Below are positions 1-64,000 of a DNA stretch of 64,000 bases, one piece after another (the stretch's first letter is position 1; each line of letters begins with the position of its first letter). A model generated the notes under the pieces. That model was not told where the DNA came from. It worked only from the letters and a program-made list of their open reading frames with translations, and did not search any database. The stretch comes from an uncultured Chthonomonadaceae bacterium (lineage in GTDB: Bacteria > Armatimonadota > Chthonomonadetes > Chthonomonadales > Chthonomonadaceae), in contig CAWIEK010000039.1 in the NCBI GenBank assembly GCA_963835065.1, positions 61,244-125,243 of the forward strand. Direction: 5' to 3'. Both the position numbers and the translations under genes were made by a program.

Positions 1-2589
1 GCGGAACCCTACGCCAATCCCTCGCCAATCGTGAAAGTGTCGGTTCGGGAGTCCCGCCTGACCGAAGGCGCGACAAACGGCTCCATGCCGCAGATTGACG
101 TGCGCAATAACAACGGCGGCTACGATCCCATCGGCTTCAACATGCAGCCCTCCGCGATCATGGTTCCGCAGGCCGGAACCGCCACGAATGTCTATAACAA
201 GATATTCCTGTACTGGGCGACCAACCGGCAATTCAACCCGGCGGGCAACAACGGCAAGTACAACGTGTCCGGGCTGCCCACGCCGTTCGCGCCGTACAAT
301 CTCGCGTACTCCTCGCTCATCACGCCGTATGCCTACCTGAACGGCTACTATCGGGGCGACGCGGACTTCGGCTACTACAAGGGCAACAACGCGCTGTTCC
401 CGGACAACGTGCGAATGCCGCAATGGTGGAGCGCGGGCTATCCCAAGAACTCGCCGTTCGCGCTGTTGCCGGGCTTCGATATGAACGGCGACCCGCTGGA
501 TTACACCAAGCTGTTTCCGCAGCAGACGGGTTCCAGCAATGTCGTCAGCCCGCCGTCTGTCCGGTACGGCAGCCCCGCCACCACGCTGGCTACGCTGTAC
601 AACGAGGCCACCGGCAACTTCGAGATTGACCCGGAAGCCTACCTGACCGCGCAGGGCATTGCGGACAAGACTTCGGGCACGGATGCGTCGGGCCGCGCGC
701 TTCCGCAGCAGACGGAAACCCGCACGTTTGTCGCGTCGCTGGCGAATCGCTCGGGCAATTCGGAACCGGGAGCGCCGGACTATACCAATAGCACAACCGA
801 TACGTGGTTCAAATCGTTTATCAACGATCCCACGCTGCCCAAACTCAGCCCGCGCCCGCTGCTGGTCAAACTGCGCAGCGCGCCTGTCAACGGCAGTACG
901 CAGGACCTCAAGTTCCTGTACGTGTTCTGGTTTACCGGCGCGCAGAACCGCACAAGCCTGTACTACAACGTGAACGTGCAGGCGGGTGGCCTGAATCAGA
1001 AGTTCGATGACAAGGGCTTCCAGGTTCTGGGCGACCAGAAACTGTCCACGCCCGGCGCGCTGACATGGCAGAGTGATCCGTACCCGGTCTTCCGCCGCGC
1101 TTACGACCCGACATTAGGCCAGGTTGTGGATGCGGTAGACGTGATGTTTACGGGACAATTGAAGAACCGGCAAGTGTCGGAAGTGATGCTGGCCCGCTAC
1201 CGCATCGTGGAGCAGGCGGTTCCGGCTGGCACGAGTACGCCCGCGCTTGCGGTCGGCCAACTGGTTGCGATGCCGTTCCCGACGGTGCATCAGGAAACCC
1301 TGACGCCCGTGCCCGGAACCAACACGTATGCGGCGCGGGACGCGGCCTGGTTCCTGCCCAACGATCAGCAGACGGCGGATACGGCAGCTAACCGCTACAT
1401 GCGTATCTACCTTTCGCAGAAGGGAACCAGCCAACTCTACCTGATTAACAGCCAGGCGTATATCAACGGCGGAACCAATGTCGCCAATGGAACGCAGCGC
1501 GGGCGCATTGACCCGGCTTCCGGCCTGGTCTACTTCAACGCGGTCGCTGTGGATACGGGCACAAACAAAATCGCCATGAACGGCACTCGCCCGGTCTATG
1601 GCGGCGGGCAGATCGTGGTGGATGCGCGGTCTGGTACGGTTTCGTTCCCGAACATCCCGCCCGGCAAAACGGATCGGCTGTATGCGTCTTACACGCCTTA
1701 TCTGCTGCGGGTCAACACGTCCCGCGACGAAAGCAATGTGGAGCGCGACAGCACAGATATTTCGGGCAATCCCAATCCGTATGGCGGTTTCAACCTGGCC
1801 GCCTTCCCGGCGCACCCGGCAGTGTCATCCAGCGGGCAGAACTACTCGCCGACGTTCATCATGGATCGCGCCGCCAACTTCCGGGGTACGCTCCAGTCGC
1901 CGCAGGTGCTGTTCGGCGTCAACAATCAGCCCGCGACCTCGTTCAACAACCAGGGCGCGCTTGTTGGAGGCTCACTGCCGCCCGTAGCTCGCATGTGGGC
2001 GTTCTACCGCAAGACCGACGCGGCGGGAAGCATCAAGGGAACCGTGTTCTTGAAATCGCTGCGGCTGACGGCGCGTTTGCCCCTGCCCGTCGCAACGATT
2101 GCCACTGTAGGTACGGCAACTGCGCCGATTGCCTCGCAACGCATCCAGTCCATAACCGTTACCGGCGTAGATAGGCCATTGACGCGGGGGTATGAGGTGG
2201 ATTGGGTACGCGGGCGCGTGTACTTCCAGGAGGAGGATGAGGGCAATCTCGTCAAGATCAACTATCAGTACTACAATCCGAGAAATGGGCAGTCCGCCAA
2301 TTCCGGCGACCTGTACTACCGGGTAGCGTGGAGCGACGAGATCAGCGCGGCGGGCGTCACCAATGGCGATCAAACAACGCCGGAAGTGGCAATGCCGACC
2401 TCCTCGGTTGTCAACGAAGGCCAGATTGCCGCGTTCAAAGACCCGTACATTGACAAAGTGTGGCTGTTCTGGAGCAGCACCCGCGCGGGAACCACCATCG
2501 GCGCCAACAACAATCCGCTCGGCGAAACCGACCTGTACTACGAAACGCTCGCGCCGCAGTTCTACCCGTCGGCGAGTAATCAGTATTAG
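1..2589 (+). CDS. Large hypothetical (probably secreted, beta-rich) protein, 5'-partial
   Basis: Frame is open from base 1 to TAG at 2589; rich in N/T/G/P/Y; no recognised catalytic motif. Confidence 0.85.
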   Translation, partial: AEPYANPSPIVKVSVRESRLTEGATNGSMPQIDVRNNNGGYDPIGFNMQPSAIMVPQAGTATNVYNKIFLYWATNRQFNPAGNNGKYNVSGLPTPFAPYNLAYSSLITPYAYLNGYYRGDADFGYYKGNNALFPDNVRMPQWWSAGYPKNSPFALLPGFDMNGDPLDYTKLFPQQTGSSNVVSPPSVRYGSPATTLATLYNEATGNFEIDPEAYLTAQGIADKTSGTDASGRALPQQTETRTFVASLANRSGNSEPGAPDYTNSTTDTWFKSFINDPTLPKLSPRPLLVKLRSAPVNGSTQDLKFLYVFWFTGAQNRTSLYYNVNVQAGGLNQKFDDKGFQVLGDQKLSTPGALTWQSDPYPVFRRAYDPTLGQVVDAVDVMFTGQLKNRQVSEVMLARYRIVEQAVPAGTSTPALAVGQLVAMPFPTVHQETLTPVPGTNTYAARDAAWFLPNDQQTADTAANRYMRIYLSQKGTSQLYLINSQAYINGGTNVANGTQRGRIDPASGLVYFNAVAVDTGTNKIAMNGTRPVYGGGQIVVDARSGTVSFPNIPPGKTDRLYASYTPYLLRVNTSRDESNVERDSTDISGNPNPYGGFNLAAFPAHPAVSSSGQNYSPTFIMDRAANFRGTLQSPQVLFGVNNQPATSFNNQGALVGGSLPPVARMWAFYRKTDAAGSIKGTVFLKSLRLTARLPLPVATIATVGTATAPIASQRIQSITVTGVDRPLTRGYEVDWVRGRVYFQEEDEGNLVKINYQYYNPRNGQSANSGDLYYRVAWSDEISAAGVTNGDQTTPEVAMPTSSVVNEGQIAAFKDPYIDKVWLFWSSTRAGTTIGANNNPLGETDLYYETLAPQFYPSASNQY

Positions 2590-2591
2590 GA

Positions 2592-2716
2592 AGTAGTCAG
2601 TAGCCAGTAGACAGTAGTCAGTAGAAATGCCTCACTACTCGAAGCTGTGCAGAACAAGAACAGCTTGCAAGAAACGGGCATTTCTACTGACTACTGACTA
2701 CTGGCTACTGACTACT
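2592..2716. repeat. 40-bp inverted repeat of (GTAGTCA)n heptamers between convergent genes; probable bidirectional terminator
   Basis: Arm 2592-2631 and arm 2677-2716 are reverse complements with 1 mismatch. Confidence 0.9.
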
Positions 2717-3739
2717 CCTCCTCACCCACGCCTCTGCATCGTACTGCAACTGCTGTAAGGTGGCGCGGGCATCGGGGTACTCGCGCTCGAAGTGGAGGCG
2801 GTGGGCGGCGAGGATTTTCAGGTCGCGGGTTCCGGCGCGGCAAAGATAGATCAGTTCGCGGCGTTCAATTTCGGTAAGAACGGCGTTGGTGGGGGCGCGG
2901 AGGGCGTTTTCCACTTCGGGCGGCAGGTCGTAGGAGGCACACGCCAGTTGGTACAGAACTTCAAGGGCGGAAGCGATGTCGTTGGGGTGGGCGGCGTGTT
3001 CAATTTGTTCGGCAATGCTGCGCAGGCGCGTTGCAAGGGCGGAGCGCTCTTTGTCGGCCAGCAAGCGCCAGAATTCTCCGGCAAGCGCGCGGCGATTCGC
3101 GTCTTCCATATCTACACCGAGAATACGGTCGGGAAACGCGCAGGCAAACAGCGCCCACGAACGGATAGCCTGCTGTTGGTTCAAACCCCGCGCGCGCCGG
3201 AACGAACCGCGCTGTAGGGCAAGAGAATGGGTGTACGAGGCAAGCGCATCGGAAAAGGGAAGCGACTGTAACGTTCCATTCTGAGATTGCAGCGTCAGAA
3301 GCTGTTCGGACATTTCTATAGCGACAACAAGCGCCTGCGCGGTCACTTCGGTGTCCCCGTCAGGCGCTTTGATGTTGTCTGTAAAATCCTGCGCGAGTTT
3401 GGATTTGCCTGTAACCGGACGTAATTTCTCCACTTCAACATCGGGCGCGGGAACAGCAAAGGCAAACAGGGGTATGGGCGCGTGACGGCGCAGTCGCTCA
3501 TGCAGCCATTGCAGAGAAGCAGAAGCGTCCTCAGAAAACGGATACAATTCCGCCTGAACGCCACACGCGGCAAGGCCGGGAAGCAGCCAGCAAGTCAGGT
3601 CGGAATGGAGCAGGGGGCTGAAGCCGGAGTGCAGCGCACTCCCTGTCATGCCATGCAGAAAAGCGCCGGACAAGTGGGCGGGAAACAATCGCTCCCCCGC
3701 CTGCCATACGGACCAAAAATCATCGGGCATGTGTTCCAC
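2705..3739 (-). CDS. Hypothetical protein with a C-terminal HEAT-like helical repeat
   Basis: 344-aa ORF; C-terminus (LQQLQYDAEAWVRR) resembles a HEAT repeat end. Confidence 0.7.
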   Translation of the reverse strand: MEHMPDDFWSVWQAGERLFPAHLSGAFLHGMTGSALHSGFSPLLHSDLTCWLLPGLAACGVQAELYPFSEDASASLQWLHERLRRHAPIPLFAFAVPAPDVEVEKLRPVTGKSKLAQDFTDNIKAPDGDTEVTAQALVVAIEMSEQLLTLQSQNGTLQSLPFSDALASYTHSLALQRGSFRRARGLNQQQAIRSWALFACAFPDRILGVDMEDANRRALAGEFWRLLADKERSALATRLRSIAEQIEHAAHPNDIASALEVLYQLACASYDLPPEVENALRAPTNAVLTEIERRELIYLCRAGTRDLKILAAHRLHFEREYPDARATLQQLQYDAEAWVRRSSQ

Positions 3740-3742
3740 TGT

Positions 3743-3809
3743 ACCTCACCCCGGGCGTCCATTTATGGACACCCTCTCCTGGGCGCTCGTTCCTCGCTAG
3801 GAGAGGGGC
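3743..3809. repeat. CCTCACCCC...CCCTCTCC...GGAGAGGGG-type short dispersed palindromic repeat
   Basis: CCCTCTCCT...AGGAGAGGG stem plus an internal GTCCATTTATGGAC hairpin. Confidence 0.6.
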
Positions 3810-3853
3810 TTTTTAGCTTTTCTGAGCAGGATTTTCTTGAACAGAAATAGTTC

Positions 3854-3871
3854 AGTCCGCGCAGGCGGACT
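3854..3871. repeat. REP-like hairpin AGTCCGC-GCAG-GCGGACT
   Basis: Perfect 7-bp stem in intergenic DNA. Confidence 0.5.
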
Positions 3872-4121
3872 TTGTTATCGCAGTCGAGGCAAAAAATTAA
3901 AATGGGTTTTTCCCGGAGAAGGTTACTGGCAACGAAACGGGGCTAAAAGGCGTAAATGGTATGGATATGGAAGCGTTGCGAGCATTATTTTGGCCCGCCC
4001 TCACTTCCCAACTTTGCGCGTTCGCGCCTGTCAACGATCCGACAGCCGAATCTATGCTCTTGGAACTGAGAAATCTTTTGAACGTGAGAAGACGCTCGGA
4101 ACTGAGAAGGAGCCTGCCACC

Positions 4122-4739
4122 ATGCCGGAATTTACCCTGCCGCCCCTGCCTTACGATTATGCCGCTCTGGAGCCGTACATTGACGCCCAGACCATGCAAA
4201 TTCATCACGACAAGCACCACCAAACGTATGTCACGAACCTGAACGCCGCCCTCAAAGATACGCCGGAATTTTTGGAACAGTCGCCGGAACAAATCATTTC
4301 CAACCTGAACGCGATCCCCGAAAGCGCGCGAACGGCGGTACGCAACAACGGCGGCGGGCACGTCAATCATACCCTGTTCTGGGAAATAATGACACCGGGC
4401 GGCAGTACGGCTCCGACCGGCGCATTGGCGGCTGCGATCACAAGCGCGTTCGGCGACGTGGAAGCCCTCAAAAAGCAAGTCAACGAAGCGGCGACAAAAC
4501 GCTTCGGCAGCGGCTGGTCCTGGCTTGTCGCGGACAGCAGCGGCCAGCTGTCCGTCATCAGCACGCCCAACCAGGATAACCCCCTGATGGATGGCAAAAC
4601 GCCCATCTTGGGCGTAGACGTATGGGAACACGCCTACTACCTGAAATACCAGAACAAGCGCCCGGACTATCTCGCCGCCTGGTGGAACACCGTCAATTGG
4701 GACGAGGTTGGCAAGCGGTATGAGCAGGCGAAGAAGTAG
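4122..4739 (+). CDS. sodA: Superoxide dismutase, Mn-type
   Basis: [31 protein letters not shown] and DVWEHAYY motifs; AAGGAG RBS before ATG 4122. Confidence 0.96.
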
Positions 4740-4740
4740 A

Positions 4741-4854
4741 TATTAGGCATTAGGCATTAGATATTAGTGAACACTGCATGGCCTAGCCAAAATGAGGATC
4801 ATGACTGCTTCACCGCTTCTTCTCTAATGCCTAATGCCTAATGCCTAATGCCTA
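4741..4854. repeat. Inverted heptamer arrays (TTAGGCA)n ... (TGCCTAA)n between sodA and fdhD
   Basis: Directly visible complementary tandem 7-mers. Confidence 0.85.
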
Positions 4855-4858
4855 CACT

Positions 4859-5671
4859 ATGCACTCTGAACACACAATTACACGCTGGCAGGGCGAGGCG
4901 AACCGCGCCGCGCAGGATTGCGTCGCCCTGGAAGCCCCTTTACAGATCGTCGTCAACGGCAGGAGCCTGGCCGTGACAATGCGGACGCCGGGCGATGATT
5001 TTGCGCTGGCTGCCGGATTTTTGTATGCGGAAAGCGTGATTGCAAACGGGCGCGATATTGCCGCAATGGAGTATCGGGGCCAGCCCGAAGATAGCGATTG
5101 GGGTAATGTGGTGCATGTCACGCTGCGCCCCGACATGCAGGCAGTGGGTAACAAGGCGCGATTGCAGCGCAACTTTGTCGCGTCCTCCGCGTGTGGCTTA
5201 TGCGGCAAAGCCACTCTGAAAGCCATCAAGTGTCTGGCTCCGCCAGTACCGAACGATGAAGTTGCAGTGTCTTCAGCGGTGATTTGCCAATTGAGCGAGC
5301 AATTGCGACACGCGCAGCAAACCTTTGAGCGTACGGGCGGACTTCACGCGGCAGGCTTGTTCGATCTGAACGGCAATCTGCTTTCCGTGTGTGAAGATGT
5401 CGGGCGGCACAATGCGGTGGATAAACTCATCGGCGCGGAAGTGAGCGCGGGGCGTATACCCTTGAACCAGAACATCTTATTGGTGAGCGGGCGTACCAGT
5501 TTCGAGATACTGCAGAAGGCGGCAATAGCACGGTTTCCGATTGTCTGCGCGGTTTCGGCTCCGTCTTCGCTGGCGGTACAATTGGCCGAGGATTTGAACA
5601 TCACGCTGATTGGCTTTCTGCGCGGCGACACGTTCAACGTTTATGCGGCAGGCAGCCGAATACGCGCCTAA
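4859..5671 (+). CDS. fdhD: Formate dehydrogenase accessory sulfurtransferase FdhD
   Basis: TMRTPG, SSACGLCG, TGGLHAA and EDVGRHNAVDK motifs; start could be 4841. Confidence 0.94.
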   Translation: MHSEHTITRWQGEANRAAQDCVALEAPLQIVVNGRSLAVTMRTPGDDFALAAGFLYAESVIANGRDIAAMEYRGQPEDSDWGNVVHVTLRPDMQAVGNKARLQRNFVASSACGLCGKATLKAIKCLAPPVPNDEVAVSSAVICQLSEQLRHAQQTFERTGGLHAAGLFDLNGNLLSVCEDVGRHNAVDKLIGAEVSAGRIPLNQNILLVSGRTSFEILQKAAIARFPIVCAVSAPSSLAVQLAEDLNITLIGFLRGDTFNVYAAGSRIRA

Positions 5672-5748
5672 CAGACCCATCGCGCCGAACCCGGATTTTT
5701 ATAATCCGGTTGAACGCGGCAGATTTAGCAGACAGCAAACAACACGCG

Positions 5749-6135
5749 ATGAAAATACGATGGACACAAGATAGTGTGCGGCTGCGCATTACGCCTTCGG
5801 AATTGGAAGCGTTGCAGCGCAGCGAGATTGTCAAGGAACGCTTGAGCTTTACGGGAGCCGTCAATGGTTGGGGCGCGGCTATCCTGCCCGGCGTGGCGTC
5901 AACCAGTGTGCAGCTTGTCGGCGGCGACCTCCTTGTAAGATTGTCCGGCGAGGATTGCTGGCGTTTGAGCGAATCGGATTGCGAGGGCGTGTACTTCCAA
6001 TCGGAGGAGGGCGGAACGGTCCGCTACTACATCGAAAAGGATTTCCCGTGCGTTCATCCCCGCGCCAGCGAAGCGCAGGAACCGCTAACAGAAACCTTCC
6101 CCGCCCCAGTAGATTTTGAGGCAAGGAAGCAATAA
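5749..6135 (+). CDS. Conserved hypothetical protein (MKIR...LRI...EKDFPC type)
   Basis: 128-aa ORF from ATG 5749; coding-like composition. Confidence 0.75.
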   Translation: MKIRWTQDSVRLRITPSELEALQRSEIVKERLSFTGAVNGWGAAILPGVASTSVQLVGGDLLVRLSGEDCWRLSESDCEGVYFQSEEGGTVRYYIEKDFPCVHPRASEAQEPLTETFPAPVDFEARKQ

Positions 6136-6158
6136 GGCGTCAGTAGTCGGCCTGAAGG

Positions 6159-8903
6159 CTATTTCGCTTTGACTTCGTAAATAGCCCAGCCATGCGCGGG
6201 TAGGGTGATTTTTCCGAGTGCGATGGTTCCGCCCCGCATGGTATAGGGAACGGGCTTGCCATCCGCCGTGTTGACGATTTGCAGGCCGGGTTTGACGCGA
6301 ACAAACCAGTCGGCAGGGTCGAAGGCAGGCATGACCGTCGCTTCGGCAGCGTCCATGTTCCACAGGCATACGTAACCATAGCGGCCATGCAGCGCATTGC
6401 GCAGATGCAGTAGGCCGCGTACCTTGCTTGAAGCCGCGCCTTGTGCCTGTGTTTTCACCCCTGAAGGTTCCACGTCAAGCGGCTGCGTGAACGCCAGCCA
6501 TTCGCGGTTCTGCCGACTCCAATCCAGCCACTTATGCGCCGCGTCGCGCTCTTCGGCTGTCATCTGCTCCAAATTGCCCTGCACCTCGTAATTGGCGTAC
6601 CGTCCCGCCACGCTCGACCACAGATAATCCAGTTGATCCCGCGTCATTGCCGTTTGCGCTGGCACATAATCGAGTTGTTCGCCCCCCTTTTGAGCAGTCG
6701 GCATCGGCACATGGCACAACGCCTGTCCACACAGCGTAAAAGAAGGCTGCTGAAACAGCGCGTCGTCCGCTTCCGCTTCCCGGCTTTTGGGCTGTAATCC
6801 GTTTACCAGAGCGTTCCAGTAAGCAGAATTCAGTTTTTGGTTCGTAATGGTGTTGGGAACGGTGTAGGGATCAAGCCACTCCTTTCCCAACCATGCCTCA
6901 TGGATTGCAGGCGCGGAAAACGAAGCGGGCTGCCCAATGCCTGCCCCGCTCAACACGATAAAGGATTTGTCTACGCCATGCAGCGTGTCGTTGAACGCGG
7001 CCCACGCTTCCTGCTGCGCGCGCAGGCTGTGCCCGGTAGGATGTTCGTGTTCCGTCGCCATGCAGTCTGCGGTTGGGTGAAAACTGACTTTCAGATACGT
7101 GACGGCCTGTTCGCGGCACAGCGACAGGAATGATTGCGCATCCTGCCGCGCCCAATTTCCTGTAAAACATAAAGGCGGCTGCTCTTCGGCCTCATCGGGC
7201 AGGGGCTTGTACAGCCATTCCGGGTGCAGCAGCGCGGCCTGCGAACCGGGACTGGCCGCCGTTACATCCGTCCACAATCCGAACCGCATTTTGTTGAGGC
7301 GCACAAGCGTGGAGATGGGCAATAAGCCCTGCGGGAACTTGATCTTATCGGTCAGCCAGTCGCCGTAGCGCCCGGTTTCCACGGCGCGGTTGGTCTGCCA
7401 GCCGTCATCCAAGACAAACGCCTGCAAGCCCAATGCGGCGGCGATGGGAATGATGGTTTCACACGTTGCGGCGTTTATCTGATCTTGATACGCGAAGCGC
7501 GTGTTGTAAGCGAAGGGAATGGAGTCGGGCGTTCCCCGCGCCACATACTGGCCCAGATAGAGTTGATACAGAAACGCGGGAACGCCTGCATTGCCGTGCC
7601 AAAAGGCTGTCAAGGATTTGGCGGTGCGCAGCGGTGTTTCCGCCTTCAAAGCGGCGTACAGATTGATAGTAGGCGCAGCGTTGTGATTGTCGGAACGAAC
7701 TTCACTGCCCGCGTCCAATCCGGCGGTCAGCAGCACATCTTCCGAAGCCGCCCCCGCCGTGTCCGTAAACGTGCCGACGAAATTGCCTGTAGAAGACGCT
7801 TTGCTCCAACCCTCCGGCAGCAGCCACCGATCCAGCGTCACGGTTTCCAGCAGAAAACTGGATTTGCGGTGATGCACAAATGAAAACCACTTGGCAATCG
7901 TCGGCTCTTCCCCCGCGTGAATCTGGTAGCACACATCCAGTTCAAAGCCTTCGTACTGCTTCAAACCCGACAGGCTGATGGTTAAAATCTGGCTGTTATC
8001 CTCGCCCGTATTGATGGTGTGCTGCATCAGTTGCCAGTTGCCGGTCAAATTCAGGTTGGGGGGAGAAGTTCCCACTTCCACGATGTAGGCGGGCGAGGGA
8101 GACGCATTGCTATTCAACTTCATGGCAATGTGCCGCGCGCCGAGAGGAAGATCAATCTGTTCCGGGTGTCCGGTGACGCGCTGTACGCCTGTCTCGTCTG
8201 CCGTCGGACTTCCATCCGCGTAAACCTCATCCCCCGGCACAATTCCATGCGGCAGGTACAGCGCATAGGCATGTCCGGCTTTCAAGCGTCCGGCAGGAAT
8301 CGTTGCCCGATACCAATGCGGCGCGTGGCCGCTTTGCCCGTCCGCCGTTCCTACAGGGGGTGATTGGCGAAAATCTTTCCACTTGCTGTCATCGTAATTC
8401 GGCTGCATCCACGCGCTGCCGGGAGCGGCATCAGCAACTTTCCAGCCCGCAAGCGGCTGTGGCGTTTCCAGCAGGGGCGACGCAAAACTGATTTCGCCCT
8501 CCCCACCCGGCGCTTGCCTGAGAACATGATGCGTTTTCAGGTCGCGCAGCGCAACCGTTTCCAAGCCGCCCGTCTTCGCATCGTAACGCACAACGCGCTC
8601 CACGCCCTGATTGCGCAGCGTCCACGTCGTTTTGCCCTTATCAAAGGTGATAGTTGGGCGCTTGGTCGTATCGAAAAAGTCGGCGCGATAAGTCGCCCGC
8701 GCCTGCCCCGCCATTAACAGAATTAACAGGAACACACTTGCCAATCTACAGGTCAGAGTATACAGTGTAAATACCAGCGCTCGAAGCCAACGAAATGAAT
8801 TTCGTTGCTGTAGGGCCTGCGGCCAAGTGTCCGCCTGCGCGGACACGAACAGTTTTCCAGAGATGCCTTGTTTCAGTTGTGCTGACGCAGGATGTTTCTT
8901 CAC
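6159..8903 (-). CDS. Secreted GH36/alpha-galactosidase-like protein with N-terminal beta-sandwich domains
   Basis: FVLDDGW, GDW...KFPQGL and FGLW motifs; overlaps the upstream gene by 4 nt; true start uncertain. Confidence 0.75.
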   Translation of the reverse strand: MKKHPASAQLKQGISGKLFVSAQADTWPQALQQRNSFRWLRALVFTLYTLTCRLASVFLLILLMAGQARATYRADFFDTTKRPTITFDKGKTTWTLRNQGVERVVRYDAKTGGLETVALRDLKTHHVLRQAPGGEGEISFASPLLETPQPLAGWKVADAAPGSAWMQPNYDDSKWKDFRQSPPVGTADGQSGHAPHWYRATIPAGRLKAGHAYALYLPHGIVPGDEVYADGSPTADETGVQRVTGHPEQIDLPLGARHIAMKLNSNASPSPAYIVEVGTSPPNLNLTGNWQLMQHTINTGEDNSQILTISLSGLKQYEGFELDVCYQIHAGEEPTIAKWFSFVHHRKSSFLLETVTLDRWLLPEGWSKASSTGNFVGTFTDTAGAASEDVLLTAGLDAGSEVRSDNHNAAPTINLYAALKAETPLRTAKSLTAFWHGNAGVPAFLYQLYLGQYVARGTPDSIPFAYNTRFAYQDQINAATCETIIPIAAALGLQAFVLDDGWQTNRAVETGRYGDWLTDKIKFPQGLLPISTLVRLNKMRFGLWTDVTAASPGSQAALLHPEWLYKPLPDEAEEQPPLCFTGNWARQDAQSFLSLCREQAVTYLKVSFHPTADCMATEHEHPTGHSLRAQQEAWAAFNDTLHGVDKSFIVLSGAGIGQPASFSAPAIHEAWLGKEWLDPYTVPNTITNQKLNSAYWNALVNGLQPKSREAEADDALFQQPSFTLCGQALCHVPMPTAQKGGEQLDYVPAQTAMTRDQLDYLWSSVAGRYANYEVQGNLEQMTAEERDAAHKWLDWSRQNREWLAFTQPLDVEPSGVKTQAQGAASSKVRGLLHLRNALHGRYGYVCLWNMDAAEATVMPAFDPADWFVRVKPGLQIVNTADGKPVPYTMRGGTIALGKITLPAHGWAIYEVKAK

Positions 8904-11900
8904 TTTGCTGCCTTACGTAGTTCGTTCAATGTTTGCTGCAATGCCTTCATCTGCTCGGCGTAGCCGCCCAAGTCTTCCTGCTTGAGTTTCTGCCGCGCCG
9001 TATCGTACTGCTGCCCCGCCCGATCAATTAAAGTCCGCACTTCGATGGGGAGGGTGTTGGGTGTTGGGGGAATTGCCGATTGGCGATTGCCGATTGCCGA
9101 TTGGGCTACTCCTGTTTCCTGTTCCCTGTTCCCTGTTCCCTGAAATAGCGTTGCTAGAGCCTTATCTAGCGTGTCATCCATGGCTACGCTGTTGCCGAAC
9201 GCGACGATGACCTTTTGCAGTTTGGGCAGTTTGTTAGCGGACGCGCTGGACTCGACGTACAAGGGCGCGATGTACAGCAGCGATTGCTCGATGGGAATGA
9301 CGAGCATGTTGCCAATGGACGCGGTAGAGCCGCCCTGCCGCAGCAAGGCCAGTTGCGGCGAAATCACCTTGTCGCTGTTGATGCGCTGCACGATCTGCGA
9401 CGGTCCTTCCACCGACACCTGCTGCGGAAACCGATACAGCACCAGTTGCCCGTAATTGTCGCCGTCACACCGCGCGCACATCCACCCCAATATGTTTTGA
9501 TCCTCTTTTTTAATCGGCGCAAGCGGCGACATAAGGACGAACTCAGAGGTTGAGGGTTGGGTGTTGGGTGTTGGGGAAATTGCCGGTTGCCGATTGCCGA
9601 CTGCTGATTGGTCTTCTTCTGTTCCCTGACCCCTGACCCCTGACCCCTGACCCCTGATGTCGGGCAGGCGCATAATCACGTAATACGGTTCCATTTGCGC
9701 GAGGGCGCTGGTGGGAGCGTTGGCGGATGTGGGTTCGGAGGGGTTGGGTTCGGTGGGCACGGCCCAGACGTCTTCGTTGGAGTAGAAGACGTGCGGGTCT
9801 TCGACGTGGTAGGTGGCGTAGACGGAACGCTGGATGCGGAACAGGTCTTCCGGGTAGCGCAGGTGGGCGCGCAGGCCGGTGGGCATGTCGGCAAGCGGCT
9901 TGAGCAGGCCGGGATAAATGTGCCCGTAGGTTTCGGCAATCGGGTCGTTCGGGTCGCTGACATACAGATTGATCGCGCCGTCATAGGCGTCAATCGTCGC
10001 TTTCACGCTGTTGCGGATATAGTTGGGCGCGATGAACTGCGTACCCGTCACCAACATCTGCTGCGGCAGTGGAATAGGGGTAGCGATCCGACATGGTGTA
10101 GCAGTCTATCACCCACACCAATTTGCCGTTATCGGGATTAAGAACCAGATACGGGTCGCCGTCCTGCTGCACGAACGGTGCAACCGTTTGCAGCCGATCC
10201 CGAATGTCGCGCCGGTACAAAATGCGGGTGCGCGGCGTCAGGTTGCTCGCCAGCATCAGGTTCCAATCGCCCAACTTCGCCGCAAACGCCAATCGCCGCA
10301 GGTACGAACCGCCGATTTCAATGCCGCCCTTGCCTTTGTAGGTAGCGTAGTGATCCTGGGTGACTGGTGGCTGGTGACTGGTGGCTGATTGGTCTGTTCC
10401 CTGTTCCCTATTCCCTGTTCCCTGACTCGACGGATAATCAAACTCCGGCTGCTGCGTGTCTACGTAGACTTGCTGGTAAGCGATCTGGCCGTAGTAGATT
10501 TCGGGTTGGGTAACGGTCAGGTTGGCGGCTTCCGCGCTGGCTTTGGGCGGGAAGCCATCAATGAAGTAATCCGGGTCGCCTTGCAGGGTTTTGTTGACGG
10601 GTGACATGACCAGTCCGTAGCCGTGCGTGTACGCGAGTTTCTGGTTTTGCCATGTTTGCGCGGAATCGGGAAGCGCGCTGCTGTCGAGTTCGCGAGCGGC
10701 AAGCATCACCTGCCGGGTTCGCCCGTTGATAACGTAGCGGTCAATGTCAATGTTGGGGGCGTGGCTGCCTCCGACTGTCACTGTCTCAAACTTGTAATAC
10801 TGCTTGATCGTCTGGATTTGGCTGTACACCTTGCCCAAGATAGGGATGATCCCACAGCCGCACGTTGTCAAGCGTGTCGCGGTTCGCCTGTATTTGCGCC
10901 CCCGTCAAACTCTGGTCGGCGGGGAAATTGTCCACGCGCTGCACGTTGGCAAGCCCGAAGCCCTGCCGCGTATAACGGATGTTGCGGGCGATATATTCCT
11001 TTTCGCGGTCAAACTGGTTGGGAACGACAAACGTTTTCTGCACCACGCTCGGCCAAATGCCGCCCAAAACAACAAGGCTGAACGCCCACGCGCCCGCGCC
11101 GATAAGGATGGCCTTGAAACTGCGCCCGCGAATGGAAAGCAGGCAGGCAATGCCGACAAAAACAAGCGCCGCAATCTGCGCATTGAGGGCAAACAAGCGC
11201 TGATGCACGTCCACATAGCCCGCGCCGACATAAATGCCGTTGTCATTGAGCAGCAGGTCGTAAGCGTTTAAGCGCGTACCGAACGCCTGCGCGAACGCGA
11301 TACAGGCCAGCAAAATCAGCAGTTGAGCGCGAACACCGGGGCGCAGGTCGGGAAGGCCGGCAAACGTTTCCACCGCGCGATCCGCAACGTGAATCGCCAC
11401 CACCGCAATCGAAGTCAGCAGCAGAACGCCCATCAGAAAAGAGTACACGGACGCCAGAAACGGCAGGCGAAACACATAAAAGCCGATGTCATTGCCGAAA
11501 ACCGGGTCGCTTATCTTAAAGGGTACGCCATGCGTAAATTCCAGCCAGCGCGGCCAATTTTCCGCCATGATGCGTCCTACCCACAGGCTGATAAACGCCG
11601 TCACGCTGAACAAAACCACGCCCAACGACTTTTGTATCGTCCGGCCCCACTCCGGCCCGAAGCGCTCCATCAACATCCGGTCGGCATATTCGGGCGCAAG
11701 GCGTCGCGCCGCCACAATGTTGCCGTAAACAACCGCAAAAAACAGCCCGCCGAACACAACGAACAGCAGGGTTTTCGCCCAAACCGTCGTGGTGAACACA
11801 TTGGTATAGCCCACTTCCTGAAACCACAGCCAATCCGTATACAGCGGCAGGGCGTTGTGGTACAGCAGGAAGAGACAGAATAGCAGGCCAAACGCAAGCC

Positions 11901-12024
11901 AGCGTTTGGGGAAAGGTCGGTGTTCGGTGTTCAGGTGTTCAGGTGTTCGGGCGGAGGGGGGCGGGGTTTTGGTACTGTTCCCTGTTCCCTGTTCCCTGTT
12001 CCCTTGTTCGGGTCGAGACTTCAT
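8900..12024 (-). CDS. UPF0182 family membrane protein, split by two frameshifts (~10840, ~10060)
   Basis: DWLWFQEVGY, DPVFGNDIGFYVFRLPF, NVRLWD, YTHGYG, DGDPY, NYIRNSVKATIDAYDG and HLRYPEDLF motifs across three consecutive ORFs. Confidence 0.9.
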
Positions 12025-12199
12025 AAAGCTCCTTCGCTGTGCAAGGGCGCGAAATACAGCATTGCGCCCGCCGTCAGTATACTATACGCCGCAGGAAGCG
12101 TCAACCGCTCGTATTTTCGTCATGTTCGCCACAAAGCAGTTAGGTTCACACTTACGCGGAAAGCGGTCAAAGAAAAATCAAGAGTTTTTTCTTTCCCTC

Positions 12200-12228
12200 T
12201 TGACATTCTGAACAACTTGCAGTATCAT
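12200..12228 (+). promoter_or_regulatory. Sigma70-type promoter TTGACA-N17-TATCAT
   Basis: -35 at 12200-12205, -10 at 12223-12228, 17-nt spacer. Confidence 0.8.
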
Positions 12229-12231
12229 AAG

Positions 12232-12259
12232 CACTGTAACTGTAATTACAGTTACAGTG
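12232..12259. promoter_or_regulatory. Perfect 28-bp palindrome CACTGTAACTGTAATTACAGTTACAGTG, probable operator
   Basis: Exact self-complement lying immediately 3' of the -10 box. Confidence 0.8.
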
Positions 12260-12279
12260 ACATACCGAATGAGGAATCA

Positions 12280-12813
12280 TTGGACAAATCAACCTTTACC
12301 ATCGAAGAACTTGCTCAGGAGATTAAAGACACTGCTGGCGAAGACGTGTCGGTACGAACCATCCGCTTTTACATCACTGAAGGCATCCTGCGGCGGCCTG
12401 ACGAGCGTGGAAAATTTTCTGTGGCGCATCTGGATCGTCTAAAATTGATTTTGCAGCTGAAGAAAGCCTTCACGCCGCTCCCGGAGATCAAACAGCAGCT
12501 TGCCTTGCTCAGTGATGGAGACGTTGCCGCGCAGTTAGGGCGTTTCGATGAACAAAGCCGGTTGCCTTCGCCTAACATTGCGGCGGAATACACGCAGCGT
12601 CTTCTGGCGAAAAGGAAGTCTGCTGCCGTTGATACACAGGCAGCGCTTCCCGCGCAGGTTCCTCCACAACCGGCGCAGGGAGAAAGCTGGCAACACATCA
12701 CGCTTGCGCCGGGCATAGAACTCCATGCCCGTCAGCCGCTTTCAACCGAAGCGCAGGATTATCTCAACGCGCTGCTTGCTTACGCGCAGACATTGCGCAA
12801 ACCCCGCAGCTAA
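12280..12813 (+). CDS. MerR-like helix-turn-helix regulator
   Basis: FTIEELA...SVRTIRFYITEGIL.RP...HLDRLKLI; GAGGA RBS before TTG 12280. Confidence 0.88.
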   Translation: MDKSTFTIEELAQEIKDTAGEDVSVRTIRFYITEGILRRPDERGKFSVAHLDRLKLILQLKKAFTPLPEIKQQLALLSDGDVAAQLGRFDEQSRLPSPNIAAEYTQRLLAKRKSAAVDTQAALPAQVPPQPAQGESWQHITLAPGIELHARQPLSTEAQDYLNALLAYAQTLRKPRS

Positions 12814-12873
12814 CCCGGCATGGTTTCTGCTTCCAATGTCAGGAACATGCCAAAACCGGAAAGGACGACTGCT

Positions 12874-14107
12874 ATGAATACCGATGCCGTTCGCTTGGAA
12901 GTGGGTCAGGATTGTTCTGTTCTCAGCGCTGAGACTGTCACCAAGCGGCTGATTGAAGCCACCGTGACCGCGCCCGATGCTGTTCGCGCCGCGGTTCGGT
13001 TGCCCCTGAATCTGGCGCTGATTATTGATCGCAGTGGCTCTATGTCCGGTCAAAAACTGGAGTTTGTCAAACAAGCCGCTTGCCATGTTCTGGACTGCCT
13101 GACGGAGCGCGATCAAGTCGCCATTGTCACATTCGATAACGAAGTTGAGGTTGTATCCGCAACCACGCCCATCACCCCACAGCAACGGAACCTTTTGAAA
13201 GCGCGTATTTGCGCTTTGCATACGGGCGGCAGTACAAACCTGTTCGACGGCTGGCTGCATGGCGTCCATGAAGTCGCCACGCATCTGATACCTACCGGCA
13301 TCAATCGCGCCTTACTCCTGACGGATGGCTGCGCCAATCAGGGCGAAACGCGCCGGGAAGTTCTGGAACACCATGCGCGCGAAATGCGGCTGCGCGGCGT
13401 GTCTACGTCCACATTCGGCGTTTCGCCTGATTACAATGAATTCCTTCTGGAAGGCATCGCCACCAATGGCGGCGGTAACTATCACTTTATTGAGCATCCC
13501 AACGACATTCCGCGCCTGTTTCAACAGGAGTTGGGCGAACTGCAAGCCATTACCGCGCGTCAGGCAACCCTGAAGTTTACTTTTCCTGCGGGAACCGCGC
13601 TCAATCTGCTTGGAGACCTGCCCCATGAAACGCTTGGCCGCGCAGTAACGGTTTCTCTGGGCGACTTGTTTGCGGGCAGCAAGCGCATCCTGTATGCGGA
13701 AGTTCTCACGCCGACGGGCAAGGCCGGAACTCTGACATTTCCCATCGAACTGTCTTATCTGGACCAAAGCCAAACGGTCCGAACGGAAACGGCAGCCGTC
13801 ACGTTTACCTACGACTTCAGAAAGCGCCGCAAAAGCCGCGCCCCGCGACTGGCTCCTGCGCCGACGAACGGCGGAACTGCGCGTCGCAACCGCAGAAGCC
13901 CGCGCCTTACGCATGGCCGAGGAAGGCAAGTATCAGGAAGCCGCCGAATCGCTGCTCAAGGTAGTCAATCACTACGCCAAACTGCTGGAACCGGGGCGCG
14001 TTACAGAACTGCAAGCGCTGGCGCAGACCATCCGCAATCAGCAACTCAGCAACATGGAACGCAAAAGCCGCCACGACATCGCTTATAAGAAGCGCTATAC
14101 TCGTTAG
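12874..14107 (+). CDS. von Willebrand factor type A domain protein (frameshift ~13815)
   Basis: MIDAS DRSGSM, GGSTNL and LLTDG motifs; helical C-terminus continues in the frame of ORF 13913..14107. Confidence 0.9.
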
Positions 14108-14245
14108 CCACAAGAAAAGCAGCGGCTGGCCGCGAGAGGATGCCAGAGAACACTCATTTTCTTGAGCGTTCCGGTCGCAGACCGGCTGGCCGCAGTCCCA
14201 TCAGACGGGTCGTTCACGACTCGGCTCTCTCAGGAGGAAACCAAA

Positions 14246-14531
14246 ATGACTTACGCAGAACGCATTGCCCGATGCCGTTGCCTTGATAACGGCATCGTTC
14301 AGGACAGAAATCATCTTCTACCCAGCAATGATGTGCGAATGCAGGCCGGAGATTACGAGTCGGGAAGAGTGGCTGGCAAGTGGGAGCCCAATCTTTCAAG
14401 GCATGCGCTGTGACCATCCCGGCGGTGCGCCCAGTGTCAACATCAAGTACCAGAAGATGTTTCAACGGGTGGCACACGGGAAATACATGCTGACCGAGGA
14501 TGGGAAAGCGCTGATAGCAGCACTCGTATAG
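14246..14531 (+). CDS. Small hypothetical protein, possibly winged-helix (probable frameshift ~14270)
   Basis: AGGAGG RBS before ATG 14246; continues in ORF 14265..14531 ending FQRVAHGKYMLTEDGK. Confidence 0.55.
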
Positions 14532-14561
14532 GGTGAGGCAAGGCGTCAACGCCAAACAATA

Positions 14562-14588
14562 TAATGCGCCGCTCATTACGGCGCATTA
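14562..14588. terminator. Hairpin between convergent genes
   Basis: 10-bp stem TAATGCGCCG / CGGCGCATTA. Confidence 0.55.
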
Positions 14589-15392
14589 CGGCTTTGGCGT
14601 AGTCTTGCCTTGCTGCGCAGTCAGCCTGTAGGTGAATCCGCCGCCGCCCCGACTCTGCTCGTCCATAATTTCGAGATAGTAGGTTCCTGACGCAGGAGCC
14701 GTGAAAACGATCTGCCGATCTGCTTTGGGACTTCCCACCGCAAGCGATAGCGAGATATGCCTGCTGTCCCGAATACGGACGACGGGATCAAGCTGGGAAT
14801 CGCCCCGGCCCGCGAACACGCGAAACTTCCACACTTCGCCCGCTTTGGCCTCGAATTTGAACGTGGAAGGCGTATCGTTTTCCACATTCCCGGTTACGGC
14901 GACAGAGGAGTCCGGCGTCAGCGTCAGCGGCATGGCCTGCGCAAACGTGCCGCTCGGCTTCTTTTCTTTTACTTCCACGCCTGCGCTGTCCACAATCGGA
15001 ATCTGCGCTGTTACCTTCCCGCCATCCGGCTGCACAAACGTCAGTTCCACATTTGCGAGTGGGCAGGTTGGCAGCGTCGTCACTTCCACGTCCACTTTTT
15101 GACTGCCCTTTTTCTTCTCGTCGCCTTCTGTTGCCTTTGCCGCGCCCAATTTTACCGCAACCCCCGGCTTGTTCGCTTTTACTTCTTTGGGCGTCAAATT
15201 CTCGCCATAAAATGTAAGCGTGACAGGCTTGCCGGCCACCACGTAGGGCAGGGAACGGGATTTTATCTCCGCCTTCCCCTCCGCCCGCGCAACCACGCCG
15301 CACCACAGGAGGCAGAGGAGAAGTGAACCACGGAGAACACGGAGGACACGGAGAGAAAATGAAGAGAAAAAGAGGGGGTTATATGGAGACAC
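14586..15392 (-). CDS. Secreted protein with a pre-peptidase C-terminal (PPC)-like domain
   Basis: Signal peptide ending ARA; FKFEAKAGE, LDPVVRIRD and FTAPASGTYYLEI...GGGFTYRL motifs. Confidence 0.8.
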   Translation of the reverse strand: MSPYNPLFFSSFSLRVLRVLRGSLLLCLLWCGVVARAEGKAEIKSRSLPYVVAGKPVTLTFYGENLTPKEVKANKPGVAVKLGAAKATEGDEKKKGSQKVDVEVTTLPTCPLANVELTFVQPDGGKVTAQIPIVDSAGVEVKEKKPSGTFAQAMPLTLTPDSSVAVTGNVENDTPSTFKFEAKAGEVWKFRVFAGRGDSQLDPVVRIRDSRHISLSLAVGSPKADRQIVFTAPASGTYYLEIMDEQSRGGGGFTYRLTAQQGKTTPKP

Positions 15393-15841
15393 GTTTGATA
15401 CCTTCCTTTAAGAGAGTGCGATTGAAGTTGAGGAGGTAGCCGCGTTTGAATTTCAACAACTTCAGGTAGGTCATAATCTGCGCTTGGTGGATAGTGTTGA
15501 GTTCGTCAACGGCTTTCAGTTCCAGCAACAGGCAATTTTCTACGATGATGTCGGCGCGGAAACCCGTGCCGAGGCATTGTTCACGATAGTAGACGGGTAC
15601 TTCCACTTCCTTTTGCGCCGAAATGCCCGCTTCTGCCAACTCTACCATCATGGCAAGTTCGTATACCGACTCCAACAGTCCCGGCCCAAGCTGCTTATGC
15701 ACGGCAAAAGCGGCATCCAAAACTCGTTGTATCAGTTCCTCATCACAATCTACCAACTCGTTTCTTTTCTCCATGTATTTCTCTCCTTGTTCTCCTTATT
15801 TCCCCTCATCTTTCTCCGTGTCCTCCGTGTTCTCCGTGGTT
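15326..15841. mobile_element. 516-bp cassette bounded by perfect 29-bp TIRs, carrying only a GxxExxY gene
   Basis: AACCACGGAGAACACGGAGGACACGGAGA (15326-15354) and its exact reverse complement (15813-15841); mobility is inferred. Confidence 0.7.
15379..15774 (-). CDS. GxxExxY family protein (PD-(D/E)XK-like)
   Basis: VHKQLGPGLLESVY, FRADIIVE, LELKAV, AQIMTYLK and GYLLNF motifs; AGGAG RBS. Confidence 0.95.
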   Translation of the reverse strand: MEKRNELVDCDEELIQRVLDAAFAVHKQLGPGLLESVYELAMMVELAEAGISAQKEVEVPVYYREQCLGTGFRADIIVENCLLLELKAVDELNTIHQAQIMTYLKLLKFKRGYLLNFNRTLLKEGIKRVSI

Positions 15842-17220
15842 TATTTCTTCCCCTGTGGTGTCAGCGCAATCTGGCGGATCAGTTTGCCGTCCTGCGCGTT
15901 CCAGAAGAGGAGTTTGCCGTCCTGTGTGCCGGCGGCGATGGTCTGGTTATCCTTGCCCACTGCCACGCTGTACACCCAATCGGTCGGCTCTTTCCATTCG
16001 CGCTTTTGCTGTGTGCCGTCGCCGTTGAACACTTTGACGACGTTGTTGCTTGCGCCCCACACGAGCAGATTGCCGTCATTGCTGAACACGCAGGCGTTGA
16101 TGCTGTCGCCCTCGCCCATCGTGCGGTCAGGGTTTTCAATGGTTCCGGGTTTGATCGTCCACACGCGGACGGTTTTGTCGAGGCTGGAAGTGGCGAGGCG
16201 GGTTCCATTCTGGTTGAAGGCAACGCGGGTCACGCCGTCCTGATGCGCGGTCAGGGCGGATTGGCGCTTCCACGTCGCGCTATCGAAAACTTTGGCGCTG
16301 CGGTCCAGGCTGCCGGTTGCCAGCAGTTTGCCGTCGGGGGAATAGGCAACGCCCATCACGCCCTCGGCATGGTCTTTAATGGTATGCGTACACTGGCCCG
16401 TGTCGCCGTTCCAGATACGCGCGGTTTTGTCCAGGCTGCCCGTCGCCAGTTCGCGGCTGTTGGGTTTCCACGCGACGGCATACACCACTTCCGTATGGCC
16501 TTCCAATTTGCGCAAAGGTTTCCACGTTTCCGCGTCGAAGATGACCACTTCGCCCGCTTTGCCCGGTTCGCCGCCCGCTGCCGCAAGGCATTTGCCGTCA
16601 CTGCTCCACGCCAGGCATTGCACCTGATCCGCGCAACCCGAAATGGTTTTGACCACTTCCCCGGTATTCGGATTCAGCAGCCGCACCACGCGAAACCCTC
16701 CCACCGCCAGCGTTGCGCCATCCGGGGAGTAGGCAAGTGCGGTAATGGGAGCAGGGGTGTTGGGTGTTGGGTGTTGGGTGTTGGGTGTTTTTCTGTTCCC
16801 TGTTCCCTGTTCCCTGTTCCCTCCCTCCGGCATCTGCGTACTGTCTATCTTTGCGCCTTCGTCAATCCAGCGGCGGACGAGGGCGATTTTTTCCAAATCC
16901 ATCGCGCCGCCGGGTGGCATTTTGGGCTTCAGTTCACCCGTCATATATTTGACGATCTGGCTTTCCGCGCCCTTGCCGAGCGTAATAGCCGCGCCGTGCC
17001 GCCCACCCGCAAGCAGTTTGTCGCGGGTTTCCATAGAATAGCCACTGGCAGGCGTAGCCCCGCTGTGGCAGCTCATGCACTGCGTTTTGAAGAGGGGCAA
17101 AATCTGGCGGCTGTAAGAAACCGGGGCAGGAGCCGCAGCCCGCGCCCCATTCGGCAATACCAAAAGGAGGGATAGCAGCATCAGGCAGGAAAGTAAAGTT
17201 TTCATACCCTGTTGGAGCAA
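15841..17220 (-). CDS. Planctomycete-type cytochrome c domain + WD40 repeat protein
   Basis: Signal peptide, CMSCH, MPP and WIDEGA, followed by about 7 WD40 repeats. Confidence 0.92.
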   Translation of the reverse strand: MLQQGMKTLLSCLMLLSLLLVLPNGARAAAPAPVSYSRQILPLFKTQCMSCHSGATPASGYSMETRDKLLAGGRHGAAITLGKGAESQIVKYMTGELKPKMPPGGAMDLEKIALVRRWIDEGAKIDSTQMPEGGNREQGTGNRKTPNTQHPTPNTPAPITALAYSPDGATLAVGGFRVVRLLNPNTGEVVKTISGCADQVQCLAWSSDGKCLAAAGGEPGKAGEVVIFDAETWKPLRKLEGHTEVVYAVAWKPNSRELATGSLDKTARIWNGDTGQCTHTIKDHAEGVMGVAYSPDGKLLATGSLDRSAKVFDSATWKRQSALTAHQDGVTRVAFNQNGTRLATSSLDKTVRVWTIKPGTIENPDRTMGEGDSINACVFSNDGNLLVWGASNNVVKVFNGDGTQQKREWKEPTDWVYSVAVGKDNQTIAAGTQDGKLLFWNAQDGKLIRQIALTPQGKK

Positions 17221-17370
17221 AGGAAAGCAAATATGTTGCAGGCGCGTTAAAGGGCCGGAGGAACACCGCGAACAAAGCGGAGTATAATAGAAGCATGAGC
17301 AACGTGGTCTGCGCGAATGGCAGCGAAAACCCCCTTGCCTGACCGTTCGGCAACGATGAGGAGGTATTCC

Positions 17371-17718
17371 ATGGAAATTACCGTAACCATTTCGGAGGAA
17401 ATGCAGCGCAAGTTAGAAGACTTGGCGCAGGAAAGCGGCTTGAGTGTAGCCGATTGCGCCCATGACATGCTGGAAGGCAATCTTGAACGATTGCATCTGT
17501 ATGCCTGGTCGGAGCCAAGCTACTACGAAGAAACCTTAGCCCGCTTCACGAATAGGACGCCGGAGCAGCTTGCCGAAGCGCGCTGCCGCGCGCTGGCCTC
17601 CGCGCCGCCACCGCGTCCTTTGCCGCCCGGTAAAACACTGGCCGATATGGTTTTCGGCAAGCTGCGCGATAACCATACGGACGAAGAAATTATCGCGATC
17701 CTAAAGGAGATGTCCTGA
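17371..17718 (+). CDS. Putative antitoxin (ribbon-helix-helix-like N-terminus)
   Basis: GAGGAGG RBS; MEITVTISEEMQRKLEDLAQESG; lies 2 nt upstream of a PIN gene. Confidence 0.7.
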   Translation: MEITVTISEEMQRKLEDLAQESGLSVADCAHDMLEGNLERLHLYAWSEPSYYEETLARFTNRTPEQLAEARCRALASAPPPRPLPPGKTLADMVFGKLRDNHTDEEIIAILKEMS

Positions 17719-17720
17719 CG

Positions 17721-18179
17721 ATGATTCCAAACTCTGACCTAATGGATACAAACATCTTTGTACATCTAATCCGAGGCGATTATACCGGGCTGCGCATCAA
17801 AGCGGAGTTGGACCCGTTTATGGCCGAAGTCAGACCCGGCTATTGTACCGTGACAAACGGCGAAATTCGATCATTTGCCAACACAAACAACTGGGGACGT
17901 GACAGAGTAAAGCAGATGCTCTTTATGCTCAGTTACTTCATTCCCTACTCGATAGAAACGCCGGAAATTTACACGGCCTACGCCACCATTGATGAGTACA
18001 GTCAGAGGAGAGGCATCAGAATGGGCAAAAACGATCTCTGGATTGCGGCAGTTGCCAGCGTGTCGAATTTCAGGCTGCTGACCACCGACGCCGACTTTGA
18101 TCATCTTGACACGGTGTTTCTGAACCGTGTTCGCATCGTCTATGATCAGGACAAGCAGATAGCGGAGGAACAGGCATGA
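17721..18179 (+). CDS. PIN-domain (VapC-like) toxin
   Basis: MDTNIF, GEI, MGKNDLWIAA and LLTTDADF motifs. Confidence 0.9.
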   Translation: MIPNSDLMDTNIFVHLIRGDYTGLRIKAELDPFMAEVRPGYCTVTNGEIRSFANTNNWGRDRVKQMLFMLSYFIPYSIETPEIYTAYATIDEYSQRRGIRMGKNDLWIAAVASVSNFRLLTTDADFDHLDTVFLNRVRIVYDQDKQIAEEQA

Positions 18180-18406
18180 ACGACGGGCAAGCAGAGGCTG
18201 AGGAACCGGAAGACCGGCTTGGCATGACGCCGGAGCAGTGGGAACAGTTTCAGGCGTTCACGCGAGGCTTTGGCGAACAGTCGGCAAGCGGCGTAGACAT
18301 TTCCCTCCTCCGCGCCAACCTGAAACTCACGCCGACAGAGCGGCTTAGAAAAATGTTTCGTTGCAGTTCCGTGCTGACGGGAGGACGTAATAGTAGAAAA
18401 GGATGA
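18176..18406 (+). CDS. Small hypothetical protein (GVDISLLRANLKLTPTERL type)
   Basis: ATGA overlap with the PIN gene; GGAGG RBS. Confidence 0.65.
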   Translation: MNDGQAEAEEPEDRLGMTPEQWEQFQAFTRGFGEQSASGVDISLLRANLKLTPTERLRKMFRCSSVLTGGRNSRKG

Positions 18407-18448
18407 AATAAGGTAGCGTTTATTCGCGTTCATTCGCGGCTATTCCCT

Positions 18449-19444
18449 TTATTTTGTCGTCAGCGTACCCATTTTGACAACCTCGAAATCGCTGCCTTTG
18501 ATGCGTTTTAAGGCGCTGAGTTCGTCGTCGTTCCAGCGCGGGTCGGGAGCGCCGGACACGAACCAATCGCTGCCGTTGTCCGCCACGATCATGCCATAGG
18601 TTTGCAGGCATTTCAAAATTACCTGACAAGAGGCGGGGAAGTGGGAAATATCTACATTGGCTTTCAGGCGGACGCGCATGCCCATCGGCGGGAGGCTCGG
18701 GTCGGTTTTAGAACTGGCGAAATGGCGGGCGGGCGGCACGTATGCATGGCGGCTGCGCACAATCGTAAACCGCAGCGCGTGGCGGATTTCCTTCTGCCCT
18801 ACGGCTTCATCGTAGCGGACGAGGCCGGGGAAGATAGGTAGGCCGGCGGCATCGGCGGACGTCCATCCGGCGGGACGGGGCGCATTGGTTTTCATATCGA
18901 AAATCGCGCCACTGCCCGCTTTTATGCTTCTTTTGCCGCTGCTATTTTGCGGATACGCGCTGAACAGTTCGTAAAGTTTGAGGTTGTCACGGTCAAGGAT
19001 CAGAATATGCCGATCTCCCTTGCCGTTCGGCCCACCTTCAATCGGCGCATCGGGCGGAACGGGGTAGGGGCCGGGATCGCTCTCATCCTTGTACTCGAAC
19101 GTCACGGGAACGCGGGGCGTGTTGCCGGACACGACAACATAGGGAATGCCGCTCGGTGTGCCGTTGTACACCGTGCCGAAATCGGGATGCAGGGGTTTGT
19201 CCCGCCCGATACTGGCAATCAGCGCGTCGGAATTGGGATCAACCGGCGCTTTGTCAACCACCGTGTTCCACGCATCGCTTGCAGGAAACGGACGATAACC
19301 GTTCAAACCGGCATTGACGCCCAACTCCGGCTTCATTCCCTGCCGGCTCGAAGCTGCAGCCGCAAACAGAAGAAGGACAGCGCACACGCTGCCCTTCTTC
19401 CCTATTTTTCTTATCTTGGTGTTCTTGGATTCTTGGTGGTTCAA
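18449..19444 (-). CDS. Conserved secreted hypothetical protein (DESDPGPYP / GWTSADAAGLP family)
   Basis: Signal-peptide-like N-terminus; conserved-looking motifs; start uncertain. Confidence 0.85.
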   Translation of the reverse strand: MNHQESKNTKIRKIGKKGSVCAVLLLFAAAASSRQGMKPELGVNAGLNGYRPFPASDAWNTVVDKAPVDPNSDALIASIGRDKPLHPDFGTVYNGTPSGIPYVVVSGNTPRVPVTFEYKDESDPGPYPVPPDAPIEGGPNGKGDRHILILDRDNLKLYELFSAYPQNSSGKRSIKAGSGAIFDMKTNAPRPAGWTSADAAGLPIFPGLVRYDEAVGQKEIRHALRFTIVRSRHAYVPPARHFASSKTDPSLPPMGMRVRLKANVDISHFPASCQVILKCLQTYGMIVADNGSDWFVSGAPDPRWNDDELSALKRIKGSDFEVVKMGTLTTK

Positions 19445-19448
19445 TTAA

Positions 19449-20822
19449 TTACTTCCAGAGTTCGTGTATAGGCTCACATTCAGGCAGGATGGCGACGGGG
19501 CGCGATTGGGGCGTGAGCAGGGTCTTCTCGTAATCAATGCCCAATGCGCTGTAAATGGTTGCGGCCACTTCCGGCGGGCGAATGGGGCGCTCGGTAACGT
19601 ACTCGCCGCGCTCATCGGTTGCGCCGATAACCTGCCCGCCCCTGACGCCCGCGCCCGCGAATAGCATCACGCCCGCGTTGCCCCAGTGGTCGCGTCCCGC
19701 GTCCTTGTTGATTTTACTGGTACGCCCGAAGTCGCCGTACATGGCAACAAGCGTATCTTCCAATAGCCCGCGCTGTTTCATGTCTTTCAGCAGGGTGGCA
19801 ATGGACTTGTCGAAGCGGGGCAGGCTGTTGTCGCACGCCTCGAAAATCTTGCCGTGCATGTCCCAGCCGCCCTGACCGAGCAGCACGAACCGAACGCCGC
19901 CCTCGATCAAGCGCCGGGAAAGCAGCGCCTGCCGCCCCCAAAAGTCTTTGCCGTATTCTTCCTGCGTTTTCGCGTCTTCTTTGGTCAGGTCGAAGGCGTT
20001 GCGGGCTTCCGAGGAGAGGATCATCTGCGTGGCGCGCTGGTAAAACGTATCCATCGAACCTAGCTGGTCGCTGCCTTCCACGCGCCGGGCAAGATTGTCA
20101 ATGGCGTGGAGCATGTTTTCGCGTCGGGTCAAGCGCTCCTGCGGCACATCGGACAGCAGCGACAGGTTGGGAACCTGCCAGTTCTTATCGCCCACATTGC
20201 CGGATTTGAAGGACTCGTAGCGTTCGCCAAGAAACGCGGCTTTGCCCAATTCCCACGTAAACGAATGGTTTTTCGGCACGGCGACATACGGCGGAAGCGT
20301 GTTGAGCGGCGAAGTTTCGTGCGTGACGATGCTGCCGATGGAAGGATAATCGCCCCCCTGCATCACGCCGTAATTGCCTGTGAGCATCCACTGCGCAGCC
20401 GTTTCGTGGTGGTCGCTGCCCGTCACCTGCGAGCGGCACAGGGCGTAGATGTCGGTGATTTTCGCCATTTCCGGCATCATGCGCGAAAAGCGGATGCCAG
20501 CCAGTCCGGTAGGAATGGTATCGTATTTGCCCCGGATTTCCTGCGGCGCGTCAGGTTTGGGATCAAAGGTGTCGTGGTGCGTTAAACCGCCGCCAAGATA
20601 AATCAGCAGCACGTTCTTGGCGCGGGTCTTTTTCGCCATTTTGCCCGCCGCGCTTGCCGCGTTCGCGGCATTGGCTGCCGTGGTCGCCGCGTTTGCCGCT
20701 TCCAGACGCAGCATGTCCGGCAGGGTCAGTCCCAGCACAGACAGCGTACCTAGGCGCAGAAAGTTGCGGCGTGACACGCCATCGCACTGTATCGGCCCTC
20801 GCCCCGCATCCACATCCAGCAT
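19449..20822 (-). CDS. DUF1501 domain protein with Tat-like motif
   Basis: SRRNFL, GGLTHHDTFDPKP, RRLIEGGVRF, GWDMH, GDFGRT and GRDHW motifs. Confidence 0.93.
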   Translation of the reverse strand: MLDVDAGRGPIQCDGVSRRNFLRLGTLSVLGLTLPDMLRLEAANAATTAANAANAASAAGKMAKKTRAKNVLLIYLGGGLTHHDTFDPKPDAPQEIRGKYDTIPTGLAGIRFSRMMPEMAKITDIYALCRSQVTGSDHHETAAQWMLTGNYGVMQGGDYPSIGSIVTHETSPLNTLPPYVAVPKNHSFTWELGKAAFLGERYESFKSGNVGDKNWQVPNLSLLSDVPQERLTRRENMLHAIDNLARRVEGSDQLGSMDTFYQRATQMILSSEARNAFDLTKEDAKTQEEYGKDFWGRQALLSRRLIEGGVRFVLLGQGGWDMHGKIFEACDNSLPRFDKSIATLLKDMKQRGLLEDTLVAMYGDFGRTSKINKDAGRDHWGNAGVMLFAGAGVRGGQVIGATDERGEYVTERPIRPPEVAATIYSALGIDYEKTLLTPQSRPVAILPECEPIHELWK

Positions 20823-21043
20823 GAGTCCTCGTCTCCCGTCGTAACAACCACCGACTGCATTAAAGAATTCAGAACAGCCGCGAATGAACGCGAATGAACG
20901 CAAATAATTCTAAAACTTACATCATCCGGCATGAGAATAAATCTTGCGCCGCAAACCGCTTATAGCTTTCAGACAGTGGCAACGGAAAAATGTTGCGTGT
21001 TTTCCATTGCACATCGCGCATTTTCTCCACCGCCTTCTACCTT

Positions 21044-21754
21044 CTACGGCAGCAAGTCGGCAACGGCAATCAATGCTCCAAGCGCGGCAAGTGGCGAAAC
21101 TGTTTGCGTTTCCGTATAGATGGTGACTTCCTCATAACCATAGCCGTACTGCTGCGAGGCATCTACAACAGGCCGACGCCGCACTTCCAAAACGCGCCCC
21201 GGCAGGTTCAATATCCAGTAATCGGGTATGCCTGCAAAGGCGTACAAACTCGCCTTACGACGGCGGTCGGTGAGATATGTAGTATCGGCAACTTCGACAA
21301 CAAGCACTGCTGTTGTCGGATGGGACAGGCGATAATCGCGGAAGGAACCGCGCACAACCGCAATGTCCGGTTCCGGGCGACTGTGCGGGTCAATGCGTAT
21401 AGTCATCTGTGTGCGAACATCAAAGCCGACGCTAAAGATACTGCGCATGGCTTCTTCAGAAGCGCGGACGCCATAAACATGCGAAGGTTCTTGTGTCACT
21501 TTGAGCCGTATCTCCCCTCCCAACAGTTCCGCTCGTTCACCGCTTTGAAACACCCCGATTTCAATAGCGTGATCGTATGTTTCCCCACTCCAAAGATACG
21601 GCTGCCCTGTGGCGCAATCAATCAGCCTGTCGCCGCGCAGCGCCACCTGACCGGGCAGGAACAGACCTGCATCAAAGGCGCGTTCCAACTGCTCCGCCGT
21701 GAACGGGCGTAAAGGCAACTCGTAAGAAGTATCGGCAACCGCAAGAGCGCTCAT
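21044..21754 (-). CDS. Uma2 family (DUF820) endonuclease-like protein
   Basis: ELLGGEI, PEPDIAV, VVEVAD and KASLYAFAGIPDYWILNL motifs. Confidence 0.92.
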   Translation of the reverse strand: MSALAVADTSYELPLRPFTAEQLERAFDAGLFLPGQVALRGDRLIDCATGQPYLWSGETYDHAIEIGVFQSGERAELLGGEIRLKVTQEPSHVYGVRASEEAMRSIFSVGFDVRTQMTIRIDPHSRPEPDIAVVRGSFRDYRLSHPTTAVLVVEVADTTYLTDRRRKASLYAFAGIPDYWILNLPGRVLEVRRRPVVDASQQYGYGYEEVTIYTETQTVSPLAALGALIAVADLLP

Positions 21755-21891
21755 ATCTTTCTCCTGCTGCGGGGTAGGACGTTTGTGTTACATCCGGCTT
21801 TCAGGCAGGCGCAGCGCCATGCCTGTTGAAAATTTGCGCGTCCGCCGCGAAAACTGCTTGGTTATATCCTGCCTCATTATATCATGTTTGC

Positions 21892-21929
21892 GCGCCCGGT
21901 TCAACGCCGCAAAATGTTGAACCGGGCGC
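21892..21929. terminator. 14-bp perfect hairpin downstream of the 21981..22691 gene
   Basis: GCGCCCGGTTCAAC / GTTGAACCGGGCGC. Confidence 0.6.
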
Positions 21930-21980
21930 ATTTTCAATTTCAGAACGCAGAATTCGCCCGTTGACGTAAAACACGCGCAA

Positions 21981-22691
21981 CTACTTTTTGCCTTTCCCCT
22001 CGTCTTTGTCGCTGATTTTGCGCGGGCCGGAAGACACGCCCACGAATTCTTCCAGCGCGGTGTACAGGGCATTGACACCCGCTTTGGTTTGTGGCGGGGT
22101 TTTCGGACCGCCGGAAATCGCGCCGTAGCCCAAACCGCCCAACACGGCGACAACGCCTGCCGCTTGATTCTTGTTCTCCGAATCTTTCTTGATGTCGTGC
22201 TTGTCCAATACCACTTCGGCCTTGCTGACATTAACAACGAGCGCGTCCACCGCACATTCGGCTTTGGTGCGCAGGGTCGGGAACACGTAAATGGATTTGG
22301 TGTGCCATTTGAGGTTCGCGCCGATCACGTAATCCACTTTCAGCGCGCGTCCCACTTTCAGCAGGTCTTTGTCGCGCAGCGTCAGGGCTTTGTCTTTGCT
22401 TCCGGGCGTTTCGCCGGTCGCGTCCTCATAAGCCTTTTTGACCGAGTCGCCTTCCACCACGCGGTAGCCCCGCTTTTCGATAAACGTTCGCAGCGCGGCA
22501 GCGCATTTTTCGCGCGCTCCGTCTGTACCGTCCTGATTGCCGAAAGGAACTACGGCCACGCGGGGCGCGTCCGCAGGCACAGTGACGGTATCATCGGCGC
22601 GGCTCGCGGTCAGGCCCGCCATCCCCAGCATCCAGGCGGTCAGCAGAACCGTCAGGCAGAAAAACCAGTTTTGTTTCACAGAACGCATCAT
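21981..22691 (-). CDS. Exported protein with CsgG/LpoB-like alpha/beta signature
   Basis: Signal peptide ending SRA; RVAVVPFGN and KVGRALKVDYVIG motifs. Confidence 0.75.
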   Translation of the reverse strand: MMRSVKQNWFFCLTVLLTAWMLGMAGLTASRADDTVTVPADAPRVAVVPFGNQDGTDGAREKCAAALRTFIEKRGYRVVEGDSVKKAYEDATGETPGSKDKALTLRDKDLLKVGRALKVDYVIGANLKWHTKSIYVFPTLRTKAECAVDALVVNVSKAEVVLDKHDIKKDSENKNQAAGVVAVLGGLGYGAISGGPKTPPQTKAGVNALYTALEEFVGVSSGPRKISDKDEGKGKK

Positions 22692-22857
22692 TTCGCTCCT
22701 TTGCAGCGTGAGAAAGTGAGGCAGCGGACAAGAAACAGTATCGCTTCGAGGCCGTTCCTGAATAACAGAAGTATCTTCGTAATTGCTTCGCTCACAAATA
22801 CGTTATGGTTATGAAAACGTTATCTGCCGCTGTGCTTTCATTTTCCGCCAGAAGCCA

Positions 22858-23634
22858 TCACGGTTCATTCGCCAGCGCTTCGGCAATCTGCCACGCGCCC
22901 GAAGCCTGAAGCCGCGTTTTCAGTTCAACAGAAATCGCCGCATCATCCCACAAACAGCGATAAAAATCATCACAGCCATGTTCGGCATACCAGCCCGCCA
23001 TGTGCGACCAGGCAAACTCTTTAACGCTAAAGGGAGGCACATCAGGCCGCGCGTCCAGCCACTTTTGCACATGCGGCCCGCGCTGTGGATAGGCTGCCAC
23101 AATCGCCGCGCAGACAAGCCGCTCCAGCGTTTGCTGATCGGGCAGTCCCTCTCCCGGCGCATCCGCCACTTCCCACCGTACCAATGCAATTCTGACTGCC
23201 GCCCTGATCTATAACAATTTCGCCGTTGGTGTCCAATGTCGCCAAAGGATCAAACTTGGGTTGCTGAACACGGCGCAGCACATCCTGTACGCGCAAGCCT
23301 GTTGTCGTGTCACCGGGATTGGCAACATCCGTATCAGGATCAACATTGACAACAAGACGCGCAAATGGCTTTGTACCCCGCTCTGTCAAGAAGCGGTCAA
23401 GTGTCGGGAGTATATTGTCTTTACCTTGACAGGGCACAACCGCGTCAGGCCGTTGCCGGTTTGTGTGTAGTAATAAAACTGCCCTGCCGTCACGGTTTCG
23501 CCACGAATGTCCTTCGTCATGCGGCGCTTGCCGCCGGGAACAATCCTCGGATCAGTGCAGTTCAAAGACAACAATAAACCTGCCCAAAACGCGCGGTCAT
23601 GATAGCCTTCGCACAAAACAACAGACTCCGTCAC
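22858..23634 (-). CDS. DUF3226-like (TOPRIM-like) protein, frameshifted twice
   Basis: VVLCEGYHD at the N-terminus, VNVDPD in the middle ORF and TLERL in the last ORF; GTGA overlap with the ATPase. Confidence 0.65.
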
Positions 23635-24679
23635 CGCAAATCCTCCCCGATTGTCTGCGCGGGCAAAAGTGATTTCCGAACCTGCCGTTCGAGACGAGCG
23701 CAAGCAGCCCTCAACCAGCAACAACCGGTACACGCTCATCTGATTGAGTTCTTCTTCATTCTGAACTTCAAACACCAGCGAGTCAATCAAGTCCAGGCTG
23801 TGCGTAGAAATAACCACTTGAATGCCGCGCCGAATAGCCGCCCATACTGCCCGCGCGGTTTGCTGAATTGCTCCGGGGTGTTTGTAAACTTCCGGCTCTT
23901 CCAACAAAACAACCCGTGTCAGGATACGCGGCAAGTTCCAGTGACAAACGTAGTAAGTGTATAAACACCGCTTCCTGCAATGGCCGCAGGGATACTGCGA
24001 TCTTTATAGACCAAATGAATAATCGGGAGATCTTCTTCTGTTAGAATTTCTATATGAGACAATTCGGGAACAATGTCACGGATCAGGGCATTAACTTCTT
24101 CTCGACGCCCTTGCTTCGACGCTTGCGTGTACAACGTGTGCAGAGATTTGCCGTCGGCGCTAGTGTGTGCCGACTCAAGAATCCGCAGATTGATTCAACA
24201 CCATTCAGGACGACCTGTCCTGAATAACCGGCTTGACCTGTTTACTCTCCGAAATCGTAACCCTATATGTTCGTGAGGTAATTAGAGTTTCTTGCCCTTC
24301 ACATTCTTCCTGCCAATTGTCCCAGGTAGTCTGCTCGTTCATCGATCAAATTGTTCTCGGATGGATCAAGACGAATGGTACACTCACATATTTGCATCGG
24401 TTGTAACTTTGAACGTAGACTTTCTTTGCTTGCAAATACCTCAGAAGCGGATTCGCTGCTGACATAGCCATTCATAACCTTGCTTTACGCCAGGCCGTCG
24501 GTTCGCAACATAGCCTATGGCTTTCTCAGGATATTAGGATTTGCGCCGATAAGCATTGCATCAAGAACGGTGCTTTTGCCGGAGCCGTTTGTGCCGACAA
24601 GGATGACGAGGGGGGTGAAGTCGTCTAACTTCCCCTCCTGGATGCCGCGCAAGCCTTTGATTTCTACTGAGCGAATCAT
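23631..24679 (-). pseudogene. AAA_15/AAA_21-type ATPase with multiple frameshifts (pseudogene or sequencing errors)
   Basis: MIRSVEIKGLRGI...LVGTNGSGKSTVLDA at the start; AIAGSG, LLEEPEVYKHP and QVVISTHS in later frames. Confidence 0.75.
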
Positions 24680-24769
24680 CGTGGTTCCTCCCTTACTTGG
24701 AACATAGTATACTGCGTTTGCCTGCGCGGTTGAGGAACTATTTTTGTAGTTTGTAATCCGGACGTGTTT

Positions 24770-25996
24770 TCAGGGCGTTTTGGGGTTGGAATTGCCGGGG
24801 GTGGATGGCGCGGCTGGAACTGTCGGCATCGAGGGCGCGGCAGGAAGGGTGGTGTCGTTGGGCGTCAGCAGTTGCAGGGCTTCGGTATCATTGGGGTTTT
24901 GTTTGAGAACTTGGGTGAGAAGGGTTTGCGCGTCCTGCGAATTGCCGACGGCGGCTTCCAATTTCGCCAACGCGACGAGATTGTTGCGGTTGTTGGGGTC
25001 GGCGATGTAGTGTTGCCGCGCCACATATAACTTGTCGATGAGTTTGGAAAACGCCTGCGCGTTTTGGGTCATGCGGGGCGCGGCGGGATTGTGGAGTTTG
25101 GTTTGTACGGCGGCAACAGTCGTTACCCAATCCGCGCTCGGCGCGTCCGCGCGTCGCGCGCTTTGCAGGCACTTCAAGGCGGAATTGGCGTCACCCCCGC
25201 GCAGTAAAATACGCGCTTTTTCCAGATTGGCGGATGTGTCATCGGGCGCAGACGCCAATACCTGATCCAGTAACTGCAGGGCGGCGGGATCGTCTTTTTT
25301 GCCGTTCTTGCCGTATTCCGTCAGCAGCCAGGCGCGTACATAATCCGCCTGCGCGCGGCGAACGGGTTGGGCAGGCAGGGCGTCCAGTTGTTTCCAGGCG
25401 TCTGCCGTCCGCCCGTTTCTTGCCAGCATTTGCGCCAGCGTCAAAATGGCCCGCTCGTCCTGCGGAAAGCGCTGATGCGCGGCCTGCAATCCAACGATAG
25501 CCTGGCTAAACTCGCCCGCCGAGGCAAGCGCGAGCGCGTATTGCGTCATTGCCAGTGCGCAATCCGGCTCCTGCTCCAGAGCGGATTTTGCCGCCGTCCA
25601 TTCTTCCACGAAATGCGCCCCGACCGCATGAAGTTCGGCCAGGTGACAGGCGACATGCGGGGTTTGCGGCGATACTTTACGCAGCGTTTCCAGCAGTTCG
25701 ATGGCCTGCGCCGTGTTGCCGGTTTTGGCTTCAATCTGCGCCTGCGCGATATAGGCGGGGGCGTAACCGGCATTGCTTTGCATGGCCTGCGCAAACGCCG
25801 CCTGCGCTTCACTGGTCTTGCCGCTTTGCAGCAGCTTCATTCCCTGCTCATACGCCACCACTTCCGGCGCTTTGCCCGCGCTTGAACCCGCGTTTTGCCG
25901 ATGGCAGCCCGCCGTCAGCGCCGTCATGCCGACAATCAGCAGGCCAAAATAGCCGCGCTGCGGCAGGCGGCGAGCATATCTGCGCGATGTTGCCAT
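24770..25996 (-). CDS. TPR-repeat lipoprotein
   Basis: Lipobox LTAGC; repeated TPR helices. Confidence 0.88.
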   Translation of the reverse strand: MATSRRYARRLPQRGYFGLLIVGMTALTAGCHRQNAGSSAGKAPEVVAYEQGMKLLQSGKTSEAQAAFAQAMQSNAGYAPAYIAQAQIEAKTGNTAQAIELLETLRKVSPQTPHVACHLAELHAVGAHFVEEWTAAKSALEQEPDCALAMTQYALALASAGEFSQAIVGLQAAHQRFPQDERAILTLAQMLARNGRTADAWKQLDALPAQPVRRAQADYVRAWLLTEYGKNGKKDDPAALQLLDQVLASAPDDTSANLEKARILLRGGDANSALKCLQSARRADAPSADWVTTVAAVQTKLHNPAAPRMTQNAQAFSKLIDKLYVARQHYIADPNNRNNLVALAKLEAAVGNSQDAQTLLTQVLKQNPNDTEALQLLTPNDTTLPAAPSMPTVPAAPSTPGNSNPKTP

Positions 25997-26010
25997 TCTT
26001 ACCCTTCTTG

Positions 26011-26162
26011 TAACTCTTCACCACCAAGACACTAAGAACACCAAGCAGAACAAGAAGAAGGATGTTGTGAGATTGCAGGAGAGAACGAAATTCTTTGCTT
26101 CTATGCCTTGTTAGTTGCCTGTTTTCTCTTGGTGTTCTTGTCGTCTTGGTGGTGAAGAGTTA
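26011..26162. repeat. Gene-less element with (CACCAAGA)-type inverted arms
   Basis: 20-bp perfect IR (26011-26030 / 26143-26162), extending to 35 bp with 3 mismatches. Confidence 0.85.
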
Positions 26163-26188
26163 TTCCTTCTCAATACTTTCTTATGCTT

Positions 26189-27982
26189 TCAGGGACGGGC
26201 GATTTGCCGGACGCCGTTTTCCGCCGGGTTCAGAGCCGCTTGTTTTGTGGCCGCAAGCGGCAAGCGGCCTGTGATGCCCTTGCCTTCCGTGACGATGTAA
26301 CTCTGGTCGGGCGCGACATGCGCCAGCGTGTCGCGCGTCCCGGAAGGCCACTGCACTTCCACTTTGTCTATCTGCGCCGTATCGCCAAGCCCGAAGTATA
26401 CGCGCCGGTCGCTGACGGAAAGAAAGCTGGAACCGGCGCGAACCGTTCCGATGCGCTTCTTGCCCCCGGCTGTCAGTGTAAAGCGCGTATGCAGCCCATC
26501 TCGATTACTTTTTGTGCCAACTGTTTTGAAGGATACCCAATGATGCGAGGAGGTATCCCGGTTGCGAAACAATTGCGGCGCGGCGTTCTGGTTGCTGAAC
26601 AGGGCGTCGAGCCTGCCGTCGTTGTCGTAATCGCCCACCGCCAGGCCGCGCGCAATGTTGGGTTCGCGCAAATCACCCGCATGAGCGGGATCGCTGATGT
26701 CGCGGAATGTGCCATTGCCCTCGTTGTGCAGCAATTGCTTGCTTTCCTTCATCGCGTCCAAACCCTTGCCCTGCATCTGCACGTGCCCGTTGGCGATCAG
26801 CAAATCCGGCCAGCCGTCCGCGTCATAATCCAGAAACTCGCAGCCGAAGGACAGGTACGGCAGGTGCAAAGGCCCGACGCGGGAAAGCACCGTCCGATCC
26901 TCCATGATGCCATTGCCCATGTTTTTGAACAGCATGTTGGGCATGTTCTCGAAGTTGCTGACAAACAGGCTTTCGTGTCCACTTCCATCATAATCGCCCA
27001 CCGCAATGCCCATACCCGCCATCAGCGAACCGCCATTGCCGTAGCGACAGCCGACTTCCGTGCCCTTTTCGACAAACTTGCCATTGCCTTCGTTGTGCCA
27101 CAGCATATTGCCGGATAGGTCGTTGGCGACGAAAATATCCTGCCTGCCATCCTCGTCATAATCCACAAACGCAACGGCAAGCCCGCGCCCGCGTACTTTG
27201 TCAATACCCGCCGCATGGCTTACGTCCACGAAGCGCCCGCCTTCGTTGTGGTATAAAACGTGCGTGTCGGGCGGATACACTTCGGGCGAGCAGTAATCGC
27301 GCCGCCCAAGCAAATCATGGCAAACCTTGTCCGTTTGCGGCGTCCAGGCGCAATAGTAGCAGACGTACAAATCCAACTTGCCGTCGTTGTCGTAATCGCC
27401 CCAGGCTGCGCTGGTCGCGTAGCCCGCGCTGTGAATCTTATCCAGTCCCATTTTGGCGGTCACATCCGTAAACTTGCCGGTTCCCTTTTCGTTGTGGAAC
27501 AGGTGATTGCCGCCGTAGGCTGTGATGAAAATATCCTCATAGCCGTCGTTATCGTAATCGCCGATAGCGACGCCCTGCCCGTAGCCCAAATCTTTGTCTA
27601 ATCCCGACCCGGCAGTGACTTCCGTGAACGTGCCGTTGCCGTTGTTGTGGTAAAGGGCGCAATGCGGGCGGGGAGTGGTTCCATTCGGGACAAGCGAACC
27701 GGACTGAACCAGCAGAATATCCAGCCAGCCGTCGTTGTCGTAATCAAAAAAGGCGCAGCCGGCGGGCGTGGTTTCGGGAAACTGGGGATTAGCAGCCTGC
27801 GCGCCACTGGCATGAACAAAATTTATGCCCGCTTCCTTCGTGACGTTTTGAAACAAAGCGGCGGATAGGGCAGGGGCAGTTTTGTTCGGACTGTTGGGAG
27901 CGGGTGGCGTGTGTCCGCAGCCCGTCAGCCACAACAAGCAGGCAGTAAAACAGGCAGCAGAGATAGTCAGTTTGAAACGCAT
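26189..27982 (-). CDS. CRTAC1 family lipoprotein (FG-GAP/VCBS repeats + ASPIC/UnbV)
   Basis: Lipobox LTGC; many DYDNDG repeats; YFGLG...VQWPSG motif. Confidence 0.93.
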   Translation of the reverse strand: MRFKLTISAACFTACLLWLTGCGHTPPAPNSPNKTAPALSAALFQNVTKEAGINFVHASGAQAANPQFPETTPAGCAFFDYDNDGWLDILLVQSGSLVPNGTTPRPHCALYHNNGNGTFTEVTAGSGLDKDLGYGQGVAIGDYDNDGYEDIFITAYGGNHLFHNEKGTGKFTDVTAKMGLDKIHSAGYATSAAWGDYDNDGKLDLYVCYYCAWTPQTDKVCHDLLGRRDYCSPEVYPPDTHVLYHNEGGRFVDVSHAAGIDKVRGRGLAVAFVDYDEDGRQDIFVANDLSGNMLWHNEGNGKFVEKGTEVGCRYGNGGSLMAGMGIAVGDYDGSGHESLFVSNFENMPNMLFKNMGNGIMEDRTVLSRVGPLHLPYLSFGCEFLDYDADGWPDLLIANGHVQMQGKGLDAMKESKQLLHNEGNGTFRDISDPAHAGDLREPNIARGLAVGDYDNDGRLDALFSNQNAAPQLFRNRDTSSHHWVSFKTVGTKSNRDGLHTRFTLTAGGKKRIGTVRAGSSFLSVSDRRVYFGLGDTAQIDKVEVQWPSGTRDTLAHVAPDQSYIVTEGKGITGRLPLAATKQAALNPAENGVRQIARP

Positions 27983-28138
27983 GATTAAGAGATATTACGT
28001 TAAATTACGTTGTGGATGTCACAAACCAGAAAGCAACGTGGGAGATTCTCGTCCGAAGGACGATTGGCCGAAGGCCATAAAACCGGCCAAAGATTAAAAT
28101 AGGTACAAGCCGGTTCAAGCCGGAATACGCCGAAAACC

Positions 28139-29323
28139 CTACTGTGTCGGCGTAACGCTGTGATCGCGGACGATTTGCTTTACGAGTTGCTGGTACGCCT
28201 GATTTGCTTCCGCGCTTTTCGGGTTGAGTTCCAGCGCGCGGTGCAGGTAAGTCCAGGCTTTGCGATGGTCTTCCAGTTCCAGGAAGAATTTGCCCAGTTC
28301 CAGATGGGCGGCGAAGTTGTTCTTGTCCAGCGAACACTGCTTTTGCAGCACGTTGACCCGCGTTACCTGTCGGCGCAGGGTCTCGAAACGCTGCCGCGCA
28401 GCAGTGGCTTTGGCGGCCTGCCCGGTACGCGCATAAGCCGTGGCGAGTTCAAACGGCACATCCATTTTGCGCGGATACAGCTTTTGCGCCAGTTCCAGTT
28501 GGAAAATGGCTTTTGGGTACTGCCCCTCCCGCATATACACCTTGCCAAGCGCAAAGCGGGCAAAAGCGCGCAGGGGATCTATTTGCAGCGCTTTGAGCAG
28601 GTCAGCCTCGCATTGCGCCAGAGCGGAAGGCGAAGCGTCCAATTCAAAGCGCGATGCGCCCCGCATGGCGTAAGCGTCGCCTTCGTCCGGTTTGACGGCA
28701 ATCAATTTGTCCACGACAGGCAGAATTTCCGTAAACTTGCCGGCTTCGTAATACTCGCGGGCTAAAGCCAGCAGGGATTCCGCGTCGTTGGGATTGCCCT
28801 CCAAAAGCCGCTTCAAATACGTGATGTGCTGTTCCGAGTTTTCGCCCATTTCGCTCAGAAACGAGAGAATGGTCAGGGACGCTTCATCGCCGGGGTTACG
28901 CTTCAGCTCTTCCTGCGCAAGCCGCTGCGCTTCCAGTTCATTGCCCGTCCGCAGGGCGCAGGCTGCGAGGCGGGAGTAGATGTAAGGACGCTTGGGGTCA
29001 ACCCGAAGCAGTTGGTTCAGCGCCTGCGTACCCTTATCCCATTGCTCCGTCTTGATGTAAAGTTCGCTCAACAGTTCCCACAGGTCGGCATTATTGGGCG
29101 TGATTTGGGCGGCGGCCTGCCATTCCTTTTCCGCGCCCTGCACCTGTCCTGCGCGCATGAATTCTATGCCCGCGTCAATGTGGCGTTGGGCGCGCAAGGC
29201 GGGGCCATTGCGCAGCAGCACAAAAGCCCATAGCGCGGCGGCAAGGCAGGCGATGACAACAAACGCCTGCCCCTTGCGACCGCGCCAGACCTTCGGCTTT
29301 GTCGAAGAATTTCCCTGAGTCAA
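28139..29323 (-). CDS. Membrane-anchored TPR-repeat protein
   Basis: N-terminal TM helix followed by TPR repeats. Confidence 0.88.
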   Translation of the reverse strand: MTQGNSSTKPKVWRGRKGQAFVVIACLAAALWAFVLLRNGPALRAQRHIDAGIEFMRAGQVQGAEKEWQAAAQITPNNADLWELLSELYIKTEQWDKGTQALNQLLRVDPKRPYIYSRLAACALRTGNELEAQRLAQEELKRNPGDEASLTILSFLSEMGENSEQHITYLKRLLEGNPNDAESLLALAREYYEAGKFTEILPVVDKLIAVKPDEGDAYAMRGASRFELDASPSALAQCEADLLKALQIDPLRAFARFALGKVYMREGQYPKAIFQLELAQKLYPRKMDVPFELATAYARTGQAAKATAARQRFETLRRQVTRVNVLQKQCSLDKNNFAAHLELGKFFLELEDHRKAWTYLHRALELNPKSAEANQAYQQLVKQIVRDHSVTPTQ

Positions 29324-29325
29324 TT

Positions 29326-29607
29326 CTATCTTCCGCCGCCCGAACTGCCGGGGCCACCGCTCGAACCGCTCATGCCGCCGGAGCCGGGTCCGCCGGAACC
29401 GCCGGGACGCATACTGCCGGCCGCGGGCATGGTTCTGCCGCCGTTGGGCTGGCTTTCCCGCTCTTTCGCCAGTCGGCGGATTTCATTGGCGTCGTAGTCG
29501 CCTGAGCCGCCCGCGCTTTTCGCGGATTTGAAAATGACCACGAGCGCCAGCGCGATAAGTACGCCGACAACGCCGAAAAGTACAGGTTTAGGAATGCGAT
29601 CCAACAT
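29326..29607 (-). CDS. Small single-TM protein with Gly/Ser-rich tail
   Basis: AAGGAAG RBS; hydrophobic helix; ends 2 nt before the TPR gene start. Confidence 0.75.
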   Translation of the reverse strand: MLDRIPKPVLFGVVGVLIALALVVIFKSAKSAGGSGDYDANEIRRLAKERESQPNGGRTMPAAGSMRPGGSGGPGSGGMSGSSGGPGSSGGGR

Positions 29608-29648
29608 TGTAATCTTCCTTCTAAATTTTTCTGCTTGCTGTCTGATGT

Positions 29649-29691
29649 AAAAACGAAGGCTCCGCGAGGGCAGAGCCTTGCAGAGCCTTCG
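29649..29691 (-). terminator. Rho-independent terminator after the prepilin gene
   Basis: CGAAGGCTC...GAGCCTTCG stem followed by TTTTT on the minus strand. Confidence 0.65.
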
Positions 29692-29817
29692 CATTATTGG
29701 GCACAAACCGAAAAGTGACGCGCTAACGAGCGCCAACTTTCAACCCTAAACGGATACACGCTGAAAGTTCGCCGTTCCTGCCTTGCTATCAACTACGAAC
29801 TTTCAACTTGCAACGGC

Positions 29818-30642
29818 TTAGTTCCAGAAATGGCACGGGCCGGGCTTCATATCCACATCCCATCCCCAGTCGGAAACCAGGTGGGTATTATTGGGATCAG
29901 TGGGCGGATTGTTGACCAGTTCCGAATTGATCTGCGGGTAGGCAAGCGACTTTGGTTTTTTGTTCTTGGAATGCCCGTCGAAGTAGGTGTAGTTGCTGGG
30001 ACCGGTAAATCCGCGATGGGTATAAATGGCATGACTGTTGCACTGGCTGCTGCCTTCCAGGAACCAGTCCATACCGAAGTCGCCTTCGCGCCAGGTGTTC
30101 TCGCCAATCGCCACGAGGTTCGCCGGCCTGTTAATAGAGGCCAGTTTCAACGGTCGGTTGGCCCAGCCGTTGCCGGGATCGCCCGTATCCACCCAGGTGG
30201 TCGCGCCCGCGTTCATCGCGTAGCCTTGCGGCATCAGGCCATCTTGTTCCATCACGTGGCCGAAAGCGTTGTTGCGGTCATTGTTGGGATCATTGGTAGG
30301 GCCATCCGGGTCGGAAACCGGGTTGGACGGGCAGTGGAAAATGCCTTTGTTCTTGAGGTACGGTCCAATGGCGTTTTTCCACATCCAGCCTTCATGCCCG
30401 ATAAACTTGTAGGTCTTATCGTAGCCGGCGTAGATGCTGGGGAACGTTTCATCGGCATCCTGGGCATACATTTGCAGTCCCAAGCCCAATTGCCGCATGT
30501 TGTTGAGGCAGCTTGTCATACGCGCCGATTCGCGCGCCTGCGCGAACACAGGGAACAATATCGCGGCCAAAATCGCGATAATGGCAATGACCACGAGCAG
30601 CTCGATCAGGGTAAACGCTTTCCGTGCTTTCTGTCTGTACAT
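29818..30642 (-). CDS. Prepilin-type N-terminal cleavage/methylation protein (DUF1559 / H-X9-DG-like)
   Basis: [43 protein letters not shown] and YFDGH motifs; GGAGA RBS. Confidence 0.93.
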
Positions 30643-31300
30643 ATATCTCTCCTGGTGACAACGCGCTTCAGCGCGCATAGTAGGCGCCGCTCCCAAAACA
30701 AGATAAGTGCGCAAAAGAGCGGCGATGCAGGTGATAGTGGATAGCGCGTAGTTGCTAGGCATGTAAGAACTACGAACTTTCAGTGTCCCACTGCTAACAA
30801 ACATTGACAGCCCTATGCAGACTTCCAGTGCCAATGGGGTCTGCGGCTATCCGTTTCAACCGGCGCTTGAACAAACATCCGATCCAATGCTCGAACAAAC
30901 GCAAGCACAACCGCGGCAACTTCCAGCCGACTGCTGGAGCGATGATGGCGCTTCCAACGCGCTTTTTGTTTGCTGTGCCTAACTGCAAGACATAAGTTGC
31001 GTTGTTTTTGTTCCCTTTGCGATAAAAAAATCATGCGGCAAAAGAGAAGCAGGGGGGCTATCCGTCGCAGCCAATCTTGATATTCGGCTCTTGGCGTCCA
31101 AACAGTATAACATATCGTTATGTTTTTAGCAACAGCGTTCCCTTTTCCAGCACAAATATCAGGAGCAATTCTCTCCTTGATTATGCTATCTGTGGCGTCC
31201 GTGATTTTTGTAAACAAAAAAGGCTGCTTAATGAAGCCTGAATACTTAGTAAATCATTCTCAAACTGATAATGATACTGCAAGCGAAATTAAGAGGCAAC

Positions 31301-31331
31301 GAAAAGAGGAGGCTTTAAGCAGCCTCCTCTT
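31301..31331 (-). terminator. Rho-independent terminator after the DUF1549/1553 gene
   Basis: AAGAGGAGGCT / AGCCTCCTCTT stem with a T tract on the minus strand. Confidence 0.75.
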
Positions 31332-31368
31332 CCCGAATACCCCAACACTGAATACCGGAACGCCGACT

Positions 31369-33934
31369 TTAATGGTTGAACAAAAATTCTTTGCTGTTGA
31401 GCAGCGACCACAGCGCGTCCTGAAACCCCTCGTCCTTTTTGGGAGCCTGGGCAATCAAGCCAAGCAGGGCTTTGGATTCTGCCGGGGAGGGATGGCGGGC
31501 AAGCGCGGACAAAAACAGCGCGTCCAGAATATCGGCATCCGGCTTGCCGGACTTCAGCAGCGGGTTCAGTATGCAGTCGCCGGACTTCATCTTGCTTTGA
31601 ATGTTTTCGCTGTTGAGCAGGGCCAGCGCCTGGCTGATAGCGGGGCTGCAATTGCGCTCGGCGTCACTGGGCTGTACGCGAGGCGGACGCCCGAATGTAT
31701 CCAGCATGATGCTTGGGATTTCCGTATCCGCCAGTTCGCAGGCGCGGGTTCCCAGCGACACCCCCTGATACTTGTCCCATACTCCCGTTACCTGCGACAC
31801 GGCATCCGCCAGTTCTTCGGCAGGCAGGCGGCGCGGCTGATAATGCGAAAACAGTTTCACATCTATTTTATTCGTCTTGTTGGGTATCGAACTTAACTGA
31901 TAGGTGCGGGATTTCAGGATCGTGCCGAGCAGGTACTTCAAGTCGAAATTATGCCGCTTCAGGTCGTCGCACAGAGCGCGCATCAGCGGTTCGTTTTTGG
32001 CCGGGTTGGTACTGCGAATATCGTCTACGGGTTCCACAATCCCCGACCCGAAGCAGCGCGCCCAATAACGGTTCACAATGGCGCGGGCAAAATCATCGTG
32101 CCTGACGATCCACGCGGCGGCTTTCACGCGCCGGTCTTCTTCCTGCGGGCTGCCGTCCTTGCCCTTTGCGGTTTTCACAAAGCCCAAATCGGCGCGGTCT
32201 AAGGGGCGGGCGCTCATCAGTTCCCCGGTGCGCGGGTTGCGCACGTCGCCGTTTGCCGTCGCCTGCAATTGTTCGGGTACGCCGTCGTCCGTGTCGCCCT
32301 TGCCGGTCAACTGCTGCCACAGCGCGGTAAAGTGGTAGTAATCGTCCTGCGTGTAGCGCTCGGTCGGGTGGTTGTGGCATTTGGCGCACTGGATGCGCGT
32401 TCCCAAAAAGACTGCAGCCGTCATTTCGCCCGTGACCTGCGGGGCGCGCACCCAACTGCCCTCGCCTTCCTTTTGCGGCGAGCGGCTGATGAAAAAGTAC
32501 CCGCCCTGATTCTGTTCCAGCGAACCGTTTGCCGTGAGAATGTCGGTTGTAATCTTGTCCCAGCCCCGGTTCTGGTTGAACTGCTCCATCATCCACTGCT
32601 GCATCTGCATGGCGTACTTGCGGTGCAGGTACTCGCGGCGCAGGACAAATAAATCGCCGAATTTCAGCGCCCAAACCATGCCGTATTCAGGCCGCTGCAA
32701 CAGCGCATCCACCAGTTTATCCCGCTTGTCAGGCCGGGTGTCTTCTAAAAAGTTTTTGGCTTCCTCGGCTGTCGGCAGGGTTCCAATGGCGTCAATATAA
32801 GTCCGGCGCAAGAACTCCTGATCGCTGCAGAGGCCGGACGGCTCAATGTGCAATTGCTTTAATTTGGCGTTGACCAGATCATCCACATAATTGTTACGGG
32901 CTTTATACGCCGCGTCGGAAACCGTTTGCGCAAACGGGCTGACCACGCGGACAACGGCCAGTTTGTCCATGTATTTGGCCGTAATCGCCGTTTCGCCCGC
33001 GCGCTGCATTTGCGCCAGCCCGCTTTCCGTCACGGTGGCAAGCGCAATGTCATTGGAATTGTAAATCGCGCGCCCGGTCACGTCCTCGGTACGTCCATCT
33101 GCGAATGTGGCGCGGACGAGCAGGCGTTGTTTCTGTCCCGGTTTCAGTTGGCGGTCGCCGGGCAGAATTTCTAGTTTCGCAAGCGCGGCTTCCTTGCCGG
33201 TCGGTCCGGGCGTACCCTGCCGTATCCAATCCAGCAACAGGCGGTACTCGCGGGAGTCCGCATCCAGACGCTTACCGCCCCGGTGCGCCACTTCCGCCAG
33301 AGGCTTGCGCAAAAACAGGCTGTGTTCCGGCGCTTCGCGGCTGATACGCCGCCCACCCAGTTGCCGCGTAATCGAAACAATGTCTATTTCGGGCGCATAC
33401 CCGCGCAGGCTCAGGCGAAACCCGCCCTTGCCCTGCGCCGCGCCATGACACGTTCCGCTGCTGCATCCCAACCGCGACAAAACCGGCACGACATCATTGA
33501 CAAAAGAGACTGTCGGCGGCGTTTTCATGCCGGAAGTCGTGATCTTTGCCGTCAGCGGTCTTGCCGTTCCATTTCGCGGCAACCACTCCCTGCCCATCGC
33601 CAATTCCGCTCACTTCACCCGATTGGGAAACGGCCAGCAATTTAGGGGCAGGCGTCGTAAACGTCGCTTCATCCGTCACATCGCGGGTCGAGCCGTCCCG
33701 AAACGCCGCCGTCACCAGCAAATGCTGCACGGCCTGCGTACCGGACAAATTGACGGACGCAGGCGTAATCGTCAGGCCGACAACTTGCGCGTTCGGGGCA
33801 TCCTTGCCGGATGCTTTCGCCGCAGGCATACCGGCCTTTTTAGCGCGTGGCGGCGCGGCCTGCGCGTTCAGCCCCGGCAAAACGCAGGCGCACACAGCCA
33901 GAAAAGTAACGGCAAAAATGTATTTGATCTTCAT
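31369..33934 (-). CDS. DUF1549/DUF1553 (PSD1) protein with Ig-like domains (frameshift ~33560)
   Basis: Signal peptide; SFVNDVVPVL...CSSGTCHG, FLRR...GTLPT, CAKCHNHP, VNRYW..FG.GIVEPVDD and LLNSKEFLFNH motifs. Confidence 0.92.
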
Positions 33935-34124
33935 GGTAGACAGGAATTTACAGGAAACAGCGCGGCGAAGCAGAGCAAATGTTAGTACACTGTATTGTAT
34001 CTTATTCGACAGCGCGCCGCCAAAGATGTTTCACCTGTCTCATGCTTGTTGTTTCCAGCCTCCTGCATGAGTATCCGGCATATAAAATCTCCTCGTTCCC
34101 CACAACTTTGCGCTTATGCCTGCC

Positions 34125-35369
34125 TTAGCGTGCAGCAGCGTTTTTGCTTCCTTCTACGAAGGGATTGCCTGGTTGTGGCGGGTCGGCGCGGCCATAGATG
34201 CTCGTATTGGGGAAGGAAGCCGCCCAGCCGTACCACTGGCTCAGATGATAGTCCAGCCGTTGCAAGCCCTTGCCTTTAAGCGGGCCGTTTTCTCCCTTGC
34301 CTTCCAGGTTCCAGCGCGTTCCTGTTTCGCGGTCATAGAAAGCGGCTGTACCCCCGGCTTGCCCGCGCGCTTCCAAAGTCAGCGTTTGCGACCCTACCCG
34401 GCGGGAGAAAGCGGCGGCAGTCTGTGTGCGGGCATCCAGCAGTACGCCTACCGGTTCCTCGCCCAAAATGTCATTGACCACGCCCCCGGCCTGTACAAGC
34501 GCCTGTATCGGATAAGCGCGGTACAAAGGAGTTTCACTTTGCCTGCCCTTGTATTCCCGCTTAGGTTCCTTTTTCGGGTTGAGGGTTACAGCCAGCACCA
34601 GATCAAACGGCGGCAGGCGCTTATCGCCGCGCGTGACGGTCGCGCCGAAGAACGAGTAGACAGAACCCCCCTCATGCCGCTTTCCCTCCACGTTCGAGGA
34701 GCCATAAAACTTTTTGAAAGCCATGTCCTCCGACATTACCAGCGTATCCGGGTGCAGTTTTTTCCACGCCCCCCAGGTCGTGTCCAGCAGGGGGCCGGTG
34801 TTGAGGCGCGTACCAGTCAATGGCCCTGTCACGATACGCCCCTCGCCGATCAGGAACACGCCCTGCGTGCGGCGTTCGTACAAGGTCGCAATGCCGTTAT
34901 ACGCGCCGCAAAAGTCGAATTTCAGCGTTATGCCGCCCACTCTCGGATCATAGCGGATGCCAGTATTACAATTACTGCAAAAGGTGATGGCAACGGGGAT
35001 TTTGCCCCTGCGCAACGTGCCGATCTCGTCATTGACGACATGGTGGAAGGCCAGAAACCGCATAGGATAAGCCCGGCTTTCTCCATTCTCGGAGATGCCC
35101 AGAACATATTCCGCATCGCTGAGAAAGTCCGCCTGCAATGCCCCAACCATTCTGGGCGAGTCCAGCGAAACAAACGGCTTGAAGGAACGCGCATCCCACA
35201 GGGCTTCGGGCTTAATGTCCGGGGCGATTTGTTGAGCAGGCAGGGTGTCAGGTTGGACTGCCAACATCGGCGTTGGCGCGGAGGGCGCATGACGGCAGGA
35301 AACCAGCGCCAACCCCAGCAACAGCACACCGGTGAGAAATACAGAATATGGGAAGCAGCGAAACTTCAT
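34125..35369 (-). CDS. DUF3179 family lipoprotein
   Basis: Lipobox LVSC; RAYP...HHVVND, TFCSNCNTG, TTWGAWKKLHPDT and WYGWAASFP motifs. Confidence 0.85.
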   Translation of the reverse strand: MKFRCFPYSVFLTGVLLLGLALVSCRHAPSAPTPMLAVQPDTLPAQQIAPDIKPEALWDARSFKPFVSLDSPRMVGALQADFLSDAEYVLGISENGESRAYPMRFLAFHHVVNDEIGTLRRGKIPVAITFCSNCNTGIRYDPRVGGITLKFDFCGAYNGIATLYERRTQGVFLIGEGRIVTGPLTGTRLNTGPLLDTTWGAWKKLHPDTLVMSEDMAFKKFYGSSNVEGKRHEGGSVYSFFGATVTRGDKRLPPFDLVLAVTLNPKKEPKREYKGRQSETPLYRAYPIQALVQAGGVVNDILGEEPVGVLLDARTQTAAAFSRRVGSQTLTLEARGQAGGTAAFYDRETGTRWNLEGKGENGPLKGKGLQRLDYHLSQWYGWAASFPNTSIYGRADPPQPGNPFVEGSKNAAAR

Positions 35370-36298
35370 GCCTGCTCTTTCGCCATTGCTCTAATTAATG
35401 CCTTTGCAAATAATATTTGAACATCCTGTTTGGGTACAGGCGCGACTTTAGGTAAGCGGGCGACAAGCGCGGGCGACAGGTAGAGCGACTCGAAGGTTGT
35501 TTCGTCGCGTCCGAGCAAGGTGGCTTGCGAGGAACGTCCGGCGTCCAGCAGAAGGTGGTGAAGGCAGAGGTCGGCAGGCAGTGGTTTGCCATACGACTTA
35601 CCGCCCGTCTGCCCGTCGTAACTCAGGATGTAGGAAATGCCATTGCGGTTGAGCAGGCGAAGCGCATCTACAAACTCCTCAGCATCAATGCCGTCCTTGT
35701 AACGCCGGTCACGCTCGCCGCACACGCCCTGATACGGCGGGTCCATATACACAACATCTTTGGCATCCACGTTTGCCAGCGCGTCCGCATACAGCCCGCA
35801 GCGCAATTCCGTCCTGCCGCGCAGCAAGCGAGACGCGCCTAGAATATGGGCGCGCATGGTGTCGGGACGCGCGCCCTGCCGCCGGTTGTCAGGGCTTTGG
35901 TTGAACTCGCCGCTGCTGTTGTAGCGGATGGAGGCTTTGGCGCAGCGCGCCAGCAGATACAAAAACAAACCGGCGTCCTGCGTTCGGTTGAAACGCGCCC
36001 GCACCTGATCGTAGTAATCGCGTTCCTGCCCCTGCTGTTCCTGCCACAACTGCGCATACGCGCCCGCAACGGTTTCCGGCTCGTTGATGATTGCCCGCCA
36101 CAAGTCCACAAGGGGCTGATTGATGTCGTTGAGCAGGAACAGGGGCGCTTGCTTGCTATGCGCGGTTGCCAGCGAAACCGCCGCCGAACCTGCAAACGGT
36201 TCAACGATGCGCCTTGTATCCGAGGGAACATACGGCAGGATCATCCCTGCCAGATTACGCTTGCTGCCTTGATAGGGGATAGGATGGGGAACGCGCAT
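35366..36298 (-). CDS. D12-class N6-adenine DNA methyltransferase (Dam-like), orphan
   Basis: YQGSKR, EPFAGS, LNDIN and YMDPPY motifs. Confidence 0.92.
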   Translation of the reverse strand: MRVPHPIPYQGSKRNLAGMILPYVPSDTRRIVEPFAGSAAVSLATAHSKQAPLFLLNDINQPLVDLWRAIINEPETVAGAYAQLWQEQQGQERDYYDQVRARFNRTQDAGLFLYLLARCAKASIRYNSSGEFNQSPDNRRQGARPDTMRAHILGASRLLRGRTELRCGLYADALANVDAKDVVYMDPPYQGVCGERDRRYKDGIDAEEFVDALRLLNRNGISYILSYDGQTGGKSYGKPLPADLCLHHLLLDAGRSSQATLLGRDETTFESLYLSPALVARLPKVAPVPKQDVQILFAKALIRAMAKEQA

Positions 36299-36679
36299 AA
36301 ACGACACTCCAAGTAAAAGCATGACAGTGTACAGACAAGCGCAGGCACTCTGCAGTCTGCGGAAACAAACACAGCAAAAAAGAGCCAAACCACGCGAAAA
36401 AAGAGGAAACCTTTGCCGTACATACCCTGTCTAATTAGTACAAGTGTCTACTATACAGACAGCAAGGTTGAACGTCCGAGTTCCTATCAACTATCAACTA
36501 TCAACTAACAGAAGGGAGGTGCCAGTCCTATGTTTCACCCCTCCCGTCCGCCCTGACGCTGTTGAGGTCACGACGCCTCTCTTCTACAATTTGACACAAC
36601 GAGACATCGGGCTGGAAGCGCTGCATTGCCAAGATTTCGACGATGCCTCTACATATCCTTTTTTCTACCTGCCAAGACC

Positions 36680-36716
36680 GTAGAAGCCCCCGGATTTATC
36701 CGAGGGGAGTTGTCAC
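36680..36716 (+). repeat. Solo IS200/IS605-end-like hairpin
   Basis: GTAGAAGCCCCCGGATTTATCCGAGGGGAGTTGTCAC resembles tnpB-element right ends; no transposase nearby. Confidence 0.6.
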
Positions 36717-36727
36717 GCCTGCTCTTT

Positions 36728-37657
36728 TCATTCGCCCGGTTCGGCCTTGCCTTCGATGATGCGGACGAACAATTGCTCCAGGGTTTCGCGCTGTGGAACC
36801 AGGGCGAGCAGGCTTGCGCCGTTTTGCACCAGGGCGCGGGCCAGTTCGGGAACATCGTCTTCGCTGCGCACCCAGGCCGTGAAGCGCGTAATCGGGACTC
36901 GCTCAATTTTCAATTTGGAAGCGATTTGCCGCACCGCGTTCATGGCCGCGTCGTTCATGTCGCGCACCTGCACCTCGATGCTGGAAGCAAAACCGAGCAG
37001 TTCGTCCATTGTGCCCTGCGCCGCGATTTGCCCTTGCTTGATAATCGCCACCCGGTCACACGTCATTTCAATTTCCGACAGCAGATGCGAGTTGAGCAGA
37101 ACGGTTTTGCCCTGCCCGCGCAGTTCCATCACGATGTCGCGCACGTCGCGCCGCCCGATGGGATCGAGGGCGCTTGTCGGCTCGTCCAAAATCACCAGTT
37201 CCGGCTCGTGCAAAATGGCCTGCGCCAATCCGACGCGCTGCTGCATGCCCTTGGAAAACTCGCGTATCTTGCTGTGGGCGCGATCCGCCAGCCCGACACG
37301 CTGCAACACTTCGGGGATACGCCGCTTGCGCTGTTCGCGGCTCATGCCGTTGAGTTTGCCATGCAGATTCAAAAACTCCGTTGCGGTCAGAAACTCGTGA
37401 AACTGAAATTTTTCGGGCAGAAAGCCTATCCTTCGGCGCGTCTGCACATCCCCAACGGGCTTGCCAAGCAGGGTCGCCGTGCCCGACGAGGGGCGGATGT
37501 TGCCCAGCAGCATCATAATGGTGGTCGTTTTGCCCGCTCCATTGGGGCCGAGGAAGCCAAACACTTCACCGCGCGGCACTGCCAGATTCAGATGCCGCAC
37601 GGCGGTAAAGTGTTTGTAGGTTTTGCCCAGGTCGTGGGTTTCGATAGCGAGGTTCAT
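36728..37657 (-). CDS. ABC transporter ATP-binding protein (ABC-2 type)
   Basis: GPNGAGKTT, FSKGMQQR, ILDEPT and SH switch motifs. Confidence 0.95.
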   Translation of the reverse strand: MNLAIETHDLGKTYKHFTAVRHLNLAVPRGEVFGFLGPNGAGKTTTIMMLLGNIRPSSGTATLLGKPVGDVQTRRRIGFLPEKFQFHEFLTATEFLNLHGKLNGMSREQRKRRIPEVLQRVGLADRAHSKIREFSKGMQQRVGLAQAILHEPELVILDEPTSALDPIGRRDVRDIVMELRGQGKTVLLNSHLLSEIEMTCDRVAIIKQGQIAAQGTMDELLGFASSIEVQVRDMNDAAMNAVRQIASKLKIERVPITRFTAWVRSEDDVPELARALVQNGASLLALVPQRETLEQLFVRIIEGKAEPGE

Positions 37658-37659
37658 GT

Positions 37660-39174
37660 TTAGGGCTGTTTCGGCACAACGGCTTCCGGGCGCAGGACGT
37701 GCGCGACGGTGTGCAGTTTCCACACGCGCTTGTGCCAGGTCACGGTGGCGTCTAAGGGATAATCGCCGGCGGGCGTGGTGGACGGCAGTTTGAACACGAA
37801 TTGGCGGCTCGCGTGTCCGTCCTCTTTTTCTACCGTGAGCGGCAGTTTGGTGCGCTTGTTGTCTACCAGTTCCCAGCTTGGGGGAATCGTCAGTAGTTCC
37901 ACGTCACAGTTCATCTGGCCGGGATTGGCGTTGTACACATCTACGACAACCGTAAACATCGTCGGCCCGACAATCGTTACCGGGTCGGGCTGCGTGGACA
38001 TTTGCGGCTGAAGCGGCTCCACAACGGAAAACGACGTGGACGATTGTATCTGCTTGCCGTTGTCCAAATCTACGGTTACTTGCAGCGTGTACGTTCCGGG
38101 CGGCAGGTCGGCGGGCAGCAGCGTTTCATACGCCAGTTTCAATTTTTTCATCGGGCCAACGGGCGGAACGGCCACGCGGCGTACGCTGTTGACGGCATTG
38201 GTCGAGCCGCTTGTGCCGCCCCATTGCACCGCCTTGATGGGCATGGCGATGTCGGTCTGATTGTACAATTCCATCGTGGCGAACAACTTCTGGCCGGGAA
38301 CGCATTTTTTATCGGAAAGCGTCAGGTTCGGATTGATTCCCGAAGCCGACAATTGCCGCGCTTCCACTAATGTCGCGTCCAGCAATAAATGCGGCTCAAA
38401 CGGAGCGGTCGGCGTATACGAACTTGCTTCGCCGGGCGGAAAAAACTCGCCGCGCAGCCCGATGTTCGCGCCGGGACGCATCACCAGGCTGCCCATGCTT
38501 TTGGGAATGGCGATTTCCACGACCTGACTGCCGCCTTCCAGTTTGCTCGCCACCTGTATCTGCTTGGCGTCGGCGGAACGATCCGCCCACATAGGCGTTT
38601 CTTTGCTGTTGGAGGCATCGAGCAGGCGCGCGGTGACGGACGGCTGACTTCCTTCCGTCACGCTGCCGACAACCACTTCCAGATTGTCCGCGCCCCGCAG
38701 CCAGCCGTCGTTACTGGCGTCAATATCGAATACCAGCATCGCGGGGCCATCGGTTTTCGCGGCCAGGTACAGATAGTTGTCGTCCCAGTTGCAGTAGATG
38801 CTTCCCTTGATGGGGCCTTCCGCAACCGAGTAAAACGTGTCCCACTCCCCCTCGCTTATTTTGCCATCCAACTGCACCGTGCGGCGGGGGCGCTGCGCTT
38901 CCGAAACCACTTTGGGGCGGGCGTGAAAATTAACCATACGAGAATCCCGGTTCGGCGTCGCTGTGGGCGCAAGCGGCGGATCGGTCTTATCCTGCTTGTC
39001 CTGCTTGTCCGCCGTATCCTGCGCGGCTTTCTTCGGCGTCTTCGGGTCGGCGTCGTCCTGCGCCCGCGCCCCGCCCAACAGGGACAGGCTCAAAACGCCA
39101 ACCGCCGCCAGCCGGGCAGCTACCGACCGATGGGGCAAATGAATGGCACGTTTCCATAGATGTAGGGGCAACAT
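37660..39174 (-). CDS. Exported protein with carbohydrate-binding-9/DOMON-like and Ig-like domains
   Basis: Signal peptide ending ARA; LDGKISEGEW...NWDDNYLYLA...VEIAIP pattern. Confidence 0.75.
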   Translation of the reverse strand: MLPLHLWKRAIHLPHRSVAARLAAVGVLSLSLLGGARAQDDADPKTPKKAAQDTADKQDKQDKTDPPLAPTATPNRDSRMVNFHARPKVVSEAQRPRRTVQLDGKISEGEWDTFYSVAEGPIKGSIYCNWDDNYLYLAAKTDGPAMLVFDIDASNDGWLRGADNLEVVVGSVTEGSQPSVTARLLDASNSKETPMWADRSADAKQIQVASKLEGGSQVVEIAIPKSMGSLVMRPGANIGLRGEFFPPGEASSYTPTAPFEPHLLLDATLVEARQLSASGINPNLTLSDKKCVPGQKLFATMELYNQTDIAMPIKAVQWGGTSGSTNAVNSVRRVAVPPVGPMKKLKLAYETLLPADLPPGTYTLQVTVDLDNGKQIQSSTSFSVVEPLQPQMSTQPDPVTIVGPTMFTVVVDVYNANPGQMNCDVELLTIPPSWELVDNKRTKLPLTVEKEDGHASRQFVFKLPSTTPAGDYPLDATVTWHKRVWKLHTVAHVLRPEAVVPKQP

Positions 39175-39251
39175 GACGCTTTCCTCCCTGCGCGTAGTGA
39201 ATTATCTTCCATCCTAACTCTAACACGATTCCCGCCCGCCTGTCAAGTGGT

Positions 39252-39731
39252 TTATTCTGTTCTCAGCAGTTTCTCCACGAATTGCGGCAGGCGCATGGTC
39301 AGGGCGGAGTTGGCGACGAGGAGGTCGCAGCCGGCGGCGAGGGCGTTGGGGCGAATTTGCGGCATCCAGACGTGCGGGCAGAAGCCTAAGACGGGTGGGG
39401 GATGGGGCAGTTCCTTGATGTGGCGCGTCACGTCGGCGGGCGAAACGCGGTCGCTGCCGAAATTGACGATGACGAGCGCGGGCGCGTGTTGCCGGGCGTG
39501 TTCCAGCGCCTTTTCTTTGTCGCCGATGACGTGAACCGCGTAGCCGAGTTTTTTCAACACGCTTTCGATGCGGACGGAAAAGAACAGGTCGTCCTCAACG
39601 ACGAGAATGTTGAGGGTTGAGGAGGGTGTTGGGTGTTGGGTGTCGGGTGTTGGGACAGGCGAGGCTTGTTCTATTTCTATGGGCGTGGTTTTCTGTTCGG
39701 CAGGGTTGTTGTCATGGTTGGTTGTGTTCAT
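39252..39731 (-). CDS. Atypical single-domain response-regulator receiver
   Basis: ILVVEDD...LGYAV...PALVIVN; N-terminus is repeat-derived. Confidence 0.8.
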   Translation of the reverse strand: MNTTNHDNNPAEQKTTPIEIEQASPVPTPDTQHPTPSSTLNILVVEDDLFFSVRIESVLKKLGYAVHVIGDKEKALEHARQHAPALVIVNFGSDRVSPADVTRHIKELPHPPPVLGFCPHVWMPQIRPNALAAGCDLLVANSALTMRLPQFVEKLLRTE

Positions 39732-39876
39732 ATTGGAACTTCATTTCGTTGTATGTTCAGCCTGAATGAGCAGTCGCTGAAAGTTCGCACTTCCTGTATC
39801 CCTATCAACTACGAACTATCAACTATCAACTGCTTCCTTGCGTTCATTCGCGGCTATTCACTGCATTATTTGCTCA

Positions 39877-40746
39877 TCAGGAGGCGCGGCTGAGGAAGGT
39901 GTCGAGCAGGAAGTTGACGCGCTCCGGTTCCTCGTGGTGCAGCCAGTGCGTGGCCTGCTCAAAGAAGATCAGTTCGCCCTGATCGCACAAATCAATGCTC
40001 GGCTGCGCCAGTTCGCGATCCAAAAACACGTCGTTTGCGCCCCAAAGCATCAGGGTAGGAACTGAGACGCGAGCATTGACGGGCGGCAAATCGGGGCGGC
40101 GCATCAGGGCGCGATACCAGTTCAGCATGGCCGTGTACGCGCCGGGCTGCGCCCATGCCTGACGGTAGAGGTTCATGTCCGCTTCGGAAAACGTGCCGGG
40201 ACGGCTGCTGCGGCGCATAGCCTGCGTGGGCATCCGCCAGTTTCCCAACCGCGATGTCCATTCCGGCAGCCAGGGCAATTGAAAGAAAAAGATGTACCAG
40301 CTTCGCAGCAGTTGGCGCGGGTGACGGCGGATGTGCGGCAGGAACACGGCGGGGTGCGGCACGTTCAGCGCGGCCATGCGCTCCACGCGCTCCGGGGCGT
40401 TGAGGGCCAGCCACCAGGCCACGTTCGCGCCCCAATCGTGCCCCACAACAAAGGCTTTTTCGTATGCCGCCGCATCCATCAGGCCGCAAATGTCGCGCCC
40501 AAGCGCAGACAGGCGGTACGCGGCAATGCCTTTGGGCTTGTCGCTAAGATTGTAGCCGCGCTGATCGGGAACCCAGACGCGATAGCCCGCCTGCGCCAGC
40601 GCGCCGATCTGTTTATGCCAGCCGTGCCAATATTCGGGAAAGCCGTGCAGCAAAATCACGAGCGGGCCGTTCTTTGGCCCCGCCTGAACCACATGCAGGC
40701 GGACGCCATTGGTAAGTACGTTCTTATGCTTCCACTCTTGCTCCAT
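39877..40746 (-). CDS. Alpha/beta hydrolase, epoxide hydrolase-like
   Basis: LLHGFPE, DQRGYNLS, GHDWG and THWLHHE motifs. Confidence 0.93.
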   Translation of the reverse strand: MEQEWKHKNVLTNGVRLHVVQAGPKNGPLVILLHGFPEYWHGWHKQIGALAQAGYRVWVPDQRGYNLSDKPKGIAAYRLSALGRDICGLMDAAAYEKAFVVGHDWGANVAWWLALNAPERVERMAALNVPHPAVFLPHIRRHPRQLLRSWYIFFFQLPWLPEWTSRLGNWRMPTQAMRRSSRPGTFSEADMNLYRQAWAQPGAYTAMLNWYRALMRRPDLPPVNARVSVPTLMLWGANDVFLDRELAQPSIDLCDQGELIFFEQATHWLHHEEPERVNFLLDTFLSRAS

Positions 40747-40773
40747 GATTTGTAGGCTTTACTCCGATATGTA

Positions 40774-42036
40774 TTACAAACGCACAGCTTTGCGGGTGGC
40801 AAGCGGCCTGCCGTTTTCGTCGGTTTGAATCGGCCCCTGACTATACAGATCATACGTCGCGCCATTCTTCTGATACTTCATCGTATCGCCCGTAAACGGA
40901 TCGTCCGTCAAATGCCCGATGTGCAGGTCGGACAGGCTGTTGGGCAGAAAGTTGTGTTCCCATTTATAGCGGCGAATGGCGGCATGAACGCCGAGCAATC
41001 GTATCGTGGCCTGATTCTGGTCGTACTTGTCCACCACATTGGAAAGCATTGGCGCGATTAGATTACATAGTGCGCCGCCGGGAGATTTCTCCTTGATTTC
41101 CTGAATGGACTTGCGCTCTTTGGCCGGCTGTTTCAGGTTGGCAATCACGCTGTCAAAGTACGCGGCAACCAGCGTTTTCGCCCGGTCTATGGCCGGGCCA
41201 AATTCGGTGGGGTTGGTTTTTAGATGATTCAGCAGCGCCTGTGTATCGGCATTCGGCTGCTCCTCATTCGAGGTCGCCTGATTGAGTACCTGTTCCAGCC
41301 CCTTGAAGTCATTACGTTTGTTTTCCAAAAGGCGCAGCGACGTTTGTTTCTCGTCCGTGAGTACCAGAGTGGCGGGCGAGGGGGATTCCAGCCAGTCTTC
41401 CACTAATCGCTGCAAGTGGCTGCACTGGTACTCGGAAAGCTGATCCAGATGCGCGGCAAAACCTTTCAGGACAATGGCTTCCACGGCAACGCCGACAAGC
41501 CCGTTAATCAGGGTATTCGACTGCATCCGGTAGCCGAAGCGCAGGCCATCGCCCAGAGCGTCCATGGCCGCGTCAACGCGCCCGTCCGCGAAGCACACGT
41601 ACATTTCCGTGTTCAGCAGCCGCGCCAGTTTGCGAAACCCGGAGAGTTCCACAAGCGGCGTGTTCTCATCCGGGAGCAAATACGGACTTTGTACGGGCTT
41701 TTCCAGGCTTTTGTGCAGCAGCAAAAGCGCCTGCTGCACGGTGGGGTCAGTAAGCAGGCGGCGTTTGAAGGTCAGGGTCGCGCCCGCATCCATCGCGTCA
41801 TCCGCCATTTTGTTGTTTTGCACCAGGTCAACGGCCCGCACCCAATCCTCATAAGCGTTCATGTTGGTCGGGGTTTTAAAGAGGCGTGGGAAATTAGGCG
41901 GTTTGGGCGGTTCCGGTTCGTCCTGCGCCCGGACGGGACTGCACCACAGGCAGGCGATTCCGATGCCTGCTAACACTGCCAACCGTTTTCCTCGACGCGG
42001 TAAAATTTTCGATGTTGTTTGCTGATGTTTGCGCAT
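40774..42036 (-). CDS. Exported helical hypothetical protein, paralog 1
   Basis: Signal peptide; C-terminal LPNSL...DPFTG...YDLYSQGP. Confidence 0.85.
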   Translation of the reverse strand: MRKHQQTTSKILPRRGKRLAVLAGIGIACLWCSPVRAQDEPEPPKPPNFPRLFKTPTNMNAYEDWVRAVDLVQNNKMADDAMDAGATLTFKRRLLTDPTVQQALLLLHKSLEKPVQSPYLLPDENTPLVELSGFRKLARLLNTEMYVCFADGRVDAAMDALGDGLRFGYRMQSNTLINGLVGVAVEAIVLKGFAAHLDQLSEYQCSHLQRLVEDWLESPSPATLVLTDEKQTSLRLLENKRNDFKGLEQVLNQATSNEEQPNADTQALLNHLKTNPTEFGPAIDRAKTLVAAYFDSVIANLKQPAKERKSIQEIKEKSPGGALCNLIAPMLSNVVDKYDQNQATIRLLGVHAAIRRYKWEHNFLPNSLSDLHIGHLTDDPFTGDTMKYQKNGATYDLYSQGPIQTDENGRPLATRKAVRL

Positions 42037-42075
42037 GCGAATGTGTCTCCTTCGCCAACAAACGGTAAATAGTGT

Positions 42076-43362
42076 TCAGCCTGCGGGCTGTAGGCGGATG
42101 GGCTGCGCGGAAACCGACGCGGAACGTTCCTGACTACCGCTTGCCGCAGGTCCGAAACTGCTCAAGTCGTAAACTGCGCCGTCCCGCTTGTACAGCAAGG
42201 TGCTTCCGGTGTAAGGGTCGGTGTTGAGCGCGCCCAAATGCAGGTCGGCAAGGCTGTTGGGCAAGCGGTTGTACTCCCATCGGTAACGGTGAATGGCGGC
42301 ATGGACGCCGAGCAGCCGCACTTTCGCTTCCAGGGCATCGTACCAGCGCGTGGCTTCGTTGGCCTCGATGCTCACAATGGACAGCAGCTTCCCTTCCGGC
42401 GTATCGTCTTTGGGAAACGGCACGGGGATACGCTTGTTGACGGGCCGGCTGCAATTGGCAAGCGCTGCGTCATAGTGGGCGGCTATCAGCGCCTGCGCGC
42501 GGCCAATCATGGCGTCAAGGTCGCTGGGGCGCTGCCGGGCGTAAGCGCTGATGTTTTGTAAGTTGGCGCCTTGCGTGACGGGGTTTTCTATGCGCGCTTC
42601 CATAAGTTTTATGAGGGTATCGGGATCGGTTCGTGTCTTGTCCAGCCGGTTCAGCAGGGCTATTTTCCTTTGCTGAAGAAGCAGGGTGGCATGGGAAGGC
42701 GCTTGCAGCCAGTCCTCGACAATACGCTGTACGCGGCGGCACTGGTACTCCGACAACTGATCCAGACGGCTATACAACGCGCTCAAGACGGCCTCCTCAG
42801 ACACGATGCCCCACCCGCCACTGCCTGGGGTATCCCCCTGCATCCGCTGGCCGAATTGCAGCCCTTCGTCCAGCGCGGCAATCGCGCTGTCCAGATTGCC
42901 CTCAGCGCAGCGCGCATAAATTTCAAGTTTGAGCAGCGTCGCCAATTTATACAGCGCGGACAATTCCGGGGCAGTAGCGTTGGTATCAAGCAGGCGCGCA
43001 GGCGGCTGGGTCGGCTTGTTCAAGCCCTGCCGCAATAGATGGAGCGCCTGCTGTACCTGCGGATCGTCCAGAACCTTCCGTTTCTGCGTCAGCGTCGCGC
43101 CCTCGTCGTCCAGCGCGTCCAGCAATTTGTTGTTCTGTATCAAATCGCCCGCGAGTACCCACTCTTCATAGCCATTCAACCCCGTCGGCGTTTTGAATAC
43201 AATAGGAAAGGCCGGCGGTTTGGGCGGGAGTGGCGCGTCCTGCGCCAACGCGGGGCGCAGCAGCAAACTCGGCAGGCAGGCAACAGGCAAGCAGGCAGCA
43301 CAGGGAAGCAAACGCCAGCGCATAATTTGTCGCATTTTCAACGCTCCGGCAAGACGAACCAT
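42076..43362 (-). CDS. Exported helical hypothetical protein, paralog 2
   Basis: Shares FKTPT, LDQLSEYQC, RLLGVHAAI and LPNSL blocks with its neighbour. Confidence 0.85.
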   Translation of the reverse strand: MVRLAGALKMRQIMRWRLLPCAACLPVACLPSLLLRPALAQDAPLPPKPPAFPIVFKTPTGLNGYEEWVLAGDLIQNNKLLDALDDEGATLTQKRKVLDDPQVQQALHLLRQGLNKPTQPPARLLDTNATAPELSALYKLATLLKLEIYARCAEGNLDSAIAALDEGLQFGQRMQGDTPGSGGWGIVSEEAVLSALYSRLDQLSEYQCRRVQRIVEDWLQAPSHATLLLQQRKIALLNRLDKTRTDPDTLIKLMEARIENPVTQGANLQNISAYARQRPSDLDAMIGRAQALIAAHYDAALANCSRPVNKRIPVPFPKDDTPEGKLLSIVSIEANEATRWYDALEAKVRLLGVHAAIHRYRWEYNRLPNSLADLHLGALNTDPYTGSTLLYKRDGAVYDLSSFGPAASGSQERSASVSAQPIRLQPAG

Positions 43363-43436
43363 TTGTGAACTCCAGCGAACAAGACGCTTCCGCCACCATT
43401 CGGTTTCACAATATCTGCGGCAGGCGCGCTTTATCT

Positions 43437-45812
43437 CTACTTGACTTTGGCTTCTTCTCTTGCGCCGGTGGCGCGGTGCAGGTTGAGGATGTCTCCCAAT
43501 CCGTAGAGTTTCTTGATGATCATATCCAGATGTTCCGTGTTGCGCACTTCGATGGCGAGTTCCAGCGTGGCGGTTTTGTCGCGGTGCGACTGCGTTTTGA
43601 TGGCCGTGATGAACGTCTTGTTTTCCGCGAAGACATTGGTAACGTCGGCGAGCAGGCCCGTTCGGTCCATTGTGCTGAGAATAAGATAGACCTGATATAC
43701 CTGGCTGTCGCTCCCGACATATTCGACGGACTGGCAGCGGTCCGCTTCGGTTTTGAGATATTGCTGCGCGTTGGGACAGGCGCGGCGGTGCAGCGCCATG
43801 CCCCGGCCTCGCGTGATATAGCCCACCACATCGTCGCCGGGAATGGGCAGGCAGCAGCGCGAACGGCGAAACAGCACGTTTTCGGCTTCCACGCCATCCG
43901 CCGTAATGCGCAATTTGCGGTCATCGGCGCGCTTGCTGCCAAGTTTGAAGGTCGGTTCCTGCGCTTCCGGCGCGGGCTTCAGGCGGTTGAGAACCGTTGC
44001 CGCCGCAACAGTGCCGTAGCCGATGGACGCAAGCAATTCGATCTCGGACGGCATGTTGAACGAGGACGCGATGCCACGCAGGGATTCGTCTTTGAGCAGG
44101 TCGCGGGGGTTTTCGCCCCACGCTTTGGCGTCGTGGGCCAGCAGGTTGTGCAGCTCTTTTTCCAGCAGTTCCCGCCCCGCCAGAATGTTTTCCGCGTGGT
44201 GCAGCCGCTTGAAATATGCCTTGATTTTGGTTTTGGCGTGGGAGGTTTTGACCAGGGCGAGCCAGTCTTTGGAGGGGTTGGCATTGGGGCGCGTGATGAT
44301 TTCCAGCACGTCGCCGTTTTTCACCTGATAGGAAAGCGGAACCAACCGCCCGTTCACTTTCGCGCCCACGCAGTGGTCGCCAACCGCGCTATGGACGCGG
44401 TACGCGAAATCAATGGGGCTGCTGTTGGCGGGCAGGTCAATCACGTCGCCTTTGGGGGTCATTACGAAAACCTGATCCGTGAACAGGTCTTCCGTAATGT
44501 TGCGCATGAACTCGTTGGGGTCTTTGCTGTCGGCCTGCCAGTCAAACATCTGCTGGCGCAAAAAAGCCAGTCTGCGCTCGAACGGCTCGCTGGTTTTGCC
44601 GCCTTCTTTATACTGCCAGTGCGCGGCGATGCCGAACTCGGCTGTGCGGTGCATTTCCCACGTCCGTATCTGCACTTCCAGGGGCGTGGCGTTGGGGCCA
44701 AGCACCTTGATGTGCAGGGATTGGTACATGTTGGACTTGGTTTGCGCGATGTAGTCCGTGTACATGCCGGGGATGGGCTTCCACAACCCGGAAACGATGC
44801 CCAGGGCGTGGTAACATTCAGGGCGGGTGTGGACAATCACGCGCAGGGCGGTCAGGTCGTACAGGTCGGTAAACTCAAGCCCCTGCTGCTTCATCTTGTT
44901 GTAGATGCTGTACAGGTGCTTGGGACGGCCCTTGACCTGCGCGTCAATGTCCGCTTCCTTGAGTTTGGCGCTCAAAACCACAATGGCTTCGTCCACTTCG
45001 GCCTGCCGCTCGGCGCGGTTGCGGGCGACAAGGGCGGCGATTTGCTGGTATGCATCGGGTTCCACGTACTTGAACGCCAGGTCTTCGAGTTGCCATTTTA
45101 ATTGCCAGATTCCCAGACGGTGGGCGAGGGGCGCGAAAATTTGGAGGGTTTCGGTCGCCATGCGGAACTGGCGCGAGGGGGAAAGCGCGCCCAGGGTTCG
45201 CATGTTGTGCAGTCGGTCAGCGAGTTTAATGACGATAACGCGCAGGTCTTTCGCCATCGCCACAAAAATTTTACGCAGGTTGGCGGCGTTTTTCGCCATA
45301 TCCGCCTGCTTTTTGCGCCGCGCGCGGAAGTTCTCGCTGAGTTCCTGATCCTCTTCGGCGTGTTCGTCCTTCTTTTTGCCCTCGTCTACGCCCGCAATTT
45401 GCAGTTTGGTAACGCCATCCACCAGATGCGCCACTTCCTGCCCAAAATCGCGCGCCAACTGCTCCGAAGTAATACCGCAATCTTCAACAACATCGTGCAA
45501 CAGGCCGGCGGCCAGAGTCTGCTCGTCCATTTCCAGATCGGCCAGAATTTCCGTCACTTCGACGGGATGAATGATATAGGGTTCGCCGCTGCTGCGGGTC
45601 TGATCCCGGTGCGCGTAATGGGCGCAGTCGAAGGCGCGGCGCACCAAATCAACATCCGCCTGCGGGCGGTGTTCCAGCAGGCGCGTGACGATGCGCTCCA
45701 TGCCTGCCCGTACGGCTTCCAGGCTGGCTTGCGCGGAACATTGCGCGGCCTTGTCCTGAGCGTCTTCGGGCGGCGTCCATTCCAGCGCGGGACGGGGTGA
45801 AACTTGTGTCAT
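43437..45812 (-). CDS. rel: Bifunctional (p)ppGpp synthetase/hydrolase (long RSH)
   Basis: RSSGEPY, LLHDVVED, KLADRLHNMRT, GRPKHLYSI, YQSLH and EVQIRT motifs; TGS, CC-zinc finger and ACT domains. Confidence 0.96.
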   Translation of the reverse strand: MTQVSPRPALEWTPPEDAQDKAAQCSAQASLEAVRAGMERIVTRLLEHRPQADVDLVRRAFDCAHYAHRDQTRSSGEPYIIHPVEVTEILADLEMDEQTLAAGLLHDVVEDCGITSEQLARDFGQEVAHLVDGVTKLQIAGVDEGKKKDEHAEEDQELSENFRARRKKQADMAKNAANLRKIFVAMAKDLRVIVIKLADRLHNMRTLGALSPSRQFRMATETLQIFAPLAHRLGIWQLKWQLEDLAFKYVEPDAYQQIAALVARNRAERQAEVDEAIVVLSAKLKEADIDAQVKGRPKHLYSIYNKMKQQGLEFTDLYDLTALRVIVHTRPECYHALGIVSGLWKPIPGMYTDYIAQTKSNMYQSLHIKVLGPNATPLEVQIRTWEMHRTAEFGIAAHWQYKEGGKTSEPFERRLAFLRQQMFDWQADSKDPNEFMRNITEDLFTDQVFVMTPKGDVIDLPANSSPIDFAYRVHSAVGDHCVGAKVNGRLVPLSYQVKNGDVLEIITRPNANPSKDWLALVKTSHAKTKIKAYFKRLHHAENILAGRELLEKELHNLLAHDAKAWGENPRDLLKDESLRGIASSFNMPSEIELLASIGYGTVAAATVLNRLKPAPEAQEPTFKLGSKRADDRKLRITADGVEAENVLFRRSRCCLPIPGDDVVGYITRGRGMALHRRACPNAQQYLKTEADRCQSVEYVGSDSQVYQVYLILSTMDRTGLLADVTNVFAENKTFITAIKTQSHRDKTATLELAIEVRNTEHLDMIIKKLYGLGDILNLHRATGAREEAKVK

Positions 45813-46212
45813 CTGGCGCGGCTCCCTTGCGACACAAACAACGATGTTCGGGGCGGATACGCTTTCTCAGCAAACCTGACATGACCCCAAACAGGAAAAG
45901 AAAACGATATACGGCACAAAACAGAAGGAAAAGACAAATGACACAAAGCAGGAACGGCCACGCTGACGTTCCTGCTTCATAGGAAAAATCTGCCACTTTA
46001 GGCGTAAGATTGCCTCAACGACACACGCGCTTACAAGTCTTTCCTCTATCTCTTTGTACGTAATTTAAGGACTTTCAGTATACCACGAATCATGCCCGGA
46101 AAAGTTGCCTCCACAAAGACGAACAAGAACGAAGAAGACAAACTATATAGAAGAAATACGCGCTGACGAAGCGAACATCCTTGCATAACGCGCAAGGAGC
46201 AGCCATTTCAAA

Positions 46213-47172
46213 ATGACTCACGAGGGAGAAGAAGCACAAGAACAGAATTCAGAACAACACGTCGCGCCTGCCCCGTCTAACACGTCAGAAGGAGCGTCGG
46301 CACAAGCGGCGGACAATAACTATCCCGGTCCGCTCGGCATCTGGAAGAACACGAACCTGACGGATGCGGAACAGCGCATAGAGCAGGCATTTGCGGAGCA
46401 GTTGCAATCGGATGTGGCCTATTGGATGCGGGAGTATCTGAGACGCAATGGACGTATTCTGGACACGGATTTAGCCCGCGTCCTATCTGCGGAGTGGAAC
46501 TTCAACAACGAAAGCCGCGCCCTGCTTACTACTGCGGTACATAATCCCGCCAGTGCCTTTATCAACGCTCTCTACGACGAGTTGTTGCAGCAGCCGATAA
46601 TGGCCCCACAGGATACAGTCTTATTTATGGCAGGCGGGGGTGGTTCAGGTAAAACTTCGACTATCCAGTTACGAGTTGCTGCCATGCTTGACAGGGTGTG
46701 TCTGACCTATGACACCACGTTTTCACGATTGGAGCCTGCGCAACAGAAAGTAGAGGCGGCGCTTGCGGCAGGCAAACAAGCGCTTATCGTGTATGTATAC
46801 CGTCCCTTTGACGCAGCCGTTCGCGGCGTGATAGACCGTTCCCTAAGCAACGGACGGACAGTTCCGTTGAACGTTCTCGCAGGAGATCATGTTGGCGCCC
46901 CGCAAACTGTGCTGCAACTTGCGAACATATACACGTCTCATACGAAAGTACGCATCCGGGCTATAGACAACAGCGCGACTGATGTTTCCGAGGCCGTTAT
47001 GTTGCCGCGTCAAGAAATGCTGTCTTTTCTGCAAAATTTGGCGTATACTCAGGTAGAAGATTTACATCAACACGCGCAGGAGGTACTCAGGGATGAAATT
47101 ACCAGACGAGAGGGAACGTTCGAACCGCTTCCTGAATATATCATCACAACCCTCAACAGGGGATACGTTTGA
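46213..47172 (+). CDS. Zeta-toxin-like P-loop kinase
   Basis: LFMAGGGGSGKT, YDTTFS, IVYVYRP, R....GRTVP and IDNS motifs; AAGGAG RBS. Confidence 0.8.
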   Translation: MTHEGEEAQEQNSEQHVAPAPSNTSEGASAQAADNNYPGPLGIWKNTNLTDAEQRIEQAFAEQLQSDVAYWMREYLRRNGRILDTDLARVLSAEWNFNNESRALLTTAVHNPASAFINALYDELLQQPIMAPQDTVLFMAGGGGSGKTSTIQLRVAAMLDRVCLTYDTTFSRLEPAQQKVEAALAAGKQALIVYVYRPFDAAVRGVIDRSLSNGRTVPLNVLAGDHVGAPQTVLQLANIYTSHTKVRIRAIDNSATDVSEAVMLPRQEMLSFLQNLAYTQVEDLHQHAQEVLRDEITRREGTFEPLPEYIITTLNRGYV

Positions 47173-47395
47173 AGCTCGCGCAGATGAAATTGTAAACATT
47201 CTTTTATCCGGGTTGAAGGAAAGCGTGAAAGCGGAACAAGAGCGTCAACAGCAATTCGACGCCGCCGTGCAGCGCGGCGTTGAGGGCAGGCTGCGGGCGT
47301 ATGGCATTTGCAGCGCCGCCGGTACGCCGTGTGAAAGCAGCAATCATCCGGTGGGAACTGCGGAAACGCCTGTTGCCGCAAATTTCGGGCCATAA
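47093..47395 (+). CDS. Small protein overlapping the 3' end of the zeta-like gene (candidate partner/antitoxin)
   Basis: AGGAGG 9 nt before ATG 47093; amphipathic helix ADEIVNILLSGLKESVKAEQERQQQF. Confidence 0.5.
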   Translation: MKLPDERERSNRFLNISSQPSTGDTFEARADEIVNILLSGLKESVKAEQERQQQFDAAVQRGVEGRLRAYGICSAAGTPCESSNHPVGTAETPVAANFGP

Positions 47396-47757
47396 TTTGG
47401 AGCCGAGCGTTACCGGGAAGCAGGCCGCAAACGGCGAGGGCAACATTCCCGGCGTACAAACAGGCGGACATGCCGGAAACGGTTCCGGCGTTCCCGACAT
47501 GCGCGGCATTTTGGACAGGGACGCAGCGACGGCTGCCGACGAACGGACGTATGCGGAAGCCGGTACGCCGGTTTAAACTCGCAGTCATAAATTTCGCTAT
47601 CTACGCTCCAAGCCTGCAAAAATGCAGATTTGGGGCGTATTTTGTTACAGCAAATTTCTTTTGGCGGGAATAGAAGGAAATAGTATCTGCCGTTGCGAAT
47701 ATGCTTGTATGATTTCTATAGTAATGTCTGCAATTGCCGCCGGAAGAGGAAAATGCG

Positions 47758-49437
47758 ATGCCTTGTGAAAATTCACGGTTCAGAGTCGGGCAGGTCATCG
47801 GCTCGTACACCTTGCTGGAGTGCAAGGGAGAAGGCGGCTTTGGCGAAGTGTGGAAGGCGCAGCGCAAGAACGTCATGGCGGCTCCTCCTGTCGCCTTGAA
47901 GCTGTCTCGTTATCCTCAACTGCATCAGAACGCCGTACGGAAGGAAGCGGAACTGTGGGTAAAAGCAACAGGTCTTCCGAATGTTCTGCCCGTTATCGAG
48001 GCGAGCGTTTACAATAACGAGGTGGCAATTGTCAGCCATTATGTAGACGGCGGCACGCTGACGCAGTGGCTGCAACGGCATAAAGGCAAAGCGCCCTCTG
48101 TTGCGGCGGCAGTGGAAATCATGGCAGGGATTCTGATGGGCCTGGAAGGGCTGCACTCGCGCGGAATCGTATATCGCGACCTGAAGCCCGACAACATTCT
48201 GATGCAGGGCGAAATGCCTCTGCTCACCGATTTCGGCATTTCGCGCATCGTGGAAAGCACCACTGCCTACACGCAGCAGGCGATGGGAACGCTTCACTAT
48301 ATGCCGCCGGAAGCGTTTGAGACAAACGAGAAAAACCAGACAAACGAGAAAAAGATTCAGGTCTCGAAAAAGTCGGACCAATGGGCGGCGGCGGTAGTTT
48401 TATATCGTCTGTTGACAGGGCAATTGCCGTTTCCGCAGAAGGAATTGGGGCCGTACATGAATGCGGTATGCAATCAGCCTCCGCCTTCCCTGCCGAATAC
48501 CGTTCCCGCGCATATTAAACGGGTACTCTCGCGGGCTTTGCAGAAAGACCCGGAAAAGCGTTTTGTATCCGCAGCGGCGATGCGAACAGCCCTGCTTACG
48601 CCCGACTCTGCAACGCAGCGCCCTTCCGAACGCCTGAACTTTCTCAATCCTCTGCTTACGCGCCTCAATCAGCGGGCGGCCTCGCCAACGCGCCGCCCTG
48701 CCGAACGGCCTACCGTAGCGGCTGTCAGCGCCTCTGCCATGTCCAATCCCCATGCAGAAGCGGCGACAGCATTAAACGAACTCCGGTTAAGCCTTCATAT
48801 AGCTCCCCCTGTTGTCAAACTGTATATTGCGCTTTTAGGCATCGGGGTTTGTTTTCAGGTCTTCATAGCTTATTATCAACTTTTTGCATCAAATTTTTCC
48901 GGGGCTGGTCATCATTATTATCCACAGGGCGCAATGCGTTATATGGTGATTATCGGCACTCTAATTTTCACTCTGTGGGCATTGCTTCGAATTCCCATAA
49001 GGTTGTCACAAGGCCGTATAGTGACTCGTCACTCCCTACTTCTGCCAATCATTGTCTCGGGTTTCTGGTTTGTCACCCTGATTCTCGGAGGTCTATATTT
49101 CTTCGCCATTAATTTCTCCTCAGTACTTAGTAGATTTCCTCCGGGAGTTTTAATGGGCATTTCATGGGTCAGTTGGTCATTCTTATTTTATCGGCTGACC
49201 AGAACTACGGACTTCAAAAGCCACATCAAGAAACAAATGCGCCTGCTATTACTGGGAGGTCTCGCCGAAACGTTAATAGCCATGCTATCCTGTATAGAAG
49301 CTTATAGCAGAAACAATTTTGAACATATAATTAATTATGTGACAGTATTTAGAATGGGGTTGGCAGTGATAATGCTCTCTTTTGGCCCTGCAATGTTTTT
49401 CTTTTATCGTGAACGAGTGGAAAAAAGAAGCAGGTAA
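47758..49437 (+). CDS. Hanks-type Ser/Thr protein kinase with multi-TM C-terminus
   Basis: GEGGFGEVW, VALK, YRDLKPDN, TDFG and YMPPE motifs; about 6 TM helices. Confidence 0.93.
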   Translation: MPCENSRFRVGQVIGSYTLLECKGEGGFGEVWKAQRKNVMAAPPVALKLSRYPQLHQNAVRKEAELWVKATGLPNVLPVIEASVYNNEVAIVSHYVDGGTLTQWLQRHKGKAPSVAAAVEIMAGILMGLEGLHSRGIVYRDLKPDNILMQGEMPLLTDFGISRIVESTTAYTQQAMGTLHYMPPEAFETNEKNQTNEKKIQVSKKSDQWAAAVVLYRLLTGQLPFPQKELGPYMNAVCNQPPPSLPNTVPAHIKRVLSRALQKDPEKRFVSAAAMRTALLTPDSATQRPSERLNFLNPLLTRLNQRAASPTRRPAERPTVAAVSASAMSNPHAEAATALNELRLSLHIAPPVVKLYIALLGIGVCFQVFIAYYQLFASNFSGAGHHYYPQGAMRYMVIIGTLIFTLWALLRIPIRLSQGRIVTRHSLLLPIIVSGFWFVTLILGGLYFFAINFSSVLSRFPPGVLMGISWVSWSFLFYRLTRTTDFKSHIKKQMRLLLLGGLAETLIAMLSCIEAYSRNNFEHIINYVTVFRMGLAVIMLSFGPAMFFFYRERVEKRSR

Positions 49438-49564
49438 AGAGATAGTTGTCTCTTTTGCGTTATGCCGCTTCCAAACTCTCCGTATGCTGGATGTGCAAAA
49501 GCCAGCCTTCTTATCGCACAAGTATCCCATCTCGAAGACTGTACTGCACAGGAAGACTAAAGTG

Positions 49565-51844
49565 ATGATAAAAGCCAAACTACTACAACAGGCGGGAGAA
49601 GCGCGCGGACGTGAAGTGGTATTGTTCGGCGTTACGGTAATCGGGCGCAGTGAAAGGGCCGACCTGGTTCTGGACGATGAGCGCGCGTCACGGCAGCACG
49701 CCGAGTTGCGCCCGGACGGTGACGAGTGGCTTCTGGCAGACCTCGATTCCAGGAACAAGACGTTTCACAATGGCGTTCCCCTGGTTCCCCGCGCCCCGGT
49801 TCGCCTTAAAAATGGCGATCTTATTCGCATCGGGGACTCCGAATTTCGGTTTATATGCGAACCTGCCGCAAATAAAGCGCCTTCCGCAAACAAAGCCTCA
49901 TCCGCAGGCGACTCGCCCACGCAGGTCGTTCGCCTCAAACCCCTGCTCACCGTCGGGCGTGACTCGGACTGCGACATCGTTCTTGATCTTCCCTCCGTTT
50001 CCCGCCGTCACTGCCGGATTGTGCAGAAGGGAGAGGCATTCTGGCTGGAAAACCTTGACAGCCGCAACGGAACCTTTCTCAACGGCGTTCGCGTCACCGT
50101 GCCCGAACCGCTTGCCAAGGGCGCGGAAATACGCATCGGCCTGAACGTCTTCATTTTTCGCAACAATACGCTGGAACATTTCGACCAGAACAGCGCAGTA
50201 CGCATAGACGTTACCCAATTAAGCCATACCGTGCAGAAGTCCGGCAAGCCGCTCCGCCTTCTAAATGATGTTCACTTCACCATTCTGCCCGGAGAGTTCG
50301 TGGCGATTGTCGGCGGCAATGGGGCGGGCAAATCCACGCTGCTCAAAGCTATGACCGGCTTCCGTCCTGCCTCGGAAGGCAGCGTTCGGCTCAACGGCGT
50401 GGAGTTCTACACGCATCTGGAACTGTTTCGTACCGCCATCGGTTACGTGCCGCAGGACGACATTGTTCATCAGGAACTGACCGTTGGGGCGGTGCTGTGC
50501 TATGCCGCGCAGTTGCGCCTGCCGCCCGATACGGGCGCAGCGGAAACCGAGAAGCGGATTGACGCAACCCTGCGCGAACTGAAAATGAGCGCTCTCAAGG
50601 ATGCTTTTGTTTACAATTTGAGCGGGGGAGAGCGGAAGCGGGTCAATATCGGGGTGGAACTGCTCACGCGGCCAAGCCTGCTGTTTCTGGACGAACCGAC
50701 ATCAAGCCTCGATCCGTTTGGGGAAAATGAGGTCATTGAACTGGTGAAGCGGCTGACCAAAGAGGGCCGTACCATCATCATGGTGACGCACTCGCCGTCT
50801 ACCATCGTGAAGTGCGACAAGCTGCTGTTTCTGGCAAAGGGCGGGCGTGTCGTGTTTTATGGAACGTACCAGGAAGCGCTGGAATTTTTTGAAGTAACCG
50901 ACTATGCGGACGCCTACGGGAAAGTTCAGAACACGCTATCGCCGGAGAAATGGGAGCAGAAGTTTCGCGCCTCGCCCTACTATGGCCGCTATATCCGGGA
51001 ACCCCTGTCAAACGTGCCGAAATACCGGCATGGCGAGACAATGGTGGTAGCGAAAAGCATGGGCGTGGCGCAGGCGCAAGCCTCCGTCTCGTGGCAATTC
51101 GGCCTGCTGGCGCGGCGGAATCTGGAGATACTGCGAGGCGATAGTCGCAACGTAACGCAGATGCTGGCTCAGTCGCCGATTATTGCGCTGCTGCTGATTG
51201 CAGGATTTCCATCCAACCTATTTAGTGATCCGAAATTGACGCTGAAGTGTCCGCAATTACTGTTTTGTATGGTGATAAGCGCAGTGGTATTCGGTATTCT
51301 CAACGCGGCGCGAGAAATCACCAAAGAAAGCGCGATATACAGTCGAGAACGGCTTGCCAACCTGCATCCACTGCCCTATCTTTTGTCAAAGGTGGCGGTG
51401 TTGTCAGGGGTGTGCGTGATTCAGACGGCGCTCCTTCTTGGTATTGTCTGCCTGAAGATAGACTTTCACCTTGAAAATGGCAAAATTTTCGTCTTCCTGT
51501 TGACACTTCTTTTGGCAACTATGTGCGGAATGTTAACTGGACTGACTATTTCAGCGTTTGCAAAGAACAATGATCAGGCCATGAGTTTGATTGCCGTGGC
51601 GGTGTTGTTGCAAATCATCTTTTCGGGGTCGATTCCAATCGAAGGGATAGGCCCAATCCGTAATCTCATGCCAAGTTACTGGGCTTACGGCGCGTTGGGC
51701 AATCTGACGAATTTACCCGGTATGAAATTTACAGACCCGCTTTTCAACACGCGCCCGGAAAAAGCGTGGGTCGCGCTGCTGGCGATTGGAGTGGCTTACG
51801 CGCTTTTAAGTCTGTGGCTCCTCAAGCGTAAAGAGATACGCTGA
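49565..51844 (+). CDS. FHA-FHA-ABC ATPase-permease fusion (Rv1747-like architecture)
   Basis: Two GR...SRxH...SRN FHA motifs; GGNGAGKST, LSGGE and LDEPT; ABC-2 membrane domain. Confidence 0.93.
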   Translation: MIKAKLLQQAGEARGREVVLFGVTVIGRSERADLVLDDERASRQHAELRPDGDEWLLADLDSRNKTFHNGVPLVPRAPVRLKNGDLIRIGDSEFRFICEPAANKAPSANKASSAGDSPTQVVRLKPLLTVGRDSDCDIVLDLPSVSRRHCRIVQKGEAFWLENLDSRNGTFLNGVRVTVPEPLAKGAEIRIGLNVFIFRNNTLEHFDQNSAVRIDVTQLSHTVQKSGKPLRLLNDVHFTILPGEFVAIVGGNGAGKSTLLKAMTGFRPASEGSVRLNGVEFYTHLELFRTAIGYVPQDDIVHQELTVGAVLCYAAQLRLPPDTGAAETEKRIDATLRELKMSALKDAFVYNLSGGERKRVNIGVELLTRPSLLFLDEPTSSLDPFGENEVIELVKRLTKEGRTIIMVTHSPSTIVKCDKLLFLAKGGRVVFYGTYQEALEFFEVTDYADAYGKVQNTLSPEKWEQKFRASPYYGRYIREPLSNVPKYRHGETMVVAKSMGVAQAQASVSWQFGLLARRNLEILRGDSRNVTQMLAQSPIIALLLIAGFPSNLFSDPKLTLKCPQLLFCMVISAVVFGILNAAREITKESAIYSRERLANLHPLPYLLSKVAVLSGVCVIQTALLLGIVCLKIDFHLENGKIFVFLLTLLLATMCGMLTGLTISAFAKNNDQAMSLIAVAVLLQIIFSGSIPIEGIGPIRNLMPSYWAYGALGNLTNLPGMKFTDPLFNTRPEKAWVALLAIGVAYALLSLWLLKRKEIR

Positions 51845-51902
51845 TCCTGAATTGGCTGTGAGCGGATACAGACGGCACGGACACCTTCCCCGGCTAAACC
51901 TC

Positions 51903-53222
51903 CTATCCTTTGATCCCGATGAACAGCAGCGCGCCCGTTTGCCGGTCACGGATGGCGTAGAAGAACGGGCGGTCGCAAAGGATATGGAATGGGGGTTGCG
52001 GATGGGCGGCAAGCCCGCGCGGCATCAGGACGGCGGTGGCGGCGGCGGCTTCCGTGCCCTGTTCGTTCACGTCCACGAACGTTTTGTGGACCACCTTGCT
52101 GATGTAAAGGGGATGGCGGCTCATTCCGGCAAAGTTGGCGGCAGGCTCGAACGCCAAATTCATGCCCATTTTCGTGAGGGGTTCCTTCAATTCCACGCCG
52201 AACTCGGCGCGGAAACGGGGCAGTTCCACAATGCCGGACTGTACATGCAGGCTTGTCGTCCACTTTTGCCAGTTTTCCGGCGTGGCCTGATGAACAATCG
52301 TGGTCAGGGCGGTTTTCGCGTTTGGCAGCAGCAGCAGCATATCGAGCCGTTCCCCGGCGTAGGGCAGGCTGACCATCTGGAAAGCCGTATCCTGATAATA
52401 GCCGAATTTGCCGTCCGTCTTCATCATCTGGCACATCTGCGCCGCGCCCCGCGCCGGGTGAAACGGCTTTTCCACCGTCTGCTTGCTGTCGAACGGCTTC
52501 TGCCACAGCCCTTTGAAGTAAACGGCGTTGACCAGCGCCGCCTCAATGCCCGCCACATCCTGCGCCGTAACGATCTGCGTGATCTTGTGGTTCGTGTGCT
52601 GCGATACCCAGGCGTTGATGGTTTGCGGAGCGCCATGCAGGTCGGAAATCTGCGCGCGGTAAAACTGCTGCGCGCGCTGTAAAAAGTCGGGGCGTATCTC
52701 TTCCCGATTGCGCAGCCACAGGGAGTTGGCAACATCCAGTTGCGGAAGGGGCGCGGGCGAACCGGAACCCGCTTGCGCAGGCGCAGAGGGGGAAGGAACG
52801 ACAGGCGGAGTCGCAGAATTGACGGCAGGCGGCTGAGAAGCGGCGGCGAAGCCGGCAAGCAGGCCGCGATTGGACTGGTTTAACTCGTCTAAACTCCATT
52901 GCTCCAGGCCAAGCGCCTGCGCCATGCCTGTCTGCGTCGGTCCCTGTGCGCCATTATAAGTCATTTGCAGCGCAAGCGCGATGCTGACGGGCGAGATACA
53001 GCCATTGACATTCGCGTCCGCTCTGAGTATTTGGTCGAACAGCCGAAAGCCAAACCGATTATCGGCATTAGCAATCAGGGTGATGCCGGAAGGGTCAACA
53101 CCTGCAGGCCGCGAAAATGGATGCATGGGCGGAGTTCCTTGCTGCGCCTGTCCCATTATCGGCGGCAACGCCAGACAACAAACGGCGCAAGCGGTTCGTA
53201 TTCGGCTGGATTGACAGCGCAT
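51903..53222 (-). CDS. Secreted serpin
   Basis: ISPVSI, NAVYFKGLW, LPRF, VNEQGTEAAAAT and DRPF motifs. Confidence 0.95.
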   Translation of the reverse strand: MRCQSSRIRTACAVCCLALPPIMGQAQQGTPPMHPFSRPAGVDPSGITLIANADNRFGFRLFDQILRADANVNGCISPVSIALALQMTYNGAQGPTQTGMAQALGLEQWSLDELNQSNRGLLAGFAAASQPPAVNSATPPVVPSPSAPAQAGSGSPAPLPQLDVANSLWLRNREEIRPDFLQRAQQFYRAQISDLHGAPQTINAWVSQHTNHKITQIVTAQDVAGIEAALVNAVYFKGLWQKPFDSKQTVEKPFHPARGAAQMCQMMKTDGKFGYYQDTAFQMVSLPYAGERLDMLLLLPNAKTALTTIVHQATPENWQKWTTSLHVQSGIVELPRFRAEFGVELKEPLTKMGMNLAFEPAANFAGMSRHPLYISKVVHKTFVDVNEQGTEAAAATAVLMPRGLAAHPQPPFHILCDRPFFYAIRDRQTGALLFIGIKG

Positions 53223-53340
53223 TTTGATAGACTTCCTTTTGGTTGAATTCGCATTATCGCGGCAGGAACCGGAGCGGTTCGGATTTCAACTTTGTGGGCG
53301 TTTCCAGAGCGAATCGGTTTTGGCCCAAAACGGCAATCCG

Positions 53341-53949
53341 TCAGGAAAGGTCTTGCCGCAGCATGGCAAGCAGGATACCGACGATCTTTTCCACGTTGCC
53401 GAGATAGTACAGATCGCTGTCAATCGTGGCGGCAGTTCCCCGAAGGCGCAAAAACTGCCAGTCTGTCCCGGTTGTCACCACGCCGTAAAGCGTGTCTATG
53501 GGATGTCCGGTCCTGTCATTGAATATCTGCGCGGCGATAAGTTCGGCAAAACACTGCGGGATGCCGCTGTTGATGTTCTCTTTTTTCGCTTCCACAATCG
53601 AAACGACAGGGGCCTCTACCTCTCTGGTCAATGGGGAAAGACTGAACAGGAAATCGCAGCAGCCGGATAGCCCGCGCGGAATGTCTACGTTGAATTCCAC
53701 GCCCGAAAAAAGATTGACCCGCTCCTGCATCTGCTCGTACACTTCGGCCAGAATAGGCGCAATCAAATACTCCGAGCGCGCTTTCTCCGTATTGCCCCGC
53801 AGCGCGAGTACCGTCTGTTTTTGCAGCGTTACGCGCAGCCAATCGGAGATTGCAGCGGGTGGCATGGCGGCAAAAAGCCCGGACTGCTCCGTGATCTCCA
53901 GATGGTACGCTTCTCTCAACTGCATTGCGGTAAACTGATTGTAAGCCAT
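53341..53949 (-). CDS. Stand-alone PD-(D/E)XK-like protein (MAYxxF...EKARSE family)
   Basis: EKARSEYLIAPIL, CDFLFS, IVEAKK, QCFAEL and YGVVTTG..WQF motifs. Confidence 0.8.
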   Translation of the reverse strand: MAYNQFTAMQLREAYHLEITEQSGLFAAMPPAAISDWLRVTLQKQTVLALRGNTEKARSEYLIAPILAEVYEQMQERVNLFSGVEFNVDIPRGLSGCCDFLFSLSPLTREVEAPVVSIVEAKKENINSGIPQCFAELIAAQIFNDRTGHPIDTLYGVVTTGTDWQFLRLRGTAATIDSDLYYLGNVEKIVGILLAMLRQDLS

Positions 53950-54285
53950 AAAATGGAATTCCTTCGGCTGTAGCGGAGCAGTCAAATCGGGATGGCTTAG
54001 TATACCCCGCGCCGCGCCTTTCGGTGTTCAAGAGCAAGTTTTGCGCCCGTCTCCCGTTCCTGTTCGGCAGCCTGCCGCCGCGCCTGCGCATGTTGGAAAG
54101 CGGCGTTCTGGAGACGATTGGCCGCGCGCCATAAATTATGCTGTCGCCGCAGCAGGAAACCAGGCTGTCAATGTCGAAAATCCCACAATAGCGCGTACAT
54201 TAACAGCGCCTGCCGCAACATAAACCCTGTGGATTTGGCAGCGGCAACAGAGTCGTACGCCGAATCCTGCGCAAAGGAAACCGCC

Positions 54286-56427
54286 ATGCTGCTGTCCGCC
54301 AGCCTGCTCTTCTTCGCCGCCTTTCACGGCAGCCTGCACCCATCGGTGAAACTCATGCCATCCATTCAAAATACGGTTGCTTCCACCACGCCTGCCGGCG
54401 AAGACAAACGCGCCGTCGCGCCGCCGCGCACACTCGACACGCCCCGCGCTTTCCCCACGCTTGCTGACCGCAAGGAATGGGAAGCCCGCCGCGCCCAAAT
54501 CCGCCAACAGGTACTCGTGTCCTGTGGCCTTTACCCCCTGCCGCCCAAAACGCCCCTGAAAACCAAAATCTTCGGGCGCGTGGAACGCGACGGCTACACC
54601 ATCGAAAAGGTGTACTTCCAAACCTACCCCGGCTTTTACCTGGCGGGTAATTTGTACCGGCCACTACAGGGAACAGGGAACAGGGAACAGGGAACAGAAA
54701 AACCAGTCACCAGTCACCAGTCACCAACCACTAACAACCCCGGTATTTTGATTACGCACGGCCATTGGGATGACGGGCGTATGGCGGACGGGCCGAATGG
54801 TTCCATTGCGGCGCGGGCGATTACGTTTGCGCGTATGGGGTGCGTGGCGTTTACCTATGACATGGTGGGCTACAACGACACGCGGCAAATTCCCAACCAC
54901 CGCGCGTTTGCGGCGGATCGGGAACACTGGCTGTGGGGCGTGTCGCTGATGGGCCTGCAAACTTGGAACAGCGTCCGCGCATTGGATTTTCTCGAATCGC
55001 TGCCGGACGTGGACAAATCGCGGCTTGCCATTACGGGCGAATCGGGCGGCGGCACGCAAACCATGATGCTTGGCGCGATTGACGACCGATTGGCTGCTGT
55101 GGGGCCGTGCGTGATGGTGTCGCACTCCATGCAGGGCGGCTGTTTGTGCGAAAACGCGCCGGGACTGCGCATTGATTTTTCCAACATGGAAATCGCCGCT
55201 GCCGCCGCGCCGAAACCGCAAATCATGGTGGGCGCAACGGGTGACTGGACCAGCACCATGATGACGGTGGAAGGGCCGGCAGTGCAAACCGTGTACAATC
55301 TGGAAGCCCACCCGGACAACCTGAAATACGTGATTTTTCCCTTTAACCACAACATCAACAAGACCAGCCGGGACGCTGTGTACCAGTTCTTCGGCAAAGT
55401 CCTCCTGCACGACCCGAACGCCGACCACTTTACCGAACCGCCGTATCAGCGCGAACCGGTTGCCGACCTGCGCGTGTTCCCGGACAATCAGCCCCTTCCC
55501 GCCGACGCCAAAACGGACGTTCAGCTCACGCAATACCTCAAAGAGTTGGGACAAGCGCAATTGGAAAAAGCAAAGCCGCATGACAAGCGCAGCCTGACCG
55601 CGTTTCAGAAAACGTACCGGCCTGCCTGGGAACGAACCCTGGAATTGAACTCGCCCACGCCCCGGCCAGCCATCAATTCCACGGAGAAAGCTACGCAGAC
55701 TCCTGAAGGGTATCTCATCAGTCACGCGCTTATCGGACGGGAAGGGTATGGCGAAAACATCCCTATCATCCGCATGACGCCTGCTAATTCATCGAATCAA
55801 GCCGTTGTTCTCCTTCATCCGCAAGGCAAGGCCGCGCTGATGCAGGCGGATGGTCAGCCGGGACTTCTGGTACGCGCGTTGCTGGCGAAAGGCCATACGG
55901 TCATTCTCCCGGATGTGTTTTTGACCGGCGAACGCGCCAATTCTACGATTTCCGCGTCGCGCCGCAAAGCGCGGGAAAACTTCGGCGAGTTCTTCACCAC
56001 CTATAACCGCACCGATTTGCAGGAGCGCGTACAGGACATCATTACCGTTTGCGCGTATCTGCGTGAGATGGACGGCAAGACAAGAATAACGCTGATGGGC
56101 ATGGAACAAGCGGGGATATGGGCGATGCTGGCTGCGCCCGCAGCGGATGCCGTAATTGCCGACGGCAATCAGTTGGATTTGACCAACGATGCCGCGCTGC
56201 TCACCGACGATTTGTTCGTGCCCTGCCTGCGCCGCATGGGAGATTTCCGTATCAGTCTGGCGCTTGCCGCGCCGCACCCTCTTCTGCTGCACAATATGGG
56301 CGCGAAGTTCACGCCTGTCGATTGGCTGCGCGACGTGTACGCTGGCATCGGAGCCGCGCCGAAACTGCAAGCCGCGCCCGAACGTCTGACGAATGATGCG
56401 CTCGTAAACTGGCTGACAACGCATTAG
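54286..56427 (+). CDS. Secreted two-domain alpha/beta hydrolase (acetylxylan esterase-like)
   Basis: HGHW, YDMVG and TGESGGG nucleophile elbow; GGCLCEN. Confidence 0.88.
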   Translation: MLLSASLLFFAAFHGSLHPSVKLMPSIQNTVASTTPAGEDKRAVAPPRTLDTPRAFPTLADRKEWEARRAQIRQQVLVSCGLYPLPPKTPLKTKIFGRVERDGYTIEKVYFQTYPGFYLAGNLYRPLQGTGNREQGTEKPVTSHQSPTTNNPGILITHGHWDDGRMADGPNGSIAARAITFARMGCVAFTYDMVGYNDTRQIPNHRAFAADREHWLWGVSLMGLQTWNSVRALDFLESLPDVDKSRLAITGESGGGTQTMMLGAIDDRLAAVGPCVMVSHSMQGGCLCENAPGLRIDFSNMEIAAAAAPKPQIMVGATGDWTSTMMTVEGPAVQTVYNLEAHPDNLKYVIFPFNHNINKTSRDAVYQFFGKVLLHDPNADHFTEPPYQREPVADLRVFPDNQPLPADAKTDVQLTQYLKELGQAQLEKAKPHDKRSLTAFQKTYRPAWERTLELNSPTPRPAINSTEKATQTPEGYLISHALIGREGYGENIPIIRMTPANSSNQAVVLLHPQGKAALMQADGQPGLLVRALLAKGHTVILPDVFLTGERANSTISASRRKARENFGEFFTTYNRTDLQERVQDIITVCAYLREMDGKTRITLMGMEQAGIWAMLAAPAADAVIADGNQLDLTNDAALLTDDLFVPCLRRMGDFRISLALAAPHPLLLHNMGAKFTPVDWLRDVYAGIGAAPKLQAAPERLTNDALVNWLTTH

Positions 56428-56520
56428 CAGGCAGGATTTTCCAGAGTTGGAGAAGAATTAGCCGCAAATACACGCAAATAGACGCGAATGGGGCAACGCC
56501 TAAACGATACCGGGTAGATA

Positions 56521-56669
56521 AACCCCCGTAGGGGCGCAATTTATTGCGCCCGCAACCTATGTTAAAGGGCATCTTGTGCGGGCTAAAGAACATTTTGATG
56601 CGGGCGCGAGGTGTGTTGCGGGCGCAATTGCCGCAAGCGGGCGCAATAAATTGCGCCCCTACGGGGGTT
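56521..56669. repeat. GTAG-family REP doublet (REPIN)
   Basis: Perfect 33-bp IR (56521-56553 / 56637-56669) with core GTAGGGGCGCAATTTATTGCGCCC. Confidence 0.85.
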
Positions 56670-56737
56670 ATTGTCTGTATAGTAAGGTGTTGGATGTAAC
56701 CTGATTTTTGTACGCCGGAACAATGGAGATTCCAGCC

Positions 56738-57508
56738 ATGAATATACAAGAAGCGTTGTACGAATTGGGAGTGCGCGACGATACGCTTTCCGAGCCGGAG
56801 AAGGCACAGTTAGACAAAGATGGATTTCTGCCCCTGCGCGGCGTTTTGACGCAGGAGCAGATTGAGGCTTTGCGGCGGCGGCAGGCGGAATTGCTGGCGG
56901 ACGAAGGCGACAACGCGGGCAAGGAAGTGCATCAGGAAGCGGGAACCGACCGGCTTTCCGACCTGATTAACAAAGACCCTATGTATCATATTGTGCTGAC
57001 CACGCCGCGCCTGCTGGCCGGAATCGCGCATGTGCTGGAAGGCGACTTAAAACTCTCGTCGCTCAACAGCCGCTCCGCCCTGCCCGGTCAGGGCTTGCAG
57101 GCGCTTCATGCCGATTGGGGACGATTGGAAACGCCCGGCGCGTACCAGGTCTGCAACAGCATCTGGCTGCTCGACGACTTTACGCCCGACAACGGCGCGA
57201 CCCGCGTGGTTCCCGGCTCCCAGGCGACCGGCAAAGCGCCCTCGGACGAAATGAAGGACCCGCGCGAAGCCCACCCGAACGAAATGCTGGTACAGGGCAA
57301 AGCCGGTGATGTCGTAATCTTCAACTCGCATACGTGGCACGGTGGTACAATCAACCGAACCGATAAGCCCCGCCGCGCCCTGCACGGCTACTTCTGCCGC
57401 CGCCACCATCCGCCGCAATTGGATCAGAAGAAGTACCTGCGCCCCGAAACCGCCGCGCAACTCAGCCTCGCCGCGCAGGTTGTGCTTGGCGTCGAAGGAG
57501 AGGATTAA
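56738..57508 (+). CDS. Phytanoyl-CoA dioxygenase (PhyH) family protein
   Basis: DGFL, LHAD, NGATRVVPGS, GDVVIFN..TWHGG and R motifs. Confidence 0.92.
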   Translation: MNIQEALYELGVRDDTLSEPEKAQLDKDGFLPLRGVLTQEQIEALRRRQAELLADEGDNAGKEVHQEAGTDRLSDLINKDPMYHIVLTTPRLLAGIAHVLEGDLKLSSLNSRSALPGQGLQALHADWGRLETPGAYQVCNSIWLLDDFTPDNGATRVVPGSQATGKAPSDEMKDPREAHPNEMLVQGKAGDVVIFNSHTWHGGTINRTDKPRRALHGYFCRRHHPPQLDQKKYLRPETAAQLSLAAQVVLGVEGED

Positions 57509-57710
57509 ACCACGGAGAACACGGAGGGGAACGGGAGAGAGGAGACAAGGAGAGAGGGAGACATACTTACCACGGATGGAACGGATAACGCGGATTAACA
57601 CGGATAAAGAGACGACTTCTGAATTTGATCCGCGCTTATCCGTTTCATCCGTTTGATCTGTGGTAAGTATTTCCCTTCTCCTCCCCGTGTCCCCCGTGTT
57701 CCCCGTGGTT
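57508..57710. repeat. Nested gene-less elements: outer (CACGGAG)n arms, inner (CGGAT)n arms at 57563-57670
   Basis: Outer left arm shares its first 20 nt with the GxxExxY TIR; inner ATACTTACCACGGAT / ATCTGTGGTAAGTAT. Confidence 0.85.
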
Positions 57711-57731
57711 CGAATATGTTTTGGAGGTTTT

Positions 57732-59150
57732 ATGGCGATTTTGGAACAGGAACTCATAGGTTTTGGCGGGGAGGATGCGCAGACGCGCATTGACCGCGTG
57801 GTGGAAAAGTACAAGCAGCACATCAACCCCGGCTTGGCGCGATTATTGCAGTTTGCCGGGTTCGGGGATGTGGAAGAATCGGCGGAGGATTGCGTCGTTA
57901 CGATGGTGTCGGGGGCGCAGTATTTGGATTTCGTGGGCGGGTTCGGCGTGTTTTCGTGCGGGCATCGGCATCCGCGCATTGTCGAAGCGGTAAAACGGCA
58001 ACTGGACAAAATGCCCCTGTCCACGCGCACGTTTTTCAGCGAACCACAGGTGGAACTGGCGGAAAAGCTGGCCGACCTTGCGCCGGGAGATTTGCAGTAC
58101 ACGTTTTATTCCAACAGCGGAACCGAAGCGGTAGAAGCCGCGCTGAAAATGGCGCGGATTGCAACGGGCAAAACGGATTTCATCAGCACACAGGGCGCAT
58201 ATCACGGCAAAACCCTGGGCGCGTTGTCGGCGACCGGGCGCGAAAAGTACCGGACGCCATTCGCGCCGCTTGTGCCGGGATTTACGCATGTGCCGTTCGA
58301 TGACGCGCAGGCGGTTGCAAACGCCGTTACGGAGCAAACGTGCGCGGTTATCATTGAGCCGATACAGGGCGAGGGCGGCATTATTGTGCCTGCGCCGGGG
58401 TATCTGGCCGAACTGCGCCGGATATGCGACCGGCACGGCCTGCTGCTGATTGCCGATGAAGTGCAGACAGGGATGGGGCGCACAGGCCGGATGTTCGGCG
58501 TTGACCATGACGGCGTGACGCCCGACATTCTGTGCCTGGCGAAAGCATTGGGCGGTGGCGTGATGCCGATTGGCGCAACGTTATCTAATCAGAAGGTGTG
58601 GGACGGCACATTCGCGCACAACCCGTACATTCATACCAGCACGTTCGGCGGCAACCAACTGGCCTGCGTTGCGGGACTGGCAACGCTGGACGTGATTGCG
58701 GACGAGAATTTAATAGTCCGCGCCCACGAGCGGGGCGAGCAGTTGATGGCGGGACTGCGGCAGGCGCAGCAGGCCGGGGCAGGCGCGATTAAAGCGGTGC
58801 GCGGTCAGGGCTTGATGGTGGGCGTGGAATTTGAAGTCAAGGATATGGCGGAACTGACGATCAACCTTCTGGCAGGCGAAGGCATCATCGCCGCGTACAC
58901 CCTCAACAACCCGAACGTGATCCGCATGGAGCCGCCCCTGACCATTTCCCCCGCGCAAATTGACCGCGCGATAAACGCCTTCGGGCAATCCGTAACAATC
59001 GGCGGCAAACCTGCTTTCCGGGCTAGAAGAAGAATAAGAAACCACTTCAACACGGCACAATCCAGTGTCCACAGGACAATTGGCCGCAGGCCTAACAACC
59101 GGTATTTTATATCTTACCGTTACCCATATCTTTTGACTGCCATGAGATAG
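57732..59150 (+). CDS. Class-III PLP aminotransferase, putrescine aminotransferase-like (true stop may be 59037 if there is an indel at ~59000)
   Basis: NSGTEAVE, YHGKT, EPIQGEGG, DEVQTGMGRTG, AKALGGG and HTSTFGGN motifs; GGAGG RBS. Confidence 0.92.
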   Translation: MAILEQELIGFGGEDAQTRIDRVVEKYKQHINPGLARLLQFAGFGDVEESAEDCVVTMVSGAQYLDFVGGFGVFSCGHRHPRIVEAVKRQLDKMPLSTRTFFSEPQVELAEKLADLAPGDLQYTFYSNSGTEAVEAALKMARIATGKTDFISTQGAYHGKTLGALSATGREKYRTPFAPLVPGFTHVPFDDAQAVANAVTEQTCAVIIEPIQGEGGIIVPAPGYLAELRRICDRHGLLLIADEVQTGMGRTGRMFGVDHDGVTPDILCLAKALGGGVMPIGATLSNQKVWDGTFAHNPYIHTSTFGGNQLACVAGLATLDVIADENLIVRAHERGEQLMAGLRQAQQAGAGAIKAVRGQGLMVGVEFEVKDMAELTINLLAGEGIIAAYTLNNPNVIRMEPPLTISPAQIDRAINAFGQSVTIGGKPAFRARRRIRNHFNTAQSSVHRTIGRRPNNRYFISYRYPYLLTAMR

Positions 59151-59301
59151 AAAATTGTCCATCAACTCAGGATGTGTCCGCGAACTCACCTTTTCGGCTC
59201 AAATGTAGGGGTGAATACAGCCATAAACACCCTTGAATCGGTGATGGCACACAGTTCAATCTCAAACTTATGGGTAACGGTAAGATTTTATATACCGGTT
59301 G
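59096..59301. promoter_or_regulatory. 33-bp inverted repeat pair upstream of the sugar-binding protein
   Basis: 59096-59128 versus 59269-59301, 30/33 complementary. Confidence 0.7.
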
Positions 59302-59360
59302 AACGCGGCAGTAGCATATTTAACCGGTTTGTCCATAAACTACTCAACGAGGATGTGACT

Positions 59361-60443
59361 ATGCGCTTGAATCAAATGTTTTCCGCACAGACGGGAAAGA
59401 TGCTCACCGGGTTGGCATTGGCGATGCTGGCGCTGGGAGGGTGCAGCAAGGAAGAACCCGCTTCGACCAATGCCACACCGCCGACCAAAACGGCGGACAA
59501 GGGTGGCGCGTCCACAACGCCTACGTCCAACGGCAAAAAGAAGATTTTGTTTGTGTTCAAAGTCGGCGGCATTTCGTACAGCACGGCCTGCAAAGCAGGC
59601 GCGGATCAGGCCAACGCGGACGGGAGTTTGAACGCCGAGGTGGACTATCAGGCGTCTTCGGAAGGCACGGCGGAAAAGCAGAACGACATCATCGAGCAGG
59701 CGATTGTGTCGAAAGTGGACGCGATTGTCGTGTCGCCCGTAGACGCCAACGCGATTATTCCCGTGCTGAACAAGGCGACGGACGCGGGTATCAAAGTGTT
59801 TACGTGGGACGCGGACTCGCCCGGCAGCAAGCGCCTGTTTTACTTCGCGGCTGTGGACGATGTGCAGATTGGAGCGGATGTGGCGGACGCGCTTGCCCGG
59901 TCCATTGACGCGAAGGGCAAAGTGCTGCTCGTCAGCGGACACCAGACGGCGGAAAACCTCAACCTGCACATCAAAGGCATGGAAGAGGGTTTTAAGAAGT
60001 ACCCCAACATCAAAGTGGTCACGCCCACCATTTACAACGACGACGATCTGAATCAGGCGAAATCCAAAACCCTGACCGCGCTTCAGGCCGACAACGATGT
60101 GGTTGGCATCGCCTGCGCCAATTCCGTCAGTCCGCACGGCGCGGGCGAAGCGGTTAAAACGGCGGGCAAAGTCGGCAAGATCAAGGTGTGGGGATTGGGC
60201 TTGCCGAGCGAAAACAAGACGTATCTGCAGGACGGCTCCGTGACCGGCCTGTACCTGTGGGACCCGCAAAAACTAACCTACATCACGGCCAAAATGGTGC
60301 GGGCGGCTCTGGACGGCAAAATGCCCTCGGATGGCGATACCATTGAGGGCACAGACGGCAAAGTTCAGGTCAAAGGCCAGATCGTCACGCTCCCCCTGCG
60401 TCTGGAAATCAACAAAGACAACGTGGATAGCATGACGTTTTAG
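59361..60443 (+). CDS. Sugar ABC transporter substrate-binding lipoprotein (RhaS/LsrB-like)
   Basis: Lipobox LGGC; Q..IIEQAI..KVDAIVVSP, GIKVFTWDAD, GLGLPS and LWDP motifs. Confidence 0.92.
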   Translation: MRLNQMFSAQTGKMLTGLALAMLALGGCSKEEPASTNATPPTKTADKGGASTTPTSNGKKKILFVFKVGGISYSTACKAGADQANADGSLNAEVDYQASSEGTAEKQNDIIEQAIVSKVDAIVVSPVDANAIIPVLNKATDAGIKVFTWDADSPGSKRLFYFAAVDDVQIGADVADALARSIDAKGKVLLVSGHQTAENLNLHIKGMEEGFKKYPNIKVVTPTIYNDDDLNQAKSKTLTALQADNDVVGIACANSVSPHGAGEAVKTAGKVGKIKVWGLGLPSENKTYLQDGSVTGLYLWDPQKLTYITAKMVRAALDGKMPSDGDTIEGTDGKVQVKGQIVTLPLRLEINKDNVDSMTF

Positions 60444-60444
60444 G

Positions 60445-60637
60445 AACCGCGAAACACGCGAACCAAGCGAAAAAGAATCAAAACACATACAAACCACGGA
60501 GGACACGGAGAACACGAAGAAATATGCACAGAGAGTACAACCCGTTGTGCCTATTCTCTTGCTAATCCCATAGCATCCTGCCTCATCTCCTTGGTCTTTG
60601 TGTTTTGCTGTTTGTTTGGTTCGCGTGTTTCGCGGTT
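60445..60637. repeat. Gene-less element with perfect 22-bp TIR containing a solo GxxExxY-type arm (60492-60520)
   Basis: AACCGCGAAACACGCGAACCAA / TTGGTTCGCGTGTTTCGCGGTT; inner AACCACGGAGGACACGGAGAACACG. Confidence 0.85.
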
Positions 60638-60709
60638 TCTCATTGCGTTTTTCTGCCGAGTATAGGGTATCAAGACACCTGCAAAGGTGTACTGGTGTAG
60701 AGGAGAATA

Positions 60710-62538
60710 ATGGCACAATTCTTTCCGTCTCTTGAACAAATAAAGCGATTCAAAGTTCAGCCTACTGAGGGTGAAGAGCAACTGCTTAAGTTTTTAAGCC
60801 AGTCATTGGATAATTCCTACGAGGTATACTTCCAACCATTTCTTAACGGCGATAGGCCGGATATCGTGATTATGCGTAAAGATTATGGAGTTCTCATCAT
60901 TGAAGTAAAGGATTGGAATTTGAACTATTACTACACTGATGAGAGCAACAAGTGGAGATTACAGAAGAACAATGCAGCCGTTAAGTCTCCTGTGGAGCAA
61001 GTGAAAGCCTATAAAGACAATCTATACAATTTACATATCGATGGGTTGCTAGAATTGACACAACGGAAATCCAACTACTACGCGATGATTGGGTGCGCTA
61101 TCTACTTCCATTGTCACAATGAACAGGATGCTTTAGAACGGTGTAGTCTGAGAGCTTCAGAAGCCAATCATATTTCTATTATTGGCAACGATTCGTTGAA
61201 CCCTCTAAACTTTGGGAAAGTGCTTGAAAAGTGCCATTTACGTGAAGAGTCATGGTACTTTAGTAAGGAACTCTATGATTGCTTTAAGGCCCTTCTTAGC
61301 CCAACTATGCACATTAGAGAGGATGGCAAAGAGATTGGGTACAATCCCAAACAGAAGGTTTTAATCCGAAGCCGCGCTGGAGAACAGAAGATCATAGGAG
61401 TCGCTGGCTCTGGAAAGACCCGAGTCTTAGCAAAGCGAGCAGTTGAGGCTCACAAAAGAACCCAAGATAGAGTGCTGATTCTCACATATAACATCACACT
61501 CAGGAATTACATACATGACAGAATCAGCGAAGTGAGGGAAGATTTTCAATGGGACGCGTTCTACATCATGCACTATCATCAGTTCTTTAAAGTAGAGGCC
61601 AACAACCATAACTTAAAGACACATGAGCAAAGTTACGATAACTTCAACTTCTTTGCTGACGTGCAACAGGAAACTACCAAGTATAATTCTGTCTTCATAG
61701 ATGAAGTTCAAGATTACAAAAAACTTGGCTTCAGATCATCAAAAAATACTTTCTAGCTCCAAGCGGAGAGTTCGTAGTATTTGGCGATGAAAAGCAAAAC
61801 ATTTACAACCGCGATTTAGGAGAGGGCAAACGGCCAGAAACAACAATACGTGGAGGATGGAACGAACTAACAGAGTCGTTCAGACTGAGCAAAAAGATTA
61901 CGGCTTTGGCGTCTGCCTATCAGTCCTACTTCTTTCAGAATAAGTACAACAGCGATACCATTGACGCTAACGAAGAAATGGAGTTTGAAGACCCTCCGTA
62001 TGATGAATATATAGAACTGCCAAATGCAGACAGCACAGAGTTGTTCAACATTATACAGAGCAGAATTACGAATCTTAAAATTCCTCCTAATGATGTCACT
62101 GTCTTGTCCCATGCCTACGAACAACTTAGGGAAATAGATTTTCTAGTCAGGCAAACTGGCAGAAAAACCATGACAACTTTTGAGTCCCAAGAGGTTCATG
62201 AAAACTTGGAACAGCAGTGTGAACAAGGCAAGTTGAGCAAAGAGCAAGTCGAAGAAAAAACAGTCGCTCTAAGAAGAAGCAAGAAGTTTAACTTCTGGGC
62301 CAACCGAGGTGTGATGAAGCTCTCGACTATTCACAGTTTCAAAGGTTGGGAAGTGCATACTCTGTTTCTCATCATTCTGAACGACCCTCCTGCAAATGAA
62401 AAAGAACACGAGTTTCCGTCTGAGGAACTAATCTATACTGCCATTACACGCTGCAGGCACAATTTGATAGTGATAAATTTGGGTAATGAACTGTACCAAC
62501 AGTTCTTCGCCAAGCACATGACTTTGCTTCAATCTTGA
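60710..62538 (+). CDS. NERD nuclease + UvrD-like SF1 helicase fusion (frameshift in A-run ~61720)
   Basis: PDIV...IEVKDW...SPVEQ; GVAGSGKT; IDEVQD; shifted frame FGDEKQNIY, SFRL; TIHSFKGWE; YTAITR; visibly AT-rich. Confidence 0.9.
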
Positions 62539-62640
62539 AATTGTAGTTACAAGTAACTCAACCATCCACTACAAAAGACAGTGCCTCGCCTGTTCTCCTC
62601 GTGTTCAGGACTTTGCTGTAGAGTTCCTGCGCGTTGAGGT

Positions 62641-63945
62641 TCAAGTATCTGAATCTTCATCTGCGCCATCGAATGCAAACTCGTCCGGGGTGGTTTCCGG
62701 GGGCGGGACTTCGTTCATCGAGTGCATTTGTTCGCGCAGTAAGTGGCACTGTTCCGTGACAACGGTTTCCATGTTGGCTCTGGCGGGGTTGCTGATCCAG
62801 CGCATCATGGAGGACAGGAACAGTTCTTTGAGATACGCGAAGGAAAAGCCGTCCGTCAGGCTGGCGAAATCGGCAAGCGCGGGTTCGGGCAGGCGGAGTT
62901 CGGGTTCTACCGTGTCGTTCCACGCCTTGATGTAGGCCTGGCGCTCCGCCTGTTCCGGCAGGTCGAAGTGGTATTTGCGGTCGAAGCGGCTTGGCCGATT
63001 GACAAGGGCGGGGTCTAATCGTTCCGGGTGGTTGGTGGTCGCCAGCACGACAATGCCCGTATTCGTGGCAAAGCCGTCGAGTTCGTTGAGGAAAAACGAG
63101 CGGTTTTTGTCGTTGATGAGCGAGTCCAGGTCTTCCATCACGAGGATACAGGGCGTTGTCTGCCGGGCGCGTTCAAAAACGGCCTGAATGTTGCTCTGAT
63201 CGGTGCGATAGGGAGCCTTGAAACTCTTTACGTACAGGCAGGGAACGCCGAGCCAGTTGATGAGCGATTTGACCGTATGCGTTTTGCCGTTGCCGGGCGG
63301 TCCGATGAGCAAAACGCCGCGCTTCCAGGGGATTCGGTACTGCTCGTAAACGTCGCGGGACGCGAAGAACTGCGCGAAATCGTCCTGTATCTCCTGTTTC
63401 AAGCGGGCAGGCAGGATGAGATTGTCAAAGGTGGCGTTCTTGATGGCCTTGAAAAGCCGTTCGTCTTTGTACCAGCGCCCGTTATCGTAAACCAGCACTT
63501 CGCCGCGCACTTCCGCTGACCACTCGCACACCCGCAAGTAAAATTCATGGGCGAGGGACTTGGTATCCGCAATGATCCAGTAGTTTTTGTTTTTACAACT
63601 TCCCTCGTACCAGCTTGCGAGAACGACCTGCAAGATTTCTCCCTGATACGTAACCTCATACCAGGCGTTTTCCGCCCCTTCCGCCAATCCGTACCCCAAT
63701 CCCCGAAACGACAGGATGAAATGCTGCAAAATGTCGGAAAGCAGATGAGCTTTGCAGTGCCCACCGGCAACAAACTCCTCCAGGTCGAATGAATACTCGC
63801 TGCCCTGCGCCACATATCTGTCAGGATGCAGCGCCGTCAACTGCCGGGTGATAAAGTAGCCTTTGAAGTCCAGCGGCTGTACCAGTCCATCTGCCAGCAA
63901 GTTATCCATGCGGCTAAAGTCTACAGGGGTAAGTTGAATTTCCAT
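62641..63945 (-). CDS. AAA+ ATPase (BCS1/FtsH-like ATPase module without a protease domain)
   Basis: KRGVLLIGPPGNGKT, MEDLD, LNELDG and TTNHPERLDPALVNRPSRFD motifs. Confidence 0.93.
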   Translation of the reverse strand: MEIQLTPVDFSRMDNLLADGLVQPLDFKGYFITRQLTALHPDRYVAQGSEYSFDLEEFVAGGHCKAHLLSDILQHFILSFRGLGYGLAEGAENAWYEVTYQGEILQVVLASWYEGSCKNKNYWIIADTKSLAHEFYLRVCEWSAEVRGEVLVYDNGRWYKDERLFKAIKNATFDNLILPARLKQEIQDDFAQFFASRDVYEQYRIPWKRGVLLIGPPGNGKTHTVKSLINWLGVPCLYVKSFKAPYRTDQSNIQAVFERARQTTPCILVMEDLDSLINDKNRSFFLNELDGFATNTGIVVLATTNHPERLDPALVNRPSRFDRKYHFDLPEQAERQAYIKAWNDTVEPELRLPEPALADFASLTDGFSFAYLKELFLSSMMRWISNPARANMETVVTEQCHLLREQMHSMNEVPPPETTPDEFAFDGADEDSDT

Positions 63946-64000
63946 AATTCTCTTTTCGCAAACAGCCTGCCGAATGCTAAACAATCAGGACAACCCCATT

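Follow-up and report, generated by a model that had tools for sequence, protein, structure and literature searches.

The window analysed here, a 64,000-nt stretch that forms part of contig C39 of genome G000, contains a small gene cassette at the junction of two larger protein genes. Read on the minus strand, the order is a PSCyt1 and WD40 gene (15841-17220), an arm, the motif AAGGAG, a GxxExxY gene, a second arm and a PPC-domain gene, all co-directional. The 5′ arm (15813-15841) and the 3′ arm (15326-15354) are exact reverse complements of one another, each with 29 nt consisting of AAC followed by three 9-mer units; the inverted repeat extends to 36 nt if two mismatches are allowed. Base 15841 is shared, being both the last base of the WD40 stop codon (TAA, 15841-15843) and the first base of the arm, and the arm-end consensus also has T(A/G) ahead of AAC. 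Between the arms lie AAGGAG (15783-15788), the likely ribosome-binding site, and, with its ATG 8 nt further on, the 131-aa GxxExxY gene (15379-15774), whose product has a predicted PD-(D/E)XK fold. The downstream gene (14586-15392; 268 aa) has its first 22 codons inside the cassette; the PF04151 match behind its PPC assignment scores below the family cut-off. A plus-strand ORF of 563 aa (15484-17175) is presumably no more than a shadow frame of WD40.

This architecture agrees with the original prediction, made from the sequence of the window, of exact 29-bp inverted repeats around a GxxExxY gene with its own ribosome-binding site, set co-directionally between a WD40/cytochrome c gene and a PPC gene, with one repeat beginning inside the upstream TAA and with no target-site duplication; none of 3 nt or more is found around the cassette (15326-15841). 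Elsewhere in the window, a small ORF and a PIN-domain gene lie on the opposite strand at 17317-18179, between a DUF1501 cluster and the WD40 gene, and are likely a VapBC-type toxin-antitoxin pair. A VWA-domain gene occupies 12820-14088 and looks frameshifted near its C-terminal end; the gene before it is presumably a MerR-type regulator.

The cassette appears to be tied to its downstream neighbour, a link that, like the replacement of arms in place described below, goes beyond the original prediction. There is no start codon in the PPC frame between the arm and the hydrophobic leader, and the only start available to that frame is a GTG (15390-15392) in the last GxxExxY codons, 8 nt after AAGGAAGG (15401-15408), which also falls within those codons. 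Downstream of it, the in-frame translation of the 3′ arm is LRVLRVLRG. Loss of the cassette from this junction is likely prevented because its last codons would give the PPC gene its ribosome-binding site and GTG, and the 3′ arm is likely read as the basic n-region with which the signal peptide starts. From the sequence, translation is predicted to continue from a terminal GTG into a long ORF with a leader at 9 of 13 distinct loci of the protein's clade, a count that excludes four loci of Planctomycete type whose arms are arranged differently, and at four of eight sites, which is little above one in three. The 9-nt unit preserves the reading frame, and leaders of 22, 21 and 17 codons and of 28, 20 and 24 codons stay in frame despite their changes in length.

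The 131-aa protein is a member of the GxxExxY family, scoring 141.7 bits against TIGR04256 (cut-off 35) and 140.7 bits against PF13366 (cut-off 22). PF13366 is the only Pfam family matching it, and the HUH/Y1 transposase domain (PF01797) was not found in it. The closest folds to its predicted structure (pLDDT 94) are Cas4 SSO0001 (4ic1; Foldseek E 1.7e-3; VIA Z 7.6, rmsd 3.2, 98 aligned) and, tied with it, other PD-(D/E)XK nucleases, all of these matches being middling; a sequence search for relatives of solved structure gave none at E ≤ 1. Residues E35, D75, E85, K87, Q99 and Y103 are retained in 52-53 of 53 diverse homologues, and the fold together with the E, D, ExK and QxxxY residues is that of Cas4/RecB-type enzymes, in line with the PD-(D/E)XK-like fold originally predicted. 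A shared fold does not prove function. Between G000 and its sister species G002, pN is 0.10 and pS 0.75; the conserved catalytic residues and a pN far below pS indicate that the gene is intact and under selection. From the modelled structure and these residues we infer that the protein is probably an active nuclease. Its homodimer prediction scored 0.00, which speaks neither for nor against a dimer. In many homologues (P0010, P0047, P0079, P0082, P0087 and P0117), the 5′ arm is annotated as the protein N-terminus (MNHGEHG...), beginning at an ATG in the arm end.

Two questions follow from this organization: (i) whether the arms belong with the gene; and (ii) whether gene and arms move together as a unit. 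With regard to the first, the original prediction had expected GxxExxY genes to be flanked by inverted repeats more often than other genes, and they are. We collected 59 GxxExxY loci and scored 49, after dropping one duplicate, five partial matches and four loci with short flanks. The inverted-repeat score reached 14 or more at 38 of the 49 and fell below 14 at the remaining 11. Among the controls, only 12 of 1500 long ORFs from G000 reached this score, and none of 93 shifted windows did. Arm similarity climbs with protein identity (Mantel rho 0.23, 0/2000 permutations): arms match across loci in 0.6% of 181 pairs below 35% identity and in 42% of 43 pairs above 65%. The word of the present arms flanks all 17 loci with more than 60% identity to the protein and 2 of 23 with less than 53%, and every GxxExxY clade has its own word. 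The protein's clade (support 100/98) includes members from Armatimonadota, Acidobacteriota, Planctomycetota and Pseudomonadota at differing sites. Because the same clade and word recur at different sites in four phyla, gene plus word have evidently moved horizontally. At the Planctomycete-type loci L062, L064, L156 and L157, the arms point outward, and the gene lies between two elements rather than inside one.

The same dependence is seen across the order. In a survey of 68 genomes of Chthonomonadales, the protein clade (at least 67% identity; next best 50%) is present in five, in single copy each. The word is abundant in 5/5 clade-carrying genomes and in 1/63 without the clade. Its GG form occurs in 22-86 copies in the five carriers, 14 in G001, one in G016 and none in the other 61, which include 29 with other GxxExxY genes. 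Counted by genus, the association is 4/4 versus 0/37 (Fisher p 1e-5), in a test where kin are not independent. The word is almost confined to genomes with a close relative of the gene, and the protein is therefore likely the dedicated enzyme of the repeat system.

Within G000 there are about 110-116 arms of the 9-base word, forming 32 inward pairs and no outward pairs within 600 nt; 52 of the 116 arms are unpaired by the search pattern used. These figures and the movement between phyla lend support to the original proposal that the cassette is the gene-bearing member of a RAYT/REP-like repeat family. Empty copies had been expected throughout the window, which is true of the genome at large; the window itself has only two more elements of this word, and its other arrays are of different words. 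One of the two, a gene-less sibling at 57508-57710, has outer arms of the cassette word and nested inner arms of another word, and the second, a gene-less mosaic at 60445-60640, has outer CGCGAAA-type arms and one inner cassette-word arm at 60493. Gene-less elements in the window and at many sites in G000 and G002 nest, with the words of several clades inside each other, and those that nest often carry different words on the left and right. Of the 116 arms, 33 lie 2 nt after the stop of a long frame; we do not count this adjacency as evidence of targeting, because T(A/G)A is itself part of the arm-end sequence and some of the frames are antisense shadows.

On balance we lean towards the explanation that, within the family, this cassette alone bears a gene, and that its protein is likely a word-specific nuclease that would maintain and spread the arms, much as RAYT does for REPINs, with an unrelated enzyme. 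Several observations stand against it. First, words persist without a gene: in G001 (97% complete), 31 arms look intact although the clade is absent, and G000 (92% complete assembly), whose three GxxExxY genes are at 48-50% identity, has 137 CGCGAAA-type and 11 CAGGAT-type arms and no matching gene. Second, a further gene-word pair supports the dependence inside the genus, its word having 95 copies in G002, where the gene is present, 51 in G000, where one arm remains at the site of the gene, and two in G001, but the match is looser beyond the genus: relatives at 58-64% identity hold 0, 0 and 4 exact copies together with variant words, and G042 has seven copies and no close gene. Third, all three four-helix-bundle (TIGR02436) genes of G000, with no known catalytic activity, share the layout, lying between inverted arms of 7/8-mers (G000:C8:31944-32384, C25:13989-14550 and C33:57148-57633), and such arms may therefore form in the absence of a dedicated nuclease.

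The last observation raises an alternative in which the shells arise by slippage, fold-back template switching, homologous conversion or some other enzyme, and the GxxExxY gene merely rides in them or resolves their hairpins. We regard this as unlikely, if well worth weighing. Besides the four-helix-bundle genes and the words without a gene in G000 and G001, it would account for the gene-less shells at site B and at the WD40-PPC junction in some relatives, and for the sheer number of periodic inverted-arm elements in G000 (at least 520, 409 of them with 7-mer and 83 with 8-mer units; in the window, for example, at 9052-9142, 9556-9657, 11917-12009 and 16755-16822). It does not readily explain the strict match of word and clade over four genera and four phyla or the invariance of the catalytic residues, and another enzyme is not suggested by the four Y1 transposase and two reverse transcriptase loci of G000, none of which has the cassette word within 1.5 kb. 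A caretaker role is nevertheless compatible with the data, because it too would give word-clade matching. Several of the 7-mer arrays lie within coding sequence, such as that encoding GNREQGTGN in WD40 and membrane-protein genes.

The second question can be addressed at the junction itself. A PPC orthologue is found in 21 of the 68 genomes and adjoins the WD40 gene in 20. Three of these 20 junctions hold the cassette (G000, G002 at 87% and G015 at 68%), one has a gene-less element with another 9-mer word, two have other inserts and 14 are empty; at the empty junctions, stop and start are mostly close or overlapping. The gene-less element (L034, in G011) has an ATG in the left arm, from which an uninterrupted frame leads into the PPC gene, so that the whole hairpin of this element may be translated. 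At one 'empty' junction (L033, in G001), the PPC protein begins MTLRVPHG, which resembles one arm unit plus an arm end and is possibly a remnant of a lost cassette. Another junction follows a gene whose end resembles that of DUF1501 genes. It has a full cassette in G046 and in a metagenome contig, and gene-less elements in G001, G002 and G000, the orthology of the gene-less sites being judged by eye (loci L205 in G046, L158, L089 in G001 and L137 in G002).

In a tree of the WD40 and PPC genes (19 rows, with G050 and G066 left out), two empty genomes cluster with G000 and G002 at 100/99, and a clade of the three carriers is rejected (p-AU 0.0004). The tree of the GxxExxY gene is mostly unresolved within the clade and does not reject a single origin at the junction (p-AU 0.28). 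Either the cassette was gained twice at this junction, or it was gained once and then lost several times. Between G000 and G002, silent changes affect 56/108 codons of the gene versus 198/583 in the flanks (p 5e-4); the C19 orthologue has 37/121. The gene has the highest pS (0.78) of 109 G000-G002 frame pairs, a filtered set that includes shadow frames, the next value being 0.61. Its GC3 is 0.59 versus 0.66-0.71. The excess of silent divergence fits an allele replaced in place, and could also come from weaker codon bias. Synteny of the gene at this site, which would be expected of simple inheritance, does hold in G002 and G015; the carriers form no clade, silent divergence exceeds that of the flanks and the clade spans four phyla, which argues that the gene at this junction was not plainly inherited. 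A free-standing homing endonuclease, which would cut the cassette-free allele and be copied in by repair, would also fit the repeated filling of this junction and the surplus of silent change; a conserved target does not show up among the 14 empty junctions.

These comparisons also bear on an alternative in which the protein is a new transposase and the cassette an autonomous insertion sequence, moving as an arm-gene-arm unit and leaving MITE-like derivatives. Insertion sequences and MITEs have terminal inverted repeats, gene-less relatives and empty orthologous sites, and the cassette is like them in all three respects: its terminal repeats are exact, 14 of the 20 orthologous junctions are empty, and close homologues occupy eight or more other sites across four phyla. 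Paralogous cassettes are also present or absent between sister species, the C3 cassette of G000 being missing in G002; at the C19 cassette, the left-arm word differs between the two. However, there is one copy per genome in 5/5 carriers, and the cassette departs from such elements: its gene is not multi-copy, a target duplication is absent, the gene-less copies are not near-identical and the protein has no known transposase fold. Among 31 pairs, whatever the end offset, no more than one has a duplication of 3 nt or more (3-5 nt); 2-nt flank matches, present in 10 of the 31, fall on the self-complementary TA at the arm end. No gene remnant occurs in 30 gene-less interiors, and the reading of gene-less elements as deletion derivatives was rejected on this ground; no two of these interiors are more than 86% alike. 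Of 72,556 plasmid records, 8 carry a homologue, and none of 50,697 phage records does. Among contigs from four DNA sequencing runs over 14500-16600, which cannot show absence, there is no joint that precisely removes the cassette; arm-to-arm joints among them have short sides and fit gene-less elements elsewhere. We therefore consider an autonomous insertion sequence very unlikely. The original description of the cassette as a minimal mobile element with terminal inverted repeats stands as far as movement between phyla is concerned; the single copies, the residence at the same junction in two relatives, the missing target duplication and the dissimilar gene-less interiors do not go with it.

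What changes between relatives is the content of the sites. Both arms of the cassette differ from those of G000 at the same positions in G002, and likewise in G015. More generally, paired arms agree beyond permuted pairs (0.55 versus 1.39 mismatches in 16 nt, 0/5000), and this holds without the gene too. Of 50 arms of G002 from 36 loci, anchoring in G000 succeeded for 45: 10 are the same there, 17 are variants of the same word, five are replaced by 8-mer arrays and 13 were scored as 'none'; by eye, the last group includes four other 9-mer-type words, two degenerate copies and one purine array. At L118, L128 and L147, both arms are replaced by other words or by a four-helix-bundle cassette, L147 being a gene-less 9-mer element in G002 opposite the four-helix-bundle cassette of the C33 site in G000. 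The sites persist while their contents are rewritten, unlike those of an active insertion sequence or MITE. Copying of host flanks across the element was considered and rejected: positions -12 to -7 are not mirrored, and 1586 of 5000 permutations were as good.

The genome comparisons thus show a linkage of gene and word, a single gene copy, long residence at operon stop/start junctions and rare moves between phyla, and in-place replacement of arms and whole shells between sister species with no target duplication. Under the favoured explanation of a word-specific nuclease, the protein would bind the triple word and nick near the T(A/G)AAC arm end, and repair would copy from the partner arm or from another element. 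Such copying would make both arms change together and shells replace shells at occupied sites. Occasionally a shell, with or without the gene, might reach a new junction. The copied unit would be the arm or the shell, rather than a cut-and-paste transposon.

It is also conceivable that the element acts at the RNA level and does in mRNA what intervening sequences do in 23S rRNA: the arms would pair in the transcript and be cut by RNase III or by the protein, tuning operon expression. The sense transcript of the cassette folds into a stem of more than 50 pairs (z -6.6; 0/100 shuffles equal), and GxxExxY cassettes run co-directionally inside operons. ORF-bearing 23S rRNA intervening sequences are similar in their length of about 0.4-0.5 kb, ~28-bp terminal stem around one small ORF and patchy spread, and their S23p cargo is a four-helix bundle, recalling the four-helix-bundle genes of G000 with their periodic-arm layout; the cassette differs in lying between protein genes, in its nuclease-fold cargo, in the lack of G-U bias and in its probably coding 3′ arm (PMC4990558). 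There is no sense-strand excess of G-U pairs, with 81 versus 109 in 31 gene loci (of the 49, those with scores of at least 18, two Planctomycete loci being excluded) and 77 versus 79 in 18 oriented gene-less elements, and the cassette has no Rfam match at E ≤ 1. Excision would moreover delete the likely PPC start, and the protein fold is nearest to DNA nucleases, though fold alone shows no function. An RNA-level role is, in our judgement, quite unlikely.

The closest parallel is the REPIN-RAYT system (PMC3116915, PMC5581495 and 10.1101/2021.07.10.451892). In both, a single-copy enzyme gene (here in 5/5 carriers) is flanked by its own repeat, inverted doublets are scattered between genes in tens to hundreds (here 116 arms and 32 inward pairs), and a genome can have several gene-repeat pairs. 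REPINs become fewer after loss of the gene; here there is one such gradient, the 95, 51 and 2 copies of the second word, but also the intact-looking arms of G001. The differences are that RAYT is an HUH/Y1 enzyme whereas the cassette enzyme is PD-(D/E)XK; that REPs are GTAG-tagged palindromes whereas the arms are tandem, non-palindromic 9-10-mers; that RAYT is vertically inherited and congruent with its host whereas the GxxExxY gene crosses phyla and its carriers form no clade on the flank tree; and that cassette sites persist while arms and interiors are replaced, with the cassette probably translated into host genes. REPtrons and TIRtrons/TIRYT likewise have an enzyme gene enclosed by long terminal inverted repeats, and these repeats recur without the gene as a family of their own; TIRYT keep the HUH motif and catalytic tyrosine, whereas the cassette has no tyrosine transposase, and the accessible part of that source describes no periodic arms for TIRYT (PMC3733652). 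By analogy, the cassette would work like REPIN-RAYT and TIRtrons, yet it belongs with neither by enzyme and repeat type. Three Y1 transposase genes of G000 (C42:76532, C51:103107 and C49:523763) have their own long, TIRtron-like inverted repeats, unrelated to the 9-mer word, and the arms at C49:523763 are a 14-mer tandem. Further repeat types for comparison are STRR heptamers and Rickettsia palindromic elements.

The cassette gene is a member of a very large family (4058 GxxExxY/PDDEXK_3 homologues at E ≤ 1e-20 in one search) that is listed as function unknown with multiple transfers, in an entry whose available part mentions no flanking repeats (PMC3424549). The family name or accession also occurs in 10.1101/2021.01.26.428298, PMC12085832 and PMC9756366. 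In the freely accessible main texts searched, we found no publication linking GxxExxY/PF13366 to flanking repeats, and the repeat system is apparently undescribed. What this locus adds is an order-wide test of gene against word, a series of filled, gene-less and empty states at one junction, and evidence for in-place replacement.

Finally, we note several implications. The locus gives the GxxExxY/PDDEXK_3 family a candidate substrate, with the words of other clades as non-cognate controls and a catalytic mutant as a further control, and the function of the family therefore becomes a question for direct assay. It also suggests a possible origin for the abundant periodic intergenic repeats of poorly studied phyla, and illustrates how an element can become hard to lose by supplying the start of a host gene. 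A broader proposal, which we offer tentatively and hold to be possible rather than probable, is that the large GxxExxY family consists of Cas4-like nucleases, every member being specific for a 9-10-base repeat word of its own. Such enzymes would rewrite DNA in place, exchanging arms and entire shells at occupied gene junctions through nick-primed copying, with neither a transposase nor a target duplication involved, and would become entrenched by providing host genes with starts and signal-peptide ends. If this is true, such word-specific rewriting nucleases would constitute a new class of genomic replicator, and thousands of nuclease-target pairs could be read directly from genomes as a natural library.
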